From assembly GCA_017654855.1 (NCBI GenBank), contig CM030332.1, forward strand, positions 6,014,001-6,078,000: a stretch of DNA of 64,000 bases, in the 5' to 3' direction. The notes beneath the pieces were generated by a model. It did no database searches. It saw only the letters and a program-made list of their open reading frames with translations, and was not told the DNA's origin. Each line of letters starts with the position of its first letter. The stretch's first letter is position 1. The translations under genes and the position numbers were made by a program. The DNA is from Podospora anserina. Lineage: Eukaryota. Below, piece after piece: positions 1-64,000 of the stretch.

Positions 1-212
1 GAAGTAGTATTTGTGAAGCTCCCGACTTAAGGTAGGAGAGTTAGGAGAAAGATATTATCGACAATAATTAGAAATTCTTTAACTCGCTTAGATTCTCAAT
101 TCCAAGTTCAAACTGCCGAACTGTGCATTCTATTTTTTAAAGGGATATGGCAGCATAAGCTCAGAGTCTTATTATGCGCCAACTTATCCCGCCCACCATG
201 ATAGATCAGCTG
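1..212. repeat. Left arm of a long inverted repeat (may extend beyond the window start)
   Basis: Reverse complement of 6668-6879. Six differences (positions 8, 33, 53, 57, 89, 202), all CpA>TpA or TpG>TpA in this copy. Confidence 0.95.
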
Positions 213-258
213 CGGCCTAGCGTGACGTGCCCTTCCTCCACCCCCGGGTGCCCCTGAC

Positions 259-2906
259 TTAGGCTGACACGTCAATAAGATCACCAGTGTCCCCCCCGAT
301 CTTCTCACCAATGTGCATCTTCCACAACTTGGCATACTCGCCATCCTTTGCTATAAGCTTATCGTGAGTACCGCTTTCTATGATTTTACCGTTTGTGCCG
401 AATACGAAGATCAGATCGGCGTGCCTGACGGAGGATAACCGATGCCTGAGACACCAGATAGGGATAATTAGTTGAAGTATATCGAAGTTAGTTGGGGAAG
501 GAGACTTACGTAATAAGTATTACCGTCTTATCGGCAAGCCCTTCCTCGATACTCTGCTTGATACCCGCCTCGGTCTCAGCGTCCAAGGTACTAGTCCCTT
601 CGTTAATAAGCTTGACCTTAGTAGTCTTGTTGAGAAATAGGCGAGAGAGTAGGATACGCTGCCGCTCGCTACCAGAGAAGTTTCTACATCAGACTAGTGG
701 TTAGTAGCCGAAAGTGGCGTTTAAGCCTGTGTTTCGCAGCAATAAAGGTAACCTACTGTCCGTCCTCCCCCATTAACGTGTTATACCCGCCCTTACGAGA
801 GATGATGGTCTCGTGGATGCCTGCCTTGCGGCAGGCCTCATATATCTCTTCATCTGTGGTACCTAGATTCGCGTACTTCATATTATATAAGACCGTACTG
901 TTGAAGATGTATGGATTCTGGGACATTATCGCGATATGGTCGCGTAGTCTAAGAAGTATTTAGTTCAGGTATCTTCATTGAATAAAATGCCGGTAGACTT
1001 ACGAGTCTTTCTTGAGCGTCCTGATATCCTGGTCATCGATGAAGATGGTACCCGCGGTGGGGGTGAGGTTCCCTATCAAGAGGTTACACATCGTAGACTT
1101 CCCTGAGCCGCTCGGCCCAACAAAAGCAACTGTTGAGCCCCCTTCGATCACTATGCTCAGATTATCGATAATCAGCCGGTTCGACCCTGGATAGGAAAAA
1201 GAGACGCCCTGAAACTCTATCTTCCCTGTGTCGTACTTCAGGTTTTGATTACCCTTCTGTGTAGATGGCTCCCATTCTAGGATTCTTCTCAAACGAGCGG
1301 TGTCAAGGAGATCCTCGATCATGTCTGAAACGATAGACGTGAAGTAGTCGATAGGGCTTAAAAGGAAACCCCAAAAGCCGGTGAATGCAACCAGATCACT
1401 AATAGGGCCCTCTCCGGATTAAACCTTATATATAACAAACGTAAAGCAAGTAGTAAACCCAAGGAAGAGTATGGCGGACTGTGTGGCATTAAAACCATAG
1501 CAAATCATCTGATATCGTTGCCGTTGTGATATCCAGGACCTCACGGCTGAGCTAAAAAAACCGGTCTCGTAGTTGGCCTGGTTGTGATTGGACACAGTAC
1601 TCCATCCACGTACGCTACCCTGACGACGACGCTCCTGTTCGTCTCGGAGCGTGTTGCACTTGTCGTGTTCTGCGGCAGCCACCGTCACATATTGTTTTTC
1701 GACGATGCAATAGTAGAGTGCTGTGTGGCTATAGACGAGTACCATGTATAGCCCATACCGGTGGAACATTTGGACTATGGCGACGACGAGGGTTACTAGA
1801 TTCATCTAGAATTCGAAGATAAAGGAGTCGAGTAGCGTGTCAACACTGCCTGCGTTGTCGACAGCCTTAATTACATCTGTCGGTTGGGCTTGCGAGTGAA
1901 ACGAGAAATCTAAGCTTATAATATAGGACTGGACCTTGACTTTAAGCTTCTCGTCGCGGTGGAGACCGACATCGATCCATAGCAGTTTAACGATGAAGGA
2001 GCAGATAGTGTCGGCAAAGTCAATAGTTATTATAACCGCAAGGGGACGCCAAGGGTCGGTACCCGAAGCGAGAGCGTCGAGAAGAAGGGCAGTCTGTAGC
2101 GGCTGATAGACGCTGATGACGCGTCCCGCCATAACGAAGAATAACGTCAGGATAAATCGTAGCTGTAGGAGGGCATTGTCGAATAGCCATATAAATTCGA
2201 GAAAGATACGGAACTTTTTAATGAAGGGCCACCATCCGCCGAGCTCGCCGACTTCCTTCCGTACCTCCATCCGAATTCCAAGGGGATCAGCCTTACAGCC
2301 ATTGCTATCCCACTCGGACTCGTCATCATCGCCGCCGTATCCGGTGCTCTCGGAAGCAGCGTTTTCGATATCGGACTGGGTCAGGCTCTCATATCTCTCG
2401 CAGCAGGCATGATAGAAGAGGGAGGAGAGTGCAATATATGCCAGGAGCTCCATAGCAATAAAAACGATGCCGAATTGCGGGTACGGGAAGAGTGCAGCGG
2501 AAGGTCGCGACCAGAGCCAGATGATGGTAAAGAACTCGACGGTAAAGAGAAGAAACCAGGATCCGAGATAGATATAGGAGACGGAGAATTATACTTTCTC
2601 CAGTGTAGCAAGTTTTTCCAGTTGAATAGCGCTAGTGAAGGCAAAGATACTCATAGAAATTGAGGCGACAGTATCAGGGAGCTCGCCTCGGCTCTGCGCC
2701 TCGATAACGAGTACGGCAATATCGCCGAGGTAGAGCAAGAACAGGGAGACAAGAAGCGGTCGAAAGCCGGACGGGTGTTTGTAGCTTTTAGCGTCCGCGA
2801 CGCTAAAGGACGAAAGAATAGGTGCTGCGAATAAGAGGGTAACGAAGACGGCCGAGGCGCAATAACTCCGGAGGGTGTAAATCCACGGCTCCAGTCCGAC
2901 GGCCAT
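259..2906 (-). pseudogene. HMT1/ABCB6-like half-size ABC transporter, RIP-inactivated
   Basis: ORFs 2589-2933, 1806-2453, 1419-1805 and 999-1322 lie in one frame broken by TAA/TAG stops. N-terminal TM extension, TMD, Walker A GPSGSGKS, degenerate signature FSGSERQR, degenerate Walker B LINEGTSTLD and HRLSSV..AD tail. Three introns in the NBD. Confidence 0.85.
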
Positions 2907-4826
2907 GTCGATTGGTGTTTCTCGGTGAAGCAAGCAGCTGGAATGGACTCGGCGTCGTCAGAAGGACTAGGACGAAAAAATGAGAGAGTAGGAAACGCAC
3001 ATAGGGGCAAGGGAGGCGCAATTGTCGACGTTCTTATTGATGGATAAAGGCACCAACACAGTACCTGCCAGCAGAATTTGGCGCGTCCTGTCACACATGG
3101 TATCCTGGTCTAAAAACATGCTCCAGCCCCCCATGCCCTGGAAACACGATCCAACCTCCTGTTTCCTCCAAACAGATCCCAGTATCGTTAGGCGGATTTT
3201 TGTCGAACGGTCCAATGGATGGCTCTTCGGGCGCTGGCTCTTCGAAATCGCCAAGCAGGCTCATCGCTCCAAAGGCTTATTTGTCCAGGCCACCGGGTTA
3301 CCGTAAGTACTGCCCCTCTGATCAGACTTAGGTTGACACTAACATGTGGGATTCAGTCATGCCAATCCATGTGATGAGTGCGATCAGAGCTATCGCCGGT
3401 CTTTCGTGACGTTCCTCGATGGAACCAAGACTAAGGTGATGTGGCCATACTTCGGTTGTGTGGGACCTGCCTGCTTGTGGCATGGAGGTGCCGCGACGGG
3501 GATAGACTCCCATGAATGCATAAGCCTGTAGCACTGATCAGAAAGTCTGGGAGGTACCTTTCCTATAGAAGTTGCAGGAAAAGTGACTTCGAATGTGGCT
3601 GCCACCGATCAACATTTTTAATTGGCGTAGTTTTATAGTTACCCCTTTCACAGCCCCATTCTCCCCCGTCCATTTCCCCCCGCCCATTTTCCCTCGCCCA
3701 TTTTCCCTCGCCCATATGTACTTCTTCAAGATCATTAATGTATCCAGCCCGCTGAGAATCACGGTGTTTGAGGCGCAGGCTGTCACTGTGCGAGACCGCC
3801 ACAAGCTGCTTTGGGTTTGGATACCTGCTGGTGACTTTTCGGCTTCGACACAGGTATCCAAGGGTATGCAAATTAAAGTCATGCAACCATTTGGAAGCAG
3901 TATTTGGAGGATATGCGCCTTAGTTGAAGTGAATTGGCCGGCGATCAGTTTCCTTGCATCTACGTTTTCGATTCGAACGGGTTGGGTGTAACGGAGGAAG
4001 AAAGTCTCAAGCTTTTATAGGTAGACAGTCAATTTATCAGGAACATCATATGCCGCAAAACATGCAACATACTGTTACCAACCGCCTTATTTAGGCGTGT
4101 AGCGGGTGGCTCTCTAGATAATAGTGATTGGTTAGATCACTGGGTGCCAGCTTTCACCGTGGTTGCTGTGGGATGTTGCCGCAAGGCCGGCCCGACCTTA
4201 TGGATAAAAACATCAGTTGGAATTGTATAGCTTGACAAACTTGCGTTATCCGATTTTGTTTTCTTAGGACCGTCACAACGACGGATCCGGTGATCGCCTT
4301 TGTAGCTGGCCGTCAAAGGAAAACACAGACCCCTTCCGGTTGCAGTTGTTGCGATGCTCATAAATAGCCCCGGGGCCTTCCTTCGAGCAGAAGGAGACCA
4401 CATTCCAATTGTTCTTCTTACATACCCTCTACATGAGAGACCACATCATCTTGATTGTGACGACTCCTTGTTCAAACCCCTTTAACGTTGCGATCCTGGT
4501 GCTACCTAGCCGAAGGCCAGCGTTACAACCTTCCTCTCCTCATTCGAGCAGTCGCAAATACGAATCGAGCAACAGATTACGGCATTAAAAAACTCGGATG
4601 ATAGGTCGCCGAAAGGATGAGACAATGAACCAGGGATGCAGCTGCTAATAATTGTTAGGTCAGAGGCACTACACGACGACAGACGAAGAGGCAGGCCTGA
4701 AATCTTCGACGCAAATCGCTATCCACTCCTTATTCTTAAAACAAACCACCTCAGATTTATGCGACTTCGGCATCCCCCTCCCCTCTCTCAGGGGCGTATT
4801 AGGAAGTTCTGAGGTCTTTCTATCTG

Positions 4827-5766
4827 CTAAAAGGAAAAACTCTCCCAACCCTGCGCCGTGTCCATAGCCGTCGATTCTGCTAGAGTATCTCTAGACGATG
4901 AGGTTGTTGGGTTGATATGTAACAGAAGGGAGGGAGAAACCCAACCCGCATAGACCAAACCTCCGCCTAACTGCTCGTCAGCTTGCAACTCAGATCCAAG
5001 CTTGCTCTTAATGAGGTTGTGTGCCGCGAGTGGCTGAAATCTATCTTCTCGCAGCCCGCAGCCTGTCCCATTGGTTATTTGAGCACCACTATCGAAACCA
5101 TTGATGTGGTCCGCTCTCGGAGTTCCTAAGTCGTAGTCCATTCCCGGGGGTATCTGTCCGCCTATCATCATTATTGTATTCTCCATCTTACTAGCGGTTA
5201 TACTATTAGACGTAAACTTTGAGGCTTGATTGTAGAGGCTGTTTGTACCCCTGAAAGCCGCGAAAGTAGGATTTCGGAAGTTCAAGTCTGATAGGCGGAA
5301 GAGTAGAATCGTTAGTTTATTTATTATCTCTCGGTATATCCCGGTTATAGTAAGGCGGAACAGGGGAACTTTAGCTGTATATAACCTACCCTGTTGATTC
5401 CATATCGCTTGGATCTTTGTTTGTGAAGGCGGCTGTTGCCTTAGAAAAGTGTTCTTGAAAACGGTGTTTTGAGCGTGCTGTTTTCTGCGGAAGGAGAAGA
5501 TAAAGATACGTTAGCCTTGTAATAAGGGAATAAAAAGAGGTTTGAAGGTACCTTGTCCTCCTTTTGCTCGTTGGGATCCGGCACTGCGCTTTAAAATAAT
5601 GACAGTTCGTACACGGCATTTTCGTGGTAGCGTTACACCGGACCTTGCGACGCCGGCATTCTTCGCAAGCCCTCACAGCACGGTGTTTCTTCCCGCTGTT
5701 ACCGGCAGCTGGCTGGCTACTGCGCTCCGGCTTCAAAGCTGAGCCGAACGATGATTGACGCTGCAT
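4827..5766 (-). pseudogene. Zn(II)2Cys6 transcription factor N-terminal remnant (CTF1-like)
   Basis: RACEECRRRKVRCNATTKMPCTNCHYFKAQC binuclear cluster, then an intron and in-frame stops. No fungal TF middle homology region visible. Confidence 0.7.
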
Positions 5767-6131
5767 ATTTTCGGCTTCGGTGGGACTGCTCTGTGCTCTT
5801 TTTGAGTAAGGAGTAAAATTCGAGAGCTTTAAGAAAGGAGCAGAAAGTGCCTTAATATAGTTATCACGCCAACTAGGATCAGCTCTTAGCGTTTAATAAT
5901 TCGGGCCTCCCGGCGGCGAAGTCTGACCCCTGGAAGATACGGAGACATTGTGGATGAACGCTTTAGCTCGGTCCTATTGCAGGATTCATAAGATCCTGCC
6001 GTCGGCTACGCCGGGTATCAGTTATCTTGCGACATTGGGGTCGAGATGGGTTATTCAAGTACTGGGATTGAGGGCGCCGGCCAGCGCCCGAGGCAACCCA
6101 GTTTGATGTCTGGGTTAAATCGAGGTTCCAT

Positions 6132-6642
6132 ATGCTCGATCCAAGCAATACAGAGCTCGATCGCTATCTCCAACTAGACCCAGCGCAGCTTCAAGGGGTT
6201 CAGGATCCCCTACAGTGGTGGGTTTTGCAGCGTTCGGCTTTCCCGACCCTCAGCCAGTTAGCCCTGGATATCCTGGCCATCCCAGCGATGTCACCCGACT
6301 GCGAACGGGCTTTTAACCTCGCCAAACTAACGTTGACAACCCAACGACTTTCCATGGCCCCCAGAACGCTTGAGCACACCCAGTGTCTCAAGAACTGGCT
6401 ACAGAGGGGCTCAATACGCCTTGGAGGCTTCCAATTCACCACTGATGTGATTGAGGGGGATCTGGGGCTCTCTAGCGCTGCGGGAACGCCAAGCTGGCGT
6501 AGTGTAAGGGTAAGTACGTTGTCCTGGATCTCGCGACAGCTTTAGGTCTGACACGACCCAGATATAGCAGGTAGCTGGATGACCAGGAAATGGACCACAT
6601 GTGGATCTGGTCCACCACCACCACACCAGCCACACAACCTTG
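6132..6642 (+). mobile_element. hAT transposon 3' remnant (C-terminal dimerisation domain)
   Basis: ELDRYL..DPLQWW..FPTLSQLALDILAIPAMSPDCERAFN..CLKNW motif in ORF 6132-6545. Catalytic region absent. Possible right terminus near 6642 is tentative. Confidence 0.85.
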
Positions 6643-6667
6643 TTGAGATTACCCCTGAATGCTCACA

Positions 6668-6879
6668 CAGCTGATCTGTCATGGTGGGCGGGATAAGTTG
6701 GCGCATAATAAGACTCTGAGCTTATGCTGCCATATCCCTTTAAAAAATAGAATGCACAGTTCGGCAGTTTGAACTTGGAATTGAGAATCTGAGCGAGTTA
6801 AAGAATTTCTAATTATTGTCGACAATGTCTTTCTCCTAACTCTCCTGCCTTAAGTCGGGAGCTTCACAAATGCTACTTC
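6668..6879. repeat. Right arm of long inverted repeat (un-RIPed copy)
   Basis: Reverse complement of 1-212. It could extend rightwards, but the partner lies outside the window. Confidence 0.95.
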
Positions 6880-7959
6880 CAAATATATAAAATGCAAGGG
6901 ACGGAAGTGGTCAAGACCGTGGTCCAAGGAACCAGGAGCGGCTAAGGCACACCCATGGGGACCCTAAGCCTGTGTTGAGGTTGACAATGAAGACGACGCT
7001 CTGAAGCAAGCTGCGCTATGTAGTTATCTACATACCGATGTCTTCTGGAGCAATCGTTGTCTACGGCGAGGGGATATTGAAGATAGAAGAGGGAAACTGA
7101 ACTTCCGGATGATTTGTTAGGTGTATAGGTTGGGATTAAGTACATAAATGAGAAATAGGAGAATAGCTTTGAAGGAAATATTGATACATTGTAGTCTTTA
7201 GAGACAATGGTAATACCACCATAACCGTCCGCAAAAATAGAAATGAGAGATGGACGACCCCTAAGTAATTCCGTAACCTGAGACCCCCTTTCAAGTGACA
7301 GCGCTAACATAACAATACGAAAGCACACCCCTATAGTAGGGCAGGGGGGGTGGGTTTCATGTTTCTTTTCACCGTTGTGCGAGGTTGGGCAGTGACAGTC
7401 GCATTGTATCCAATCCGTTGTATGGATAGTAAGTTGGAAAAGTCCTCGGTCGGGTGCTTGGTATTCACTGGAAGATTGAGCATTGATTGAGGAGCGAGAA
7501 CGACTCGGTCCGGCCGAATGTTCAAGTGTTATATGGTTGACGGACCCGTTGTGCCGGGATGTGGGCCCTGGGACTCTGAGACCGATTCGGCAGAGCTATA
7601 TCCGGCAGAGCCATCGAGGAAACGTCTAAGAAGCGGCACCGATAATGAATCCCCAGAAGTGGCCTCATGGCAGTGTTAGGTGGTGCACTCACTTTACTCC
7701 CGTCCCTTATCAGATTCTAGGTTGGAGGTTGCTTGTTTGCTAGGTGACCGCTCAAGCCAACCTCGCTATTAATTACTGCGACAGCAACAGGTTGGAAAGC
7801 CCCTCCCTAACCAACGGGCAACGGGGGTGAAGCACTTAATTCGTTTCGTCTTTAGAAAGGAGAGTCGCGGAGGGCCCAGGCATAAGCAATTTGCGAGCCT
7901 GGGACTGCAATGCGCTGAAGTTTTTGGGCTTGTCTTATTCGATTGAACAAATCGTGAAG

Positions 7960-8703
7960 ATGGGGGATGCAGAGTTTGAGCTTCTTCGAACACGTGGTCC
8001 GAAATTCTTCCATTGCCGTGAGCTTTCCCGCCTTCTTTATCGCCCCGATGTCGACAAAGCCGTTGATGCCATGGTCAACGATCCCGATGACTCATACGAC
8101 AAATTCATGGAAGGTACTGAACAAGGCAACTTGAAACAGGCCAGACGCTAACTGGGCCAGATCATACAACCACTCGGCTACAGATGCGCAAGCGGAAATT
8201 CGATGCTGTTGAAGGTGATGGCGCAGCAGACAACCAGGCTGCAACGTGCGATAAGGCGGGGCCAAGTCAGGGTACGTTACCTCTCTCCGCTATACGATAG
8301 AGAGCTAACAGCAAAAGCGTCGACAGAGAAAAAGGCGGCAACGAAACTGTATGAGGGAAATGTCTTTATGGTCAGCAAAGATGACACTCAATATGCAGTG
8401 TCCAACGTTGATTATGTTGGGGAAATATGGTTGACAAATTCAGGAGAGGATTACGAAGCTTACGATAAGAAGAAAAGGTCGTTCCTCACGCTTTGGCTTT
8501 CGAGTAAAATGGGCGAAGAGTTAGCCAAACGGAGCAAGCCAACTAATCACTTAAATGACTGGACTACACTACACACCCAAACGGAGAATACTCTGCTGTT
8601 CAAGCGCGTGTTTGACATCATCAAAAGCTTCAAACTTTGGATGAAGTGCGCCTGCGTTAAAAACATCATGCCCGTTGGCATGTCGAGCATGCGTCTCATT
8701 TGA
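7960..8703 (+). pseudogene. Hypothetical protein with in-frame stop
   Basis: ORFs 7891-8151 and 8203-8703 share a frame and are separated by one TAA (8149-8151), consistent with CAA>TAA. No domain recognised. Confidence 0.45.
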
Positions 8704-10213
8704 CTTACATACGCGCGGCTCCCCATTCTTAATTTCAAACTTCCAGCCCGTCTGCCTTGAGGATCTCCGGTTGTTGCGAATCGTCCGGAAGTCGGTTATA
8801 ACTAGGGAGGTTAGTTGCGGTTGTCAGAACTTCATGAAGATTGTAATACTGTACATGTTGCGGCTCTTCTCCAGGTCTTCCTCCCTCAAGGCCTTGTTAA
8901 GGCCAGGAACTCCCGCACTATAAGCCATAGATCGTACTGACTTTGCAGGCGGTGATGGTCTGCAGCTTACATATCAGCGCCTGATAGTTTATGCCGCAAA
9001 GCAGTCGTGTATCAGGACTACGACGAGCACGAAAAGGGATGGTTTGGGAAAGATAGAACTGGTCAATGATGGCCGCGATTCGGCAGTTATACACGTCAGC
9101 GGTGTGGAAAAGAACGACAAACATCTATCTAATTGATCAAACCGTCCCACCAAGATGCTTTAAGCTAAGGTCATCGGATCAGTATTTCGCGCACGTTCGA
9201 ATATGCCGCAGCATGTGACAGCCACGCCTACAGTGGTACAGCTGTGCAGTCGAGAGTGGAGTTGTGGCACATGAGGTAGCTCGCCCGCTGGATGTGACAC
9301 GGAATAAAAAGCCGGCGACGTTAGGCAGAAGCCCTCGGATCGCTAGGCATCCTGGCCCGATGTTGGCCTTGGAAGAATTAGTTTCCGGCGAAGAAAATAA
9401 GCGATTTGGCCCCCGTCGATCGTTTCAATATCCTACCGGGGGAAAGTCGAGACCACTGGCGAGGTGGGAGAAAATCGGGGTCGCTAACGCGGTGAGTGAT
9501 AATCGAGGCCTCTGACAGGGTGGGTGAAAATCGGGGTTACTGGCGTGGTGACAGTTTCTCCGCCATCTCTACAAAACACCATCCAAACTTGGAAAGCCCC
9601 CCAGGGTGGCACACGGCCATATTATAGTGCCCCGCAAGCTACAGATGTACCCAAATATGGACCACCGCCACACTCTCAAAGTGGGTAAAGGTGGCAAAGT
9701 TAAATGAGTGCTCCATCGAGGCAAGTTCCAGCCTCATGGCTGAGGCCTCTGGAACGAGTTGCTATCTACGGGGGATAATGTCATAACCTTGCCAGCTCAC
9801 AGCCGCACTACCTCGATGAAGTTGGTACAGTAATTCTTAGAGAAGTATAAAGCTTCTAAGCTCCCGGACGCCAATTTCGCTCCTAGCTGTAAGATAGGAG
9901 CCATAGCTAGCGCTTTACATTTTTATGAAAACACTACGTAATAAAAACAGTAAACATACAGCAGTAGGTTATACTCCTGAGCAACTGGCAGCCACTTCTG
10001 TCGCGCATATGCGTACGGTGACTAGCTTGGAATAACCTAGACATCGATTGCAGCGGTATTTGGTGTAGAGCGTATCTATGAGTGCCTAAAGCGGCGTATA
10101 TGGTTTGAGTTTATATTTAAGCTGCCTGATATATCGGAGCCAGAAACCGCTCTGATTTAACATTTCTATAAGGTAAGACCCCCCATTCTTTTCGTCTCAT
10201 CCAGACACTCAAG

Positions 10214-11221
10214 GTGGGGTCCGCAAAGCCAGTCAATAAAGATGCAGTTGCAAAGCCAAAAACAGATGCAGTTACAAAGCCAAAAACAGCAGCTACAAAG
10301 GCTACCAACCAGGTAGAACATGCCGCAAAATTGAAGGCCCTCCAGGAGATACTAAAGATGCAAACGAATGAGGATATGGCTAAGGAACTCGACGAGCTAC
10401 AGAACGAAGTAACAATGGACGACGTGGTTTATGAATAAGAGAATCCAGTCAAGCAAGAGGATAATGATACGACAGGCAAAGAGCCAGCTTCGCCTATTCT
10501 TGTGACCGGGCAGCGCGATCCGTTCACGCCCAGCCCTAAAGACCCTAATGAAGACCCGGACGACGTTCTCCGTCCGTCCCAACAGTTAGAGATGCTGTCT
10601 TCGGCTGCTAAAAACCCCCTCGACGAAAATTCCGAATATATTGGCTGGTTAAAAGGTAGCTTTGGCCACAAATTCGTCATCGTGCAACATGGGCCAAAAA
10701 ATTCTGCGATGTTCCGGGTCACGCCAGGAAGCGAAGTCGATTCGGGCATTACAGATAACGGCAACATGAACCTCGCAAGAGGTAGGTATGCCCACGTGCA
10801 ACTGGACGATAAATATGTGTACGACATTGTTGCAATCCAAGCAGTAGTGTGGAATTTCCCTAGCGACCATTCATGCCCGATGGTATTACTGAACCCCAAC
10901 AGATGGCCCATGAAGAACCGTAGGAGGGTGGCACCATTCACGCAAATAAAAGTCAAATTGAAAAATGGTGAGCGTGAGGTTGTAAGTTGGGAGACGAGGA
11001 CATCGGTTCGGCGGCTATGGGGTAGCAAAGTCACAACTTTGGCGCATGATTTTATGTGGGGTGAAGTTATTGTAGCCCATAAGGGCGAAAAAATGAAGCG
11101 AGCGGACCTTGCTATCATGACCGTAGCAAAGGTACTCGAAGAACGATATATAGGTCGTGGTGGATCTTTAGCCTCACATATCTTTTGCCAGAGTGTGTGG
11201 AAGATGGATGCCATGTCTTAA
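10214..11221 (+). pseudogene. Hypothetical protein with in-frame stop
   Basis: ORFs 10214-10438 and 10502-11221 share a frame with a single TAA at 10436-10438. Globular-looking C-terminal half (IGWLKGSFG..VIVQHGP..SWETRTSVRRLWG). True start probably further upstream in RIPed sequence. Confidence 0.55.
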
Positions 11222-11595
11222 CCAAGTACCAGACCGAACAAAGTGAAAAAAAGCGATAAACATATTTTCTCCAACGCTTTCTTCGTGTTCGGGTTTAACT
11301 GCCTCTAAACCGTTGAATGCTGAACATAGAGATAGCAAGGAATAGAGTATTTGGTGGTTGTATTGGCAGGCATCGTTAACGAGCGATAGTTTGCATTTAA
11401 TATAGAGCTAGCTAGGAAAGAATCTAGTAATGTGATTTCAGTGAAGGGAAGGACATGGGACTAGAAGGCAAACAAAAGCCAAAGAGCTATAAACTACGCA
11501 GCAAAGCAAACGAAAAATGAGATACCTCAACCTGATATCGTCTTAGGGAACTTTACTAATCTTCTTCCTCTTCTTCTTCCTCTTCCTCTTCCTCC

Positions 11596-11947
11596 TGTTG
11601 GAGGGCTTTCAAGGCTGGCACAGCTGATGGAGACCTACTCTCACCGACACGCTCTCCTTGCTGCCACTTAATTGACGGCTGAATTTCCAGAAGCGTCTGA
11701 AATTCGACCCTCTCCGGCTGCCCCGGCAGCCGGGTGAAGTTGCATTTGTTGTATAGACTGCAGAGGATGGGACATTCCTGTCTTTGGTAGATTAGATGAA
11801 GTGGGTGGCCACGCGGGCGTGCAGGTCAATAAGTGGCTGCTTGCAGCTCTCACTGCAAGCTTCTACACAGAACAATCAACAATCAACTTTTAGCATCATC
11901 ACGCAGCACCACCTTAATAATACTACCACTCAATACTTGGAATAACA
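11596..11947. mobile_element. Putative solo LTR of a different family (TGTT...AACA, 352 bp)
   Basis: Terminal TGTTG and ATAACA, LTR-like length, sits next to other LTR debris. No clean TSD. Confidence 0.35.
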
Positions 11948-12130
11948 TCCTTTTCTCATTCCCTGTATTATTAGTGATCTTTGTTGTGTACCTTTTGGTT
12001 ACACCGAACCGTTATTCAGAAGCAGCCTTCAACCCAGTATCCCCCTCAAAGGTTCTGATCAGGGGTTCGTCACACTCAACCCTGACCCTGCATCCTGTGT
12101 AATCCTGTCCTTCACCACCCAGCCGTGACA
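11948..12130. mobile_element. Nested LTR fragments: diverged 3' half (+, ends CGTCACA at 12074) and a reversed LTR 5' end (12075-12130)
   Basis: About 11970-12074 aligns by eye to the conserved 3' half of the LTR ending at 19852. 12130 leftwards reads TGTCACGG on the minus strand, like the other LTR starts. Confidence 0.7.
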
Positions 12131-12150
12131 CCTATGATCCCTCCTTGGGA

Positions 12151-13952
12151 TCATTGACAGGACGGCTGCTCCTGCTCGTAACCGTGCGCCTTCTCACCTG
12201 ACTGTCCCCGTTCTAGTAGTACATGGTCCGTATTAAGCTCCTCATTCATATCGAACCGCTTAATCAAGAAACTCAAAAGTAAAGCAACTCCGGAAACGGC
12301 TACGTACACCGCATATACGCCCCTGAAACCGAAAACGTACGCGTCCAGCACCTGTATCTTAAAGACACTATCGTCAGGTAGCCTGAGCAGCTCGGCAATG
12401 AAACTTTTGCTCTGCATCGCGATATCCGCCGACAGCCCTTCCCGCTCAAGCTTCAGTAACATCACGTTCTGAAAAGTAGAGCCACCAACACCGACACCTA
12501 GTGCCATGCCGAACTGCCGCAGAAAGCCATACATAGCTGCCGCGAGCCCTTCCTCGCCCTCTTTGCACATAGCTTGTGCGGCAAAGTTCTGCGCATTGAG
12601 GATGGCGCCGTGGCCGAACCCGAGAACCACAAGGGTGGTGGCCCACAGAGTAGGAGGAGTATCCAAATCCCATACGAGAGTGAGACCAGACGCGAGGGTA
12701 GTCAGGGCCCACCCAGCCCAAATAGGGTGCCTGTAGTTGTTGGTACGGGTCACCAGGATGCCGGTCAAGATGGAGCCAGGAACAAGTGTAACCATGACGG
12801 GCAACAGGACTAGACCTGTGTGTAATGGGCCATAACCCTTCACCGCAAGAAAGTAAAACGGGATGTAATAAAGTTGACCGTAAATCTAAGAAGGTAAGTA
12901 CACGAGTTATAGCGGAGCATTTCGGACGTACCACAAGACCCTGGACAGCGCCGCAAATATAGGTCGCAACCGAGCTAACATTCCAGAAAAAACTAAGGTG
13001 CAGAAACGGCTCGCTAGCGAAAACAATCTCGTAGACTAACGTCCAGACTAGCCCGGCTATGCCTAAGCAGAGCGGGACGAGGGTGCCAGCACTACGCCAT
13101 GGGTATTGGACACCTCCCCAGGATACCGCAACAAGGAACAAGGTGGCCGACGCCACGAACGAGAAGTTGCCTAGCCAGTCAATCCTCTTGAGTTTCTCAC
13201 CCACCGAGGCTGTCCGTGGCTTCAGGGTCACGAGCCAGGGTATGACCAAAAGACCGGCACCGCAGAAAGGGAACATGATGTAGAATATCCAGCGCCAAGT
13301 GGTCATCTGTGCAATCGCGCCGCCAATAACGGGGCCTGCGCAGTTGCCAAGAGCCCAAGCCCCGAGCCTTCAAGAGTATTAACATACACGCCGGGTAGAT
13401 GCGAATGGCGACTTACACAGTGCCGTACCACTTCGGCCGGAAGCGGAGCGGGGTAATGTCTATAAAGATGACGAGACTCAGGATGATGATACCTGCTCCT
13501 CCTACGCCCTGGAAGGATCGACCGACAAGCAGGACTCCCATGCCATTTGCCAAGCAACAGAGGAGCGACCCCAGAGCGAAGACGCCGACGGAAGTAACGA
13601 GACACACTGGCCGTCCGAAAATGTCGCTTAAGGAGGCGATGAAGGGCATTGTGACGGCATTTGCTAGGAGATAGGCGGTGCCGACCCAAAAGCCTTGCGT
13701 GGCGCTGCCTTGCAGGTCGCTGACGATGGCCTGTTTTCATGTAAGACGGCGAGTCTCGAGGAGGGAATAATATGACCTGACACTTAGCGAGGTTACGATG
13801 ACGCAGGCATCGAGCGCGACCATCAAGGATAGAACAGACAGGGCTGCCATGATCGCGAGTTCATGGTGGGAAGGCTTCCATCCTCTAGTCCTGGAGCTGG
13901 CGGTTGACACGGTCCTCCCGGACGGTGGTGGGATTTCATCCGCAGCGGCCAT
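12151..13952 (-). CDS. MFS drug:H+ antiporter (DHA2, 14-TM type), 3 introns
   Basis: ALDACVIVTSL, LSDIFGR motif A, GRSFQGVGG and WRWIFYIMFP motifs. GT-AG introns join ORFs 13737-13952, 13413-13649, 12446-13306 and 12151-12843 without stops. Confidence 0.9.
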
Positions 13953-14342
13953 GGGGATTGGTTTCTTTACAGACAGGGAACGTATTGTGTTAGCACGTTT
14001 TGGCTCAAATTACACCTCGGAAGCTGTCAACCAGGAGGGGTGTTTGCCCTGCGATTTATAGAGCTAGCGGACCACGCGGCATATACTAACAGCACATTTC
14101 TAGAGGTATACGCTCCACTCCAGCTCCCTGACGTGACAATCAAAGCGCCTGGGCCACTTTCTACGTCCCGTGTGGGTCGTTTGGTTCTTCGCATTCCAGC
14201 AGCGTAAAGCCGCTTTTGGAGTTTCGTAATTAGCGGTTTCTGGATCTTCGTAACGCTTAAGGTTCCCACAGATTTCCATATTCCGTCCGCATGCTCACCC
14301 CTCACTTAGCAGGGGCAATGTAAAGCACCGCGGCAACCCACA

Positions 14343-15010
14343 ATGCAGTCTCCACCTCTTGTACTCTGTCTGCTATCCTACCTTACTTGGCTCACCCACG
14401 CACAAGATTCTTCGCCGGCAGAGATCCTATCCCAGGCCCCTCCGTGTACTGTAGGTATCGGTCCTGCTGCATTTCATACGCATCTAACCCGCATAAACAG
14501 CACGGCTGCATCATTGATGCTCTTGTTGGTTTCAGCGGCGACCTGGCGGACGTAGCATCCTATGTCTGCACAAACATCACCCTGCAATCTGAGTTATCTA
14601 CGTGCACGCAGACGAGCTGCTTATACGCAGATCAAGTAAGTAAGTAGTGGCTATTGTATATCACCGCTGTGAAAAAAACTCTCTGACCGTTCGCAGACGC
14701 AGCGAAACTAGAGACTGAATTATGTGCCGATTTTCCCAAGGCATCAAGGAGCCGGGAGGTAATGCGGACGGTAATCATTGGTTGCTCCATAGTCTTCCCG
14801 ATTATCGCGCTCCGGCTGTATACTAGAATGGCTTATACTAAGAGACTATGGGTCGATGACTATGCAACGATCTTCGCTGCCGTTGGTATCTTCCTTGTCC
14901 GGAAGGTTCAGATTCGGCGCTGACGGCTTTCCAGATCTTGCTCGCTGCGCTCGCCATTATCGATCTCTACAGCGCACATCTAGGCCTAGGCATGCACTAC
15001 TGGACAATCG
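14343..15010 (+). pseudogene. CFEM-domain Pth11-like GPCR, 3' truncated
   Basis: Signal peptide, CFEM-like Cys pattern across introns, then IALRLYTR..LWVDDYATIFAA and GLGMHYW. Homology stops after about two TM helices. Confidence 0.8.
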
Positions 15011-15014
15011 CCCG

Positions 15015-16040
15015 GGCTTCAATATAAGCTCCGACTCGACACCACGAGCAAACTGCGCTACAAGATCTCCAGAAAGCATGCTGTTCGCCGAGAGGCTGCA
15101 GGCCGCCAACGATCAATATCGAAACGTAGTGTCCCCAAGCACCCGCACGCAAGGAAAGTCTCCGTTCCGATGCAACAGTCCGTTCTCACATAAATACGGT
15201 ATAACAGAAGCTCCCCCTACCGCAGCTCCCAGAGATCTTATTTTAAAGGAGCCTAGCTCGATAAGACTCTTGTCTTAAGGTACCTCTCCCCAGAACCGCC
15301 ACACCAACACTCTCGCATTTCGCTTCTATTCTTCGCAACCCACAAAAAGACATCCCAATGCTTCGCCTCAGACAATCTTCCTTCGAAGACCACTACCGGC
15401 CACGGTCACATATGGACAAACTACCATAGTGGGAAATCGTAATAAATTTGAGCCTGGCAATCAAAGCCGTCTTGGCTTCAAGAGTTGTCTGGAGGCTTGG
15501 ACTTTCCAGGGGCCAGTATTTCCACAGCCCTTATATCGGTCACGAGGCGGAAAACGAGGATACGTTTCATAGTAGATAGCAATTGTTAGACCGTAAAATT
15601 GAATGTATTAAACTACCTTCCTTTCACTCTAATCCTCATATCTGCTAGGCCCAGAGCCGGTATTTACTGGACTAAGAAACGGCTGACGATCCAGCTAAGA
15701 AGTATACGACAATGCGGGACTATCTGCCACCTATTTAGTTCCTCCGTATATATAACTTGTAGATTACTGAGCCCCCGTCGTAATGGGTATCCATGCTCCC
15801 GGATCACTGTCCCTACCAGCCAAGCATCGGGCGGAGTAGGGGGCGGAGCAAAGGAGAAACCGTGGAGTGACGGGAGAGAACAGGACGTACTAGCTGGGAT
15901 AGGGGTAATCCTAAAGGTAACAAAGAAAGAACCGCCGATATTTTTAAGATAAAAAAGCGGAGATCTCTTCAACCGTTAGCAATCTTTCTACCGATCTAGC
16001 ATCTACAGAATCTTTCTTAAACTTAAGCTTCTACTGGTAC
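15015..16040 (+). pseudogene. Heavily RIPed coding remnant, unidentified
   Basis: Long stretches of plausible reading frame broken by TAA/TAG. TpA-rich. No family recognised. Confidence 0.3.
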
Positions 16041-16217
16041 CCCTTCGTTAAAGTCAGTATTATTTATTTTGTTGCGTAGCATTATCACTAACATCTTTTA
16101 TTGCTCCGAAGCATATCGAGTCGCTATGTTGGCACAATAGCCCAAAGCTCTGGCAAGCCTGTCTGGGGACTGCGACAAGTGACACAGCATACTTGACAGA
16201 CACACGTCAGGGAATTC

Positions 16218-18473
16218 TTGGGGTTTACAAACTTCTACCGGATGTTCATCCGTGGGTACGCAGGCATCGCGCGGCCACTCAACCACTTGACCAAGAAGGA
16301 CGTGAAGTTCCGGTGGGGGCAGGAAGAGGAGCAGGCCTTCCAGGAGCTAAAAGAGGCTATTTTGAAGGACCCAGTGCTCAAATTGCCAGACCCCAGTCGA
16401 CCATTTGAGGTCGAGGCGGATGCATCAGACTATGCGATCGGTGGACAGCTGGGACAGCGAGACGATGACGGTAAGCTACACCCGGTAGCCTTCTTCTCGA
16501 AGAAGCTTGAGGGAGCACGTCAGAACTACCCAACCCACGATAAGGAGCTACTCGCCATCATCGAAGCGTTCGAGGAGTGGAGGCCATATCTCAGTGGCAC
16601 CAACTACGAAGTACAGGTCTATACGGATCACAAGAACCTACGGTACTTCACCACTACGAAGGTCCTTAACGCGCGGCAGACACGATGGTCAGAGTTTCTC
16701 TCGGAATTTAATTTCCAGATCAACTACAAGAAGGGTTCGGAGAACGCCAGGGCAGACGCACTTAGCCGGCGAGCCGACCACCACAAGGATGCACCCAGGG
16801 AGTCACCACCACTACTTGAGGAGGCGCCAGATGGCACTCTCAAGCGTCCACTGCAGCCGTGGATGGAGTGTTGCGCAGTATATCGCGAGAGGGCCACTTC
16901 CAGCAAGTACCAAGGGAAGTTGGGCAGCGATATCACAGAGCAATACTGGCAGGAAGAGCTGGAGCCACAAGGCATCCAGAAAGACAGTCAGGGAAGACTG
17001 TGGTACAAGAATCGAGCGTACGTGATGCCAGGTGACAGGACGACACTGGTGATGGATATTCACGGGTCAAAGCTCGGAGGACACATGGGTATCGCTAAGA
17101 CCATGGAAAAGATCAAGCAGCACTTTGACTGGCCAAGGATCAAGGACGACGTCAAGGAAGCCATCCAGTCATGCCACACGTGCGAGAGAACAAGGGTTGC
17201 GAGGCACAAGCCTTACGGATTTCTGGAGCCACTACCAGTAGCGGAACGACCATGGAGCTCAGTCACGATGGACTTCATCACCAAGCTACCAGAGTCCAAG
17301 GACACGGCAACCGGCGTCAAGTACGACAGTATATTGACGGTTGTCGACAGGCTCACCAAGTGGGCATACTTCTTGCCATACAAGGAGACCTGGTCGGCAG
17401 AGCAACTGGCGGACGTGGTACTACGGCATGTCACAGCAACACACACATGGCCAAAGGAATTTATCACGGATCGCGATACTAAGTTCGTATCGAGGTTTTG
17501 GAGAGCGTTGATGACGAGGCTAGGGGTAGTGAGTAAGGCGTCATCGGCCTACCACCCTCAGACAGACGGCCAGACGGAACGGCTCAACCAGATCGTGGAA
17601 CAGTACCTACGGAATTACATCAATTTCGAGCAGGACGATTGGGTTGAACTGTTGCCCACGGCACAGTTGGCGTACAATACATCGCCAACGGAGACCACGA
17701 GAGTCACACCCTTCTTCGCGAATTTCGGCTACGAGGCAGACCTACGGCAGGGACCTACGGTTGAGGTGCCCAGGGCTGGGGTCAAGGCAGATAAGATGCA
17801 CATGCTCCACGGCAAGCTTAAGCAAGGACTGGAGTTTGTGAGGGAAAGGATGCGGAAATACTATAATACCAAAAGGCTCGAGGGACCTCGCCTTAAGGGG
17901 GAGGACATGGTATTCCTTTCCACACGCAATTTACGCACCAAAAGACCTAGTAAGAAGCTGGACCACAGGAGAGTGGGCCCGTTCAAGGTCAAAAGGAAGA
18001 TATCGGAGACGGCATTCGAACTGGAGCTACCTAGTACGATGCGTCTACGGTCACACACTTTTCACATCTCACTTCTGGAACCCGCACCACCAGCAAGTAA
18101 GGCCAATACACAGGCAGTGGCGGAGGACGAAGAAGAGGAGTACGATGTGGAAGAGATACTGGATTCACGGTTCAACAGAGGGCAATTGGAGTATTTGGTC
18201 AGTTGGTTAGGATATCCGGCTACAGATAACTCGTGGGAACCACAGGCACACCTCAACTGCCCAGACAAGCAAAAAGAGTTCCACCAGCAATACCCGGACC
18301 GGCCAAAACCCAAGCGAGTAAAAAGATCCGGCCCTGGCCCACAGCCAGATGGCTATGAGACAGAGCCAGGAGAACCTCAGCAGGAATCGAACCTACGCCT
18401 CCGACGTGGTAGTCGACGTGCTACACACTACACTACAAGGTTGGCAGGTACGAGGGAATCCAGGCCCAACTAG
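16218..18473 (+). CDS. Partial Pol: RT connection, RNase H, integrase, chromodomain
   Basis: FLGFTNFYR, EADASDYAIG, YTDHKNL, ADALSR, H-x6-H..CHTC, MDFIT, TDRDTKF, QTDGQTER, GPF and chromodomain YDVEEILDSR..YLVSWLGY..SWEP. 751 codons without a stop. Confidence 0.95.
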   Translation: MGFTNFYRMFIRGYAGIARPLNHLTKKDVKFRWGQEEEQAFQELKEAILKDPVLKLPDPSRPFEVEADASDYAIGGQLGQRDDDGKLHPVAFFSKKLEGARQNYPTHDKELLAIIEAFEEWRPYLSGTNYEVQVYTDHKNLRYFTTTKVLNARQTRWSEFLSEFNFQINYKKGSENARADALSRRADHHKDAPRESPPLLEEAPDGTLKRPLQPWMECCAVYRERATSSKYQGKLGSDITEQYWQEELEPQGIQKDSQGRLWYKNRAYVMPGDRTTLVMDIHGSKLGGHMGIAKTMEKIKQHFDWPRIKDDVKEAIQSCHTCERTRVARHKPYGFLEPLPVAERPWSSVTMDFITKLPESKDTATGVKYDSILTVVDRLTKWAYFLPYKETWSAEQLADVVLRHVTATHTWPKEFITDRDTKFVSRFWRALMTRLGVVSKASSAYHPQTDGQTERLNQIVEQYLRNYINFEQDDWVELLPTAQLAYNTSPTETTRVTPFFANFGYEADLRQGPTVEVPRAGVKADKMHMLHGKLKQGLEFVRERMRKYYNTKRLEGPRLKGEDMVFLSTRNLRTKRPSKKLDHRRVGPFKVKRKISETAFELELPSTMRLRSHTFHISLLEPAPPASKANTQAVAEDEEEEYDVEEILDSRFNRGQLEYLVSWLGYPATDNSWEPQAHLNCPDKQKEFHQQYPDRPKPKRVKRSGPGPQPDGYETEPGEPQQESNLRLRRGSRRATHYTTRLAGTRESRPN
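18320..18442 (-). ncRNA. tRNA-like + hairpin + T5 Pol III-type unit 1 (overlaps pol 3' tail, antisense)
   Basis: Cloverleaf 18442>18373: AACCTTG/TGAGGTT, GTGT/GCAC, TCGAC/GTCGG with 6-nt loop TACCAC, GTAGG-TTCGATT-CCTGC. Bulged hairpin CCTGG..CTCATAGCC/GGCTGTGGG-CCAGG. TTTTT at 18324-18320. Confidence 0.7.
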
Positions 18474-18525
18474 CACCACACGCTTCCACCGCCGCAAGAA
18501 AAGACATACCACCAACGGGGCAGCC

Positions 18526-18655
18526 AAAAAGGGAGATCTGTACTCAAATTCACGGAGGGGTATCCATGAATTTGAATACAGAAGAACCTCGACAGGAATC
18601 GAACCTGCGCCTTCGGCAGAAGAAGCCGACGTGCCACGCACTACACCACGAGGTT
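18526..18655 (-). ncRNA. tRNA-like + 19-bp hairpin + T5 Pol III-type unit 2
   Basis: Cloverleaf 18655>18585: AACCTCG/CGAGGTT, GTGT/GCAC, TCGGC-TTCTTCT-GCCGA, GCAGG-TTCGATT-CCTGT. A-box-like TGGTGTAGTG and B-box GGTTCGATTCC. Hairpin 18581-18538, TTTTT 18530-18526, upstream TTTATA about 25 nt before the start. Confidence 0.8.
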
Positions 18656-18697
18656 GGAAGGTGTGAGGGGACCCAGATATAAAGACTGCCACGCGTC

Positions 18698-19163
18698 TCA
18701 ACCACCTTGGGAAGTGGAAGGTGCGCCACTAGCAGTATCCTGCGCGGCCAGGAAGGAAGGACCGGCCGTGCCCGGATCCAGGGAAAGGTCAGGCGGCCAG
18801 TCGAAGCCTGAGGAAGGATCCAGGAAGGAGAAGTCGGAAGGACCCGGAGGAACAGAATCAGGAGGAGGAGCGTCGTTAGACGACGGGATAGCCTGCGCGG
18901 CCTGCGCAGCTCTCTCCTGTTCGCAAAGAAGAAGAAGAGGTGACGAGAGACTCACGCGAGGAGATGGGGACACCGGAGCCATCACACGAACGACCACGAC
19001 GTACGTAAGCCTCGCAACGCTTCACCTTATCCATCATACGGCAGGATAACCCCTGCGAGTCACACCACGAGCAAGGCATAACGAGGAAACCGTTCTCAGC
19101 AATATTCTGAGCTAGCTTAGCACGGTACTGTGCAGACGACGATGGGGGTTTTACTACAGACAT
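18698..19163 (-). pseudogene. Antisense retrotransposon ORF with Zn2Cys6-like Cys cluster and acidic/Pro tail, disrupted in this copy
   Basis: C31-x2-C34-x6-C41-x8-C50-x2-Y53-x6-C60, with Y from TAC at 19007-19005. GTGAGT donor at 18955. Tail EQERAAQ..DFSFLD..FDWPPDLSLD is in another frame, ending at 18698. Confidence 0.65.
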
Positions 19164-19286
19164 GGCGTTAGCCGGGCCATGGAAGAATGAGGGTGGAAGA
19201 CCTACGAAGGAGAAAAAGGGAGACGAGAGGAGCGTATGCAGTCGATAACCAAGCCAACGGGACGTTGGCCTGGAGGAGGGGCATCA

Positions 19287-19852
19287 TGTCACGGACCTGA
19301 CATGAGTGGGGAGCGCGGGGCGCGACCCGTCCAATCACTGAGGAACGGAAAAGTGGGGAAGTCAGATTATCACTGGCGCCAAGGGTGATAATCACGATTA
19401 TCACCAGCTGTCACAGTTAACCCAACGACAGGTCGCGCCACATGTGGGGCGCGGGACGCCCCTAGCCAATCATTAGAGAAGTCAGGAGACAGCCAATCAG
19501 GGCTGGACGAAAGTGCTATGGCGCCAAGACACACGAGCACTCTGCAGGATGCAAGATGCTACGAGTGATCAGAGGCATAGCACGACGAGCACTTCGCAGG
19601 ATGCAATGTGCTATGGGTGATCGGGGCCGTAGCAGGGCGAGCACCTCACGGTCCCGAGGTCTATATATACGGAGGAACTGGCTGGTGTAGATAGACAGTT
19701 CTGCAGTATGCAATTCAAGCTTGTATTCACGGGATCTAGTGTTTACATTGAGACATCTTGTTGTGCACTGTTTAGCTGCACCGAGCCACGATTATTCAGA
19801 AGTGCCTTCGACCAGTATCCCTTTCAGAGGTTCTGGATAGGGGTTCGTCACA
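19287..19852 (+). mobile_element. Chimeric 3' LTR: subfamily-A 5' part (19287-19408) + complete subfamily-B LTR (19409-19852)
   Basis: 19287-19408 matches the 5' end of solo LTR 20485>20113. A second TGTCAC start at 19409. Conserved TATA-to-CGTCACA tail. Confidence 0.9.
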
Positions 19853-20112
19853 TTTCTGTACAGAGGAGGCCTATTTAGCTGTTCTAATAACTACTAAACT
19901 AGCCCAACTGCCAAGCCTGCGATGCCCGATTACCTTGGCTGCCTAGTATCTACAGATTCGAGAGTCTGCTCTAGTCCAGACATTAGGCTAAAATATAGAA
20001 GCTGTTTCTGGTTCTAGCAAAGGCAGACCACCGCTGCCTACACAGATAAAATGAAAAAAGCTGTTTCTGGCTTTAGCAGAGGCTGAGATATTATGTCATG
20101 ATCCTAGCGCTG

Positions 20113-20485
20113 TGTGACGAACCCCTATCCAGAACCTCTGAAAGGGATACTGGTCGAAGGCACTTCTGAATAATCGTGGCTCGGTGCAGCTAAACAGTGC
20201 ACAACAAGATGTCTCAATGTAAACACTAGATCCCGTGAATACAAGCTTGAATTGCATACTGCAGAACTGTCTATCTACACCAGCCAGTTCCTCCGTATAT
20301 ATAGACCTGTTTATCACCATTATCACCAGTGATAATATCGATTATCACTCGTCGTCACCGCGGGCTGGTGATAATCGTGATTATCACCCTTGGCGCCAGT
20401 GATAATCTGACTTCCCCACTTTTCCGTTCCTCAGTGATTGGACGGGTCGCGCCCCGCGCTCCCCACTCATGTCAGGTCCGTGACA
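20113..20485 (-). mobile_element. Solo LTR (373 bp), subfamily A
   Basis: TGTCAC...GTCACA termini. 5-bp TSD CGCTG at 20108-20112 and 20486-20490. Confidence 0.95.
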
Positions 20486-21245
20486 CGCTGCCTTAGGCTT
20501 AATGGTTTGCGTTGTAATTATGTGGAAGCTGTTTTTGGCTCTGCAGAGGGCAGAAGTTCCTTTTTATATTGTCAAGCCAACTGGCTATGCTCCAAAAATG
20601 GCTCTGCTCCAAAAATGGCTCTTGGAATTAAACAGACCCACTCAAAAGGTAGCATTCGATGGCTGGCGGCTCCGTGAGGTGAGTATGAACTAGCGTAAAA
20701 ATGCAATCTTACATGCCTGATCAAGTTAGAAACTATCCAAAGTTTCGGTGAGCCGGGATGAACAATGTTTGGAGGGAGATGATTTGCCTGATTTGGACAA
20801 ATTCAGAAACTGATTCTGGCTTGGACATACCACGCTGCTTCTGGCTCTGGCGAAGGCAGCGGTTGCCTGTCACAATTCCTACCTGCTTGACCAAACGTTC
20901 TACGCTCCAGAAACAGCTCTGGAATAACCTTGTGTCACGTAAATTTACTCATTGCTCACCCTGCTGGGCCTTTCTCGCCATGCTCAGGGCTTCTCCACTT
21001 CCGCTCAGGTTAAAGCGGCAAGTGCTCAGGTCCAAGAACGGAAATGGAAACTGTTGATGTCGGGATTCCGATATTGTTAGTAACTAGACTGATGCTGGTT
21101 TGAGGCGTGTACCACACTACTGCGTGGAAGGTGGAGCTAAGGTTTTGAGTTTTTCCGCGAGTAACCCTCATCCTAGCTTAGACGAATAAACGATTTCTGT
21201 TTATACCACCGAAGTCCACGTCACATATCTAACAAAACTCAAGGG

Positions 21246-21414
21246 TGTTATGGCGTGGCAGTTAACCAACACTGCAAGATACTCGAGGGTGCTTAGCAGC
21301 ATAGCAGGACGAGTACTCGGGAAGGATTCTAGTATATAGTCGTTCAGTTAGGATGGACTCGGAAGACTTCATCAGTATGCAATCACAACACTGACATATA
21401 ATTCCGTTTGAACA
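21246..21414 (+). mobile_element. Putative short solo LTR related to subfamily-B U3
   Basis: TGTTA...GAACA ends, TATATA and CAGTATGCAAT. 21273-21327 resembles 19550-19602. No TSD. Confidence 0.4.
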
Positions 21415-21420
21415 GGTGTC

Positions 21421-21581
21421 GAAGCGGCGAGTCTGAAAGCGGCGAGTCTGAAAGCGGTGAGTGTGAAGGCGGTGAGTCTGAAAGCGGTGAGTCTGAAAGC
21501 GGTGAGTCTGAAAGCGGTGAGTCTGAAAGCGGTGAGTCTGAAAGCGGTGAGTCTGAAAGCGGTGAGTCTGAAAGCGGCGAG
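21421..21581. repeat. 15-bp minisatellite (AAAGCGGTGAGTCTG) x ~10.7
   Basis: Directly visible tandem array. Reads ESGES in the frame of ORF 21408-21710. Confidence 0.95.
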
Positions 21582-22913
21582 CAAAAGTGGTTTGAGGTGG
21601 CAGAATCTTTATCTAATCTACCTAAACATTTTCTTACCTTTTACGAGTCACTTGTAACTAACTTCTTTATAAATAAACTATATACTAAAGGGTATCTTCC
21701 CCCGAAGTAAGGTACCAAGGCCTTCCATGTAGCTGCCTACTATCTCCCAATCGATTTTTTAGGTCCTTGAATCGTTTCTTTAGACCGCGCTAAAGACTTC
21801 GCTCGATGGATATATCGATGATCGTTTCATCGGATGTATATATATATCCACTCATCCTTATCTTTTAGGAGCTTCGAGTCGTGCCTGGAAGTCAACCTTC
21901 TAACAATCGCTCGGAGCAAGGACAGGATCTGTTCTGTACAAACATGCCTAACGTTAGCTCTAATATTACAACGTTAGGCGACCTTCCATCAAAATGTTAT
22001 TCTAAATACATTCGAGGTTATTCTTATAATATTTGTTACTTTCCTAACTACTCACTCGAAGAAGTGGTAATGCACGTTCATTTGCCTGATCGACCTGTTC
22101 GGCCACTTAGCTGGCTCGTTCGGCAGGGCTGAGTGGTTCGGCGGCTGGGCTACGTAGTTGGTTGTTGGTTAAAAAGAAAAAGTAAGAAAATCCAGCCCCA
22201 AGAGCAAAACCGGTGTGGGTCTGGGAAAACCCAGGCCCTTCAGTGTCCCGCATTGCCTCTTTAGAATTTCTAGACTTTGTTCGCGCCCAATACGCTGCAG
22301 TTCCGAGAGACCGCATGTTTACGGGAACACACGCCGGCAGGCCAGTTGATTAGGCCCTCTCGGGTAGGTGGAAGCAATTACCGTGAAGACTCTAGGGTCC
22401 CTAAACTGCGAGGTAGCTACGGTATGAGGTGACACCTAAGGAAGGCAAGTATAGGGAACTATGCCCTGTCAATAAAATCATAGACACTGAACTACAGGGA
22501 TCTACGCCCAGGAAGAGAGTGTGGTGAACCAGTATATTGAACTCTAACTGTTTGGCTTGAACTTGAACTTAAGGAAGGAATGAAAAGTCAATTCCAAACA
22601 CACCGCGAGGGAAGCCCTTTATAGGCATTGAAGACCTCCTTATCGCTCCCCACAACTTCCATCGGTTCAGTGGCCCACAGTGGCTTGTATCGCTGATAAG
22701 CCCTGTTGAGTCCCTTGTATTCGATTGATTCCAGTTGGTGAGAACGCTGTGGTGAGAGCTGCGGTTTCCAACCGCAAGTGCTGCTGGTGGTGCAAGTGCT
22801 GGAAACCACACAGAAGAATACTGTAAAATCCACAAATACGTGCTGTATTTTATTGATTCCGGATCTTGGGATCTATACAGTATATAAGCAGAGCGCCTGA
22901 GGTTTCAAAGCTT

Positions 22914-24099
22914 TGCCGACGCTGGTGTTTACAGTAGAACCGAGTCTACAGCAACAAGCCCTTCTCTAGAGCCCAGATATCGAGAAAAATGAAATATGTA
23001 AGGGTGGCAACGACCCTCCTGGCGAATAGCAACGTGTATGAGGGTTATCTCCTTTACGTCTAACTTGCAAATAGTCCCCATCTAAGATTGCCTCTGAGTG
23101 AAGACCGCCCGACGCCTTCATTTTACGGACGCTAGTCGGCGTTCCTTCAAGCAGGAGCCCACGTATCCCTGCGCATTAGCCAGCCACTTCGTGTTCTAGC
23201 CATACCTTTACGCTATCTGCTGCCGCTTCTCCTCTCCCCATCCGACTTGCCCCTGACCGTTCCTGACTCCGCCACTCTCGCGTTCACCGACGTGCTGCCT
23301 GCTCTGTACCAGCTGACATATTCAAAGTTCGCGGCCTCTGAGCCAAGAAGTAATCAGTTCCCACATCGGCAGGAATCATACGACTAAACCCCCGATAGCT
23401 CCATTTTCCTTCCATGAAGAGTCTGAAGTTGTAGGGTTATCGGCAATACCGAGAGGAATAGAATCCTTGGTGATGTGAATGTAAGTGCTGCCTTCTGAGT
23501 GGGTCTCTCAGCCCTCCCTCCTTTCCCCCTACTTATATTTTTAGCTCAATATGCTCGCCAGCGGTCCTGAAGGAAGTAGGCCGAGGGCGGTGCGCCTTAC
23601 CGCTGCTCCGTTTGCATAATGCTATGGATCTATGGCCATTGAAGTTTGACACCCCTCATCCCTTAACGCTAGTATATGCCTGTTGAATTAATCTACCAGG
23701 TACCCTTACTGTTCCCTAGTACATGGGACGGCAAAATGGAAACTCGGGCAACGGACAGGTAGTCATTCTCGCCGTCTATAACTACGTGATTTCTGAATTG
23801 TAGTAATATGGCAATTCATAAGTGTCTTCTTCTGTTTTAAAAAAAAATTAACAAGTTCGTCTATGTCTAAAGTTGCAATTTTAATACAAATGGTGGTTCT
23901 AGTGGGTTTGATAACGGGCTACTGGCACGCGCAAGGAGAAAACGGAAGTCATGATCAGTTTTGGTTGCGGCAAGTATAGCCGAACGGTCCTTGGACCCAC
24001 TTCAGCTCAGGGTGATGCTCACTGCGCTCACCTTCTGCTCACCTTGTGAGACCAATACGGACTGAGCCAAAAATTTTGTCGGGTGTGACTATACAGGTA
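22914..24099 (+). repeat. Copy 1 of ~1.2-kb non-coding direct repeat
   Basis: Colinear with 45423-46404 from TGCCGACGCTGG to GGGTGTGACTATAYAGGTA, with indels. Confidence 0.92.
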
Positions 24100-24700
24100 G
24101 GCTATCACAGGTATTTTGATGACCTATTTATAAATATCAGGTGCTCATTGATAATTAAAGACGATGCATGATAGATAAGACCAGAGGTTCTTGGATAACC
24201 TTAACAAGCACCCATCTAGTTATCAATTTAAACCCGAATGGACGCACTGATTTTTCTCATTAACTGTGGGAGAGATGGAAGAATAATCAGATAATTCTAC
24301 TGGAAATGGGCACCGATGGGCTAGTCCTACATAATACCGCCAAAGGGGGCGGTGAGTAAGGCACATAATGAAGCGAGCCGAAGGAAGGCAAAGAGCAGAG
24401 AAGTACCGGAACAGGCCTGCAATCAATGCAAAGACTGAAAAGCTAACATCAATAATAGTATCAGGATCAGTGATAGATACCTCGATAATGTTGGGTGACT
24501 TGTGTCAAGTTGTAGATCAGAGTCAGGGAATGTGCATGTCTTGCTTTGCTGTGTGTTTAGAGAGCCGCAATTATATTTTTCGTTAAGAGTATGGGTGGGG
24601 AGAATTCCCGGTTCTCAACTTTAAAAGATGTTATACATAAGGGACAAAGATCCATAGCTTATCACGGAAGGATAAAAAAAGGGCTACCTACTTAAAAAAA

Positions 24701-24815
24701 TATTTTGTGTTGGGTTTGAACCAAGGCAATACCGGCCGATACTGCGGGTTGACTTCTCGTAACCTAGAAACTAGGGATTAACTGCGGAACACTCAAACTA
24801 CTACACCATCAGGCT
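24701..24815 (-). ncRNA. Degenerate tRNA-like Pol III element
   Basis: A-box-like TGGTGTAGTAG, T-arm TTGG-TTCAAAC-CCAA, T7 run at 24700-24694. No acceptor stem. Shares TTGAGTGTT and ACCCGCAGT with 29443-29554. Confidence 0.4.
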
Positions 24816-26990
24816 AATTTTGTTGAATTACTGCTCCCAGAATCTCATTTAAGTACTGTGCTCTGTGTTTGAGGATTAGCTCCACCCGCAGAGAGTCACT
24901 ACTGCCTCTACCGAAAGAACAAACCCTCCATGTAGCACCTATCAATTAAGGGATACCACCCCCGACCTAAGCCACTGCACCGGGAGGCCCGTTACAGAAG
25001 CATCAAAACAATCACGTCTTTAATCAACCTTGGCACCCCTTGGGTGCGCTATTGTGATTTTTGATTGACTAAATTCAGATGTACTCGGCTGAAGAATCAA
25101 GACATTCCTACCCACTTGCTTTCTTTATCCAGGGTAGAAGTTCCACATTCTCAGGTGCACTTTTTCAAAGTATAAATGAGAGAATGGCCGAGGACTTGAT
25201 CTGAAAAGATGTTGGATTGAAAGAACCAACATTATTGATTTGTTTCGTGTCCTTCCATCGAAAGTCTTCCCCAACACCCCTTACCCATTCCTGACGCACT
25301 TACTGGAGGTGGCATGTGCGTGTCGCGATTTAACCCAGTGCTTGCTTCCCAAAGAGTCAAGCAAGGAACCCCAGTGCCGTGGCTATCGTCGGAGAAACTT
25401 GAACTTGAAGCAAGGCTCTAGACTATTACGACTTTCATTCCTGGCAGACCTGGCGGTGAGGAAATCCCAAAAATGTCGGCTCGGGGAGAAAACCAAGTGC
25501 ACTGCCCTGGAACTTCCTGGTGACCTCAGTCACACTCATGAGACTTCTTCACCTTCCAAATGACCACATACTCGAGTCATAAGTCACTGATAAGGCTCCG
25601 AATTGGCTTTCTTCATGATGTTCTGGTATGAATCCTCAGACTCGGTGAAGGCACCGAGACATTGATTGAGGGCCTGGGCCAACAGAAGGCCGAGAGCATA
25701 TCGCCGACACGAGGCAAGGGAACATATTTGACTAGTATATACAGATCATTGCTGATGCTGGGCCCATTCTTCGGGGATGGTATTTGAGACATCGAGTCAT
25801 CTGGATCGTCGACCATGTGCTTGGGCCAGACATGATTGCTGAGGAATGTGATGAACAAGAATAGAACACCCAGAAGACCCAAAGAAGCCACAAAGCCGAG
25901 ACACTAGCAGAAAGAGTCAGACGAGGCCTCGGCAGGATCTTTCGAGCCGATTTTCCCAAGGCTGGATCATGGTAGCATCGTGTGCATCACAAAATTGGCC
26001 CAATTCTCGATGAAGTGGAAAGTGGAGCTGGCTCCCACGAGATGGCGGGTCCCTGCGGTCCAATTAAGGACGACATCGTGTTTGTGGGACCCACTAGGCT
26101 AGCGGACTGCAGCCAATTGAAGCTCCCAATTGCTGTTTTTGTGGGGCAGCACCGGTCGCTCGTCCGAGAAAAAAGCTTGTTTCGGTTTCCCACGTTTTTG
26201 GGGAGCTTTGACAGTGACAGGTGTCTTGTCAAGGTTTCAGCCTGTGTTTTGTTGGCGATGTTTACTTTCTATCAGTGTTTGTCGCTGTCTTTGGGATGAG
26301 TCAAACACCACCGATCAGGTCTATCATCCCTCGAAGATGAGAGTTCCATCTGGCCCCCACCGGCATTCCAGCAAGACACATCACATGAAGAATCCGACTG
26401 CCTGGAATTTGCTGTCTTACGATTTCTTCTAGATTCCTAGACCCAACGGTCCGGTCGAGTTCGTCCGCCCGTTCCGAATCCGGCTAGGGCTAGTCTCCAG
26501 CACCAGCTGAATCCACAGCTTCGTCTCGTCTATCCCCGTTTGGGACCACGACGTCCGAGCCCAGCCCACAGCAGCTACAGCTTTGCTGTACGACCACCGC
26601 GAATGTATTTTCCCCAATAGTTCTAGCATAAACGCCACCTGTAAGGAAGAGATTATGGAAATCAGATTTATTGACCGGTTTTGTGCTGCATTCCACAGTC
26701 ATGTGCGGCGCTGGGAGGCGCCGACTCCACAGAATGCAAGACACGCGAGGTGGCGTCCCAGACCCCTGACCTTGAATGATGATGGAGTCGACACTATCGA
26801 ACTCCAATTTCCCTCCTGCAGCTTCTCAGCCAAGTCCCCCAAGAGCAACAGAGGTTCAATGAGGGTGGAAAATCAACACAGATAAATGGGCAGTGCCCCT
26901 TCCCTGCTATCACCATAATCTCGGACCCCCAGCGCTCTCTTCATCACCGCACCGCATTGCCTCTCGTTAACTGTGCAAGACAATCTAGCA

Positions 26991-28616
26991 ATGGCTTCCA
27001 CTCGCTCATCTTCTGGCCTGCGGGCTGTGTCTCTCTTTTGCCTTATTGCCGCTTCTCAGGCCGTCCCTCACGGCAATGTCTTCAAACGCCAGGGCACTTC
27101 GTCAACCCGCAATGGATGCTTCGTCAGCAACGTCAATGGCCAACGTCTTCTGTCCGCCTCTACCTACGCCAGTGATGCCATGACCGTCGAGAGCTGTGCG
27201 TCCTTCTGCTTTAGGCACAAGTACTTTGCCCTCGAATTTGGCCGTGAGTGCTACTGCGGAAACTCCTACACTGCCCAGCCCGTCAGTGATACCCAGTGCT
27301 CTATGCAGTGCGCTGGCAACCCAGCACAGAATTGTGGCGCCGGTAACCGTGTCGACCTCTACACCAACGGACTCTACGTTCCCCGAGCCCCCGCCACCCT
27401 GAGCACACCTTACCTCGGTTGCTTTGTTGACGAGGGACCCCGTGTGCTCCCTAACAACCTCCTGGGCGCGAGTGATATGACAGCTGAGAGGTGTGCTGCC
27501 CACTGTTCCAACTATTCTTACTTTGGTCTCGAGTATGGCAGAGAGGTAAGTCTTGTCGTTGCCCTGCATAAATATTAGAGTTAAACACTGACTTCGTCGC
27601 TGTAGTGCTGGTGTGGAAACTCCAAGCCAAAGAACCCTGCCCCTGAAACAGATTGCTCATTCCCTTGCTCCGGAGACGACTCTCAGCTCTGCGGTGCCGG
27701 CGGCCGGATCAATGTCTGGGGATCCCCTCTTCCTTCCCCTGAAAATGTTGGCGACTTCGAATACACTGGCTGCTTCACCGATGCCGTTGGTCAGCGTTCG
27801 CTCAGAGGCAAGACCACCTACGACTCACAGATGACCTTGGAGAAGTGCGCGGCCTCCTGCTCCGGATACGATTACTTTGGCGTCTCATTTGCGGAAGAAT
27901 GCTACTGCGGTGACACACTGGAGCCAACAGCCGAGGAGGTTCCCCAGGCCGAGTGCGCGATGCGTTGCGCCGGCAACTACAACCAGGTCTGCGGCGACGC
28001 CAACAGGTTGAACGTCTACTCTAACGCCCAGTGTCTCCCGGATCCGGAAAGCCCGCTCAGCGTCACCGGCTTCAACTACCAGGCCTGCTGGACCGATCAG
28101 GTTGGCGACCGCTCCCTTCGCGATGTCGTGGAGCGTAGCGACAACATGACAGTCGAGACATGCGCCGCCATTTGCAAGGACTTCAACTTCTTTGGTGTCG
28201 AGTTCGGCAGGGAATGCTTCTGTGGCAACACCCTCTACGGAGAGGTGGCACCTGCTAGCGATTGCACTTTCCGGTGCGCCGGTGACTCGACACAGCTCTG
28301 CGGTGCTGTTGACCGGTTGAACCTGTACTATGCCACTGTTCCCCCAACCACGACATCGGCTGTTGCCACACCTACTCCTACACCTACCCTCCCTGCTGAG
28401 GAAGAGGACGATGGGGAGCCCACTGCTACCACTGAGACCCCAACTCCCACTTCCACTCTCCCCGGCGGTGACGAGGAGGATGAGGAGCCCACACCTGTGT
28501 CCACTGCCGTGGATGCTGAGCCCACTGACACCGACGTGGAGGATGAGCCTCCCGTTGAGACTGACGTGGAAGACGAAGAGGACGATGAGGCTCTTCCCAC
28601 TCCTACTCCCAACTAA
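26991..28616 (+). CDS. Secreted multi-WSC-domain protein with acidic Thr/Pro tail, 1 intron (27546-27605)
   Basis: Signal peptide, KR site and four repeats of GCF..MT.E.C...C..Y.YFG.EFGRECYCGN..C...CAG...Q.CG...R...Y. Confidence 0.92.
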
Positions 28617-29442
28617 GCGATATTATAGTGACTCATGAAACAGGTGTGTTTTGCTCGCGTTTTTTTCTTTTTAGTTTGTTTGGGATACCATGCGCAGCAA
28701 CATTGCTCATCTTATGCCGTAGCCACGATCATTTGGATTTACTTTGTTAGTTGAGCATAGCAATGTCACACAAGCGACTCGTATATGTCACTCATACATT
28801 TTTGATCTGTTTGACTTACTCGGATACTGCATAGCGGTACTTGTCTCGTGTTAATGTGGTGATATTTGTTACATGACATAAATCGATGCTGTGATGCAGT
28901 CCTAATGAACAGGGAAAAAAGCCCACAGAAGAAAAAAATATGACTCGGCGAGGAAGTACCTAATTACCTATAGAAAAACTTAATATCCGTACTCAGTAAT
29001 ACAAATGATTAAGACAGCTCTTACATGACAGACAGATTATCCTCATCTGAGCCCAACCCTCAAAAGTTTTATCATTACCCAGTCCTTTTTCATCACCGCC
29101 CAAGCTTTCTTTTTTACCATGCAAACTTCATTATTTATCTAGAGGCTTGGATGATACACTCGGCGCTTGTGATTGTTGAAGTACCGTTTGCAAACGCAGA
29201 GCAACTTTATCTTGACAGCTTACACACGCCAGAAAGCCGTTTATTACCAGGAGAGCTGACGATGCCCTTCGTTTGCACGGGCTTACTGCGGTGCGTTTGC
29301 TTGTATTCTTCAACGACAACAAGAAAAAAATCAACATCTCAAGGCAACCGATACCGTGTACCTGTCTACTTACATGGTCATAATCAAAGAGAAATGAAAG
29401 TGAATCAGATGAAAGTGGTGCTCGGGGGGGACATCGGCAAGA

Positions 29443-29554
29443 GGTGACAGACATTGGACTCGAACCATGCAGATATAGAACGCTAAGCACTGCGGGTAAT
29501 TTTATCAATAGAATGCTATGTGATAAACACTCAAGACCACTGCGCCACGGGACC
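29443..29554 (-). ncRNA. Degenerate tRNA-like Pol III element
   Basis: GGTCCCG-TGGCGCAGTGG (consensus A box), D-stem GCGC/GTGT, stem TATCA/TGATA and B box GGTTCGAGTCC. Acceptor stem only partly pairs. Confidence 0.5.
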
Positions 29555-29842
29555 TTTTTGTTGAATTTCAACTGCAAATTTCTTATTGATATACCTAGGC
29601 ACCTTGCTCCGAAATCAAGGGTTAGGGACCAGATAGTGGACCTGTCCCCGCATGCTGCTGCCTAGTGCTAGCAAAGGCGCGTATCCTCGACAGTGCCAGA
29701 TCGCAACTTCCTTCGATTGACTGCGTCGCTCAACTAGACCTCGCCGACACTTGATATATAAAAGGCGACGTTCAGTGCGCTATTTCTCCGTTGTTTCCAC
29801 CCATACCTACCGTACCTAGTTGGCACATAGACCGTAGACGTC

Positions 29843-31207
29843 ATGCCTGTCACAATCAAGACCGGGAACACATGGCCCGAGGCGTGGGACCGAGAGCTCA
29901 AGGTTGATAGTTCCTTTCGACGTGAGAATGAGACAGGGCCCCAGTACGTGAACCCGAAGGCGACTAGTTCGAGTGCCCTCCTCGCTGGAGTGTCGCACGA
30001 AGAGCATAGCCAGAGCAAAGGCATTCTCCAGTGCTCCCTCGCCTTCGACGATAAGGACTTGGCCGACAGCTTCGTCTCGCCTTCCAATAACGGCTTCGTC
30101 AACACCATGGTTCATGCGTACAGCTATCATCACCATGTTGTCCTCCGTCCCGAGGACATCTGGTTCGCCATTCTTACACAGCTCAGTTTCTACATGAACA
30201 AGAACGCCGAAGCTCTACGCTCCCTATTTGTAGCCCACGAAGGCAAGAAGGAACTTTCGATTGAGATGGACGATCAAGGCGGTGGTCTCGAGAACGTTGA
30301 CTTTGGCGTCTTTGCCAAGAAGATGACGCACCTACTCCAGGAGAATGTGCTCGACCCAGACTTTCGTCAGTGGATCATCCCCAACTTCACCACCACTACC
30401 GACAACGATCTCGTGGTTGGCAGCATCCTTATGATGGGAGGGCTAAAGGAATACTTCGCTTACACCTGTTACACGTGCTGTGGTATGCCCTCCGTTACCC
30501 TTCTGGGTGAGCGCGTGGACTACGAGAAGATTCTCAAACGACTCGATGGTTTGCCCCGTCTCGGCAAGGAGCCCACAACATTTGGCCTGTTGCTTGGCCC
30601 CATCATCCGCCGCTTCATCGCCAGCTTCGACAACCCAAGAGACCCGGATGTGCTCAGTTTCTGGGCCCGCTCCGTAGATCGAGAGTCCGATAGCGGGACG
30701 GATGACCTCACCGGCTGGATCTCAGCCTTTTGTTTCTGGGATTCGCTGGGCCAGTGCACGTACGATGGCGATAACAACTGGCCCAGCAGACTGACCCTTG
30801 ACGGAGTCAAATATGGCTATGCTAAGACGGAGGAGATTCCTAACGGCTTCGCTGCAGTTCCGGTTAAGATTGTGTACTTCCGTGATGAGATACACAGCCG
30901 GATGGTGGCGGGATCGGTGGGCATTCGAGGGATAACATATAACGAACGATTTGGCGTGGACGACTCTGTACCTGCATCAGCTTCTGGTAGAGTTACACCT
31001 CTGCGGGACACGATCCAGCCTGTGGTTGGTTGGTGGATTTACAGGACTGAGAACGACACTAAGGGCGTGAACTTTTCGTTCAAAAATAGGCCCTCTGAAC
31101 CTCGCTTTCAGAGCCAGGCCAAGCCGAACTCTAAACTAAATTCTAAAAGCCGTGCCAAGCAATTAGTCCACCAGTTTAGAGGGCTATTCAAGAGCCGTGG
31201 TATATAA
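29843..31207 (+). CDS. DUF4419-family protein
   Basis: NGFV..AYSYHHHVVLRPEDIWFAILTQ, FTTTTDND, MMGGLKEYF..CGMPSVTLLGE and GWISAFCFW motifs. TATATAAA at about 29756. Confidence 0.85.
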   Translation: MPVTIKTGNTWPEAWDRELKVDSSFRRENETGPQYVNPKATSSSALLAGVSHEEHSQSKGILQCSLAFDDKDLADSFVSPSNNGFVNTMVHAYSYHHHVVLRPEDIWFAILTQLSFYMNKNAEALRSLFVAHEGKKELSIEMDDQGGGLENVDFGVFAKKMTHLLQENVLDPDFRQWIIPNFTTTTDNDLVVGSILMMGGLKEYFAYTCYTCCGMPSVTLLGERVDYEKILKRLDGLPRLGKEPTTFGLLLGPIIRRFIASFDNPRDPDVLSFWARSVDRESDSGTDDLTGWISAFCFWDSLGQCTYDGDNNWPSRLTLDGVKYGYAKTEEIPNGFAAVPVKIVYFRDEIHSRMVAGSVGIRGITYNERFGVDDSVPASASGRVTPLRDTIQPVVGWWIYRTENDTKGVNFSFKNRPSEPRFQSQAKPNSKLNSKSRAKQLVHQFRGLFKSRGI

Positions 31208-31686
31208 CGTGGTAGCTAGGAGGTGGTGGCTGAAGTATAAATAAGGCCCTGAGCCTTTGTCATCGATTACCCCTTTGCTACATCTCGAGGCCGCGGTCAG
31301 CAGTCAACTATCCCCTTGGAATCTGACTTTGTATATACTAACAGTTGATAATGTTACGATTAATCCATTCTTTCCTACGCTATGCTATTCAACAAATCCG
31401 AGATCTGTCTTCTCTCCCAAAAGACGCTGTTGATACCCAGATGCACTCTACAATATATCCATCTTAGCGAACTCATGTAACAACACCATGGCGTACCCTG
31501 GCCATCACCTTGCAAGCTATTTCAGCATTTCCCAAAGGACGCATGTACGCCCAATTCGAGTTTTGGTTTGCAGAAGATCTTCAAAGCCTCGGCCTATCTA
31601 GTTAGTTTAGAGTCAGTCAACCATTCTCCATTAACCGCCCAGAGTACAAGAAGGTAAACATACAGGAACAAACAAATCAGGAAAGC

Positions 31687-31965
31687 TCAATTTAACTGAT
31701 CCAAAAACAGACTGTCTGTTTCAGAGACAACAGCTGCCGCATCCTCGACATGCTGGTCGACCTTGCTGGTTGCTGCATCGACAGTGGTGCAACTCTCTTG
31801 GATGCGTTTGCTGCAACGCTGAATGAAATTGAAGCCCTGGCAGAGCTCCCGAAATGGTGCTGGCAACACGCTACCAGACTCGTCGAAGTCATGAAACGCC
31901 TTTTGAATTGCATGAGCGTGTCTAGCAAGCTCGCCGGCGAGCTTCGTAACATCAGGGCTATACAC
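31687..31965 (-). CDS. Small hypothetical helical protein
   Basis: 92-aa ATG-initiated ORF with plausible composition only. Confidence 0.3.
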   Translation of the reverse strand: MYSPDVTKLAGELARHAHAIQKAFHDFDESGSVLPAPFRELCQGFNFIQRCSKRIQESCTTVDAATSKVDQHVEDAAAVVSETDSLFLDQLN

Positions 31966-32075
31966 AATGGGTCTTCTGTGACGCCTCGGAGGCCGGGCAT
32001 AGCGAAGGTTCGTTTCTTCTCAGAGGTAAAGTGTGTTAGCGATCAGTTCAGGATCAAGGTCGCATTAGAGGACAG

Positions 32076-32654
32076 TTACTTACCCTCATCTGACTGAGCA
32101 GACTCCGAGTCACTTGCGGTGGGACTGTAGTAGCAGTCCGAGTGACTACCCTCAATTTTCCCATCAGTTTTGAGCGTTTCAAGAAACGCTGCCCAGTCTG
32201 TTCGAGTGTCGGCAAGTCTGTCCTGAGCTCCAATGCTCGGCCGAAACTTCTCCACACCTGCGATGTCGTCAAGCAGCTTCATTATATATTGCTGCCTATC
32301 ATTGAGATGGCGGGGCATTGAAGGGCCTTCATGTTCGGCAAGATACTGAGCACGGTCGCTCAACATATTTTGTTGAATCGCAATGAATCCGCCAGAAAGT
32401 GGCGCGTTGCCAAGTGTCCCACCGATTATCTTGTCATACTTGGGATCTCCTCGCATTTCGAGAAAGAAATGGTGGGCACGAAACAGCAACGCGAGGTTGT
32501 TGAGTACAATGGCGTTACCATTGTGGCCCTGGTTGGCCGGGGAAAATCAAGGATTCTCAAAGAACTGCTTAAACTCAGCAAACTTCAGAACGAGGGATCA
32601 ATGCCCAAAGGCTGGCACGACAGCATAGAGATCAAGAAGGCCGGTAGTCGCCAT
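32076..32654 (-). pseudogene. Hypothetical protein with two in-frame TGA codons
   Basis: ATG at 32654 is in frame with ORF 32076-32489. TGA at 32600-32598 and 32549-32547. Confidence 0.5.
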
Positions 32655-33927
32655 TGAAAACGAAATGTCGGGTGTACGGTGGGGAGTTGGGCGGAGAAAA
32701 GGATGATCCCAGGTGCAAAAGGGCTGTTGACATGGGAAAAAAGCTCAGTCGAAAGGTTTGCTGTGGTGCAAAGTCTGGACAGTGATCGAGAATTTTTTTT
32801 TCAAGCTGTCGGATTTGGCAAGAGAAAATGGAATGTGTGGCCCGAGGCCAAATAAGCAGGCAGGACTTTGGGAAGGTGCGGTCGTAATTGCTCTTTGCAG
32901 CCATACTACAGGTAATTTCATCCTAACGTGGGAACCACGGGTTAACTGGGATGAACGTTCAAGACCACAAAGCCATTGGACAATTTGGTGAATATTGAGA
33001 CGAGATCTGAAAGCTATATGGCGCCTGCTAAGCTCTCAGAGGTTAACCCTAACACACTTTGTCTGCATCCGTCATTAATGTCCTTTGCGCCATAAATGGT
33101 CCTACACTAGGCTGCTTCTCCCCTCGATAAGCAATATCAACAAGTTGATTTGAAAAGCTTTGCCTGGTCGGATTCTAATCGAAGTTCTTTGGGTGCGACC
33201 TCCAGTCAATGCAGACCGCTCGCCAACACAGGAAGGGAATTCTGCCGTTTTGTTTGCGAACGTGCCTCCCAATTTTCTGAACGTGAATTTGTATCTTCTT
33301 GCTTCCCTGAGTGTTTCCTTCAAGAGGCTTGGACTATAGTAGCACCAGTCACGTGCACGTTGTTATGGGATGCTATCCGGGTTAGAGTTATTTGGCCGGC
33401 GATTGACGGAGGAGGCAGGAGGTTGAAGGAGATATAAGTACATACGAGGAGGTTCGGACAATTTTTATGGATATTTCGCACGCTTTGTAGGGTAAGTCCG
33501 GAGGTTTTGACAGGTATAACAAGACGTCGTGGGCAGTTTATTTCATCTTCCTTTTCTTTTCTTGATCTAACAATTCAATCTCTTACCTGTGCCCTACGCC
33601 TGTACCCAGCCGTAGGCCGTTAACACACGTCTGACATACTGTCTGGAAGCGAGCTGCGATGGTGGTATGCTGCGGTAAGGAATAGGCAGCTTCAGTCTCA
33701 CCCACAGGTAGACTGCCCGATCTTGAGCTTACCTACCGCATATAATGACAGAATCTTGATAGACCTCATTAACTAAAATTTCCGGACAAGCCAGCCAGGG
33801 CAATAAACATGCCCACATTCACTCTTGCTTGAAGACGTTAAAAACCACCGTGGAATTATTTCAGGCACTTGAAACTCAACGCATCATATCTTCCTCATAC
33901 CCGGTATCCCCCAATTCATCAGTGATC

Positions 33928-36900
33928 CTACCGCAAGTCCCCCTTCTCCAAATCCACCCTCGCAACTACCCGCCGTCTCGACACGCTTGCTTTCATCCGC
34001 TCCGTCACCCCATCAACAGCACCTCTTAGTTTCCCTTTACTCTCTTCTTGCACCTCATCGTCGCTTCCTCTTACCTCCTTCACCATTTCCTTCATCGCAC
34101 CATACGCCATCGTCTGCTTATAGTCCCCCACCTGTCCCAAGTCATCACCATCATACTTCCCACCATGTTGACTCCCCTGCTTACCATTCCCACCATCTAG
34201 ATCCTCCATCGCCTTCCGTCTGAACACCCTCCTCAGCCCCAAGCCCCACCTATGAAGAGGGTAGTCTGTCTCAACAGCACTACTCCACTTCTCACCCTGG
34301 AGGTCACTGGACACCATTCCAGTGTTGGAGGACGAGGTCCCCGATTGTGCAGAGAGATACCTACGCTACTCCCATAAGCGCCGTAGGCCAGGAATATGGG
34401 TATGAAAATCTTTCAGTTTAGGGGCAAGTGGGACGTAGGTTGGCTCTTCGTCGGGCTCGCGTGGTTGGGCCCAGATGTAGGTTGAGAAGAACCCTGCTAT
34501 TGGGTTGACTCTGAAGGCGATGAAAATGAGCGGAAAGATTACAGCAAATGAGATTCCAACTAGAAGAGGGTCAGTCGAATGAGGGATATTACCTGGGGCG
34601 ACTTAAACTCACTCAGGTATCCAAAGGCTTGACGAGCTGGCCACAGAACTTCTCCTGTGGGTATAGATAGCAAGCTGGATGGCCAGTACGCTTGCCATGA
34701 AAGACAGGGGGAGCTGCGGAATCAGCAAGATCTTGTCCATTGTCAAATAAATTTGTCCAAATGTGCGACGGAAACAAAGACTTTTGACTACTCCCGAAAA
34801 AGAGGGTGACAAGGGTAAACACCAATGTGATCTAATTCCGCCGAGATCAGTTATCCATCACTGGTAGCACAGCTTGAACTGGATTAAAATACGACATACA
34901 TTCCCCTGGCGACGAGCCTGTTCAGTGCCAATCTGCGGGAATCTGGCCTCCCAGACGTTGGCAAGCTTCTGCTTGAGATCGAACAGGTTATTCAGCTAGT
35001 TCAGGATTAGTCACGTCCGACAAACATTAATCACGGATGAGATCCTCCCCATACCTCTCTGTGTATGTTCACGGCATTCCTAGCCAGTTCATCCACCGCC
35101 TCAATGTTCGACTTTATCAGCTTAACATTATCCTTGACTTGATTTTCCCGTAAAGGTTTTCTCATAGCCTTCTTCTTCTTTGGCTGGTTTGTCTCAGCTG
35201 ATGTCGAACAGCTGGAAAACATGGGCGCCAGCTCTCGGAACTACCTGATGGCTTCGTGTTGGGCGAGAAAAACACTCCTGATTGTCTTGAGTTTATTTTG
35301 GATATCCATGATGTTAGCCACAAGGGCAGTTTCCTTGGTAAGCTCAAAGAGTTTGTCGGTAAGTTTGAGTTTCTCTCGCTGGGTTATCTTCTACTTGGCG
35401 TCAAGGCTTTTGACCAGCTCCTGGAAGCTTTTGAACTGCTGTGATAGCTCATTGGACTTGCCAAAAAATACAGTTAGCAGGAATTCCGCACTCTTATGAT
35501 GATGTTTTGACGAAGACGTACAATCTCGTTTATACTGGTCTCAAATGTTTCTTGAAGTGAGGCATGCAGGGGTCCCTGCCGGCGCAGAAACGTGACCCTG
35601 CACTTGATGATCAAATGTGCCAATTCCAGCCGAGATTGAATGAGGGGACGGCTGTTTTTCGACTTGAGCCTCGCTCGCATGTGATACAAAAGGCTACCGT
35701 TCGTTGTCGGATGATCGGAGTCGGAATCAGGACAGCATGTGACAACTGTGTTATCTTTGTCGTCCAGAATCCATAGCCAGAGTTGGTCTACCATAAGTAG
35801 AGGATATTTGGAGGAGTTTATATTGTGGCGGTGTTTCCTACTCCACTTCAGCATAACCTGATTGTCATTCCTTTCCTGAGCACTCTCGAGGGTACGATAA
35901 GTGAACTGATCAAGAGTACATCGGCAGTGAAGTGAGGTGTCGTTCCTTCTGGGCCTCAAATACCCTCGGAGAAGCAGAGTCATCAGTGGTTCTCCCGGTC
36001 GCTCAATGAAGGTTTCGGTTGGCTCTTGGCGCATTCTGGTGAATGTCCTAGACTTCTCTCGTCTAAAACGTGATTCTTGTTGATTCATTGAAGGGTACTC
36101 TCCTTTCATTAATGCGGCCAGTTTTTTCTGAGAACTGTGCGTCCCAAAGCCGAGTATCGGAATCTTTGTTACAGTGTTAGAGAATTTGTGTGTTGCGTGA
36201 TCGGAGATATGTTATCATACGAATAAAGCTATGGCTCATCATTCTCTGTGTGGACTGCCTTGGTTCGGGTTCCCTTCAAGCGCCTGTGATCTGACTGTCA
36301 GCATATTTTCTTTGCACCTACCACAAGATGTGGATGAAGTGTCAAGTCCATTTGTACCTGAGTATATCCGTGGCTGCCTGACATCATGAATCTGTCATAA
36401 ATTTGGGCCCCTTTTTCAAGAATTGTTAGTCTAGAAGCCAGTGATCATTGGTAGTGTAAAGTCACAAGTGCACGGGAACGATACCCTGATGGTGCCGATC
36501 CTGCATAGATCTGTCAATGATTTTCAGGCTCGTGAAAAGATCCTGAACCAATACGGTCAGTCCTAGCCCTCTCAACAAAAAAACAACAAGTGAAGGTATT
36601 CACCTGGGCCCATTTCTCCTATTATCGCGGTATCGTTAGCAACGGCTTGCAAACCGAGGCACAAGCACTTACATTCGTTGCCGGTAGATGAATCCACCGG
36701 CAAGTCGATGTGAGAGACCGTATTCTGTTCCGATCAAAAATGATGTGGGCTTGATGCTGTGGGTTGTAGAGGACTTTGTAGACATCCGGATGCTGCATTT
36801 CGAACTTTTCGGTTTTGTCGCCAGTGGAATCCTGGATGTAGAGTTGAACCAGTGTGGCTTCTGCTTTATGGCAAGCTACATATTGGTCTGAGTCTTGCGG

Positions 36901-38660
36901 AGGAGCGACCAACGCCTCAAGCCTCTCATGTTGTGCTGCCGTTGCTCCGGTTCGTAGGTCATGAATCTTCAGCTTCTTCAGCCACATTCTGTGCTGTCCC
37001 ATCGCCCTCTCTGCATAGTCCCATGGTGTGAAACCTCGGTGGTCCTTAGGATTTGCGCCAGCTGTTTGCCTGGGTGTCAAAGTACTGAAAAGCTTTTGGA
37101 TAATCGCTTCCCATGTTGACTTTTGCTGGCCAGTACGAGAGGCTTTCATGACTGCAATGTGCAGCAGGATACGGCCATCTTTATCCGCGACATCGACCAT
37201 ATTTGGAATGCCGAAACCAGCCGCTGGACGGCTGGCTCATTGCCAGACATGACCGCTCGGTGCAGAGCGGTTAGGCCGAAGGGATCTGTCGCTGATTCGA
37301 GCTGGAACCCGCTTTCCGTGCATTCCTCGATCAATTTGGCGAGGAACCCGTCAACAATCAATCTGTCTTTTCTCAGTTGCCTCCTTTTCTTTTTCCTCTT
37401 CGATGTTATTATTTTCCCTGGCCGTTCCGCCTCTGGAGTCACTTCGATTCCAGATATCCAGTCAGAAACACATATAAGAACGAGGCCACAACGCATGCGG
37501 TTGACAAGATATTCATAACTTTGATCCATAGGAAATCTTCCATCCGATCTCAAGTCTCTCTTTGGGCGTGAGTGAACGGCGCTGGCGGAGAGGTCAGTGA
37601 TGAAATCCAACAGATCCTAGCCAAAGTTAGCGCACGAAGGGGTAGGTAGGCTTGGACGAGAAAGTACACACCTCGTCAGGCGACAATTCTTGATAAAGCG
37701 AAGCAGTAAACAGCTCTCTTTCCAAGATCGTATGGTAAAAGTCACTAAAAGCTTCAAGCAAACTCGGTGGACCTCGTGGATCTGGGGAATCCACTAGCAC
37801 GATGCTGACAATTTCATCCAGCACAGTCTGCTTCAAAGGGCCGACCGAATGAAGGATAACGATAAGCTTGTGGATAATGCAACACCCAAACCCAGTCCTA
37901 TGAGGACGAGGAAATCACTGCTTGCGGATTTGTCTTTGGGAATCTTCCGTAGTTGAGTCAGAAGTCTGTCAGCTGTTTTAGCGAGAAAGTTGTTGGCTTC
38001 GTCATCGGAGATGTCGGCAAGGAAGTTCCAGGGCCAGTGAAAGTTCATTATCCGGCCCCAGCTACCAATATCACGAGGCAGCATCTTGCTGTTGTCCAAA
38101 ACACCCCTCTTTGGCATTTCAGGTGCTTGATGGGTTGGGTGGGGTGTTTTCTCTTGAAAAGTCCACGGAACCTCCCAAGCTTGTCCACTCCCGTTAACAA
38201 TGACGACGTCTGCCTTGGGAATATCTGGAGGCCTTGGTTCGTGTAAGACCTCGAGTTCGTAGCCCTCAACCAGCCCTAGCTCTCTGTTGATTGTTAAAGC
38301 CGAACCTTCTCCGATGAGATCTTGGCTGTCACTGGCCCCACGTTGCCCCAACTCGAAATTTTTCTGTTCTTTCTCGATGGGCTCGGACAACCTCTGAGTA
38401 GTTTTATTCCGACATCTTAAAGCTTCAACGGCCGAGTCCTCCGTTATACGGATGGACTCTGTCATGGCTTGTTGTTCAGCGGATGTGGCCCTGCCGGTGA
38501 TGATAGCATCAGAAGTAACAGCAACGGCATCGATGCTTAATCCTGGGTTCTGGCTCCTCTTTGAAAATTCGATGTTGATGGACTTTTCTGGCTCTTCGTT
38601 TGGATGGAGCTCTGCTACCAGGGAGAAAGCCATCCCATCGTGACTGTCTGAGGATACCAT
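33928..38660 (-). pseudogene. Degenerate alpha/beta-hydrolase-like + ankyrin + CorA-like membrane domain protein
   Basis: DVVIVNG..LPRDI..RIMNF..LVLIGLGLG; ankyrin-like DPFGLTALHRAV, DKDGRILLHIAV, DHRGFTPWDYA; WIHLPATN, TLDQFTY, LMVDQLWLWILD and C-terminal TM segments. Frameshifts near 37886 and 37206 and several in-frame TAGs. 3' end approximate. Confidence 0.75.
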
Positions 38661-39449
38661 GTTGCTGACGAAAACTATGCGGTCAACTCAATAGCGGCAA
38701 GAATAAAACCTCATCAACCTGAGTTTGTGAGGGAAAAATAACTTGAGCGAGAAGACCAAAACAGACGAGAAGCATGCAATATAAGAGCAAAGCGTACCTA
38801 TAACAAACCCATTAGGCGGAGGATTACAGTCCATGGACTGATCGTTCCATCAGATCATTGTAACTCGGGACCGTCCTGGCGGGAGATCCGCCTTTCCCCT
38901 GTCAGATTCGGAAGCCTGTACGCAACCTTCTGTTCATCCAGGTTTTGATCTCACCCCAATGGCGGCTTTCAAATGCATACTGCATGCATACATTGACAGC
39001 TAGGTAGTCAGACAATTGGCATTCAAGCTCCATGTTGGAACAGTGTTTGGGTTCTGAAAGCGTTGGGCCCCACTTCATGGAGATGACCCGACAGCTGTCA
39101 GTGGCGGACAAGAAAGAAATCCCAACACACCCCTGTTATTGTTTTGTCCATAACGCGGGTAGCATTTTTACCCCCACACCCACTAGGCCTCAGTGTTGAG
39201 GAATAATAATCTTCAGCCAATAAGAGAAGAACAATCCAATTCAGGTTATGCTCCAAGAGTTGTGGCTTCGAGACATGACGTTGTACTACATGACTGGTAT
39301 GAACTCCTTGTTTCCTGCTGTGCCGTCAATGGCACCAGAGCAAATGCTCATTTTTTTTGCTTCCACGTCACAACACAGTTGCTTCTTCGCGCATTCAAGT
39401 TCATCCTGTTCAGATAGTTGGATCACAAACAAGTTATTACCATCGTGCT

Positions 39450-40831
39450 CTAAGCCCGGCTCCCCTCCACCCACTCCGGCACAACCCTCTTCAAAAACTT
39501 CATAAACTTCCACATCCCCACCGCATACTCCCTCTCCCCCTCCGGCGTATCAACCTCCTCCGGGAATGCAATACCCGCTCCAAACAGCCCAATCGACTTC
39601 TTTTCCCCATCCTCTGCATAGAAAGCCCCTGTCCTCGCATCCTTCCTCAGCTTCACGACCTCTTTCCCATCCCCTATCCTCACCTCAGGGATGGGAGCTG
39701 GGGTATACCCCACAGCCTGCACCACCCCTTGGCAATCTTTCAACTCCCTCTCTAGCAATGCCCATTCCTTTTCTTTCCCTCCCGAGCAGTCGATTCGTGT
39801 GATGAATTTGCCTGCGTCGCTAGTGAGTAGCACGTCCCCGCCAAGTTGTGTTCTTCCAAACTCTGCAGCTTTGCCCTTCAAGCCCGTGTTGTCGTATTGG
39901 ATGTAGCCGTCTTTTTGGACGGCATATCGGAGGGTGGGGTGACGGGTGAACCATTTGATCTTGAGTAATGGGTGGCTTGTGGTTGTGAGTTTGTAGAGGT
40001 TCATCAGCACCAGGATGGCAGAGTGGGAGCCGCCTATTACGCCGATGGTGAAAGGTTGGTCGCGGGGAATGGTGGTGGATAGGATGGATGGGGTAAGAGC
40101 TGTGTCGAGGGGTATCGTTGGTGGACTGGAGGGTGGGAGGGGAGTGGTGGACGGGAAAGCGCCTGTGCAGTAGACTACCAGTGGGCTTGTGGTTAATGAT
40201 GATTCGGAGGTCGTGGTGAGAGTCCAGTGTTTGGACTGGGGGTCGAGATGAGCCGAGGTAGCTTTTCCCTCCACGGTCTGGATTCGGGGGTGTTGCCTCA
40301 ACCCGGCAGTGAGTAAGTTGAGCATATCGCCTGCGTAGCTGAGAGAGCAGGTCCCGCTTTGAGGGAGCTTCTCAAGGGCCGTGATGGCATTTGGTTTGTG
40401 TGCTGTGTTGAGAATGTGTTGAAATGGCTTCAAAGCTTCGGCATAGTCAACAAAGAGCTTTACCGCAGTGTTACTGACTTTGAGTTAGTTTGATGAGTCA
40501 AGCCAGCATTTGATGAGAATAAAAGGTAGACCTACCCGGGCACTTCGCGATAAAATTTATTGATTCTTCCCCCTTGGAACTGCTCATCTACCCACACAAT
40601 TTTCCCATCGTCTTTGATCTGTTCCAGGAGATTTCCCACAACCGCAATCCCAGCGGGGCCGGCGCCAACCACAACGGCCGCCGCATCTTTTGGTGTTGCA
40701 TTCTGGCGGAATTGCCGTACCAACTGACCCACGGAAAAGGAGGATATTGTGCGTTGACGATATTCCCTAATCAGCACTGAGCGTGCAGTGAAGCTGCCGC
40801 TGCAGCCTGGAAGTATCCTCACAGCATGCAT
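39450..40831 (-). CDS. FAD/NAD(P)-binding pyridine nucleotide-disulphide oxidoreductase-like protein, intron 40474-40535
   Basis: [31 protein letters not shown] and [11 protein letters not shown]-terminus resembles a mitochondrial presequence. Confidence 0.85.
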
Positions 40832-41674
40832 TTTGATTGTTGGTTGAAAGTGATTCGGAAGGTATAAAGCAACACGGTGAGTCGGAAATCGGCAGCGGTC
40901 AACAAACAAACCCCCTTTGGCGTCCCACTTTTATTCGCAAGATTCTCCGATTCAACTCCGAAGTGGGCCCGGGTGACTCAAAAGCTGATGCCCTTTCTTT
41001 TTTTCCAAGTCCAAATGCTTTGAATTCTGTCTTTCGAATAGAAAGCTAAAATTGCGCCATTCTCACACGTCAATTACAATCAGATCACCGCGAACAACAA
41101 GTGCCCACTTATATGATGCTTTACTACGACAGCTAAACAGGGTTATTCCCGGCTCGGGTGTTACGGAGATCCACCCCGATCCTGCTCCGTAGGGGTGGGG
41201 CCGTGTTTCGGCCCAACCCGCATGAAACAGCAACGTCAGCCGGTAACTGTCGGTCCACTTTGATCGGTTCAGGCCTGCTTCTGTGCTTCAAGATGCCTAG
41301 AGTTCGTGGTCAGCTACATTTTGGTTTGGCCACACAGTTCAACTATTGTGTACCTTGGTAAGCCAAGAGATAATGATGTGCTGGTTGCGCTGAAAAATAC
41401 GAACTATGGCAATCACTATACTGAAAATGGAAATTCCTCAGCTGTTGGGTGTCAGAGCAATCAAAGATACTTGAAGACATTTGATGGTAACATAAAAGCT
41501 TTAAATTTATATCAATAACCCTCCGACAGACTTAAGGCATATTATGATAGTCGAGGGACGGTAAAGACAGTTAAAAGGTATGATAATAACCTTGAAGCTA
41601 ATAATGTGTTGTTGCGGCGGCCTCGACTTTCTGCTTAGGTACGGCAAGAAATGATAAAAAGTTCAAAGGAGTCA

Positions 41675-42078
41675 TGTCACAACCTTAACATCGGGAACGG
41701 TGGAGCAGTGCAAGGTCACCAGCCAATCAGAACAAGGTCGCGGCGGTCTGGGCGATCATGGGCAATAAGACTGGGAAGTGCAGTGATCACGGAAGTACAA
41801 CCAATAAGGAACCAGAGAAGGATCATAGCGATCATTATGATCATTGGGGAAGAGCGGAATGATCACCATGATCGGGGAGAATCAAGGTCTATATATACGG
41901 AGGAACTGGCTGGTGTGGCTAGACAGTTCCGCAGTATGCAATTCACAATTGTATTCACGGTATCTTGTGTTTACATTGAGACATCTTGTTGTGCACTATT
42001 TAGCTGCACCGAACCAATTGTCAGAAGTTACCTTCAACCAGTATCCCTTTCAGAGGTTCTGTACAGGGGTTCGTCACA
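41675..42078 (+). mobile_element. Solo LTR, subfamily C (different 5' half)
   Basis: TGTCAC...GTCACA with the conserved 3' half. Flanks AGTCA/AGCAG do not match, so the site is probably rearranged. Confidence 0.9.
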
Positions 42079-42760
42079 AGCAGCCGTACTAATACTAAAG
42101 AATCCACGCTAGTAGTTAGGACAGCAATATATCTACGAAGCTTATAACGCTATAAGAGCTGTCCAGGACGCTAGGAATACGATCTCGGTTATCTAGATCC
42201 TAAAGAGCGCTTAAAACGAATTCCTAAAAATAATTAAGGGAAAAGTAAAGGAAGTAACTTAATAGAACATTATGTAATAAGCTTAGGAACCTAGAATACG
42301 ATTAATAACCCTTTGTATCGTATAGGCTAAAATACCTCCTAAGACCTTACTAAATAAAGTAGGTAAATACTTTAAAAGGATCGATATAACGCTATTAAGA
42401 AATTATACCCGGCGGCTATATAACTACCTATTATAAAAGGAGGTAAGCGTACTCGCTTAGTTTATAATAAATATAGTAAGATTTAACGCTTACTTCTACC
42501 GAATCGGGATAGTCCCGTTAGTTTAATACGTATATAGATAAGCAATAGAAATAGTAAAACATTTCTTTTTCCGGTATAAAAAATGGACGGCGTGCCGGGT
42601 AGAGATGCTTTAGTATATAATTACCCATAGAGGTAATATTTCCTTCTATCTAGGAGGGAAATCGCCGTCGGATAAGGAAGACTGGGCTCCGAACGTCGAG
42701 GCCGTTCGGGCAACGATTCGGTTCGTAATAACTACGAGCCGACTCGACACGAACTAACCA
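42079..42760 (+). mobile_element. RIPed Tad1-like LINE ORF2 3' remnant (RNase H to C-terminus)
   Basis: NPR**LGQ, VGKYFKRID..YTRRLYN, HFFFRYKKW and SFYLGGKS..WAPNVEAVRATIRF. Very TpA-rich. 3' UTR may run to about 43090. Confidence 0.85.
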
Positions 42761-44589
42761 CAGGCCGACTAAAATACTTAACCGGCTAACCATCACTCTC
42801 CACCGACCCTATACCTATTACTTTGTGCCACGGACAGCAAGCACTGCTTTAGCCGCCGAAGATAAGACGTTGAACATTTAAAGAACCGACTTTAAGCTAG
42901 CCTACTAACAATCCTACTAACCCACGAGAATCCGTAGAGAAATGGTAAATCAGAGTGCATAAGCTAGAATAGACTTTGCATGGGCTTTAAGGAGATCAGG
43001 GCATATCTTGGGGAATGTATGCTTCAATCGGTAATAGTTGCCCTTTCGGCTTAGCCGCCGGGCGTTAATAAATTATTGTTATTATTAAACAACAAATAAG
43101 TGCTGTATTTCATTGATGCCGGATCTTGGGATCGACATAAACCACCTGCATCACTTGCAGTTGGGCTCTTACAGCGAGCTACAGAGTTTTCGTGCAGTGA
43201 GATAAGATGGGCCGAGCTTGGGGTCTGGCTCGGCTTGTCTCCCTGAACTGACGACCTGGCTCCCGGTCTCACCCTCTCACCGAGACGAGCCGTAAGTAGT
43301 TTTTCCGGTCAATTTCTTGGCAAAGTGGGGATATTCGAACTATCTTCAGTTAATTCACGGTTCTTCTTCTTCCGCTTCCAAGGTGCCTGGGAGGAAGAAG
43401 CCTGAGGAAGCTGGTGCGCCGGGCTTCGTGACCAAGACCCCTCTCCTGATATCTCCCTCGTTGAAATCCTGGAAGTGTTACGGCAGGTAGGACCACTGCA
43501 CAAAGTCACGTCAGCGGACCTCTCCACATCCATCGGGCGGATCGAGGCGGACCCGTGAGGGACCAAGGTCAGGCACAAAAGAGAAGCAAAGTCTGTATGA
43601 TTTTGTGCCTCGGGGCCCCGCAGTGACGGTGCTGTGGACGAATCGTGATAAGCGGATCAGCGGTAGCCTTATAAGTGGCCGACGAGCGATCGATGTCGCT
43701 AGCATGATGGAGGGAGAGGCGAGGATATTGCTCGAGACGGTCATGTGCAGAGAGATTGCCGAGGAGGAGCGAGGCAGCGACGCTTTTGACCCGAGTATCG
43801 AACTATCTATATGATCGTGGGAGCTGGAGAGAGAAGGAACCTATGGACCTAAGAGCCTATGAGTATCGGAGGAAACTTCTCGTGAGAAGCATCCTGACAC
43901 GATGGTCACATTCGGTTGACTGGTGGGTGATGGTGTAGTCTCTACACCACTTAGAGGCTATCCAGCGGAAGTGGCCGCAAGAGTATTCTCGCTAGGACTT
44001 TCAGCGTGAATACTGGGAAAAGAAAGAACAGGACATACTTGTGTATAATTGCACATAGTATTAACGTTACTAACAAGAGATCAAGTGATATTTGATAGTG
44101 TAGCAAGAATCTGATGACAAGGGTGACGGATGAGAGGAGAGTTTTCGTTTGGAAGAGGATATCTGGGAGCTTAATTTGAGAGGGGTCATAAATATAGCAG
44201 CCCGAGAAACAATTGTGTCCTGGAGAAATGGAACGTGCGATAGGAAGCGGGGTTGTGGCAATCGCCATCATTAACCATGGAAATTGCTCCAGGATTGCTC
44301 ACCAGATATGCCTCCATTAAAGTAGTGGGTTACACATTCCCGGCTTCGCGTCACTTTTTCCTACACTGGACGGCGAATGAATATCGAAAGTGACCTGCAT
44401 CGCTATTCCCAATCAGAAAAGCAAATGAGCCGGGGGCTAATAAGTGAGATGATATGGTTGAAAACCGGCCAGCTGTGTGTGCTGTATCCTTCTGGCATGG
44501 GTTCTAAGAGTGTGACCTATCACTTCTCTGCTGCCGCACTCGGGTATGCCTTTGTGTCTACTGTCCTGCCAACAATGATTTGGTTCTGA

Positions 44590-44914
44590 TTCCGATCTCA
44601 GCTCCCTACACCGCCCCTGCATAAGGAACATTATTCTTTTATCCTCGACAGTAAAACCGCTAGACAGCCTGGCATTATAGCAGCGATTCGCTACCATAGG
44701 CTCAAGAATCGATCTTACTGGTCTTATGAAACGATTCAAGGACCTGGAAATCGATTGAGAGATAGTAGTTAGCTACATGGAAGGCCTTAGTACTTTGTTT
44801 AGGAGGAAGATACCTTTCAGCATGTAGTTTGTTTACAAAGAAGTTAGCTATAAGTGACTCTGCATAAAGGGCAAGAAAAAGAAGCAGAGCACTGTGACGG
44901 CAACTCGATAGCAT
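44590..44914 (-). pseudogene. Coding remnant paralogous to 21635-21790 (+)
   Basis: ESLIANFFVNKLHAERYLPPKQSTKAFHVANYYL versus ESLVTNFFINKLYTKGYLPPK*GTKAFHVAAYYL. Frameshifted. Family unknown. Confidence 0.55.
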
Positions 44915-44977
44915 TAACTATTGAGAAAACCCTTCCAAAAGGAATGTCAGAATAACAGGATCAACATCTTGTTACCT

Positions 44978-45377
44978 TGTCACGGTTTTGGCATAAGGTG
45001 GGGGAATAGGCGAACCAATAAGTATTGGACCAGGGACTGGGGCAGGGCTCACGGGCCATAGTCCAGAAGGAACCAATGGGAGCTGGACCGGGGACCGCGG
45101 CAGGGCTCACGGTCCACGGTCCAGGAAGAGCCAATCAGGTGAGGACCGAGGACCGTCTGGAAGTCAACAGTCCACGGTCCCGAGGTCTATATATACGGAG
45201 GAACTAGATGGCTAGCAGATAGTTCCGCAGTATGCAATACAAGTCACATTCGTTGGTATCAAGACTATTGTGATTGATACAAGCCATTGTGCACTATTTA
45301 GCTGCACCGAACCAGGTTATCTAGAAGCGCCTTCGACTAGTATCCCTTTCAGAGGTTCTGGATAGGGGTTCGTCACA
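44978..45377 (+). mobile_element. Solo LTR (400 bp), subfamily D
   Basis: TGTCAC...GTCACA termini. TSD TACCT on both sides. Confidence 0.95.
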
Positions 45378-45422
45378 TACCTGGATGCACTATATGTAGT
45401 GTTTGACGGGCACACATAGAGC

Positions 45423-46404
45423 TGCCGACGCTGGTCTTTACAGTAGAACCGAGTCTACAACAACAAGCCCTTCTCTAGAGCCCAGATATCAAGAAATAAG
45501 AAATATGTAAGGGTGGCGACGACCCCCCTGGCGGATAGCAACATGTATGAGGGTTATCTCCTTTACGTCTAACTTGCAAATAGTCCCCATCTAAGGTTCC
45601 CTCTGAGTGGAGACCGCTCGACGCCTTCACTTTACAGACGCTAGTCGGCGTTCCTTCAAGCAGGAGCCCATGTATCCCTGCGCATTAGCCAGCCACTTCG
45701 TATTCCAGCCATGCCTTTACGCCATCTGCTGCCGCTTCTCCTCTCCCCCTCCGACTTGCCCCTGACCGTTCTTGACTCCGCCCCTCCATAAAGTGTCGGA
45801 AGTTGTAGGGTTATCGGCAATACCGAGAGGAATAGAATCCTTTGCTAAGGGCGGTGCGCCTTACAGCTGCTCCGTTTGCATAGTGCTATGGATCTATGGC
45901 CATTGAAGTTTGATGCCCCTCATCCCTTGAGATTAATATACGCCTGTTAAATTAATTTAACCCCTGCTGTTCCCTAGTACATGTTCCATCACTAAAGGAA
46001 CAGCAAAATAGAAACTCTGGCAACGGACAGGTAGCCTGCTACATACATTCTCGCCGCCTTTACGTGATTCTTGGATTGTAATACTCAAAGCTATTTAACT
46101 AGATGTTATAATATGGCGACTCATAAGTGTCTTCTTTTATTAAACAAAAATGAACAATTTCGTCTATATCTAAAGTTGCAATTTTAATACCAAATGGTGG
46201 TTCTAGTGGGTTTGATAACGGGCTACTGGCACGCACGAGGAGAAAACGGAAGTCATGCTCAGTTTTGGTTGCGGCAAGTATAGCCGAACGGTCCTTGGAT
46301 CCACTTTAGCTCAGGGTGATGCTCACTGCGCTCACCTTTTGCTCACCTTCCGAGACCGATACGGACTGAGCCCAAAGATATTGTCGGGTGTGACTATATA
46401 GGTA
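45423..46404 (+). repeat. Copy 2 of ~1.2-kb direct repeat
   Basis: Colinear with 22914-24099, with internal deletions. Confidence 0.92.
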
Positions 46405-46552
46405 TTTAAGCAATTGCCTTGGAGCTTCCGCTGCCAACATTGGTGTCAGAAACCTTTTCATTAGCAAGGACCACGCCATACTCACACAGTCATTCATCAA
46501 TTGACATCCTGCCTGAGCCATTTTCTCATAACTTCTTCTCCCGGTCATAACC

Positions 46553-47153
46553 ATACCCGAACCTCTCACAATCGCTGCTGGCGGTGCCGGGGTTCTGAAA
46601 ATTGCTGGCGAAGCAGCGCGCAGCGTGGTCGCTCTCAGTCGCGCACCAGAGGAGGTGGATGGCGCCGCCAATGACGTCCAGGCTTGTCAGGACAAAAGTG
46701 AACGAGCTTATCAAGCTCCGCAGCAAGCACATCAATTTCCTCGAAAAAGATCCAGATCATCTCAAAGCTGTGGACTCTGCTATCGACAATGCCCGTGCAG
46801 CCCTTCGAGAAGCCAAGCCAGTGGTTGAACGCAACACAACTAGAGCAAACAGAGTCGGAAAAATCAGCATCAGCCGCCTCATACGCCCCATTCAATGGAG
46901 CATCAAAGACCGCGAGACATACAAACTCCGATGGGAAGCTATTCGACGGACTGACTGCGAAGTCCAGGTTCAGATCACCAGGCTGACGACTTACCAAGAT
47001 GTTATGGTCGGGATATGCAACTCCCGGAATGAAAAGGAGGGAGATAGCCACTCGGAGAAAGAATACTTGAATGCTAAGCGGGCTCAGAGGGTAAAGGGTC
47101 TTGCGACCTTGGGTCCGGTGATTCATGAGGCGGAGGTTACACCAACCCCCTGA
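46553..47153 (+). pseudogene. Fungal N-terminal helical (HeLo-like/SesA-like) domain protein, start codon lost and frameshifted
   Basis: ATA-PEPLTIAAGGAGVLKIA..APEEV..QDK, then a +1 shift in the A-run near 46694-46697 into VNELIKLR..RPIQWSIKD. Family assignment by motif resemblance only. Confidence 0.55.
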
Positions 47154-48471
47154 TTCGGAATTTCGTCTTGAAGTTGAGTTGGAATCAACATCATGATCTT
47201 TTCAACCCTTCATTGCAAGTCCCCCTCCACGGCGCAGCTACTCAATACATACATGCAGATGGTGTCAAGAAGGGTTCCACACATTCACCGGCCAAACTGG
47301 CTTAACTATTTACCCAGTCTTTCCATAGAAATCCTGAATATACTCACTTCCTCCTGCTATAGTCAGGTGTGGCTGGCATTACCTTCGGAGATCTAGTTCC
47401 TATCATTTCGCCAGCCAGGTATCTTCCAAGTTCTATCTATTTCCCAGACTCAAAGGTCTTGAAATGCACTTCGGATATACATTTCACTTTTTCGAGGACA
47501 TTACACCTTGTGAAAGCTACCAACTTTCCAAATACATCACCATTCTCAATCCATCCATGGAATAGGTCTCATTCCATGGTTTTCTGTTTTAGTTTGGATA
47601 GAGTAGATCTCTCAACCTGTCGCTTTTCTTCCCTTACTTTTTTCTCGGAAGTTATGCTGGAAGTCGCCTGCCCCATGAAGATATAGCGAACGAAATTGAA
47701 ATGCATATGTGCTTACTGGTATAACGCAGCGATACATCGCTTTTTTACTCTCCCCCAATCACACAGACACCTTCCTGGCCTTCAACACAACCCTCGAAAA
47801 CCTCTCCAAGCTCCCTCGTGCCCAACCCGATGGCTTCAACCACTGGAGACTCCCCCTCCATAAACACGACCCACTCCAAAAACATTAGCTCATGATGACA
47901 AGAGGAATTCAACGCAGTATTCCTAGAAAAGAGGCATTATTTCATCCCCGATGTTCGTTCCCCACGTTTTGTTTGCCCCCTTTTCAAATCTCCACTTACC
48001 CCTTTCCAATCTCCACTTTCCCCCTGAACAGTCACCATGACAAACACCTCTAACCCTCCCTCTCAGATCCCCTATGTCCCCACTCCCAAAGAATACACCC
48101 TCGCTTTTCCTGACAAAGCCTTCCAATATGTCTCTCCCTACAAAAATACACGCGTTCTAATGATAAGTGACTCCACCTCCGGACACGATCTGTCCATCTC
48201 TTTGTTACCCGTGGCGGCATACCCCCTCCACATCTCCCCTCCCACCCGATTACATCGTCTAGAAGTTAACAATCTCCTCTTATCACCCTAATACCAACAA
48301 AATCACCTTCTGCGACGACACCCACCCCGACCAATGCAACATAGACATGGTGGTTTACTGCACTGGCTACTAACCTTCCCTTTCCTTCTGACACCACCTG
48401 GCTTATGGCCACATAACAAGCGCTCGAACCAATTTCAAAAAGCTTGGTATTGAATTGGGTTCTATCTAACG

Positions 48472-50757
48472 TCACCGAAGAAACACTGGAGCAAGAAAAG
48501 ACCTATCCGCAGGCAAACCTACCCCATCCATAGCCCCATGAACATAAGCATCCCCTATCAGATTATACAGTCCCCGATGCAACTCGTTGCAGACGCTATC
48601 TCCTTGTCTCATCATCTGTTTGGCTTCTTCACCAGCCTGGTAGAATACCCGGTCTTCGGGCCGCTTGATCAACGTCTCAACCACTCTATGGTTGCACCCT
48701 ACCTCTTGTGTTGAAGGTCGCAATATCAGCGGTACCCGGCTCCCCGACACAACAGAAACCCTATCACCGCTGCTTACACCGCGAGGACCGGTCCCGATGT
48801 ATCCCTTATCCGTGATAAAGAACTTCCTATCACTACACGCAAACCTGACGGCGTAGTGGAACGCGTTCCTCTTTTCAGACTCAAGCTCCTTCTCAGTCAT
48901 CCCATACCTGGCATTGAAGACCGGCTCCTGCAGGTGATCACCAACGATTGATGTCGTTCTTCTATGATGAAAGTCGACGCTTCGCCATTTGGCGTATGCT
49001 GACGACACATCGTCCCCAGCGAGGGATATTCCAGCGTGGGTGTATTCAATGTTTCCGCAGATAGTGCGCCAAAAGGCATTGCCAACGGTTCCTCCACCGG
49101 CATATGGTCGATTGTCGTCTCCTAGGACCTCGGCGACTAGCTCTTCCCAACTCTTCACGACCTCTCGCCATCGTCTGGCGCCACCGTCTCTGCCGTGATG
49201 GGAGTTGACTACTTCGTCGCAGACCCAGTGGATCCGATCGAGCTCAACCCCTTCTACCTCTAATAGGAGCCGGCCGTGAAGACGAACCTGGCCGGGGGGC
49301 AGGTGGCTTGAGGCATCATAGAATCCTTGTGTTTCAAGGCGGATGTTTTCGGTGGCACTTGGTCTGTAACTCCTAAGAGGGATATTAGTGCAAATTTTCA
49401 CAGCAATACCATTATAGATCGAAGGGCTTCCTACCAGTCTATCACCCAGGAGGGATGCCCTGGATGGGTGAGCCGTGGGTCGCCGTCACTTGTGGCGTTT
49501 GGTGTGCCACACAGAACCTCAAGCGACTGCATGTTTTTGATGACTGTGATAGACACCTGCCAGTAAACATTTGTCACGTCAAGGTTGTAGTCGGGAGCAA
49601 TCTTGTGTTGGCCACCCCAATACTGGACCATGCCGATGAGTGCATACACCTTATCTCTGGGGTCTGTTGCATTCCGTATCCTGAACTGTCGGAGCAGAGG
49701 AAGCAGTGAAACGAGCTTTGATGGGTTTCGCCAGTCCTGTCGGATGATCTCGATATCTCTTACTTGCCGTGCGAATTGTGCCAAGAATGATACGTATCCG
49801 TAGGCCGAGTCGATGTTTGTAGAAAGCTGGCCGTTCATATATGACGCCGCTGCTTTCGTGATCATGTTCCATGGACATGATAAAGTGGCATAGTAGCAGG
49901 TAGCCTTGGCTGCCACCACTGTCTCTTGAAGAACCCATGATCTTTGCCACTGCCAGCACAGAGTTAGCTCACATAATCCTTCTCGTGACTGAACAGTGGA
50001 GTTGTACCCATGCTTGATCCATTATCGCCTGGATACCATTCAAAATGCAGGAAGACTGCCCAAAAGGGGAGCTGATATGCGGAGTAACTGAAGCCGGTAT
50101 TCCAAGCGATAGTAGCCATAAAACACAAAAGCCACCGAATATGTATTGTCGTTTGCAATCAGATCGGCGGAGAAATTCTAGCCAGAAGAATCGATTGGTC
50201 TCTTCGTTATCCGTCCAGTCAAGCGATGTCAGGCCTAAGGAAAGCATGAAGTCCTCTGCCAAATCGTCATCGTCCCGTTTGCTCCCAAGCCAGATCGCCA
50301 CTTCTTCAGCCTGTTGGTATATTCGCCGCATTATGCCCACTTGGTGGCCTCTTTCGTCGGGATCATGTTGATTTATACAGACAGCATCCACCCAGAGATT
50401 TACTACCTTGTCTTTACTTCGCAATCTCTGGAGGGCAGCGTATAGGTTAGGACTGACGGGTATGGGCACATTGTTGCATCTTATCCACATTGTTGATGGC
50501 GATGATCCCGAATTTGAACTGCCAAGAGTATTGTCCCAGGCATATGAAAGTGCTTTGTATGGCGGTGCGTTGTTAAGAGGAATTTCTTCCAGGCTACAGG
50601 TGATTGCTTGATCCAAAATCCCGGGGTGTAATCGCATGAGCCGGAAGTTGGTGCTTCCCTCCCCCGCAAGAGACCCGTAGAGCGGTGCGTGTCTTAAACC
50701 GGGTTTGCGATGGAGTGTTCTTGGAACTCGTATTGACCTTCTCTTAGTAGCCGACAT
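48472..50757 (-). CDS. HET-domain (PF06985) protein, HET-6-like architecture; introns 49950-50007 and 49373-49434
   Basis: YKALSYAW, LWVDAVCINQ..ERGHQVGIMRRIY, WWQRSWVLQE, ATDPRDKVYALIG, PSWVIDW, RKFFITDKGYIG and LIGDAYVHGAMDG. Confidence 0.92.
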
Positions 50758-51405
50758 CTTGAAAAGAATGAGCGGGTAGTTGTGGTTGTAAATGTCGGAG
50801 GTGCGAGAGCATCAGAAGGTGAGAGTTGTCAAAGGTCTATCTATGCCCGGCCGGGATGGATGTGCTCCGCCCCGATCCCACATGCAGGCTCAGAGGCTGA
50901 GCACACAAAGCTGTCCCTCTTTGATAGGGCAGTAGCTGAGCGCACATTGTCCAGAAACAATGTAATGTTCCAGAAACAAGACTTTGACAAGTCCCCTTTT
51001 CTTGCAGAAAGATAGCCAGCCTTCCGCATAGCCCGAGATGTTGAAGCTCTCAAGTCCTCGCCGTGTAGGGTGAGCGTTTGGTGTGCAGCCAATCGTACCC
51101 CTGACAGTCAACCACCACTCATACGCTGCCACCTTTTAGGGCTGACCCACCATCTTGGGCATCAACGACAACGTGGAAAATGGAGCCAAAGCAGGTCGCC
51201 TTGGAAGAGGACCGTGATTGTCCAATGAGGATAATACATATGTGATGCGAGAAATGCTCAAGTAGGCGCGTGAAGAGTCACTTGGAACACGCCAGATTAG
51301 CAGTCCCTTGTAGCGTTGTCCTACATAAAAAGAGATCTCTTCTTTCTCGATATTTCATTCTCTCTGCCATCCACTTAACAAGTGTTAGCTTCATGTTGTA
51401 TCAAG

Positions 51406-52533
51406 ATGTTTTGGCATAAGTCATCGCCAGCTCTCAAGATGGGGTTCCTCGGGCCCGGGACCAGCACTGCGAAAAAGCTTCCCTCGGACAACTTACTGGG
51501 CACGCCTCCTGATACCCCTGAGTCGAGTCCTGCCCCGGATTTGCAGCCTATGGCCACCCCCAAACTGCGGGGGGCTCTCCTCCAGCAACCACTACCCACA
51601 CCCCCAGACACTGGGCTTGCGCTCAATGTCCCGAAAGCTCATGATTTTGGATCCTTCATGGATGTCACAACACCTCCAGAAGTTGAAGAAACGCCTGCGA
51701 CCCCGACAACAGAAGACGGGCCAGAAAGTCCCACCTCCCAGCTTACCCAAGAAGCCTCGAGGTTTTGGGGAGAAGACTTCTCAGACACAGCCTCAACAGT
51801 ACTCACAACACCATCCGAAGCTCCCTTCACCCCCTCAAAATCAGAATACCGCTATCCACACCACGTCGACGATCTAATCTTCGACTGCGAAGACTCCCCC
51901 GAGACCCCAGACACTCAGCTAACCCAAGAAGCCTCCCGTTTCTGGGACGACACCCCCGACACCCCTTTCACAGCCCCCTCCTCAGCACCATCCCTATCAG
52001 GAACCCCATCAAAACCTCTCCCAGGAAAAACCCGCCACTTGCTGCCCAGACAACCCGGCCTCAAAACCCCCCTCCCATGCAACAACTGCGGCTCTCTAAT
52101 CTCACCCAACCACCAACACCCCCTCCAATGCACCCATCTCCTCTGTCCCACCTGCACGAGGCAAACCCTCATCACCTCCCTCATCTCCAAACCCTTCGTC
52201 CCAGCAGCCTGTCCTTGCTCTGCCTCGACCCCGATCCCGAAATCCATCCTCCGACAATCAGTAACCTACCTCCAATTCATGGCCTACGCCGACAAACTCA
52301 GCGAAAACTCCATTCCTGCCGACCAGAGGTTGTACTGCCACAACCCCCAATGCAAAAGATTCATCAACCCGAAGCTGGACGTGAAAAAGGGAGGGAAAGT
52401 AGGGACGTGTGGGCATTGTGGGGGAAATACGTGCAAGAGGTGTGGGCAGAAGGGGCATATGTTTGGGGTTAGTCAGCAGACTTGTAAGTTATCTACCTCG
52501 ACGAGAAGAAAGAAGGAGAGGATGAGAGGCTGA
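51406..52533 (+). CDS. RING-like + IBR domain protein with low-complexity N-terminus (no RING2)
   Basis: CNNC..CTHLLCPTC..PAACPC and RLYCHNPQC..CGHCGGNTCKRCGQKGH. Internal duplicated QLTQEASRFW motif. Confidence 0.8.
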   Translation: MFWHKSSPALKMGFLGPGTSTAKKLPSDNLLGTPPDTPESSPAPDLQPMATPKLRGALLQQPLPTPPDTGLALNVPKAHDFGSFMDVTTPPEVEETPATPTTEDGPESPTSQLTQEASRFWGEDFSDTASTVLTTPSEAPFTPSKSEYRYPHHVDDLIFDCEDSPETPDTQLTQEASRFWDDTPDTPFTAPSSAPSLSGTPSKPLPGKTRHLLPRQPGLKTPLPCNNCGSLISPNHQHPLQCTHLLCPTCTRQTLITSLISKPFVPAACPCSASTPIPKSILRQSVTYLQFMAYADKLSENSIPADQRLYCHNPQCKRFINPKLDVKKGGKVGTCGHCGGNTCKRCGQKGHMFGVSQQTCKLSTSTRRKKERMRG

Positions 52534-53548
52534 CGGGTTTTGAGGTGAAGTGATGGAGGGGAAGAGGGTTGCTAAGAGGGGAGGTAAGAGTAGGAGGGAG
52601 AGGAAGAGGAAGGTTAGAAGTGAGGGGAAGGGTGGGATGTGTCCGGGGGTTAAAGGGGTTGGTGAGGTTTGGGTGTGAAGAGGTGGACATGGGTTGAATA
52701 GCTAGATATGGGTTGGATAAACATGACGTTGGAAATTGCGTTATGGCGTTTCGGTTGAGATGATGGGCTTTGTTTGGTCTGTGGGAGAGATAGACATGGC
52801 GACATCGCGGCGTTGTGATATTCTGGCAAGAATATTTGGGTAGATATTTGATGAATTATCAGACATGATAGAATAGACATGTGAAATATGCTTCCTAATC
52901 CTGTCGTCAGCAACGTCTGGAATATGCTGTTGTGAATGTGCGACAGACTTGTTATGAGAGCTCGTTTTCGAATCAACAAGTTGATTGAGGGATCGATAAG
53001 AAAGAGTCTCAGGGACCAGGACAGGGCTACCTACCATATTTCCCCGTGAACCATCACGCCGGCGACGGGTATGCAATCGCGAAACAAACGGCGTTGTGGA
53101 CGGCTCAACTTTCACATGCTAGAGGAAAACGGTTCCCCCACGATTGTGGGTCCCGGGATCTGGTTTCCAGGCCCCTGCGTCATTGTTGCGGGGAACCCTG
53201 CCCAACACAGCGCGCCCTGGAATGCTGGAAGGCCGCACCACAGCGCTGCAGCGGTGCCGCCATGGGCACCCCCTGTCGCCAGCCGGTCGCACATGCTCGG
53301 CTATGAAGTGCTATCAAGAGCCGCTGATCCTCTTTGTTGATGATACCAAAACATTTTGCGACTCTCCCATCCTTTTCCTCCGGACCTATAGAAGCCTTTA
53401 TGACGACATTCCCATGAGGTAGACCACGAAATCTTCTCCTTCAGCGCTGCACGCACTCATATATCCCGCCTATACCGTCCTTGCGCTCCTCCGTCGCCCG
53501 CTGAGAAAAACGTTTCGTCATCCGGCTAGCTGCCATAACCGAGGCACC

Positions 53549-54472
53549 ATGTCAGCCACCACCATCCAGAGCCTCAAGGTGTGACGAAACCACCACTTCG
53601 ACTGTCTAGAGAATCCAAGGTTGACATGACGATTAGGTTCTTGTAGAGAGCATCATTCTCGACCCAAAATACCATGACATCCTCACAGTTGTCAAGGGCG
53701 CACGCAATGGCGCTGTCTACGGCGCAAAAGTCCGCTTTCCACATGCCTTGGTGTAGGTTTTCAGATCACAGCCTGTACATCTCGCCGCAGCCTGCTGACC
53801 ATGATGTGTACAGGATGATAATGCTCTTTCGCTCCGGAACGTATGTATTCCCAGCTATCCTGCGCCGGCCCGTCTCCCCGAGATTAACGCTGTATTCGTC
53901 CCCGTGATACAGATTCCGTGAGAAAGTACGACTCATTTTCAATGCTACAAAAACACACGCCCTGAATTTGGCAAAGTTTGCGACGATATACAAGTCAACA
54001 TGCTTGCTTCTGAAGCTGTACGGGGCTACGCCGGGCAAAGAAGGTAAGAAACGAGGAGCCTCGGTTCGGCAACACGAGACGACGCTAACATACCGAAGGC
54101 CCTTATGACAGCTTTATTGCCGGTCTTCTAGGCGGCTACGTTGTGTTCGGCCAGCGATCGAAGCGCGGCAAGATCTCGAGCGTCAGCCAGCAAATCGTCA
54201 TCTACATCTTTGCGCGCGTCGCGCTGGCGCTGGCGCGTCTGGCAGTCAAGCCCGGCTATGGTCTTCCGGGGGTGTCAGAACCGAAGCAGAGTGCGACGAT
54301 CAGTCACTATGCCTGGCCAGTCTTTGCCAGCATGTCATGGGCAGCCGTGATGCATCTCTTCAGATGGCATGCCGCCGAGCTGCAGCCTAGCTTGCGCAGC
54401 AGCATGGTTTACATCTACCAGAATTCTGACGACTGGGACGGGCTACGGAACTTTATATGGCACAACAAATGA
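53549..54472 (+). CDS. PXMP4: Peroxisomal membrane protein 4 (PXMP4/PMP24), 4 introns
   Basis: KGARNGAVYGAKVRFPHALV..FRSG, HALNLAKFA, SVSQQIVIYIFARV and LQPSLRSSMVYIY..SDDW. Confidence 0.9.
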
Positions 54473-55070
54473 GGGATCAGTGTACGATGGAGACATGATA
54501 AGGATATTTCAAGGGCGTTCATACGGTTGTATAATCACGGTGGCTTCTAGATCTGCTCGCAGCTCCTAGCATCAGCATTGGCTTCTCGCATTCTTGGTTA
54601 CAGTCCGGGTATGGGAACCCAAGGTTTTGTTTTAGAGGAGGTCTATGCTGTGGTGGATCGTTAATGGAGGATTACAGTACCTATCTTGAGTATGAATTTC
54701 AGACACAGACTTGTGAATCTCGGCAGTTTGGACACGTTACCGGGCCTCTTGCTTTTCTGTCTAGGTCCTTCCTGAACCGGGTCTGCTCGTTGGTGCTTGC
54801 TAAAGACTGTCCGGGCAGGCAGGTCCTCAAAGGGGGCTTCTTACCACCTAACAGGCAGGGCAGGAGGAAATCTGACCAGCTCGGTCCCGTGTGCCCGTCG
54901 TCAGGAAAGAACACTGGAGGGTGATCAAGTACCTCAACTTTGCAGCAGCAAGCCTGGGCATCTTTTCTCCCCTTTCTTCCTCAATCATCCGCTGCCGTGC
55001 ATTCACTTTCGTTTTTGGGCACACCAACCAACATCAATCCCATCGGTACTTGACGACAGTCTTATCCAAC

Positions 55071-55574
55071 ATGGATTCTCAATCTGGCAACACGACTACG
55101 CGTCCGCCGCAAGACACAACTACACCTCCGCAACACACGGCTGCAATTCCGCAAATCATAATTTCGCCTCCGCGAGACACGACTCCGCCTCCACTATTCC
55201 CAACTACGCCTCCGCAAGACACTACAGCCTCCCCAAGCAGCCATGATGCTCCTCTCAAACCCATCGTCGTCGCTCTTCGACGGTTGCCTAGGACTGGGTA
55301 CTATGAGCCTGTCATGTGGTATCCAGGCCCCGATTACCATTGGAGTATCACAACTGCGGAGCAACATGCCTTGCTCCTTTCTCCACAAATGGCCAAACCA
55401 GACCCCCCCTCGCACGTTGAAGAAATTATCACACCATTCTTTTCACTTGACCTTCCTCGCTTTTCCCGGTTATCACCAGGTTCCTACCGACCCGAGGGGC
55501 CCATCGTATTGCGGGGGTACGAAAAACAGTATCCCATTGAAATTGGCCTTGTTGAGACGGATGAGGCGACTTAG
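55071..55574 (+). CDS. Hypothetical Pro/Thr-rich protein (TTPPQDT repeats), possibly degenerate
   Basis: ATG-initiated ORF with short internal repeats. Coding-like sequence continues past the TAG. Confidence 0.35.
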   Translation: MDSQSGNTTTRPPQDTTTPPQHTAAIPQIIISPPRDTTPPPLFPTTPPQDTTASPSSHDAPLKPIVVALRRLPRTGYYEPVMWYPGPDYHWSITTAEQHALLLSPQMAKPDPPSHVEEIITPFFSLDLPRFSRLSPGSYRPEGPIVLRGYEKQYPIEIGLVETDEAT

Positions 55575-57333
55575 GCTCTCGCCCGTGATGAACCTCTTAC
55601 GATGATGACCCTTTTGATCTCAGCTTGTCATGACGAATTGGCTCAGAAACTCACCGACACTTTAGGCACCTAGTTTCAACCTTTTTCAATCTTCTTTGAG
55701 TCGCTCGCCACCGGTACAATATGTTCTTCAAGAACAGCCCTGAGGAATGTGGGCCAACATCGATTCTGGAAGAGGAAGAGGAGGAAGGTAGCTGCTTTGG
55801 ATGGATTCTGGACTATTGGCTTCGTGTAGACACAAAATAGGGAGTGGCTTTGCACTTGATACCCAGCGATGCTTGATATGGAATCTGGAGGTTGGGAGGG
55901 ACAAATCAGGAGCGTTGAATCAGCATGGCATATTTTTTGTACTGGAAGGTTCTTTGTTCTAGGTTGATAAGACAGGAATAATGGCATCTTGTCTCTTCTG
56001 AATTTTTACCTTGTGGACAAAAAAACACAGCATATAATATGAAATCAAGGCCTCAAAGGATAGTGTAAAGACCTTGAAAGGTGTTTAAAAATGGTATAGT
56101 GGCCTTTAACATGGTAGGGAGGGCTTGGAAGATAGTCATAGGGCGTTAGGAGATAGTCGAGGGCATTTCGATCATCTTTCAAGGTTTTCTGTCGAGTTCT
56201 AAAGGCTCGTAAAGTTTCGATAAATATTTGATGTCTATTTACTATCTTTGGAAGGCATATAAACTCTTTGTAAAGACGTATTATCTATCTTTTAAGGGGG
56301 TTTGAGCATCTCTTTTTGACGTAGTTCAGGATACTCTTGCGTTAAATTGCCTACTTTGCAGTACCAGTAGCCTATTCGTCCACAGCTTAACAAGTTGGAA
56401 AGGCATTGGGCATAGGTATAACCCCCACATACCCACCCCAACCCCATCTTCCCCTTCTTCTTCAAGAAGCACCGAAAGACATGACCAGCCGGTAGAGCAC
56501 ATCATCCCCTTTGGCATCCTTCCAAAGTAACCAGATTTTGTTTCACCATCATGGGAGTTTTCGATGTTGAGAAATACGACTGCAATGGAAACCAACACTC
56601 GAAAAGCCGGGTGCTGTTGCGCTTGCTGCCGCGTTTGCTGCCGCGCTTGCTGCCTAAAACCTGCCTTACGACAGTGTCAGTCACGTCAACAATATTTATG
56701 TCGGTCATCCGCAAGTGTGGCAGCTATTTGGAGATTTTATGCACACATTAGCAGTTTACAAGTGTTTCTTGCTGTGTGTGTGTTGTCGTGTTATTGGGGG
56801 GGATTGGTTGGTTGAGGGATAACATGCTACTACTGCCTGTCATGCCTGGGACTCGACTCGACCAAGGCAAGCGAGTGCTTTTTGTTTTCGAGGGGAGTCG
56901 GGTCGTTCCACTGTTGATTCACCATATGGCTTTCACATGATGGCTTTCTAAGGTATTGTGGATTTGGTGGCCCAGCCTATTGTGGGATTGATGGCGTTGG
57001 AGGTTAACCTTGAGGCTGCACCGCCAGTCAACACAGCAAAAGCATCTTCACCCCTCGAGAGTTTGGATGGGACATAAATAGGCTCGAAAGAATTTTTCGC
57101 AGGGCTTCTCTTTTTCACGTCTGTGGCATTGGATGTTGGGCTTGACCTCGACCAACTGTCATAAATTTAGACTCGGCCTCGCACGCGTTGAAACTTACGG
57201 TTCACTATCGAATCAACTTCATATCAACTATCACCCACAATGATGGGCGAGGCCTGACACTCGAGCGAAAATCTCGCCTTTGATCCCACGCCACCACCTT
57301 ATACAAGAGAAGAACTACAACCCGACTCGAACA

Positions 57334-58215
57334 ATGGCACCCCAAACTTACGACTGTCAAATCTGCCTCAGCCCATTCACCTCCCCCCTCTCCCCCCTTC
57401 CTCCCTTTGCCCTCCCGGGATGCAACCACTTCCACTGCCCCCGCTGCCTCTCGGAAAACCTAGCCCAGTCCCTCAAATCCCTCCCCTTCAAACCAGCCAC
57501 CTGCTGCATCCAGGCAACCTTCATCCCTCCCTCTATCTTCCGCCGCCGGGAGTTTGGTATACCACGAGACAGGGTGCGCCTCTATCGACAGAAAATAACA
57601 GAGTACCAAGCCTCCTATCCCACGTCACCTGCGTCAAGACGAAGGAGGCAACAGACACCACCGGAAATGGTACAGGGTTTGTCAGGGGTGAGGATTGTGT
57701 TTTATGGAGCGCCGATGCCGCTGAAGGTCAATTTGCCAACTTACTGCCATGATGCGAAATGCGGGGCGTTCATACCGGAGGTTTTGGGGGGCAGGTGTAG
57801 GAGGTGCAAGAAGAGGACGTGTGAGATTTGCAAGATGGGGATGCACCTCGGGCAGGGCGGCTGTAGGAAGGAGGATTTGTTTAGGATTGAGGAGAGGACC
57901 GAGGTGAGGAGGTTGGCTGCTATGGAGCTTGTTACCTTGGATGTGAAAAAGGTTAAGGCGGCAAGCAGGAGTGAGAGAGAGAAAATGGAGAGGGAGAAGA
58001 GAGAGAAGAGGGAGAGGGAGAAGGAGTTGTGGGCGCTGACGAGGGCGTTGATGAGGGAAAAGGAGTGGAAGAGGTGCCCGCGGTGTAAGAATGGGATTGA
58101 GAAGACGGAGGGGTGTAATCATATGATTTGTGTTTGTGGGATCGATTGGTGCTATCGTTGCGAGAGGGTTTGGGGGGCTAGTCATATCATTGGGGTGGGG
58201 GCTTGTGCTGGGTAG
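57334..58215 (+). CDS. RBR-type E3 ubiquitin ligase-like protein (RING1-IBR-RING2)
   Basis: CQIC..CNHFHCPRC..PATCC, TYCHDAKCGAFI and KRCPRCKNGIEKTEGCNHMICVCGIDWCYRC. Confidence 0.88.
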   Translation: MAPQTYDCQICLSPFTSPLSPLPPFALPGCNHFHCPRCLSENLAQSLKSLPFKPATCCIQATFIPPSIFRRREFGIPRDRVRLYRQKITEYQASYPTSPASRRRRQQTPPEMVQGLSGVRIVFYGAPMPLKVNLPTYCHDAKCGAFIPEVLGGRCRRCKKRTCEICKMGMHLGQGGCRKEDLFRIEERTEVRRLAAMELVTLDVKKVKAASRSEREKMEREKREKREREKELWALTRALMREKEWKRCPRCKNGIEKTEGCNHMICVCGIDWCYRCERVWGASHIIGVGACAG

Positions 58216-59102
58216 TTTAGAGGCAGGGCTTCCCTTTGATGATGCGGGTAAGGGCAGGGGCAAGAAAAGGGGGTGGGCTGGACAAGGACACCTGGGGAGA
58301 GAGAGTTGACGGATCTGCTTCTTTTGTTTTGGGATGATATTTCTTTTTTTTAATTCTGGTGGAAAACGTGTTTGGTGTTTTACACGAGCAATGAGGATGA
58401 TATCAACGACGACAGGCCTCGACCGTATAGATTACGTTTATTTCCTTTGTCAGGAACACAGTACAGACAAACGTCCTGGTAATATACAGCTACACAATAA
58501 TACAGAGACACTAGAAGAGGATATTGCCGGCTGCACATGCAGATATAACATAGATTTGCACCGCTTAAATCTTGTCTAAATATATAGCCTCATGGCTGGT
58601 CAGCAATTTCTGAGTTACGTTGACAAAATAACTCAAGAACACTGATCAAATATGTCCTGGGGATTTTGAGTTGTCAAGTTCCCATTCGACTTCCTCGCCG
58701 CCTGAAATTGGCGGAGAGTTAAGTTCTGAATAGCAAGCCCATCACAAACCTTCTCACAATGTGGCGTCATGACGACTTCCATCTCCAATCACCACGCCAC
58801 CAGCCGAGGCATGTGAATGCAACCCCCAAAGTCAACAGCTGTCACCAGACACAGACCAAGATAAATTAAAACCCATGAATTGCGCACATCTTGGTATATA
58901 CTTCTAGCCGGCTACAATGACTCTCAGCCAAATCGATAAAAATCAACACAGCAACTAACACACTGGGCAACGGCGTGTTTTCCAGGGATATTTTGACATT
59001 AACCATCCAACACCGGACGCCTTGACCATGCAAATCTTTTGCAAAACCCATTTTCCCCAGAGACTCTGATGACCGCCTTCCAAAATACCCACCGCCACCA
59101 AC

Positions 59103-60089
59103 TTAGACAAGCAAAACAGCGTTCAGGCAGCCGTCGTTCTCGGGGTTGTTGGTAATCTGGGCGTAACGACCCCAGGCAATCTTTCCGGAAGCTGTGACCA
59201 TACCAAGATCGGAGACGTTGACCTCGATAATGGTACCCTTGGACAGAACACCGAGCTGGGTGTACAGGGGGTTGCTGGGGTTCTTCTTGACGCCCAAGAT
59301 CGGGAGCTGTACCGTGACATTGAGAGTTGGGTGTGTGACATTGGCCTTCTTGTACCGGAGACCCATGGGGCGAATGAAACCTATTCCCAACATTAGTTCC
59401 CCTTTCCAAGCTCCTGAACAAGCCGAACCACTCACGTTCGTATTTGACCGGCCGTCTGGTGAAATCAGGCCCAACAAAAGTAGGCTTCGTAACCACACGC
59501 TTCCACCCCTTCTTGTGCACCTTCTTGCCCGTCTTGACAACCTTGAATAACTCCTCCTCACTGATACCCTTGACCTTGGGAATCGGCACCGAAAACCTCG
59601 CCGCCTTCTCGGCACGTTTGCTCTTGATCTGACTGGAGAGGGCCTTGGCGGATGTGGGATTGGCGCGGTCGAGAAGGTACGAGGGAATAGGGTTGGAGGG
59701 CTCGTTCTCGGCGGGGGCGCCCTTGACGTTGCGCTCTTCGTGCTGCTTGATCGTCTTGCGCATCTGGATCTTTTGCGAGTGACGCTGCTTAGCGTACAGC
59801 TTGGCCCTCAGGCCGCGGAGGTTCTGCGCATTCTCGCTCTGCTTATGGCCCTCACGAGCGGCCTTCTTGCGCGTGCGCTCCTCATGATCGAGACGCTTGC
59901 CGTGAAGCTTGCGGTGTCTTTCTGTTCGGGGATTCTAGTTAATATCTGCGCCAAATTTCGATGGTTTAGAGACGGGCGAGCAGGGGAAGGGCAGAGGCAT
60001 ACCGATATACTCGTTCTGGGGCTGCAGTTGTCGAAAGATGTGGTCAGCGTTTGTCAATCGACCTCTTCCTGTTCAACAGAACTTACCAT
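59103..60089 (-). CDS. NSA2: Ribosome biogenesis protein Nsa2, 3 introns
   Basis: Spliced [23 protein letters not shown].., [31 protein letters not shown] and [23 protein letters not shown]. Confidence 0.97.
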
Positions 60090-60790
60090 GATGAATTCTG
60101 TCACCCTGGCAAGGGTCTTGAGTTCTCAGTTGATGATGGTTTGAAGGAGAGCTCAAGATTCGGATTCGCAAGCTTGCTAGGGCGTAATGGCGATGCGATT
60201 GAATCCAGGCGTTGGCACTGGAGGTCGTCCTCTGATAAAAAAATCAAGAGCTTATCGCAGGCTTGGTGGCGGGTTGCAAGTGGGGCAGAGACTCTAGGCC
60301 CTGATTGGCCAGCCTCGCACATTCGCTTGTCCTCCAACACAAATGACAGCCGGATTTCAACTCAAGAAACATTAGCCGAATGCAAGTCTACAAATGATAT
60401 GTGATATTAATCAGCATAGTATTTACAAAGTCTATGTATGTACGTGAGGCTGAAGATACTAGGTGGGGTGGAGCACCAACATTCCACGACGACACAGCAA
60501 GCAGAGAACAATGAAGATACAGAAATAAAACATGATTTGTAATAACAACGCTCACATCGACTCTATTCCGAGTTCGAGCTTGCTACGATGCAAGTATGTT
60601 TGAGCAATACCTAGGACACAAAAACCCAACTCCAATGCTGATGCGGTATCTCGGTTGCTGCAACCACTGCGCCATGCTGAAACATCCCAGAAATCCAGTC
60701 TTCCGTTGTTCCCTTATGCACCGGCCCGCCCCTGAAGCCTCTATCCTGGGTCCCCAGACCGTAACTCCAAACATGAAAACAAAAGTATCA

Positions 60791-61990
60791 TCAACGCCGG
60801 CTGGCTCTCATGGCCTCTAGAGCCTTGCGTTTTCGCTCTTCCTTCTCGCGCTTCAGCCGCTTCTCGCGTTCCTCTTCCTGCTTGTCCTCTAGGCGAGCAC
60901 GACGTTCAGCCGCCGTCTCTTCCACTTCAATGTCGGAAAGACCAGCCTCCATGTCAGACTCATCCGACATGTCGTCATATCCACCGCGACGGCCATAGGC
61001 ATACGGGTCGTCTTCATCTTCATCATACTCAACAAAGTCGTCCAGGTCGTCGTCCTCTTCCTCGTATCTTGAGCGAGAGCCGCCATATCGGGGACGTTCG
61101 TGTACCTTGTCTCGCGGGTCACGATCAGGGCCGCTGCTGCTAGCCTTTGGTTTGGTGGTAGCACCTGGCCGGGGTCGTGCTGTGCCGGTATAACCAGTTG
61201 TCGCCAAGGCAGCCTTCTTGATCTTCTTGTTCTCCTCCTCGGCCGCTGCTTTCGCTTTGGCACTCGAGGCTCCAGGAGACACACGATTCCGCTCGACTCC
61301 ATTTTTTGGAGCTGTTCGAGATGATGCAGGGGGGGCTGCAGAGCCTTTCCTGCCGGCGACCTTGGCCTGCTTTGCCTGGTCCGCCTTCAGCTCTTTGCGC
61401 TCCTTCATGGTCAGGTTCCTCTCCACTGGCTTGTGACTGATCTTGCCAAGCGATTCCCGTGCCTCCTGGTTCTCACGTGCCCTCGCCATAATCTCTGCAA
61501 ATGACCGCTTCTTTGGGGGACCCGAGTCCGATGGTGATGGTCGGTTAGCGACAGGCCGCGATGGCAGAGGCTTGCTGCCATTGGAGGAGACACCTGGACG
61601 GGTGCCATTGGTCACAACTGTGCTTGGTCTGGTTGCTGACGCAGTCGTCGATTTGACTGGTGGTCGCGATGACCCAGAGTATGTGCTTCCGGAAGCGGTT
61701 GTGGGCTTATCTATCGGCCGGGAAGCTGGTTTTGGCGAGCTGATGTTGGGCCGCGATAGCCCATCTGCAGTGGTCTCAGTGCGCGGTGCCTTTGGGAGCG
61801 TGTTACGCAAATCATCCTCGGCCTTTCGTTTGGGTGCCGTCGTGCTATGTCGCGATGTGGGGTTTGAGGTCGGTGATGGGCTGGGTTTCTCGCCAGTGAT
61901 GGCCCCAAGAAGATCCGCAATCTAACCACAATCGATATCAGTATCAGGGGTGCGGAGACCGAGGAATCAGCACAAAATACGTACCCCCAT
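60791..61990 (-). CDS. SPT2: SPT2 chromatin protein, 1 intron near the start
   Basis: MG|IADLLGAITGE start, SFAEIMARA, and C-terminal DDLDDFVEYD..SDMEAGLSDIEVEE..ARLEDKQEE SPT2-like domain. Confidence 0.82.
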
Positions 61991-62803
61991 CGTCGCGCGA
62001 GTACAGCAGTATGGGCGGGATGCCGAACCCTAAATCTCGCAGTTGTCGTGATCCCTCCCCAACCTCATACGATTTGTTGGCGCGAAGTCATCGAGTGAAA
62101 ACGCCAAAACGGGCCTTGCCACTGAGCGTTTGCTGTGTCGCTGTGCCAAGCGCTCAGCTATGCGGGGAACGCCAGTGCTAGAGTGCTGTAAATCTGCTGA
62201 AAGCGGCTGAAATTGCGATTTTTAGGCTCCGCGATTGGGAGCGGAAACAGAAGCGGTGTGAGTCGTGGGAAAGAGAAAGGGAAGAAGTCTGCGCGGTCAA
62301 TGGGGACTTCAATGCTGGGAGCGCAGGCTGCTTTTAACTTGCGGGCAAACAGCCTGGCCTGGCTCGTCCTGGTACAGTTCCAAGCCAAGAATGACCAAGA
62401 GACCCACTGCAAAGTCGTAACACGAACCTGGGAGAAGCTCGGAGTCAGGTGTCACCGGTTCCGGAGGTCCTGCCAAGCCGTGTCCGACTCAATTCATTAC
62501 GTCAGCAGGAGCACGCACCTCCATGCCCTAGAGCAGCAAGCAGTCAGGTGATTAGTGGGGTGGGAATTTGCGGGCACAGGAACCAAAATTGTAAAATATT
62601 CCACCTTGGCTCGGGAGCTTTTATGACCGAACACAGCAACACCGCCCAGAACTAAGAAGAGTCTTTCTCCGCACAAGCCAGCGGTTAAAATTGATTGACA
62701 TCTCTTGTTCTTTACTTCTCCTAAAGAGTGAGTTTCCCTTTCAGACCCGACGCAGTTTCGAGACTCCGAGGACTAATCACCAAGTCGCTACAGAACAGCC
62801 AAA

Positions 62804-63256
62804 ATGAAGCACCTCGCCGCTTACCTCCTCCTCACCCTCGGTGGCAAGGCCACCCCCTCCGCTGCCGACGTCAAGGCCGTTCTCGAGTCTGTCGGTATCG
62901 AGGCTGACTCCGACCGCCTCGATAAGCTCATCTCTGAGCTCGAGGGCAAGGACGTCAACGAGGTACGACCGATCGCACAAAGTCGCAAGTGGCGGGAACA
63001 ATTTTGCTAACATTGCTCGACAGCTCATCGCTGAGGGTTCTTCCAAGCTCGCTTCCGTCCCATCTGGCGGTGCTGGTGGCGCTGCCGCCGCTGGTGGTGC
63101 CGCCGCTGCCGGTGGTGCCGCTGAGGCTGCCCCTGAGGAGGCCAAGGAGGAGGGTATGTACCGCGACAATATCTGCTGCAGGAAGGACAGTTCGCTAACA
63201 ATCTCGCAGAGAAGGAGGAGTCCGATGACGACATGGGCTTCGGTCTCTTCGACTAA
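62804..63256 (+). CDS. RPP2: 60S acidic ribosomal protein P2, 2 introns
   Basis: [52 protein letters not shown]. Confidence 0.97.
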
Positions 63257-64000
63257 GCGCGCCATATCGTCTTCGTTTCCGAACAAGAGCTGGGCAAATC
63301 CGAAGAACCTTAACGACTTATGCGGATGTTTACGGCGTTATCTACAGGCCATCGGCCTCGGCTGCGGACCAGGAGTTTTGGGATTTGCGCGGGCAGGTTT
63401 CTGACATCGTACAACGGCATATAGGCGGGGCAATCAAAAGCACCAAGGCTCTCTTCGGACAATGATGTTCTTTGCATTTTTGACTTGTGACATTGTTCTT
63501 TTACTTCGATTGACATGACTCTTCTGGTTGCGACTATGAAGCGCTGTGATGTTGATCGAAACACAATTGGGACTGTGGCATGCGCATGGTCGCAAGCTCT
63601 CAGCTCAACAGCAGCTCTCCCTGTTATCGATTAATCGCTTATCAGAAGCCATGGTGGGATGTGCAAGTGGGCCTGGGACGTTGAAATGAGTGGATAATTC
63701 TTGCCTGAGGCACCGGAGCAGGCGGATGATGAAGTGGCTGGGTAATTGCCTGCATATGGAAAACGGAGGGGACACGCTGAAAACGCCCTTGGCAATGCCC
63801 GGAACGCGCTAGCCTGCCCAGTTTTTTACGGTTGCTGGGTAACGGGCCCAGGAGATGGTGCGCTGTCATTGGCTGCTCCACTAGAGGCCAAAATATTCCC
63901 TCGAATTGGCAAAAGCCCAGCGTCACCCCATCTTTCCCTTGTCCACCTGCCAACTCTTGTCGCAAGTCCCATTCTCGGTAAAGATGCCATCGCGACAACG

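Follow-up and report, generated by a model that had tools for sequence, protein, structure and literature searches.

This analysis indicated that a Ty3/Gypsy chromovirus carries, between the end of pol and its 3' LTR and on the strand opposite to pol, tRNA-like units that are each followed directly by a hairpin and an oligo-T run. The same anatomy was observed at the same position across copies and species labels, and was retained in a second, distant lineage. Each unit may well be a self-contained type-2 RNA polymerase III (Pol III) gene within an antisense module of the chromovirus, a reading that we regard as evenly poised between right and wrong, and a single model of this kind explains the internal promoter, the hairpin and the T-run together.

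Host element and position of the cassette

The cassette was studied in a window of 64,000 nucleotides (the whole stretch of DNA analysed, to which all positions refer unless a locus is named), where the host element comprises the following features.

16197 to 18473, plus strand: chromovirus pol open frame of a 5'-truncated Ty3/Gypsy element, with the end of RT, RNase H, integrase, an SH3-like domain and a chromodomain
19272 to 19286, plus strand: polypurine tract GGAGGAGGGG and the 5 nt preceding the LTR, from the sequence and from blastn against a related locus (L001, see below)
19287 to 19852, plus strand: 3' LTR, TGTCAC ... GTCACA, from matches to other LTR copies

Pfam matched RT_RNaseH, Integrase_H2C2, rve, SH3_Tf2-1 and Chromo in the pol frame, and RNase H, integrase and a C-terminal chromodomain are indeed found in one frame, with a polypurine tract and an LTR downstream. 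The chromovirus host named in the original prediction was thus borne out by these domains, and by a 3' LTR defined via the other LTR copies of the window (20113-20492, inverted; 41885-42078; 45173-45378; 11981-12074). This LTR displayed a very high summed contig depth, with many distinct flanks past 19852 in four runs. The copy in the window is a dead, 5'-truncated element, and no gag, PR or RT was found in the window upstream of the truncated pol. Its closest relative among 80 metagenomic chromovirus loci is L001, with a pol 52% identical; homology between the two pol genes starts at 16148-16206 and ends at 18305-18325, and blastn aligned positions 7582-7618 of L001 with 19258-19293 of the window at 86% identity.

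Conserved pol ends near 18305-18325, the remaining frame being a non-conserved read-through across unit 1 that none of the 80 related loci shares. The cassette itself is located between the chromodomain end and the 3' LTR. It had been described as antisense to pol, which holds for unit 1 insofar as it lies under a frame continuing pol, but that stretch is past conserved pol, and unit 2 is outside the frame. Because only unit 1 lies under the frame, and because this stretch is not conserved in the 80 loci, the cassette is better described as occupying the 3' untranslated interval.

tRNA-like units, hairpins and T-runs

The cassette comprises two units, listed here in the order in which the minus strand is read.

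18584 to 18655, minus strand: tRNA-like unit 2, full cloverleaf with A and B boxes (ARAGORN, Rfam, pair count)
18537 to 18582, minus strand: hairpin 2, 20 bp with a 6-nt loop, 1 nt past the unit 2 discriminator base (fold)
18526 to 18530, minus strand: T5 run past hairpin 2, putative Pol III terminator (read from the sequence)
18372 to 18442, minus strand: tRNA-like unit 1, cloverleaf with A and B boxes and a shortened anticodon loop (ARAGORN, Rfam, pair count)
18328 to 18369, minus strand: hairpin 1, 18 pairs around one mismatch with a 4-nt loop (fold)
18320 to 18324, minus strand: T5 run past hairpin 1, putative Pol III terminator (read from the sequence)

Across the 64 kb of the window, ARAGORN called just two tRNA-type genes, each of them in the cassette and on the minus strand, and the same two units were the sole gathering-level Rfam matches of the window. 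The tRNA fold (RF00005, gathering score 29) was recognised in unit 2 with 52.8 bits and in unit 1 with 42.7 bits, and also in the unit of L001, with 45.2 bits. A 7-bp acceptor stem and the B box GGTTCGATTCC are present in the tRNA-like units. The two window units are spaced 212-213 nt apart and are 79.6% identical across the 98 nt of leader plus tRNA, figures on which they are evidently a tandem duplication. The original prediction of two minus-strand tandem units of about 212 bp was confirmed, as was the cloverleaf with a 7-bp acceptor stem in unit 2; the pair count agreed with its claim that unit 1 departs from unit 2 through changes that preserve pairing, and the folds and sequence with the order of cloverleaf, hairpin and T5 in both units.

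Scores above the Rfam gathering level, together with the ARAGORN calls of Lys (CTT) for unit 2 and Val (GAC) for the L001 unit, would speak for functional, decoding tRNA genes that the element disseminates. We nevertheless find this hardly credible when the units are judged by a 7-nt anticodon loop, U33, a purine at position 37, and G18 and G19 in the D loop. Unit 2 has a 7-nt anticodon loop with CTT but carries a pyrimidine, C, at position 37; the anticodon loop of unit 1 is irregular according to ARAGORN and one base short; the L001 unit combines a mismatch in the anticodon stem with an irregular loop; and the D loops of the window units lack GG at the usual place. The departures of the two window units in the anticodon and D loops had been pointed out in the original prediction, which held decoding to be unlikely.

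Stable hairpins adjoin all three tRNA-like parts. Hairpin 2, also found by a terminator-like scan, folds at -28.6 kcal/mol (z -10.3, 0 of 200 shuffles as stable); hairpin 1, which begins 2 nt past the unit 1 discriminator base, at -31.8 kcal/mol (z -6.5, 0 of 200 shuffles as stable); and the 16-bp hairpin of L001, 2-3 nt past its tRNA-like unit, at -23.1 kcal/mol (z -5.3). The corresponding plus-strand folds reached -21.6, -18.8 and -13.7 kcal/mol. Read on the minus strand, the three units (two in the window, one in L001) contain 17 G-U pairs and 1 A-C mismatch in the count from the folds, although an A-rich plus strand (AT skew 0.20-0.24) might alone tilt mismatches to minus-strand G-U. The minus strand is the structural strand. 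The tRNA-hairpin anatomy, i.e., a leader with A and B boxes, an adjacent hairpin after a gap of 1-3 nt, and oligo-T, was found in all three units, the T-runs being T5 in each window unit and three T4 runs downstream of the hairpin in L001. GATCT precedes T5 after both window hairpins, and the T5 run of hairpin 2 is followed, about 25 nt on, by another T4. T5 and T4 runs are short relative to yeast Pol III terminators. Hairpins 1 and 2 differ in sequence and share the same position; such non-conserved sequences would argue against a fixed trans target, and the 64-kb window contained no other site with which the hairpin arms or the tRNA-like parts could pair.

Base pairing of the cloverleaf was largely preserved among the three units, with 62 of 63 stem cells paired (slid controls paired in 32-48% of cells), and none of 500 shuffles matched the three-unit pairing values. 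Both sides had changed in 7 of the 21 pairs, a covariation that, between L001 and the window, would also follow from independent capture of different tRNAs. RIP acts symmetrically on CpA and TpG, and even in the absence of selection it can convert G-C pairs to A-U pairs. The B box and T loop were nearly invariant, while the anticodon loop was the most variable part and had decayed, a pattern that would be expected of a promoter and processing scaffold rather than of a decoder.

The better conservation of the B box and T loop is also what would be seen if the unit acted as DNA, its boxes recruiting TFIIIC and TFIIIB so as to delimit chromatin, block Pol II or serve as a landing pad, with any transcript being incidental. 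Yeast tRNA genes act as heterochromatin barriers, and on this reading the boxes would lie inside an element that targets heterochromatin via its chromodomain. This DNA-level role is nonetheless unlikely in our judgement, since it requires neither the full cloverleaf pairing, nor a strand-specific hairpin, nor a T-run.

Decayed anticodon loops, and the dead and truncated state of the window copy, are compatible with a neutral passenger: the 3' untranslated region would have taken up a tRNA gene, or a tRNA-derived retroposon, on a single occasion, and the functionless unit would since have been copied with the element. A 9-bp direct repeat, GGACCGGCC, stands on either side of the cassette (18296-18304 and 18759-18767). 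By our estimate, however, chance alone would give about 0.5 such 9-mer pairs in the 531-nt region; the right-hand repeat is placed 103 nt upstream of where the tRNA begins, a misfit for Pol III retroposition; and neither a poly(A) nor a LINE-like tail is present. Moreover, the stems, boxes, hairpin position and T-run persist, whereas other non-coding DNA is saturated between the lineages, and we therefore consider such a passenger decidedly unlikely. Insertion of a tRNA-derived SINE was likewise rejected, there being no A-rich tail, and the repeat being at chance level and misplaced by 103 nt.

Occurrence among copies and relatives

The element family is multi-copy in Logan contigs of four species labels; among the sequencing runs listed as containing the stretch none is an RNA run, and of the entries that share a small part of it, those of X12, X14 and X15 were aligned. 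Its differences are mostly C>T and G>A (441 of the 585 listed change places in X1), and the host fungi are presumably Pezizomycotina because RIP-type mutation was seen. A contig of 4495 nt from another species label (X12) covers window positions 16197-18842, and so spans pol together with the two units; it differs from the window at 139 places and by 8 gaps. Contig joints 18351>18583 and 18450>18666 correspond to copies with a single unit. A single unit is found in several copies of other species labels and in L001; the tandem pair is a derived state. Alignment across copies, with four species labels, the X12 contig and L001, supports the view taken in the original prediction that the cassette is the element family's own, and would not fit a one-off capture.

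In L001, the tRNA-like unit occupies 6911-6983 of the minus strand, 137 nt past the pol match. The 3' regions of L001 and the window are alignable solely at the junction of polypurine tract and LTR, and the three-part architecture of cloverleaf, adjacent hairpin and oligo-T is common to both at the same place.

The retention of the unit in L001 also bears on the proposal that it supplies the element's own reverse-transcription primer, as the tRNA 3' ends that prime many LTR elements do (PMC10886601). Such a role, suggested in the original prediction, found no support in L001, where positions 305-315, the primer-binding region after the 5' LTR, are not complementary to the unit 3' end, and we consider it very improbable. 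Instead, this region matches the beginning of the element's own transcript: 9 nt of it can pair with LTR positions 144-152, some 35 nt past a TATA box, which fits Tf1-type self-priming.

Beyond these two lineages, the search of relatives was negative. Of the 80 related loci, ARAGORN called a tRNA in L001 and none in the other 79; 65 of the 80 reach at least 300 nt beyond the pol match. Loose minus-strand B-box matches occurred downstream of pol in 6 of the 80 loci, with a strict match in L036 only; Rfam, run on five of these six (L048 was left out) and on L001, reported a tRNA in L001 only. A covariance model of the three units matched nothing beyond those three in 665,687 nt (window plus 80 loci). 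The unit was thus found in two independent lineages, the window family and L001.

At the protein level, a search with the pol tail (residues 640-758) gave no match at near lengths, and at shorter lengths gave two proteins, neither of whose tails contains an antisense-tRNA peptide. P0157, a closer relative available as protein only and 73% identical over the chromodomain, has a tail without such a peptide, which a frame change would conceal. Antisense B-box peptide motifs were matched in the last 150 residues of P0053, P0056, P0060 and P0066, among the best 150 HMMER representatives, and none of the four was judged by eye to be an antisense-tRNA translation. Gene models normally end before the cassette, so that little weight is placed on this peptide search. 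With P0001 as query, no relative was found in the viral and genome contig collections.

Antisense reading frame, predicted function and related systems

A second antisense feature adjoins the cassette.

18879 to 19163, minus strand: remnant of a conserved antisense ORF, cysteine-rich with Zn2Cys6-like spacing (translations, homologues)

Homologues of this ORF are P0155 and P0156, and intact versions are found in loci L002 and L016. The spacing C-x2-C-x6-C-x5-12-C-x2-C-x6-8-C is present in P0155, L002 and L016. In the window copy, Tyr replaces the fifth Cys, and the coiled-coil portion is either lost or out of frame; judged by eye, the frame-shifted continuation would stop at 18698-18700, about 42 nt before unit 2. 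The Pfam Zn_clus match was sub-threshold (13.6 bits versus a cutoff of 21), and the top 10 hits of a fold search were all Zn2Cys6 DNA-binding domains, at weak E values of 0.45-1.

The proximity of unit and ORF raises the possibility of a 3'-end processing module for the Pol II transcript of the antisense ORF. RNase P would cut at the tRNA-like 5' end and so make the mRNA 3' end, as in MALAT1/mascRNA, and antisense transcripts would be kept from entering pol and forming double-stranded RNA. The unit indeed begins 30 nt past the ORF stop in L001, and lies about 42 nt past the frame-shifted stop in the window; L002 and L016, which have the ORF and no tRNA-like unit, let the ORF abut or overlap the pol end; and Rfam placed mascRNA-menRNA on unit 2, a weak match at 19.4 bits versus a gathering score of 42.5 (E 0.48) and therefore far under threshold. 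On the other hand, the downstream hairpin and T-run would be discarded after RNase P cleavage and yet are kept in three of three units, the intact A and B boxes are left unexplained, and an AATAAA signal just before the L001 unit makes ordinary polyadenylation available. We accordingly rate this processing role as improbable.

The Pol III gene that we favour would be one part of a broader module. A clade of fungal Ty3/Gypsy chromoviruses would carry, opposite to gag-pol and between the pol end and the polypurine tract, an accessory module made of a small Gal4-like ORF (six-cysteine plus coiled-coil) and one tRNA-derived unit about 30-40 nt past the ORF stop, doubled in the window lineage. The cloverleaf would provide internal A and B boxes, and transcription would proceed through the adjoining 16-20-bp hairpin to end at oligo-T. 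The transcript would next be cut by RNase P and RNase Z into a tRNA-like RNA that does not decode and a hairpin, RNase Z fixing the 5' end of the latter. This hairpin may be diced into small RNAs, as in Neurospora milR-4 and the herpesvirus TMERs, or may instead serve as a termination aid or in 3'-end stabilisation. The original prediction put forward anti-silencing decoys, trans-acting milRNAs and insulators as candidate roles. Pol III transcription and small-RNA processing would fit every anatomical part. A head-on Pol III gene within the element's Pol II unit should hinder genomic RNA synthesis; the module may benefit the element. Going further, such elements could be "complex" retrotransposons, endowed with a Gal4-type protein and with a Pol III tRNA-like/pre-milRNA gene whose hairpin RNAs enter fungal RNAi, a proposal that we offer as possible and quite doubtful. 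If it is true, the hairpin RNAs could blunt element silencing, tune copy number or act on host genes, and the cassette would correspond, in a fungal retrotransposon, to the Pol III miRNA cassettes of bovine leukemia virus (BLV) and to the herpesvirus TMERs.

The TMERs of murine gammaherpesvirus 68 consist of a tRNA-like leader with an internal promoter, one or more hairpins and oligo-T, with RNase Z setting the hairpin 5' end. Like the chromovirus units, they have a non-decoding tRNA-like part and are carried by a mobile or parasitic genome; they nevertheless belong to a mammalian DNA virus, which makes the likeness an analogy without homology, and their processing was established experimentally, while here it is predicted. 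The miRNA hairpins of BLV are in sense orientation. The BLV miRNA cluster comprises compact Pol III units with internal type-2 promoters, whose hairpin RNAs are made separately from the Pol II transcript of the genome; it is thus retroelement-borne, as in the present case, but belongs to an animal retrovirus and has its hairpins transcribed directly, without a tRNA-like leader (PMC12498455, PMC4992882, PMC3911700). Closer to the probable hosts, milR-4 of the filamentous ascomycete Neurospora crassa derives from a tRNA-containing Pol III transcript in which an RNase Z cut makes the 5' end of the hairpin precursor, i.e., the same tRNA/RNase Z/Pol III route to a hairpin small RNA; it is, however, a host locus of genuine tRNA-Ala genes, not transposon-borne, with the milRNA between two tRNAs (Yang et al., 2013, PMC3547838).

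In Helenus, Cassandra and Ajax elements (TRIMp3), the tRNA-like part is mostly judged non-decoding, as here, and fungal examples exist (Kojima, 2024, PMC10886601); the fungal ones occur in rusts and some Agaricomycetes and are seemingly Copia-dependent. TRIMp3 are short non-autonomous TRIMs of about 0.3-1.3 kb with no coding capacity, whereas the present element is an autonomous-type chromovirus, and it is their LTRs that contain the tRNA- or 5S-like sequence, in sense orientation, where it is thought to drive the element transcript (PMC10886601). The chromovirus unit, in contrast, is internal and antisense, has its own hairpin and T-run, and is unable to transcribe the element. Membership in TRIMp3 was rejected, as the unit adjoins pol domains, and L001 has gag-pol-length content between its LTRs; the LTR at 19287-19852 and the window's other LTR copies yielded no tRNA with either ARAGORN or Rfam. 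In the literature searched, which included chromovirus tRNA-like sequences and fungal LTR-retrotransposon antisense ORFs, no such arrangement was found, and only the study of Kojima (2024) came close.

Pol III small-RNA cassettes are already known in a few animal viruses and retroviruses, and Pol III promoters in the LTRs of tiny non-autonomous elements. If the proposed reading is true, an internal, antisense, self-terminating tRNA-hairpin gene beside an antisense DNA-binding protein in an autonomous LTR retrotransposon would be a new accessory cargo of retrotransposons, and would offer a natural system in which a mobile element faces fungal RNAi, RIP and heterochromatin. From a practical point of view, these tRNA-like units inflate fungal tRNA gene predictions, and they mark a recognisable chromovirus clade.

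Anatomy and position of the cassette

Exactly two tRNA-type genes were found by ARAGORN in the 64-kb window, both on the minus strand and both at the cassette (two tRNA-like units with their trailing hairpins and T-runs); they are also the only matches of the window to any Rfam family at the gathering level (29 for the tRNA model).

Features of the cassette and of its host element, a Ty3/Gypsy chromovirus
16197-18473, plus: pol open frame, with RNase H, integrase, SH3-like domain and chromodomain
18328-18369, minus: hairpin 1, -31.8 kcal/mol, z -6.5; 0/200 shuffles as stable
18372-18442, minus: unit 1, ARAGORN call with irregular loop; Rfam tRNA 42.7 bits
18537-18582, minus: hairpin 2, -28.6 kcal/mol, z -10.3; 0/200 shuffles as stable
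18584-18655, minus: unit 2, ARAGORN Lys (CTT); Rfam tRNA 52.8 bits
19287-19852, plus: 3' LTR, bounded from other LTR copies in the window; polypurine tract ahead

Each hairpin begins 1-2 nt past its tRNA-like unit and is followed by GATCT, then a T5 run. The units are spaced by 212-213 nt and are 79.6% identical over 98 nt (a leader of about 25 nt, the cloverleaf and the first trailer bases), and their hairpins are equal in position and different in sequence. ARAGORN, Rfam and folding with shuffles indeed showed the original prediction of two cloverleaf-hairpin-T5 units to be accurate.

Nothing resembling gag, protease or RT was seen upstream of about 16150, and the copy is therefore 5'-truncated. 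Conservation of pol stops near 18305-18325, and the last 50 codons of its frame, over hairpin 1 and unit 1, are read as fortuitous read-through because they have no counterpart in 80 related loci. On sequence grounds, the cassette is thus antisense to the element and situated in its 3' untranslated interval. It had been described as antisense to pol, but hairpin 1 and unit 1 overlap only this non-conserved read-through.

The 3' LTR faces a second copy (20113-20492, minus strand) across 260 bp, with 100% identity over 196 bp and 98% over 129 bp; in the inverted copy, about 55 bp replaces the 248-bp middle segment (19409-19656) of the first. Either a genuine inverted pair of insertions or an artefact of assembly could account for this. 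Solo LTR-like copies of related families (41676-42078, 44979-45378 and 11981-12075), each TGTCAC...GTCACA, match the end of the 3' LTR at 78-90% identity, and no recognisable primer-binding site follows them.

Conservation across copies and lineages

Among the public runs listed, 15 rows from 6 studies contain at least part of 18200-19290, and 10 of these 15, all under one species label, contain half or more of its sampled words. Contigs of four runs (4 of 24 listed, one per species label) were compared with the window at 80% likeness, and the family occurred in many copies in each (869, 612, 77 and 1686 contig pieces, contig depth not being copy number). Differences among copies over 16197-19900 in these runs (X1, X12, X14 and X15) are mostly C>T and G>A, which is a signature of RIP. 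In X12 (organism B), one contig of 4495 nt spans 16197-18842 (139 differences, 8 gaps) and therefore runs from pol through both units; joints such as 18351>18583, 18450>18666, 18400>18620 and 18442>18673 in X12 and X15 mark copies that carry one unit. A loose end at 18615 in X14 leads into a D arm and an anticodon arm like those of unit 1, D-stem pair 12:23 being A-U versus G-C in the window. As judged from the listed differences and joints of these contigs, the cassette belongs to the element family.

The pol search alignment comprised the query protein P0001 and 14 of the 150 best representative matches, picked as short proteins spanning most of the query. The 80 related chromovirus loci, retrieved with it from metagenome contigs, are 35-52% identical in pol, and 65 extend at least 300 nt past the pol match. 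ARAGORN found a tRNA in one of them, L001, the closest of the 80:

6911-6983 of L001, minus: tRNA-like unit, Rfam 45.2 bits; 137 nt past the pol match

A 16-bp hairpin lies 2-3 nt past this unit (-23.1 kcal/mol, z -5.3, versus -13.7 for the plus strand), followed by three T4 runs, so that a distant second lineage has, by its sequence, the layout of the window. The two 3' regions can be aligned solely at the polypurine tract/LTR junction, so that leftover similarity of sequence does not explain the architecture they share; non-coding DNA of both lineages is saturated outside the conserved cassette features. RIP indices, absent in the window's truncated copy, are present in L001 as RIP-type dinucleotide indices, with many in-frame TAG stops. 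A covariance model of the three units found nothing beyond them in 665,687 nt (window and 80 loci). Retention across lineages is hard to reconcile with the unit being a neutral passenger, which we regard as quite improbable.

Across the three units, cloverleaf pairing holds in 62 of 63 cells and 7 of 21 pairs are changed on both sides; none of 500 shuffles reached the observed pairing values, and slid controls pair in 32-48% of cells. Units 1 and 2 differ at 7 stem positions, all 7 keeping pairing (alignment read by eye). Almost nothing varies in the T loop and B box; variation is greatest in the anticodon loop, whose non-canonical form in all three units makes decoding tRNAs scarcely credible. 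All three hairpins are more stable when read on the minus strand, the gain being 7 to 13 kcal/mol, and the units in that reading contain 17 G-U pairs versus 1 A-C mismatch (own count). Covariation with L001 is weaker evidence if tRNAs were captured independently, since any two tRNAs fit the cloverleaf; RIP, symmetric at CpA and TpG, can mimic G-C to A-U compensation, and an A-rich plus strand could bias mismatches toward minus-strand G-U. For these reasons, the strongest argument is that boxes, stems, hairpin position and T-run have survived together at a single syntenic site in both lineages.

A neighbouring antisense ORF

The minus strand also carries, in the stretch from the units to the LTR, the ORF of a small cysteine-rich protein, with homologues in databases (P0155, 87% identical, and P0156, 57%). 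The ORF is conserved in the 3' region of several fungal chromoviruses.

Antisense ORF in the window and in three of the related loci
18879-19163, minus: ORF remnant, window
7017-7481, minus: L001, three in-frame TAG stops
2851-3336, minus: L002, intact
5377-5952, minus: L016, intact

The intact ORFs read C-x2-C-x6-C-x8-C-x2-C-x6-C, the Zn2Cys6 spacing, then a long helix or coiled coil. The match to Pfam Zn_clus is sub-threshold (13.6 bits, cutoff 21), and an AlphaFold model (mean pLDDT 74.6) gave weak PDB matches (E 0.45-1), the top ten all being Zn2Cys6 DNA-binding domains, such as Hap1, Leu3, Ppr1 and Pho7. On both counts, the evidence for a Zn2Cys6 (Gal4-type) protein is suggestive but sub-threshold. 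In our literature search, no paper was found on a six-cysteine antisense ORF of fungal chromoviruses.

L002 and L016 have the ORF, abutting or overlapping the pol end, and no tRNA-like unit; its range therefore exceeds the unit-bearing clade. The unit seems to have entered between ORF and pol in a single sub-clade. It starts 30 nt past the ORF stop in L001, and about 42 nt past that of the frame-shifted remnant in the window (remnant judged by eye). Such a position would be accounted for by an RNase P-dependent 3'-end module of an antisense mRNA, an unlikely reading that leaves hairpin and T-run unexplained.

Candidate Pol III genes

As sequence anatomy conserved across lineages, the cassette is confirmed. 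From a mechanistic point of view, each unit is most likely a type-2 Pol III gene, a reading under which every part is explained. Inside the cloverleaf, the A and B boxes would act as internal promoter, and the transcript would pass through the hairpin and stop at the T-run; cleavage by RNase P and RNase Z may then give a tRNA-like RNA that does not decode, and a hairpin, which could be diced or only aid termination or stability. Hairpin sequence is not conserved, which argues against a fixed target. A DNA-level TFIIIC site would make the RNA structure unnecessary, and is likewise improbable.

A self-encoded reverse-transcription primer is very improbable: the primer-binding region of L001 matches the element's own transcript start and not the unit, so that the primer role once proposed for the units finds no match there. 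Indeed, 9 nt at 305-315, just past the 5' LTR, are complementary to 144-152, about 35 nt past the LTR TATA box, which fits Tf1-type self-priming better than a tRNA primer.

The tRNA/Pol III/hairpin route operates in a filamentous ascomycete, as described for Neurospora milR-4 (PMC3547838). TMERs, milR-4 and the BLV cluster are functional analogues of the cassette and not relatives. The closest published elements are Helenus, Cassandra and Ajax, which are non-autonomous and have as their own promoter a tRNA- or 5S-like sequence that lies in sense within the LTRs (PMC10886601); by contrast, the window element has none of these three defining features. In the literature searched, no account was found of a Gypsy element of fungi with a tRNA-hairpin unit placed internally and antisense.

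Other repeats were noted. A 9-bp perfect direct repeat, GGACCGGCC, flanks the two-unit cassette (18296-18304 and 18759-18767), with about 0.5 such pairs expected by chance in this stretch; it is not placed as the target-site duplication of a Pol III retroposon would be. A 74-nt motif occurs three times in 27639-28321 (spacing 300-309 nt, 61-70% identical), and its copies resemble a domain repeated within a coding region. A tandem array of the 15-bp unit AAGCGGTGAGTCTGA occupies 21392-21616, where the repeat finder set 11 overlapping 75-nt copies in a 15-nt register.
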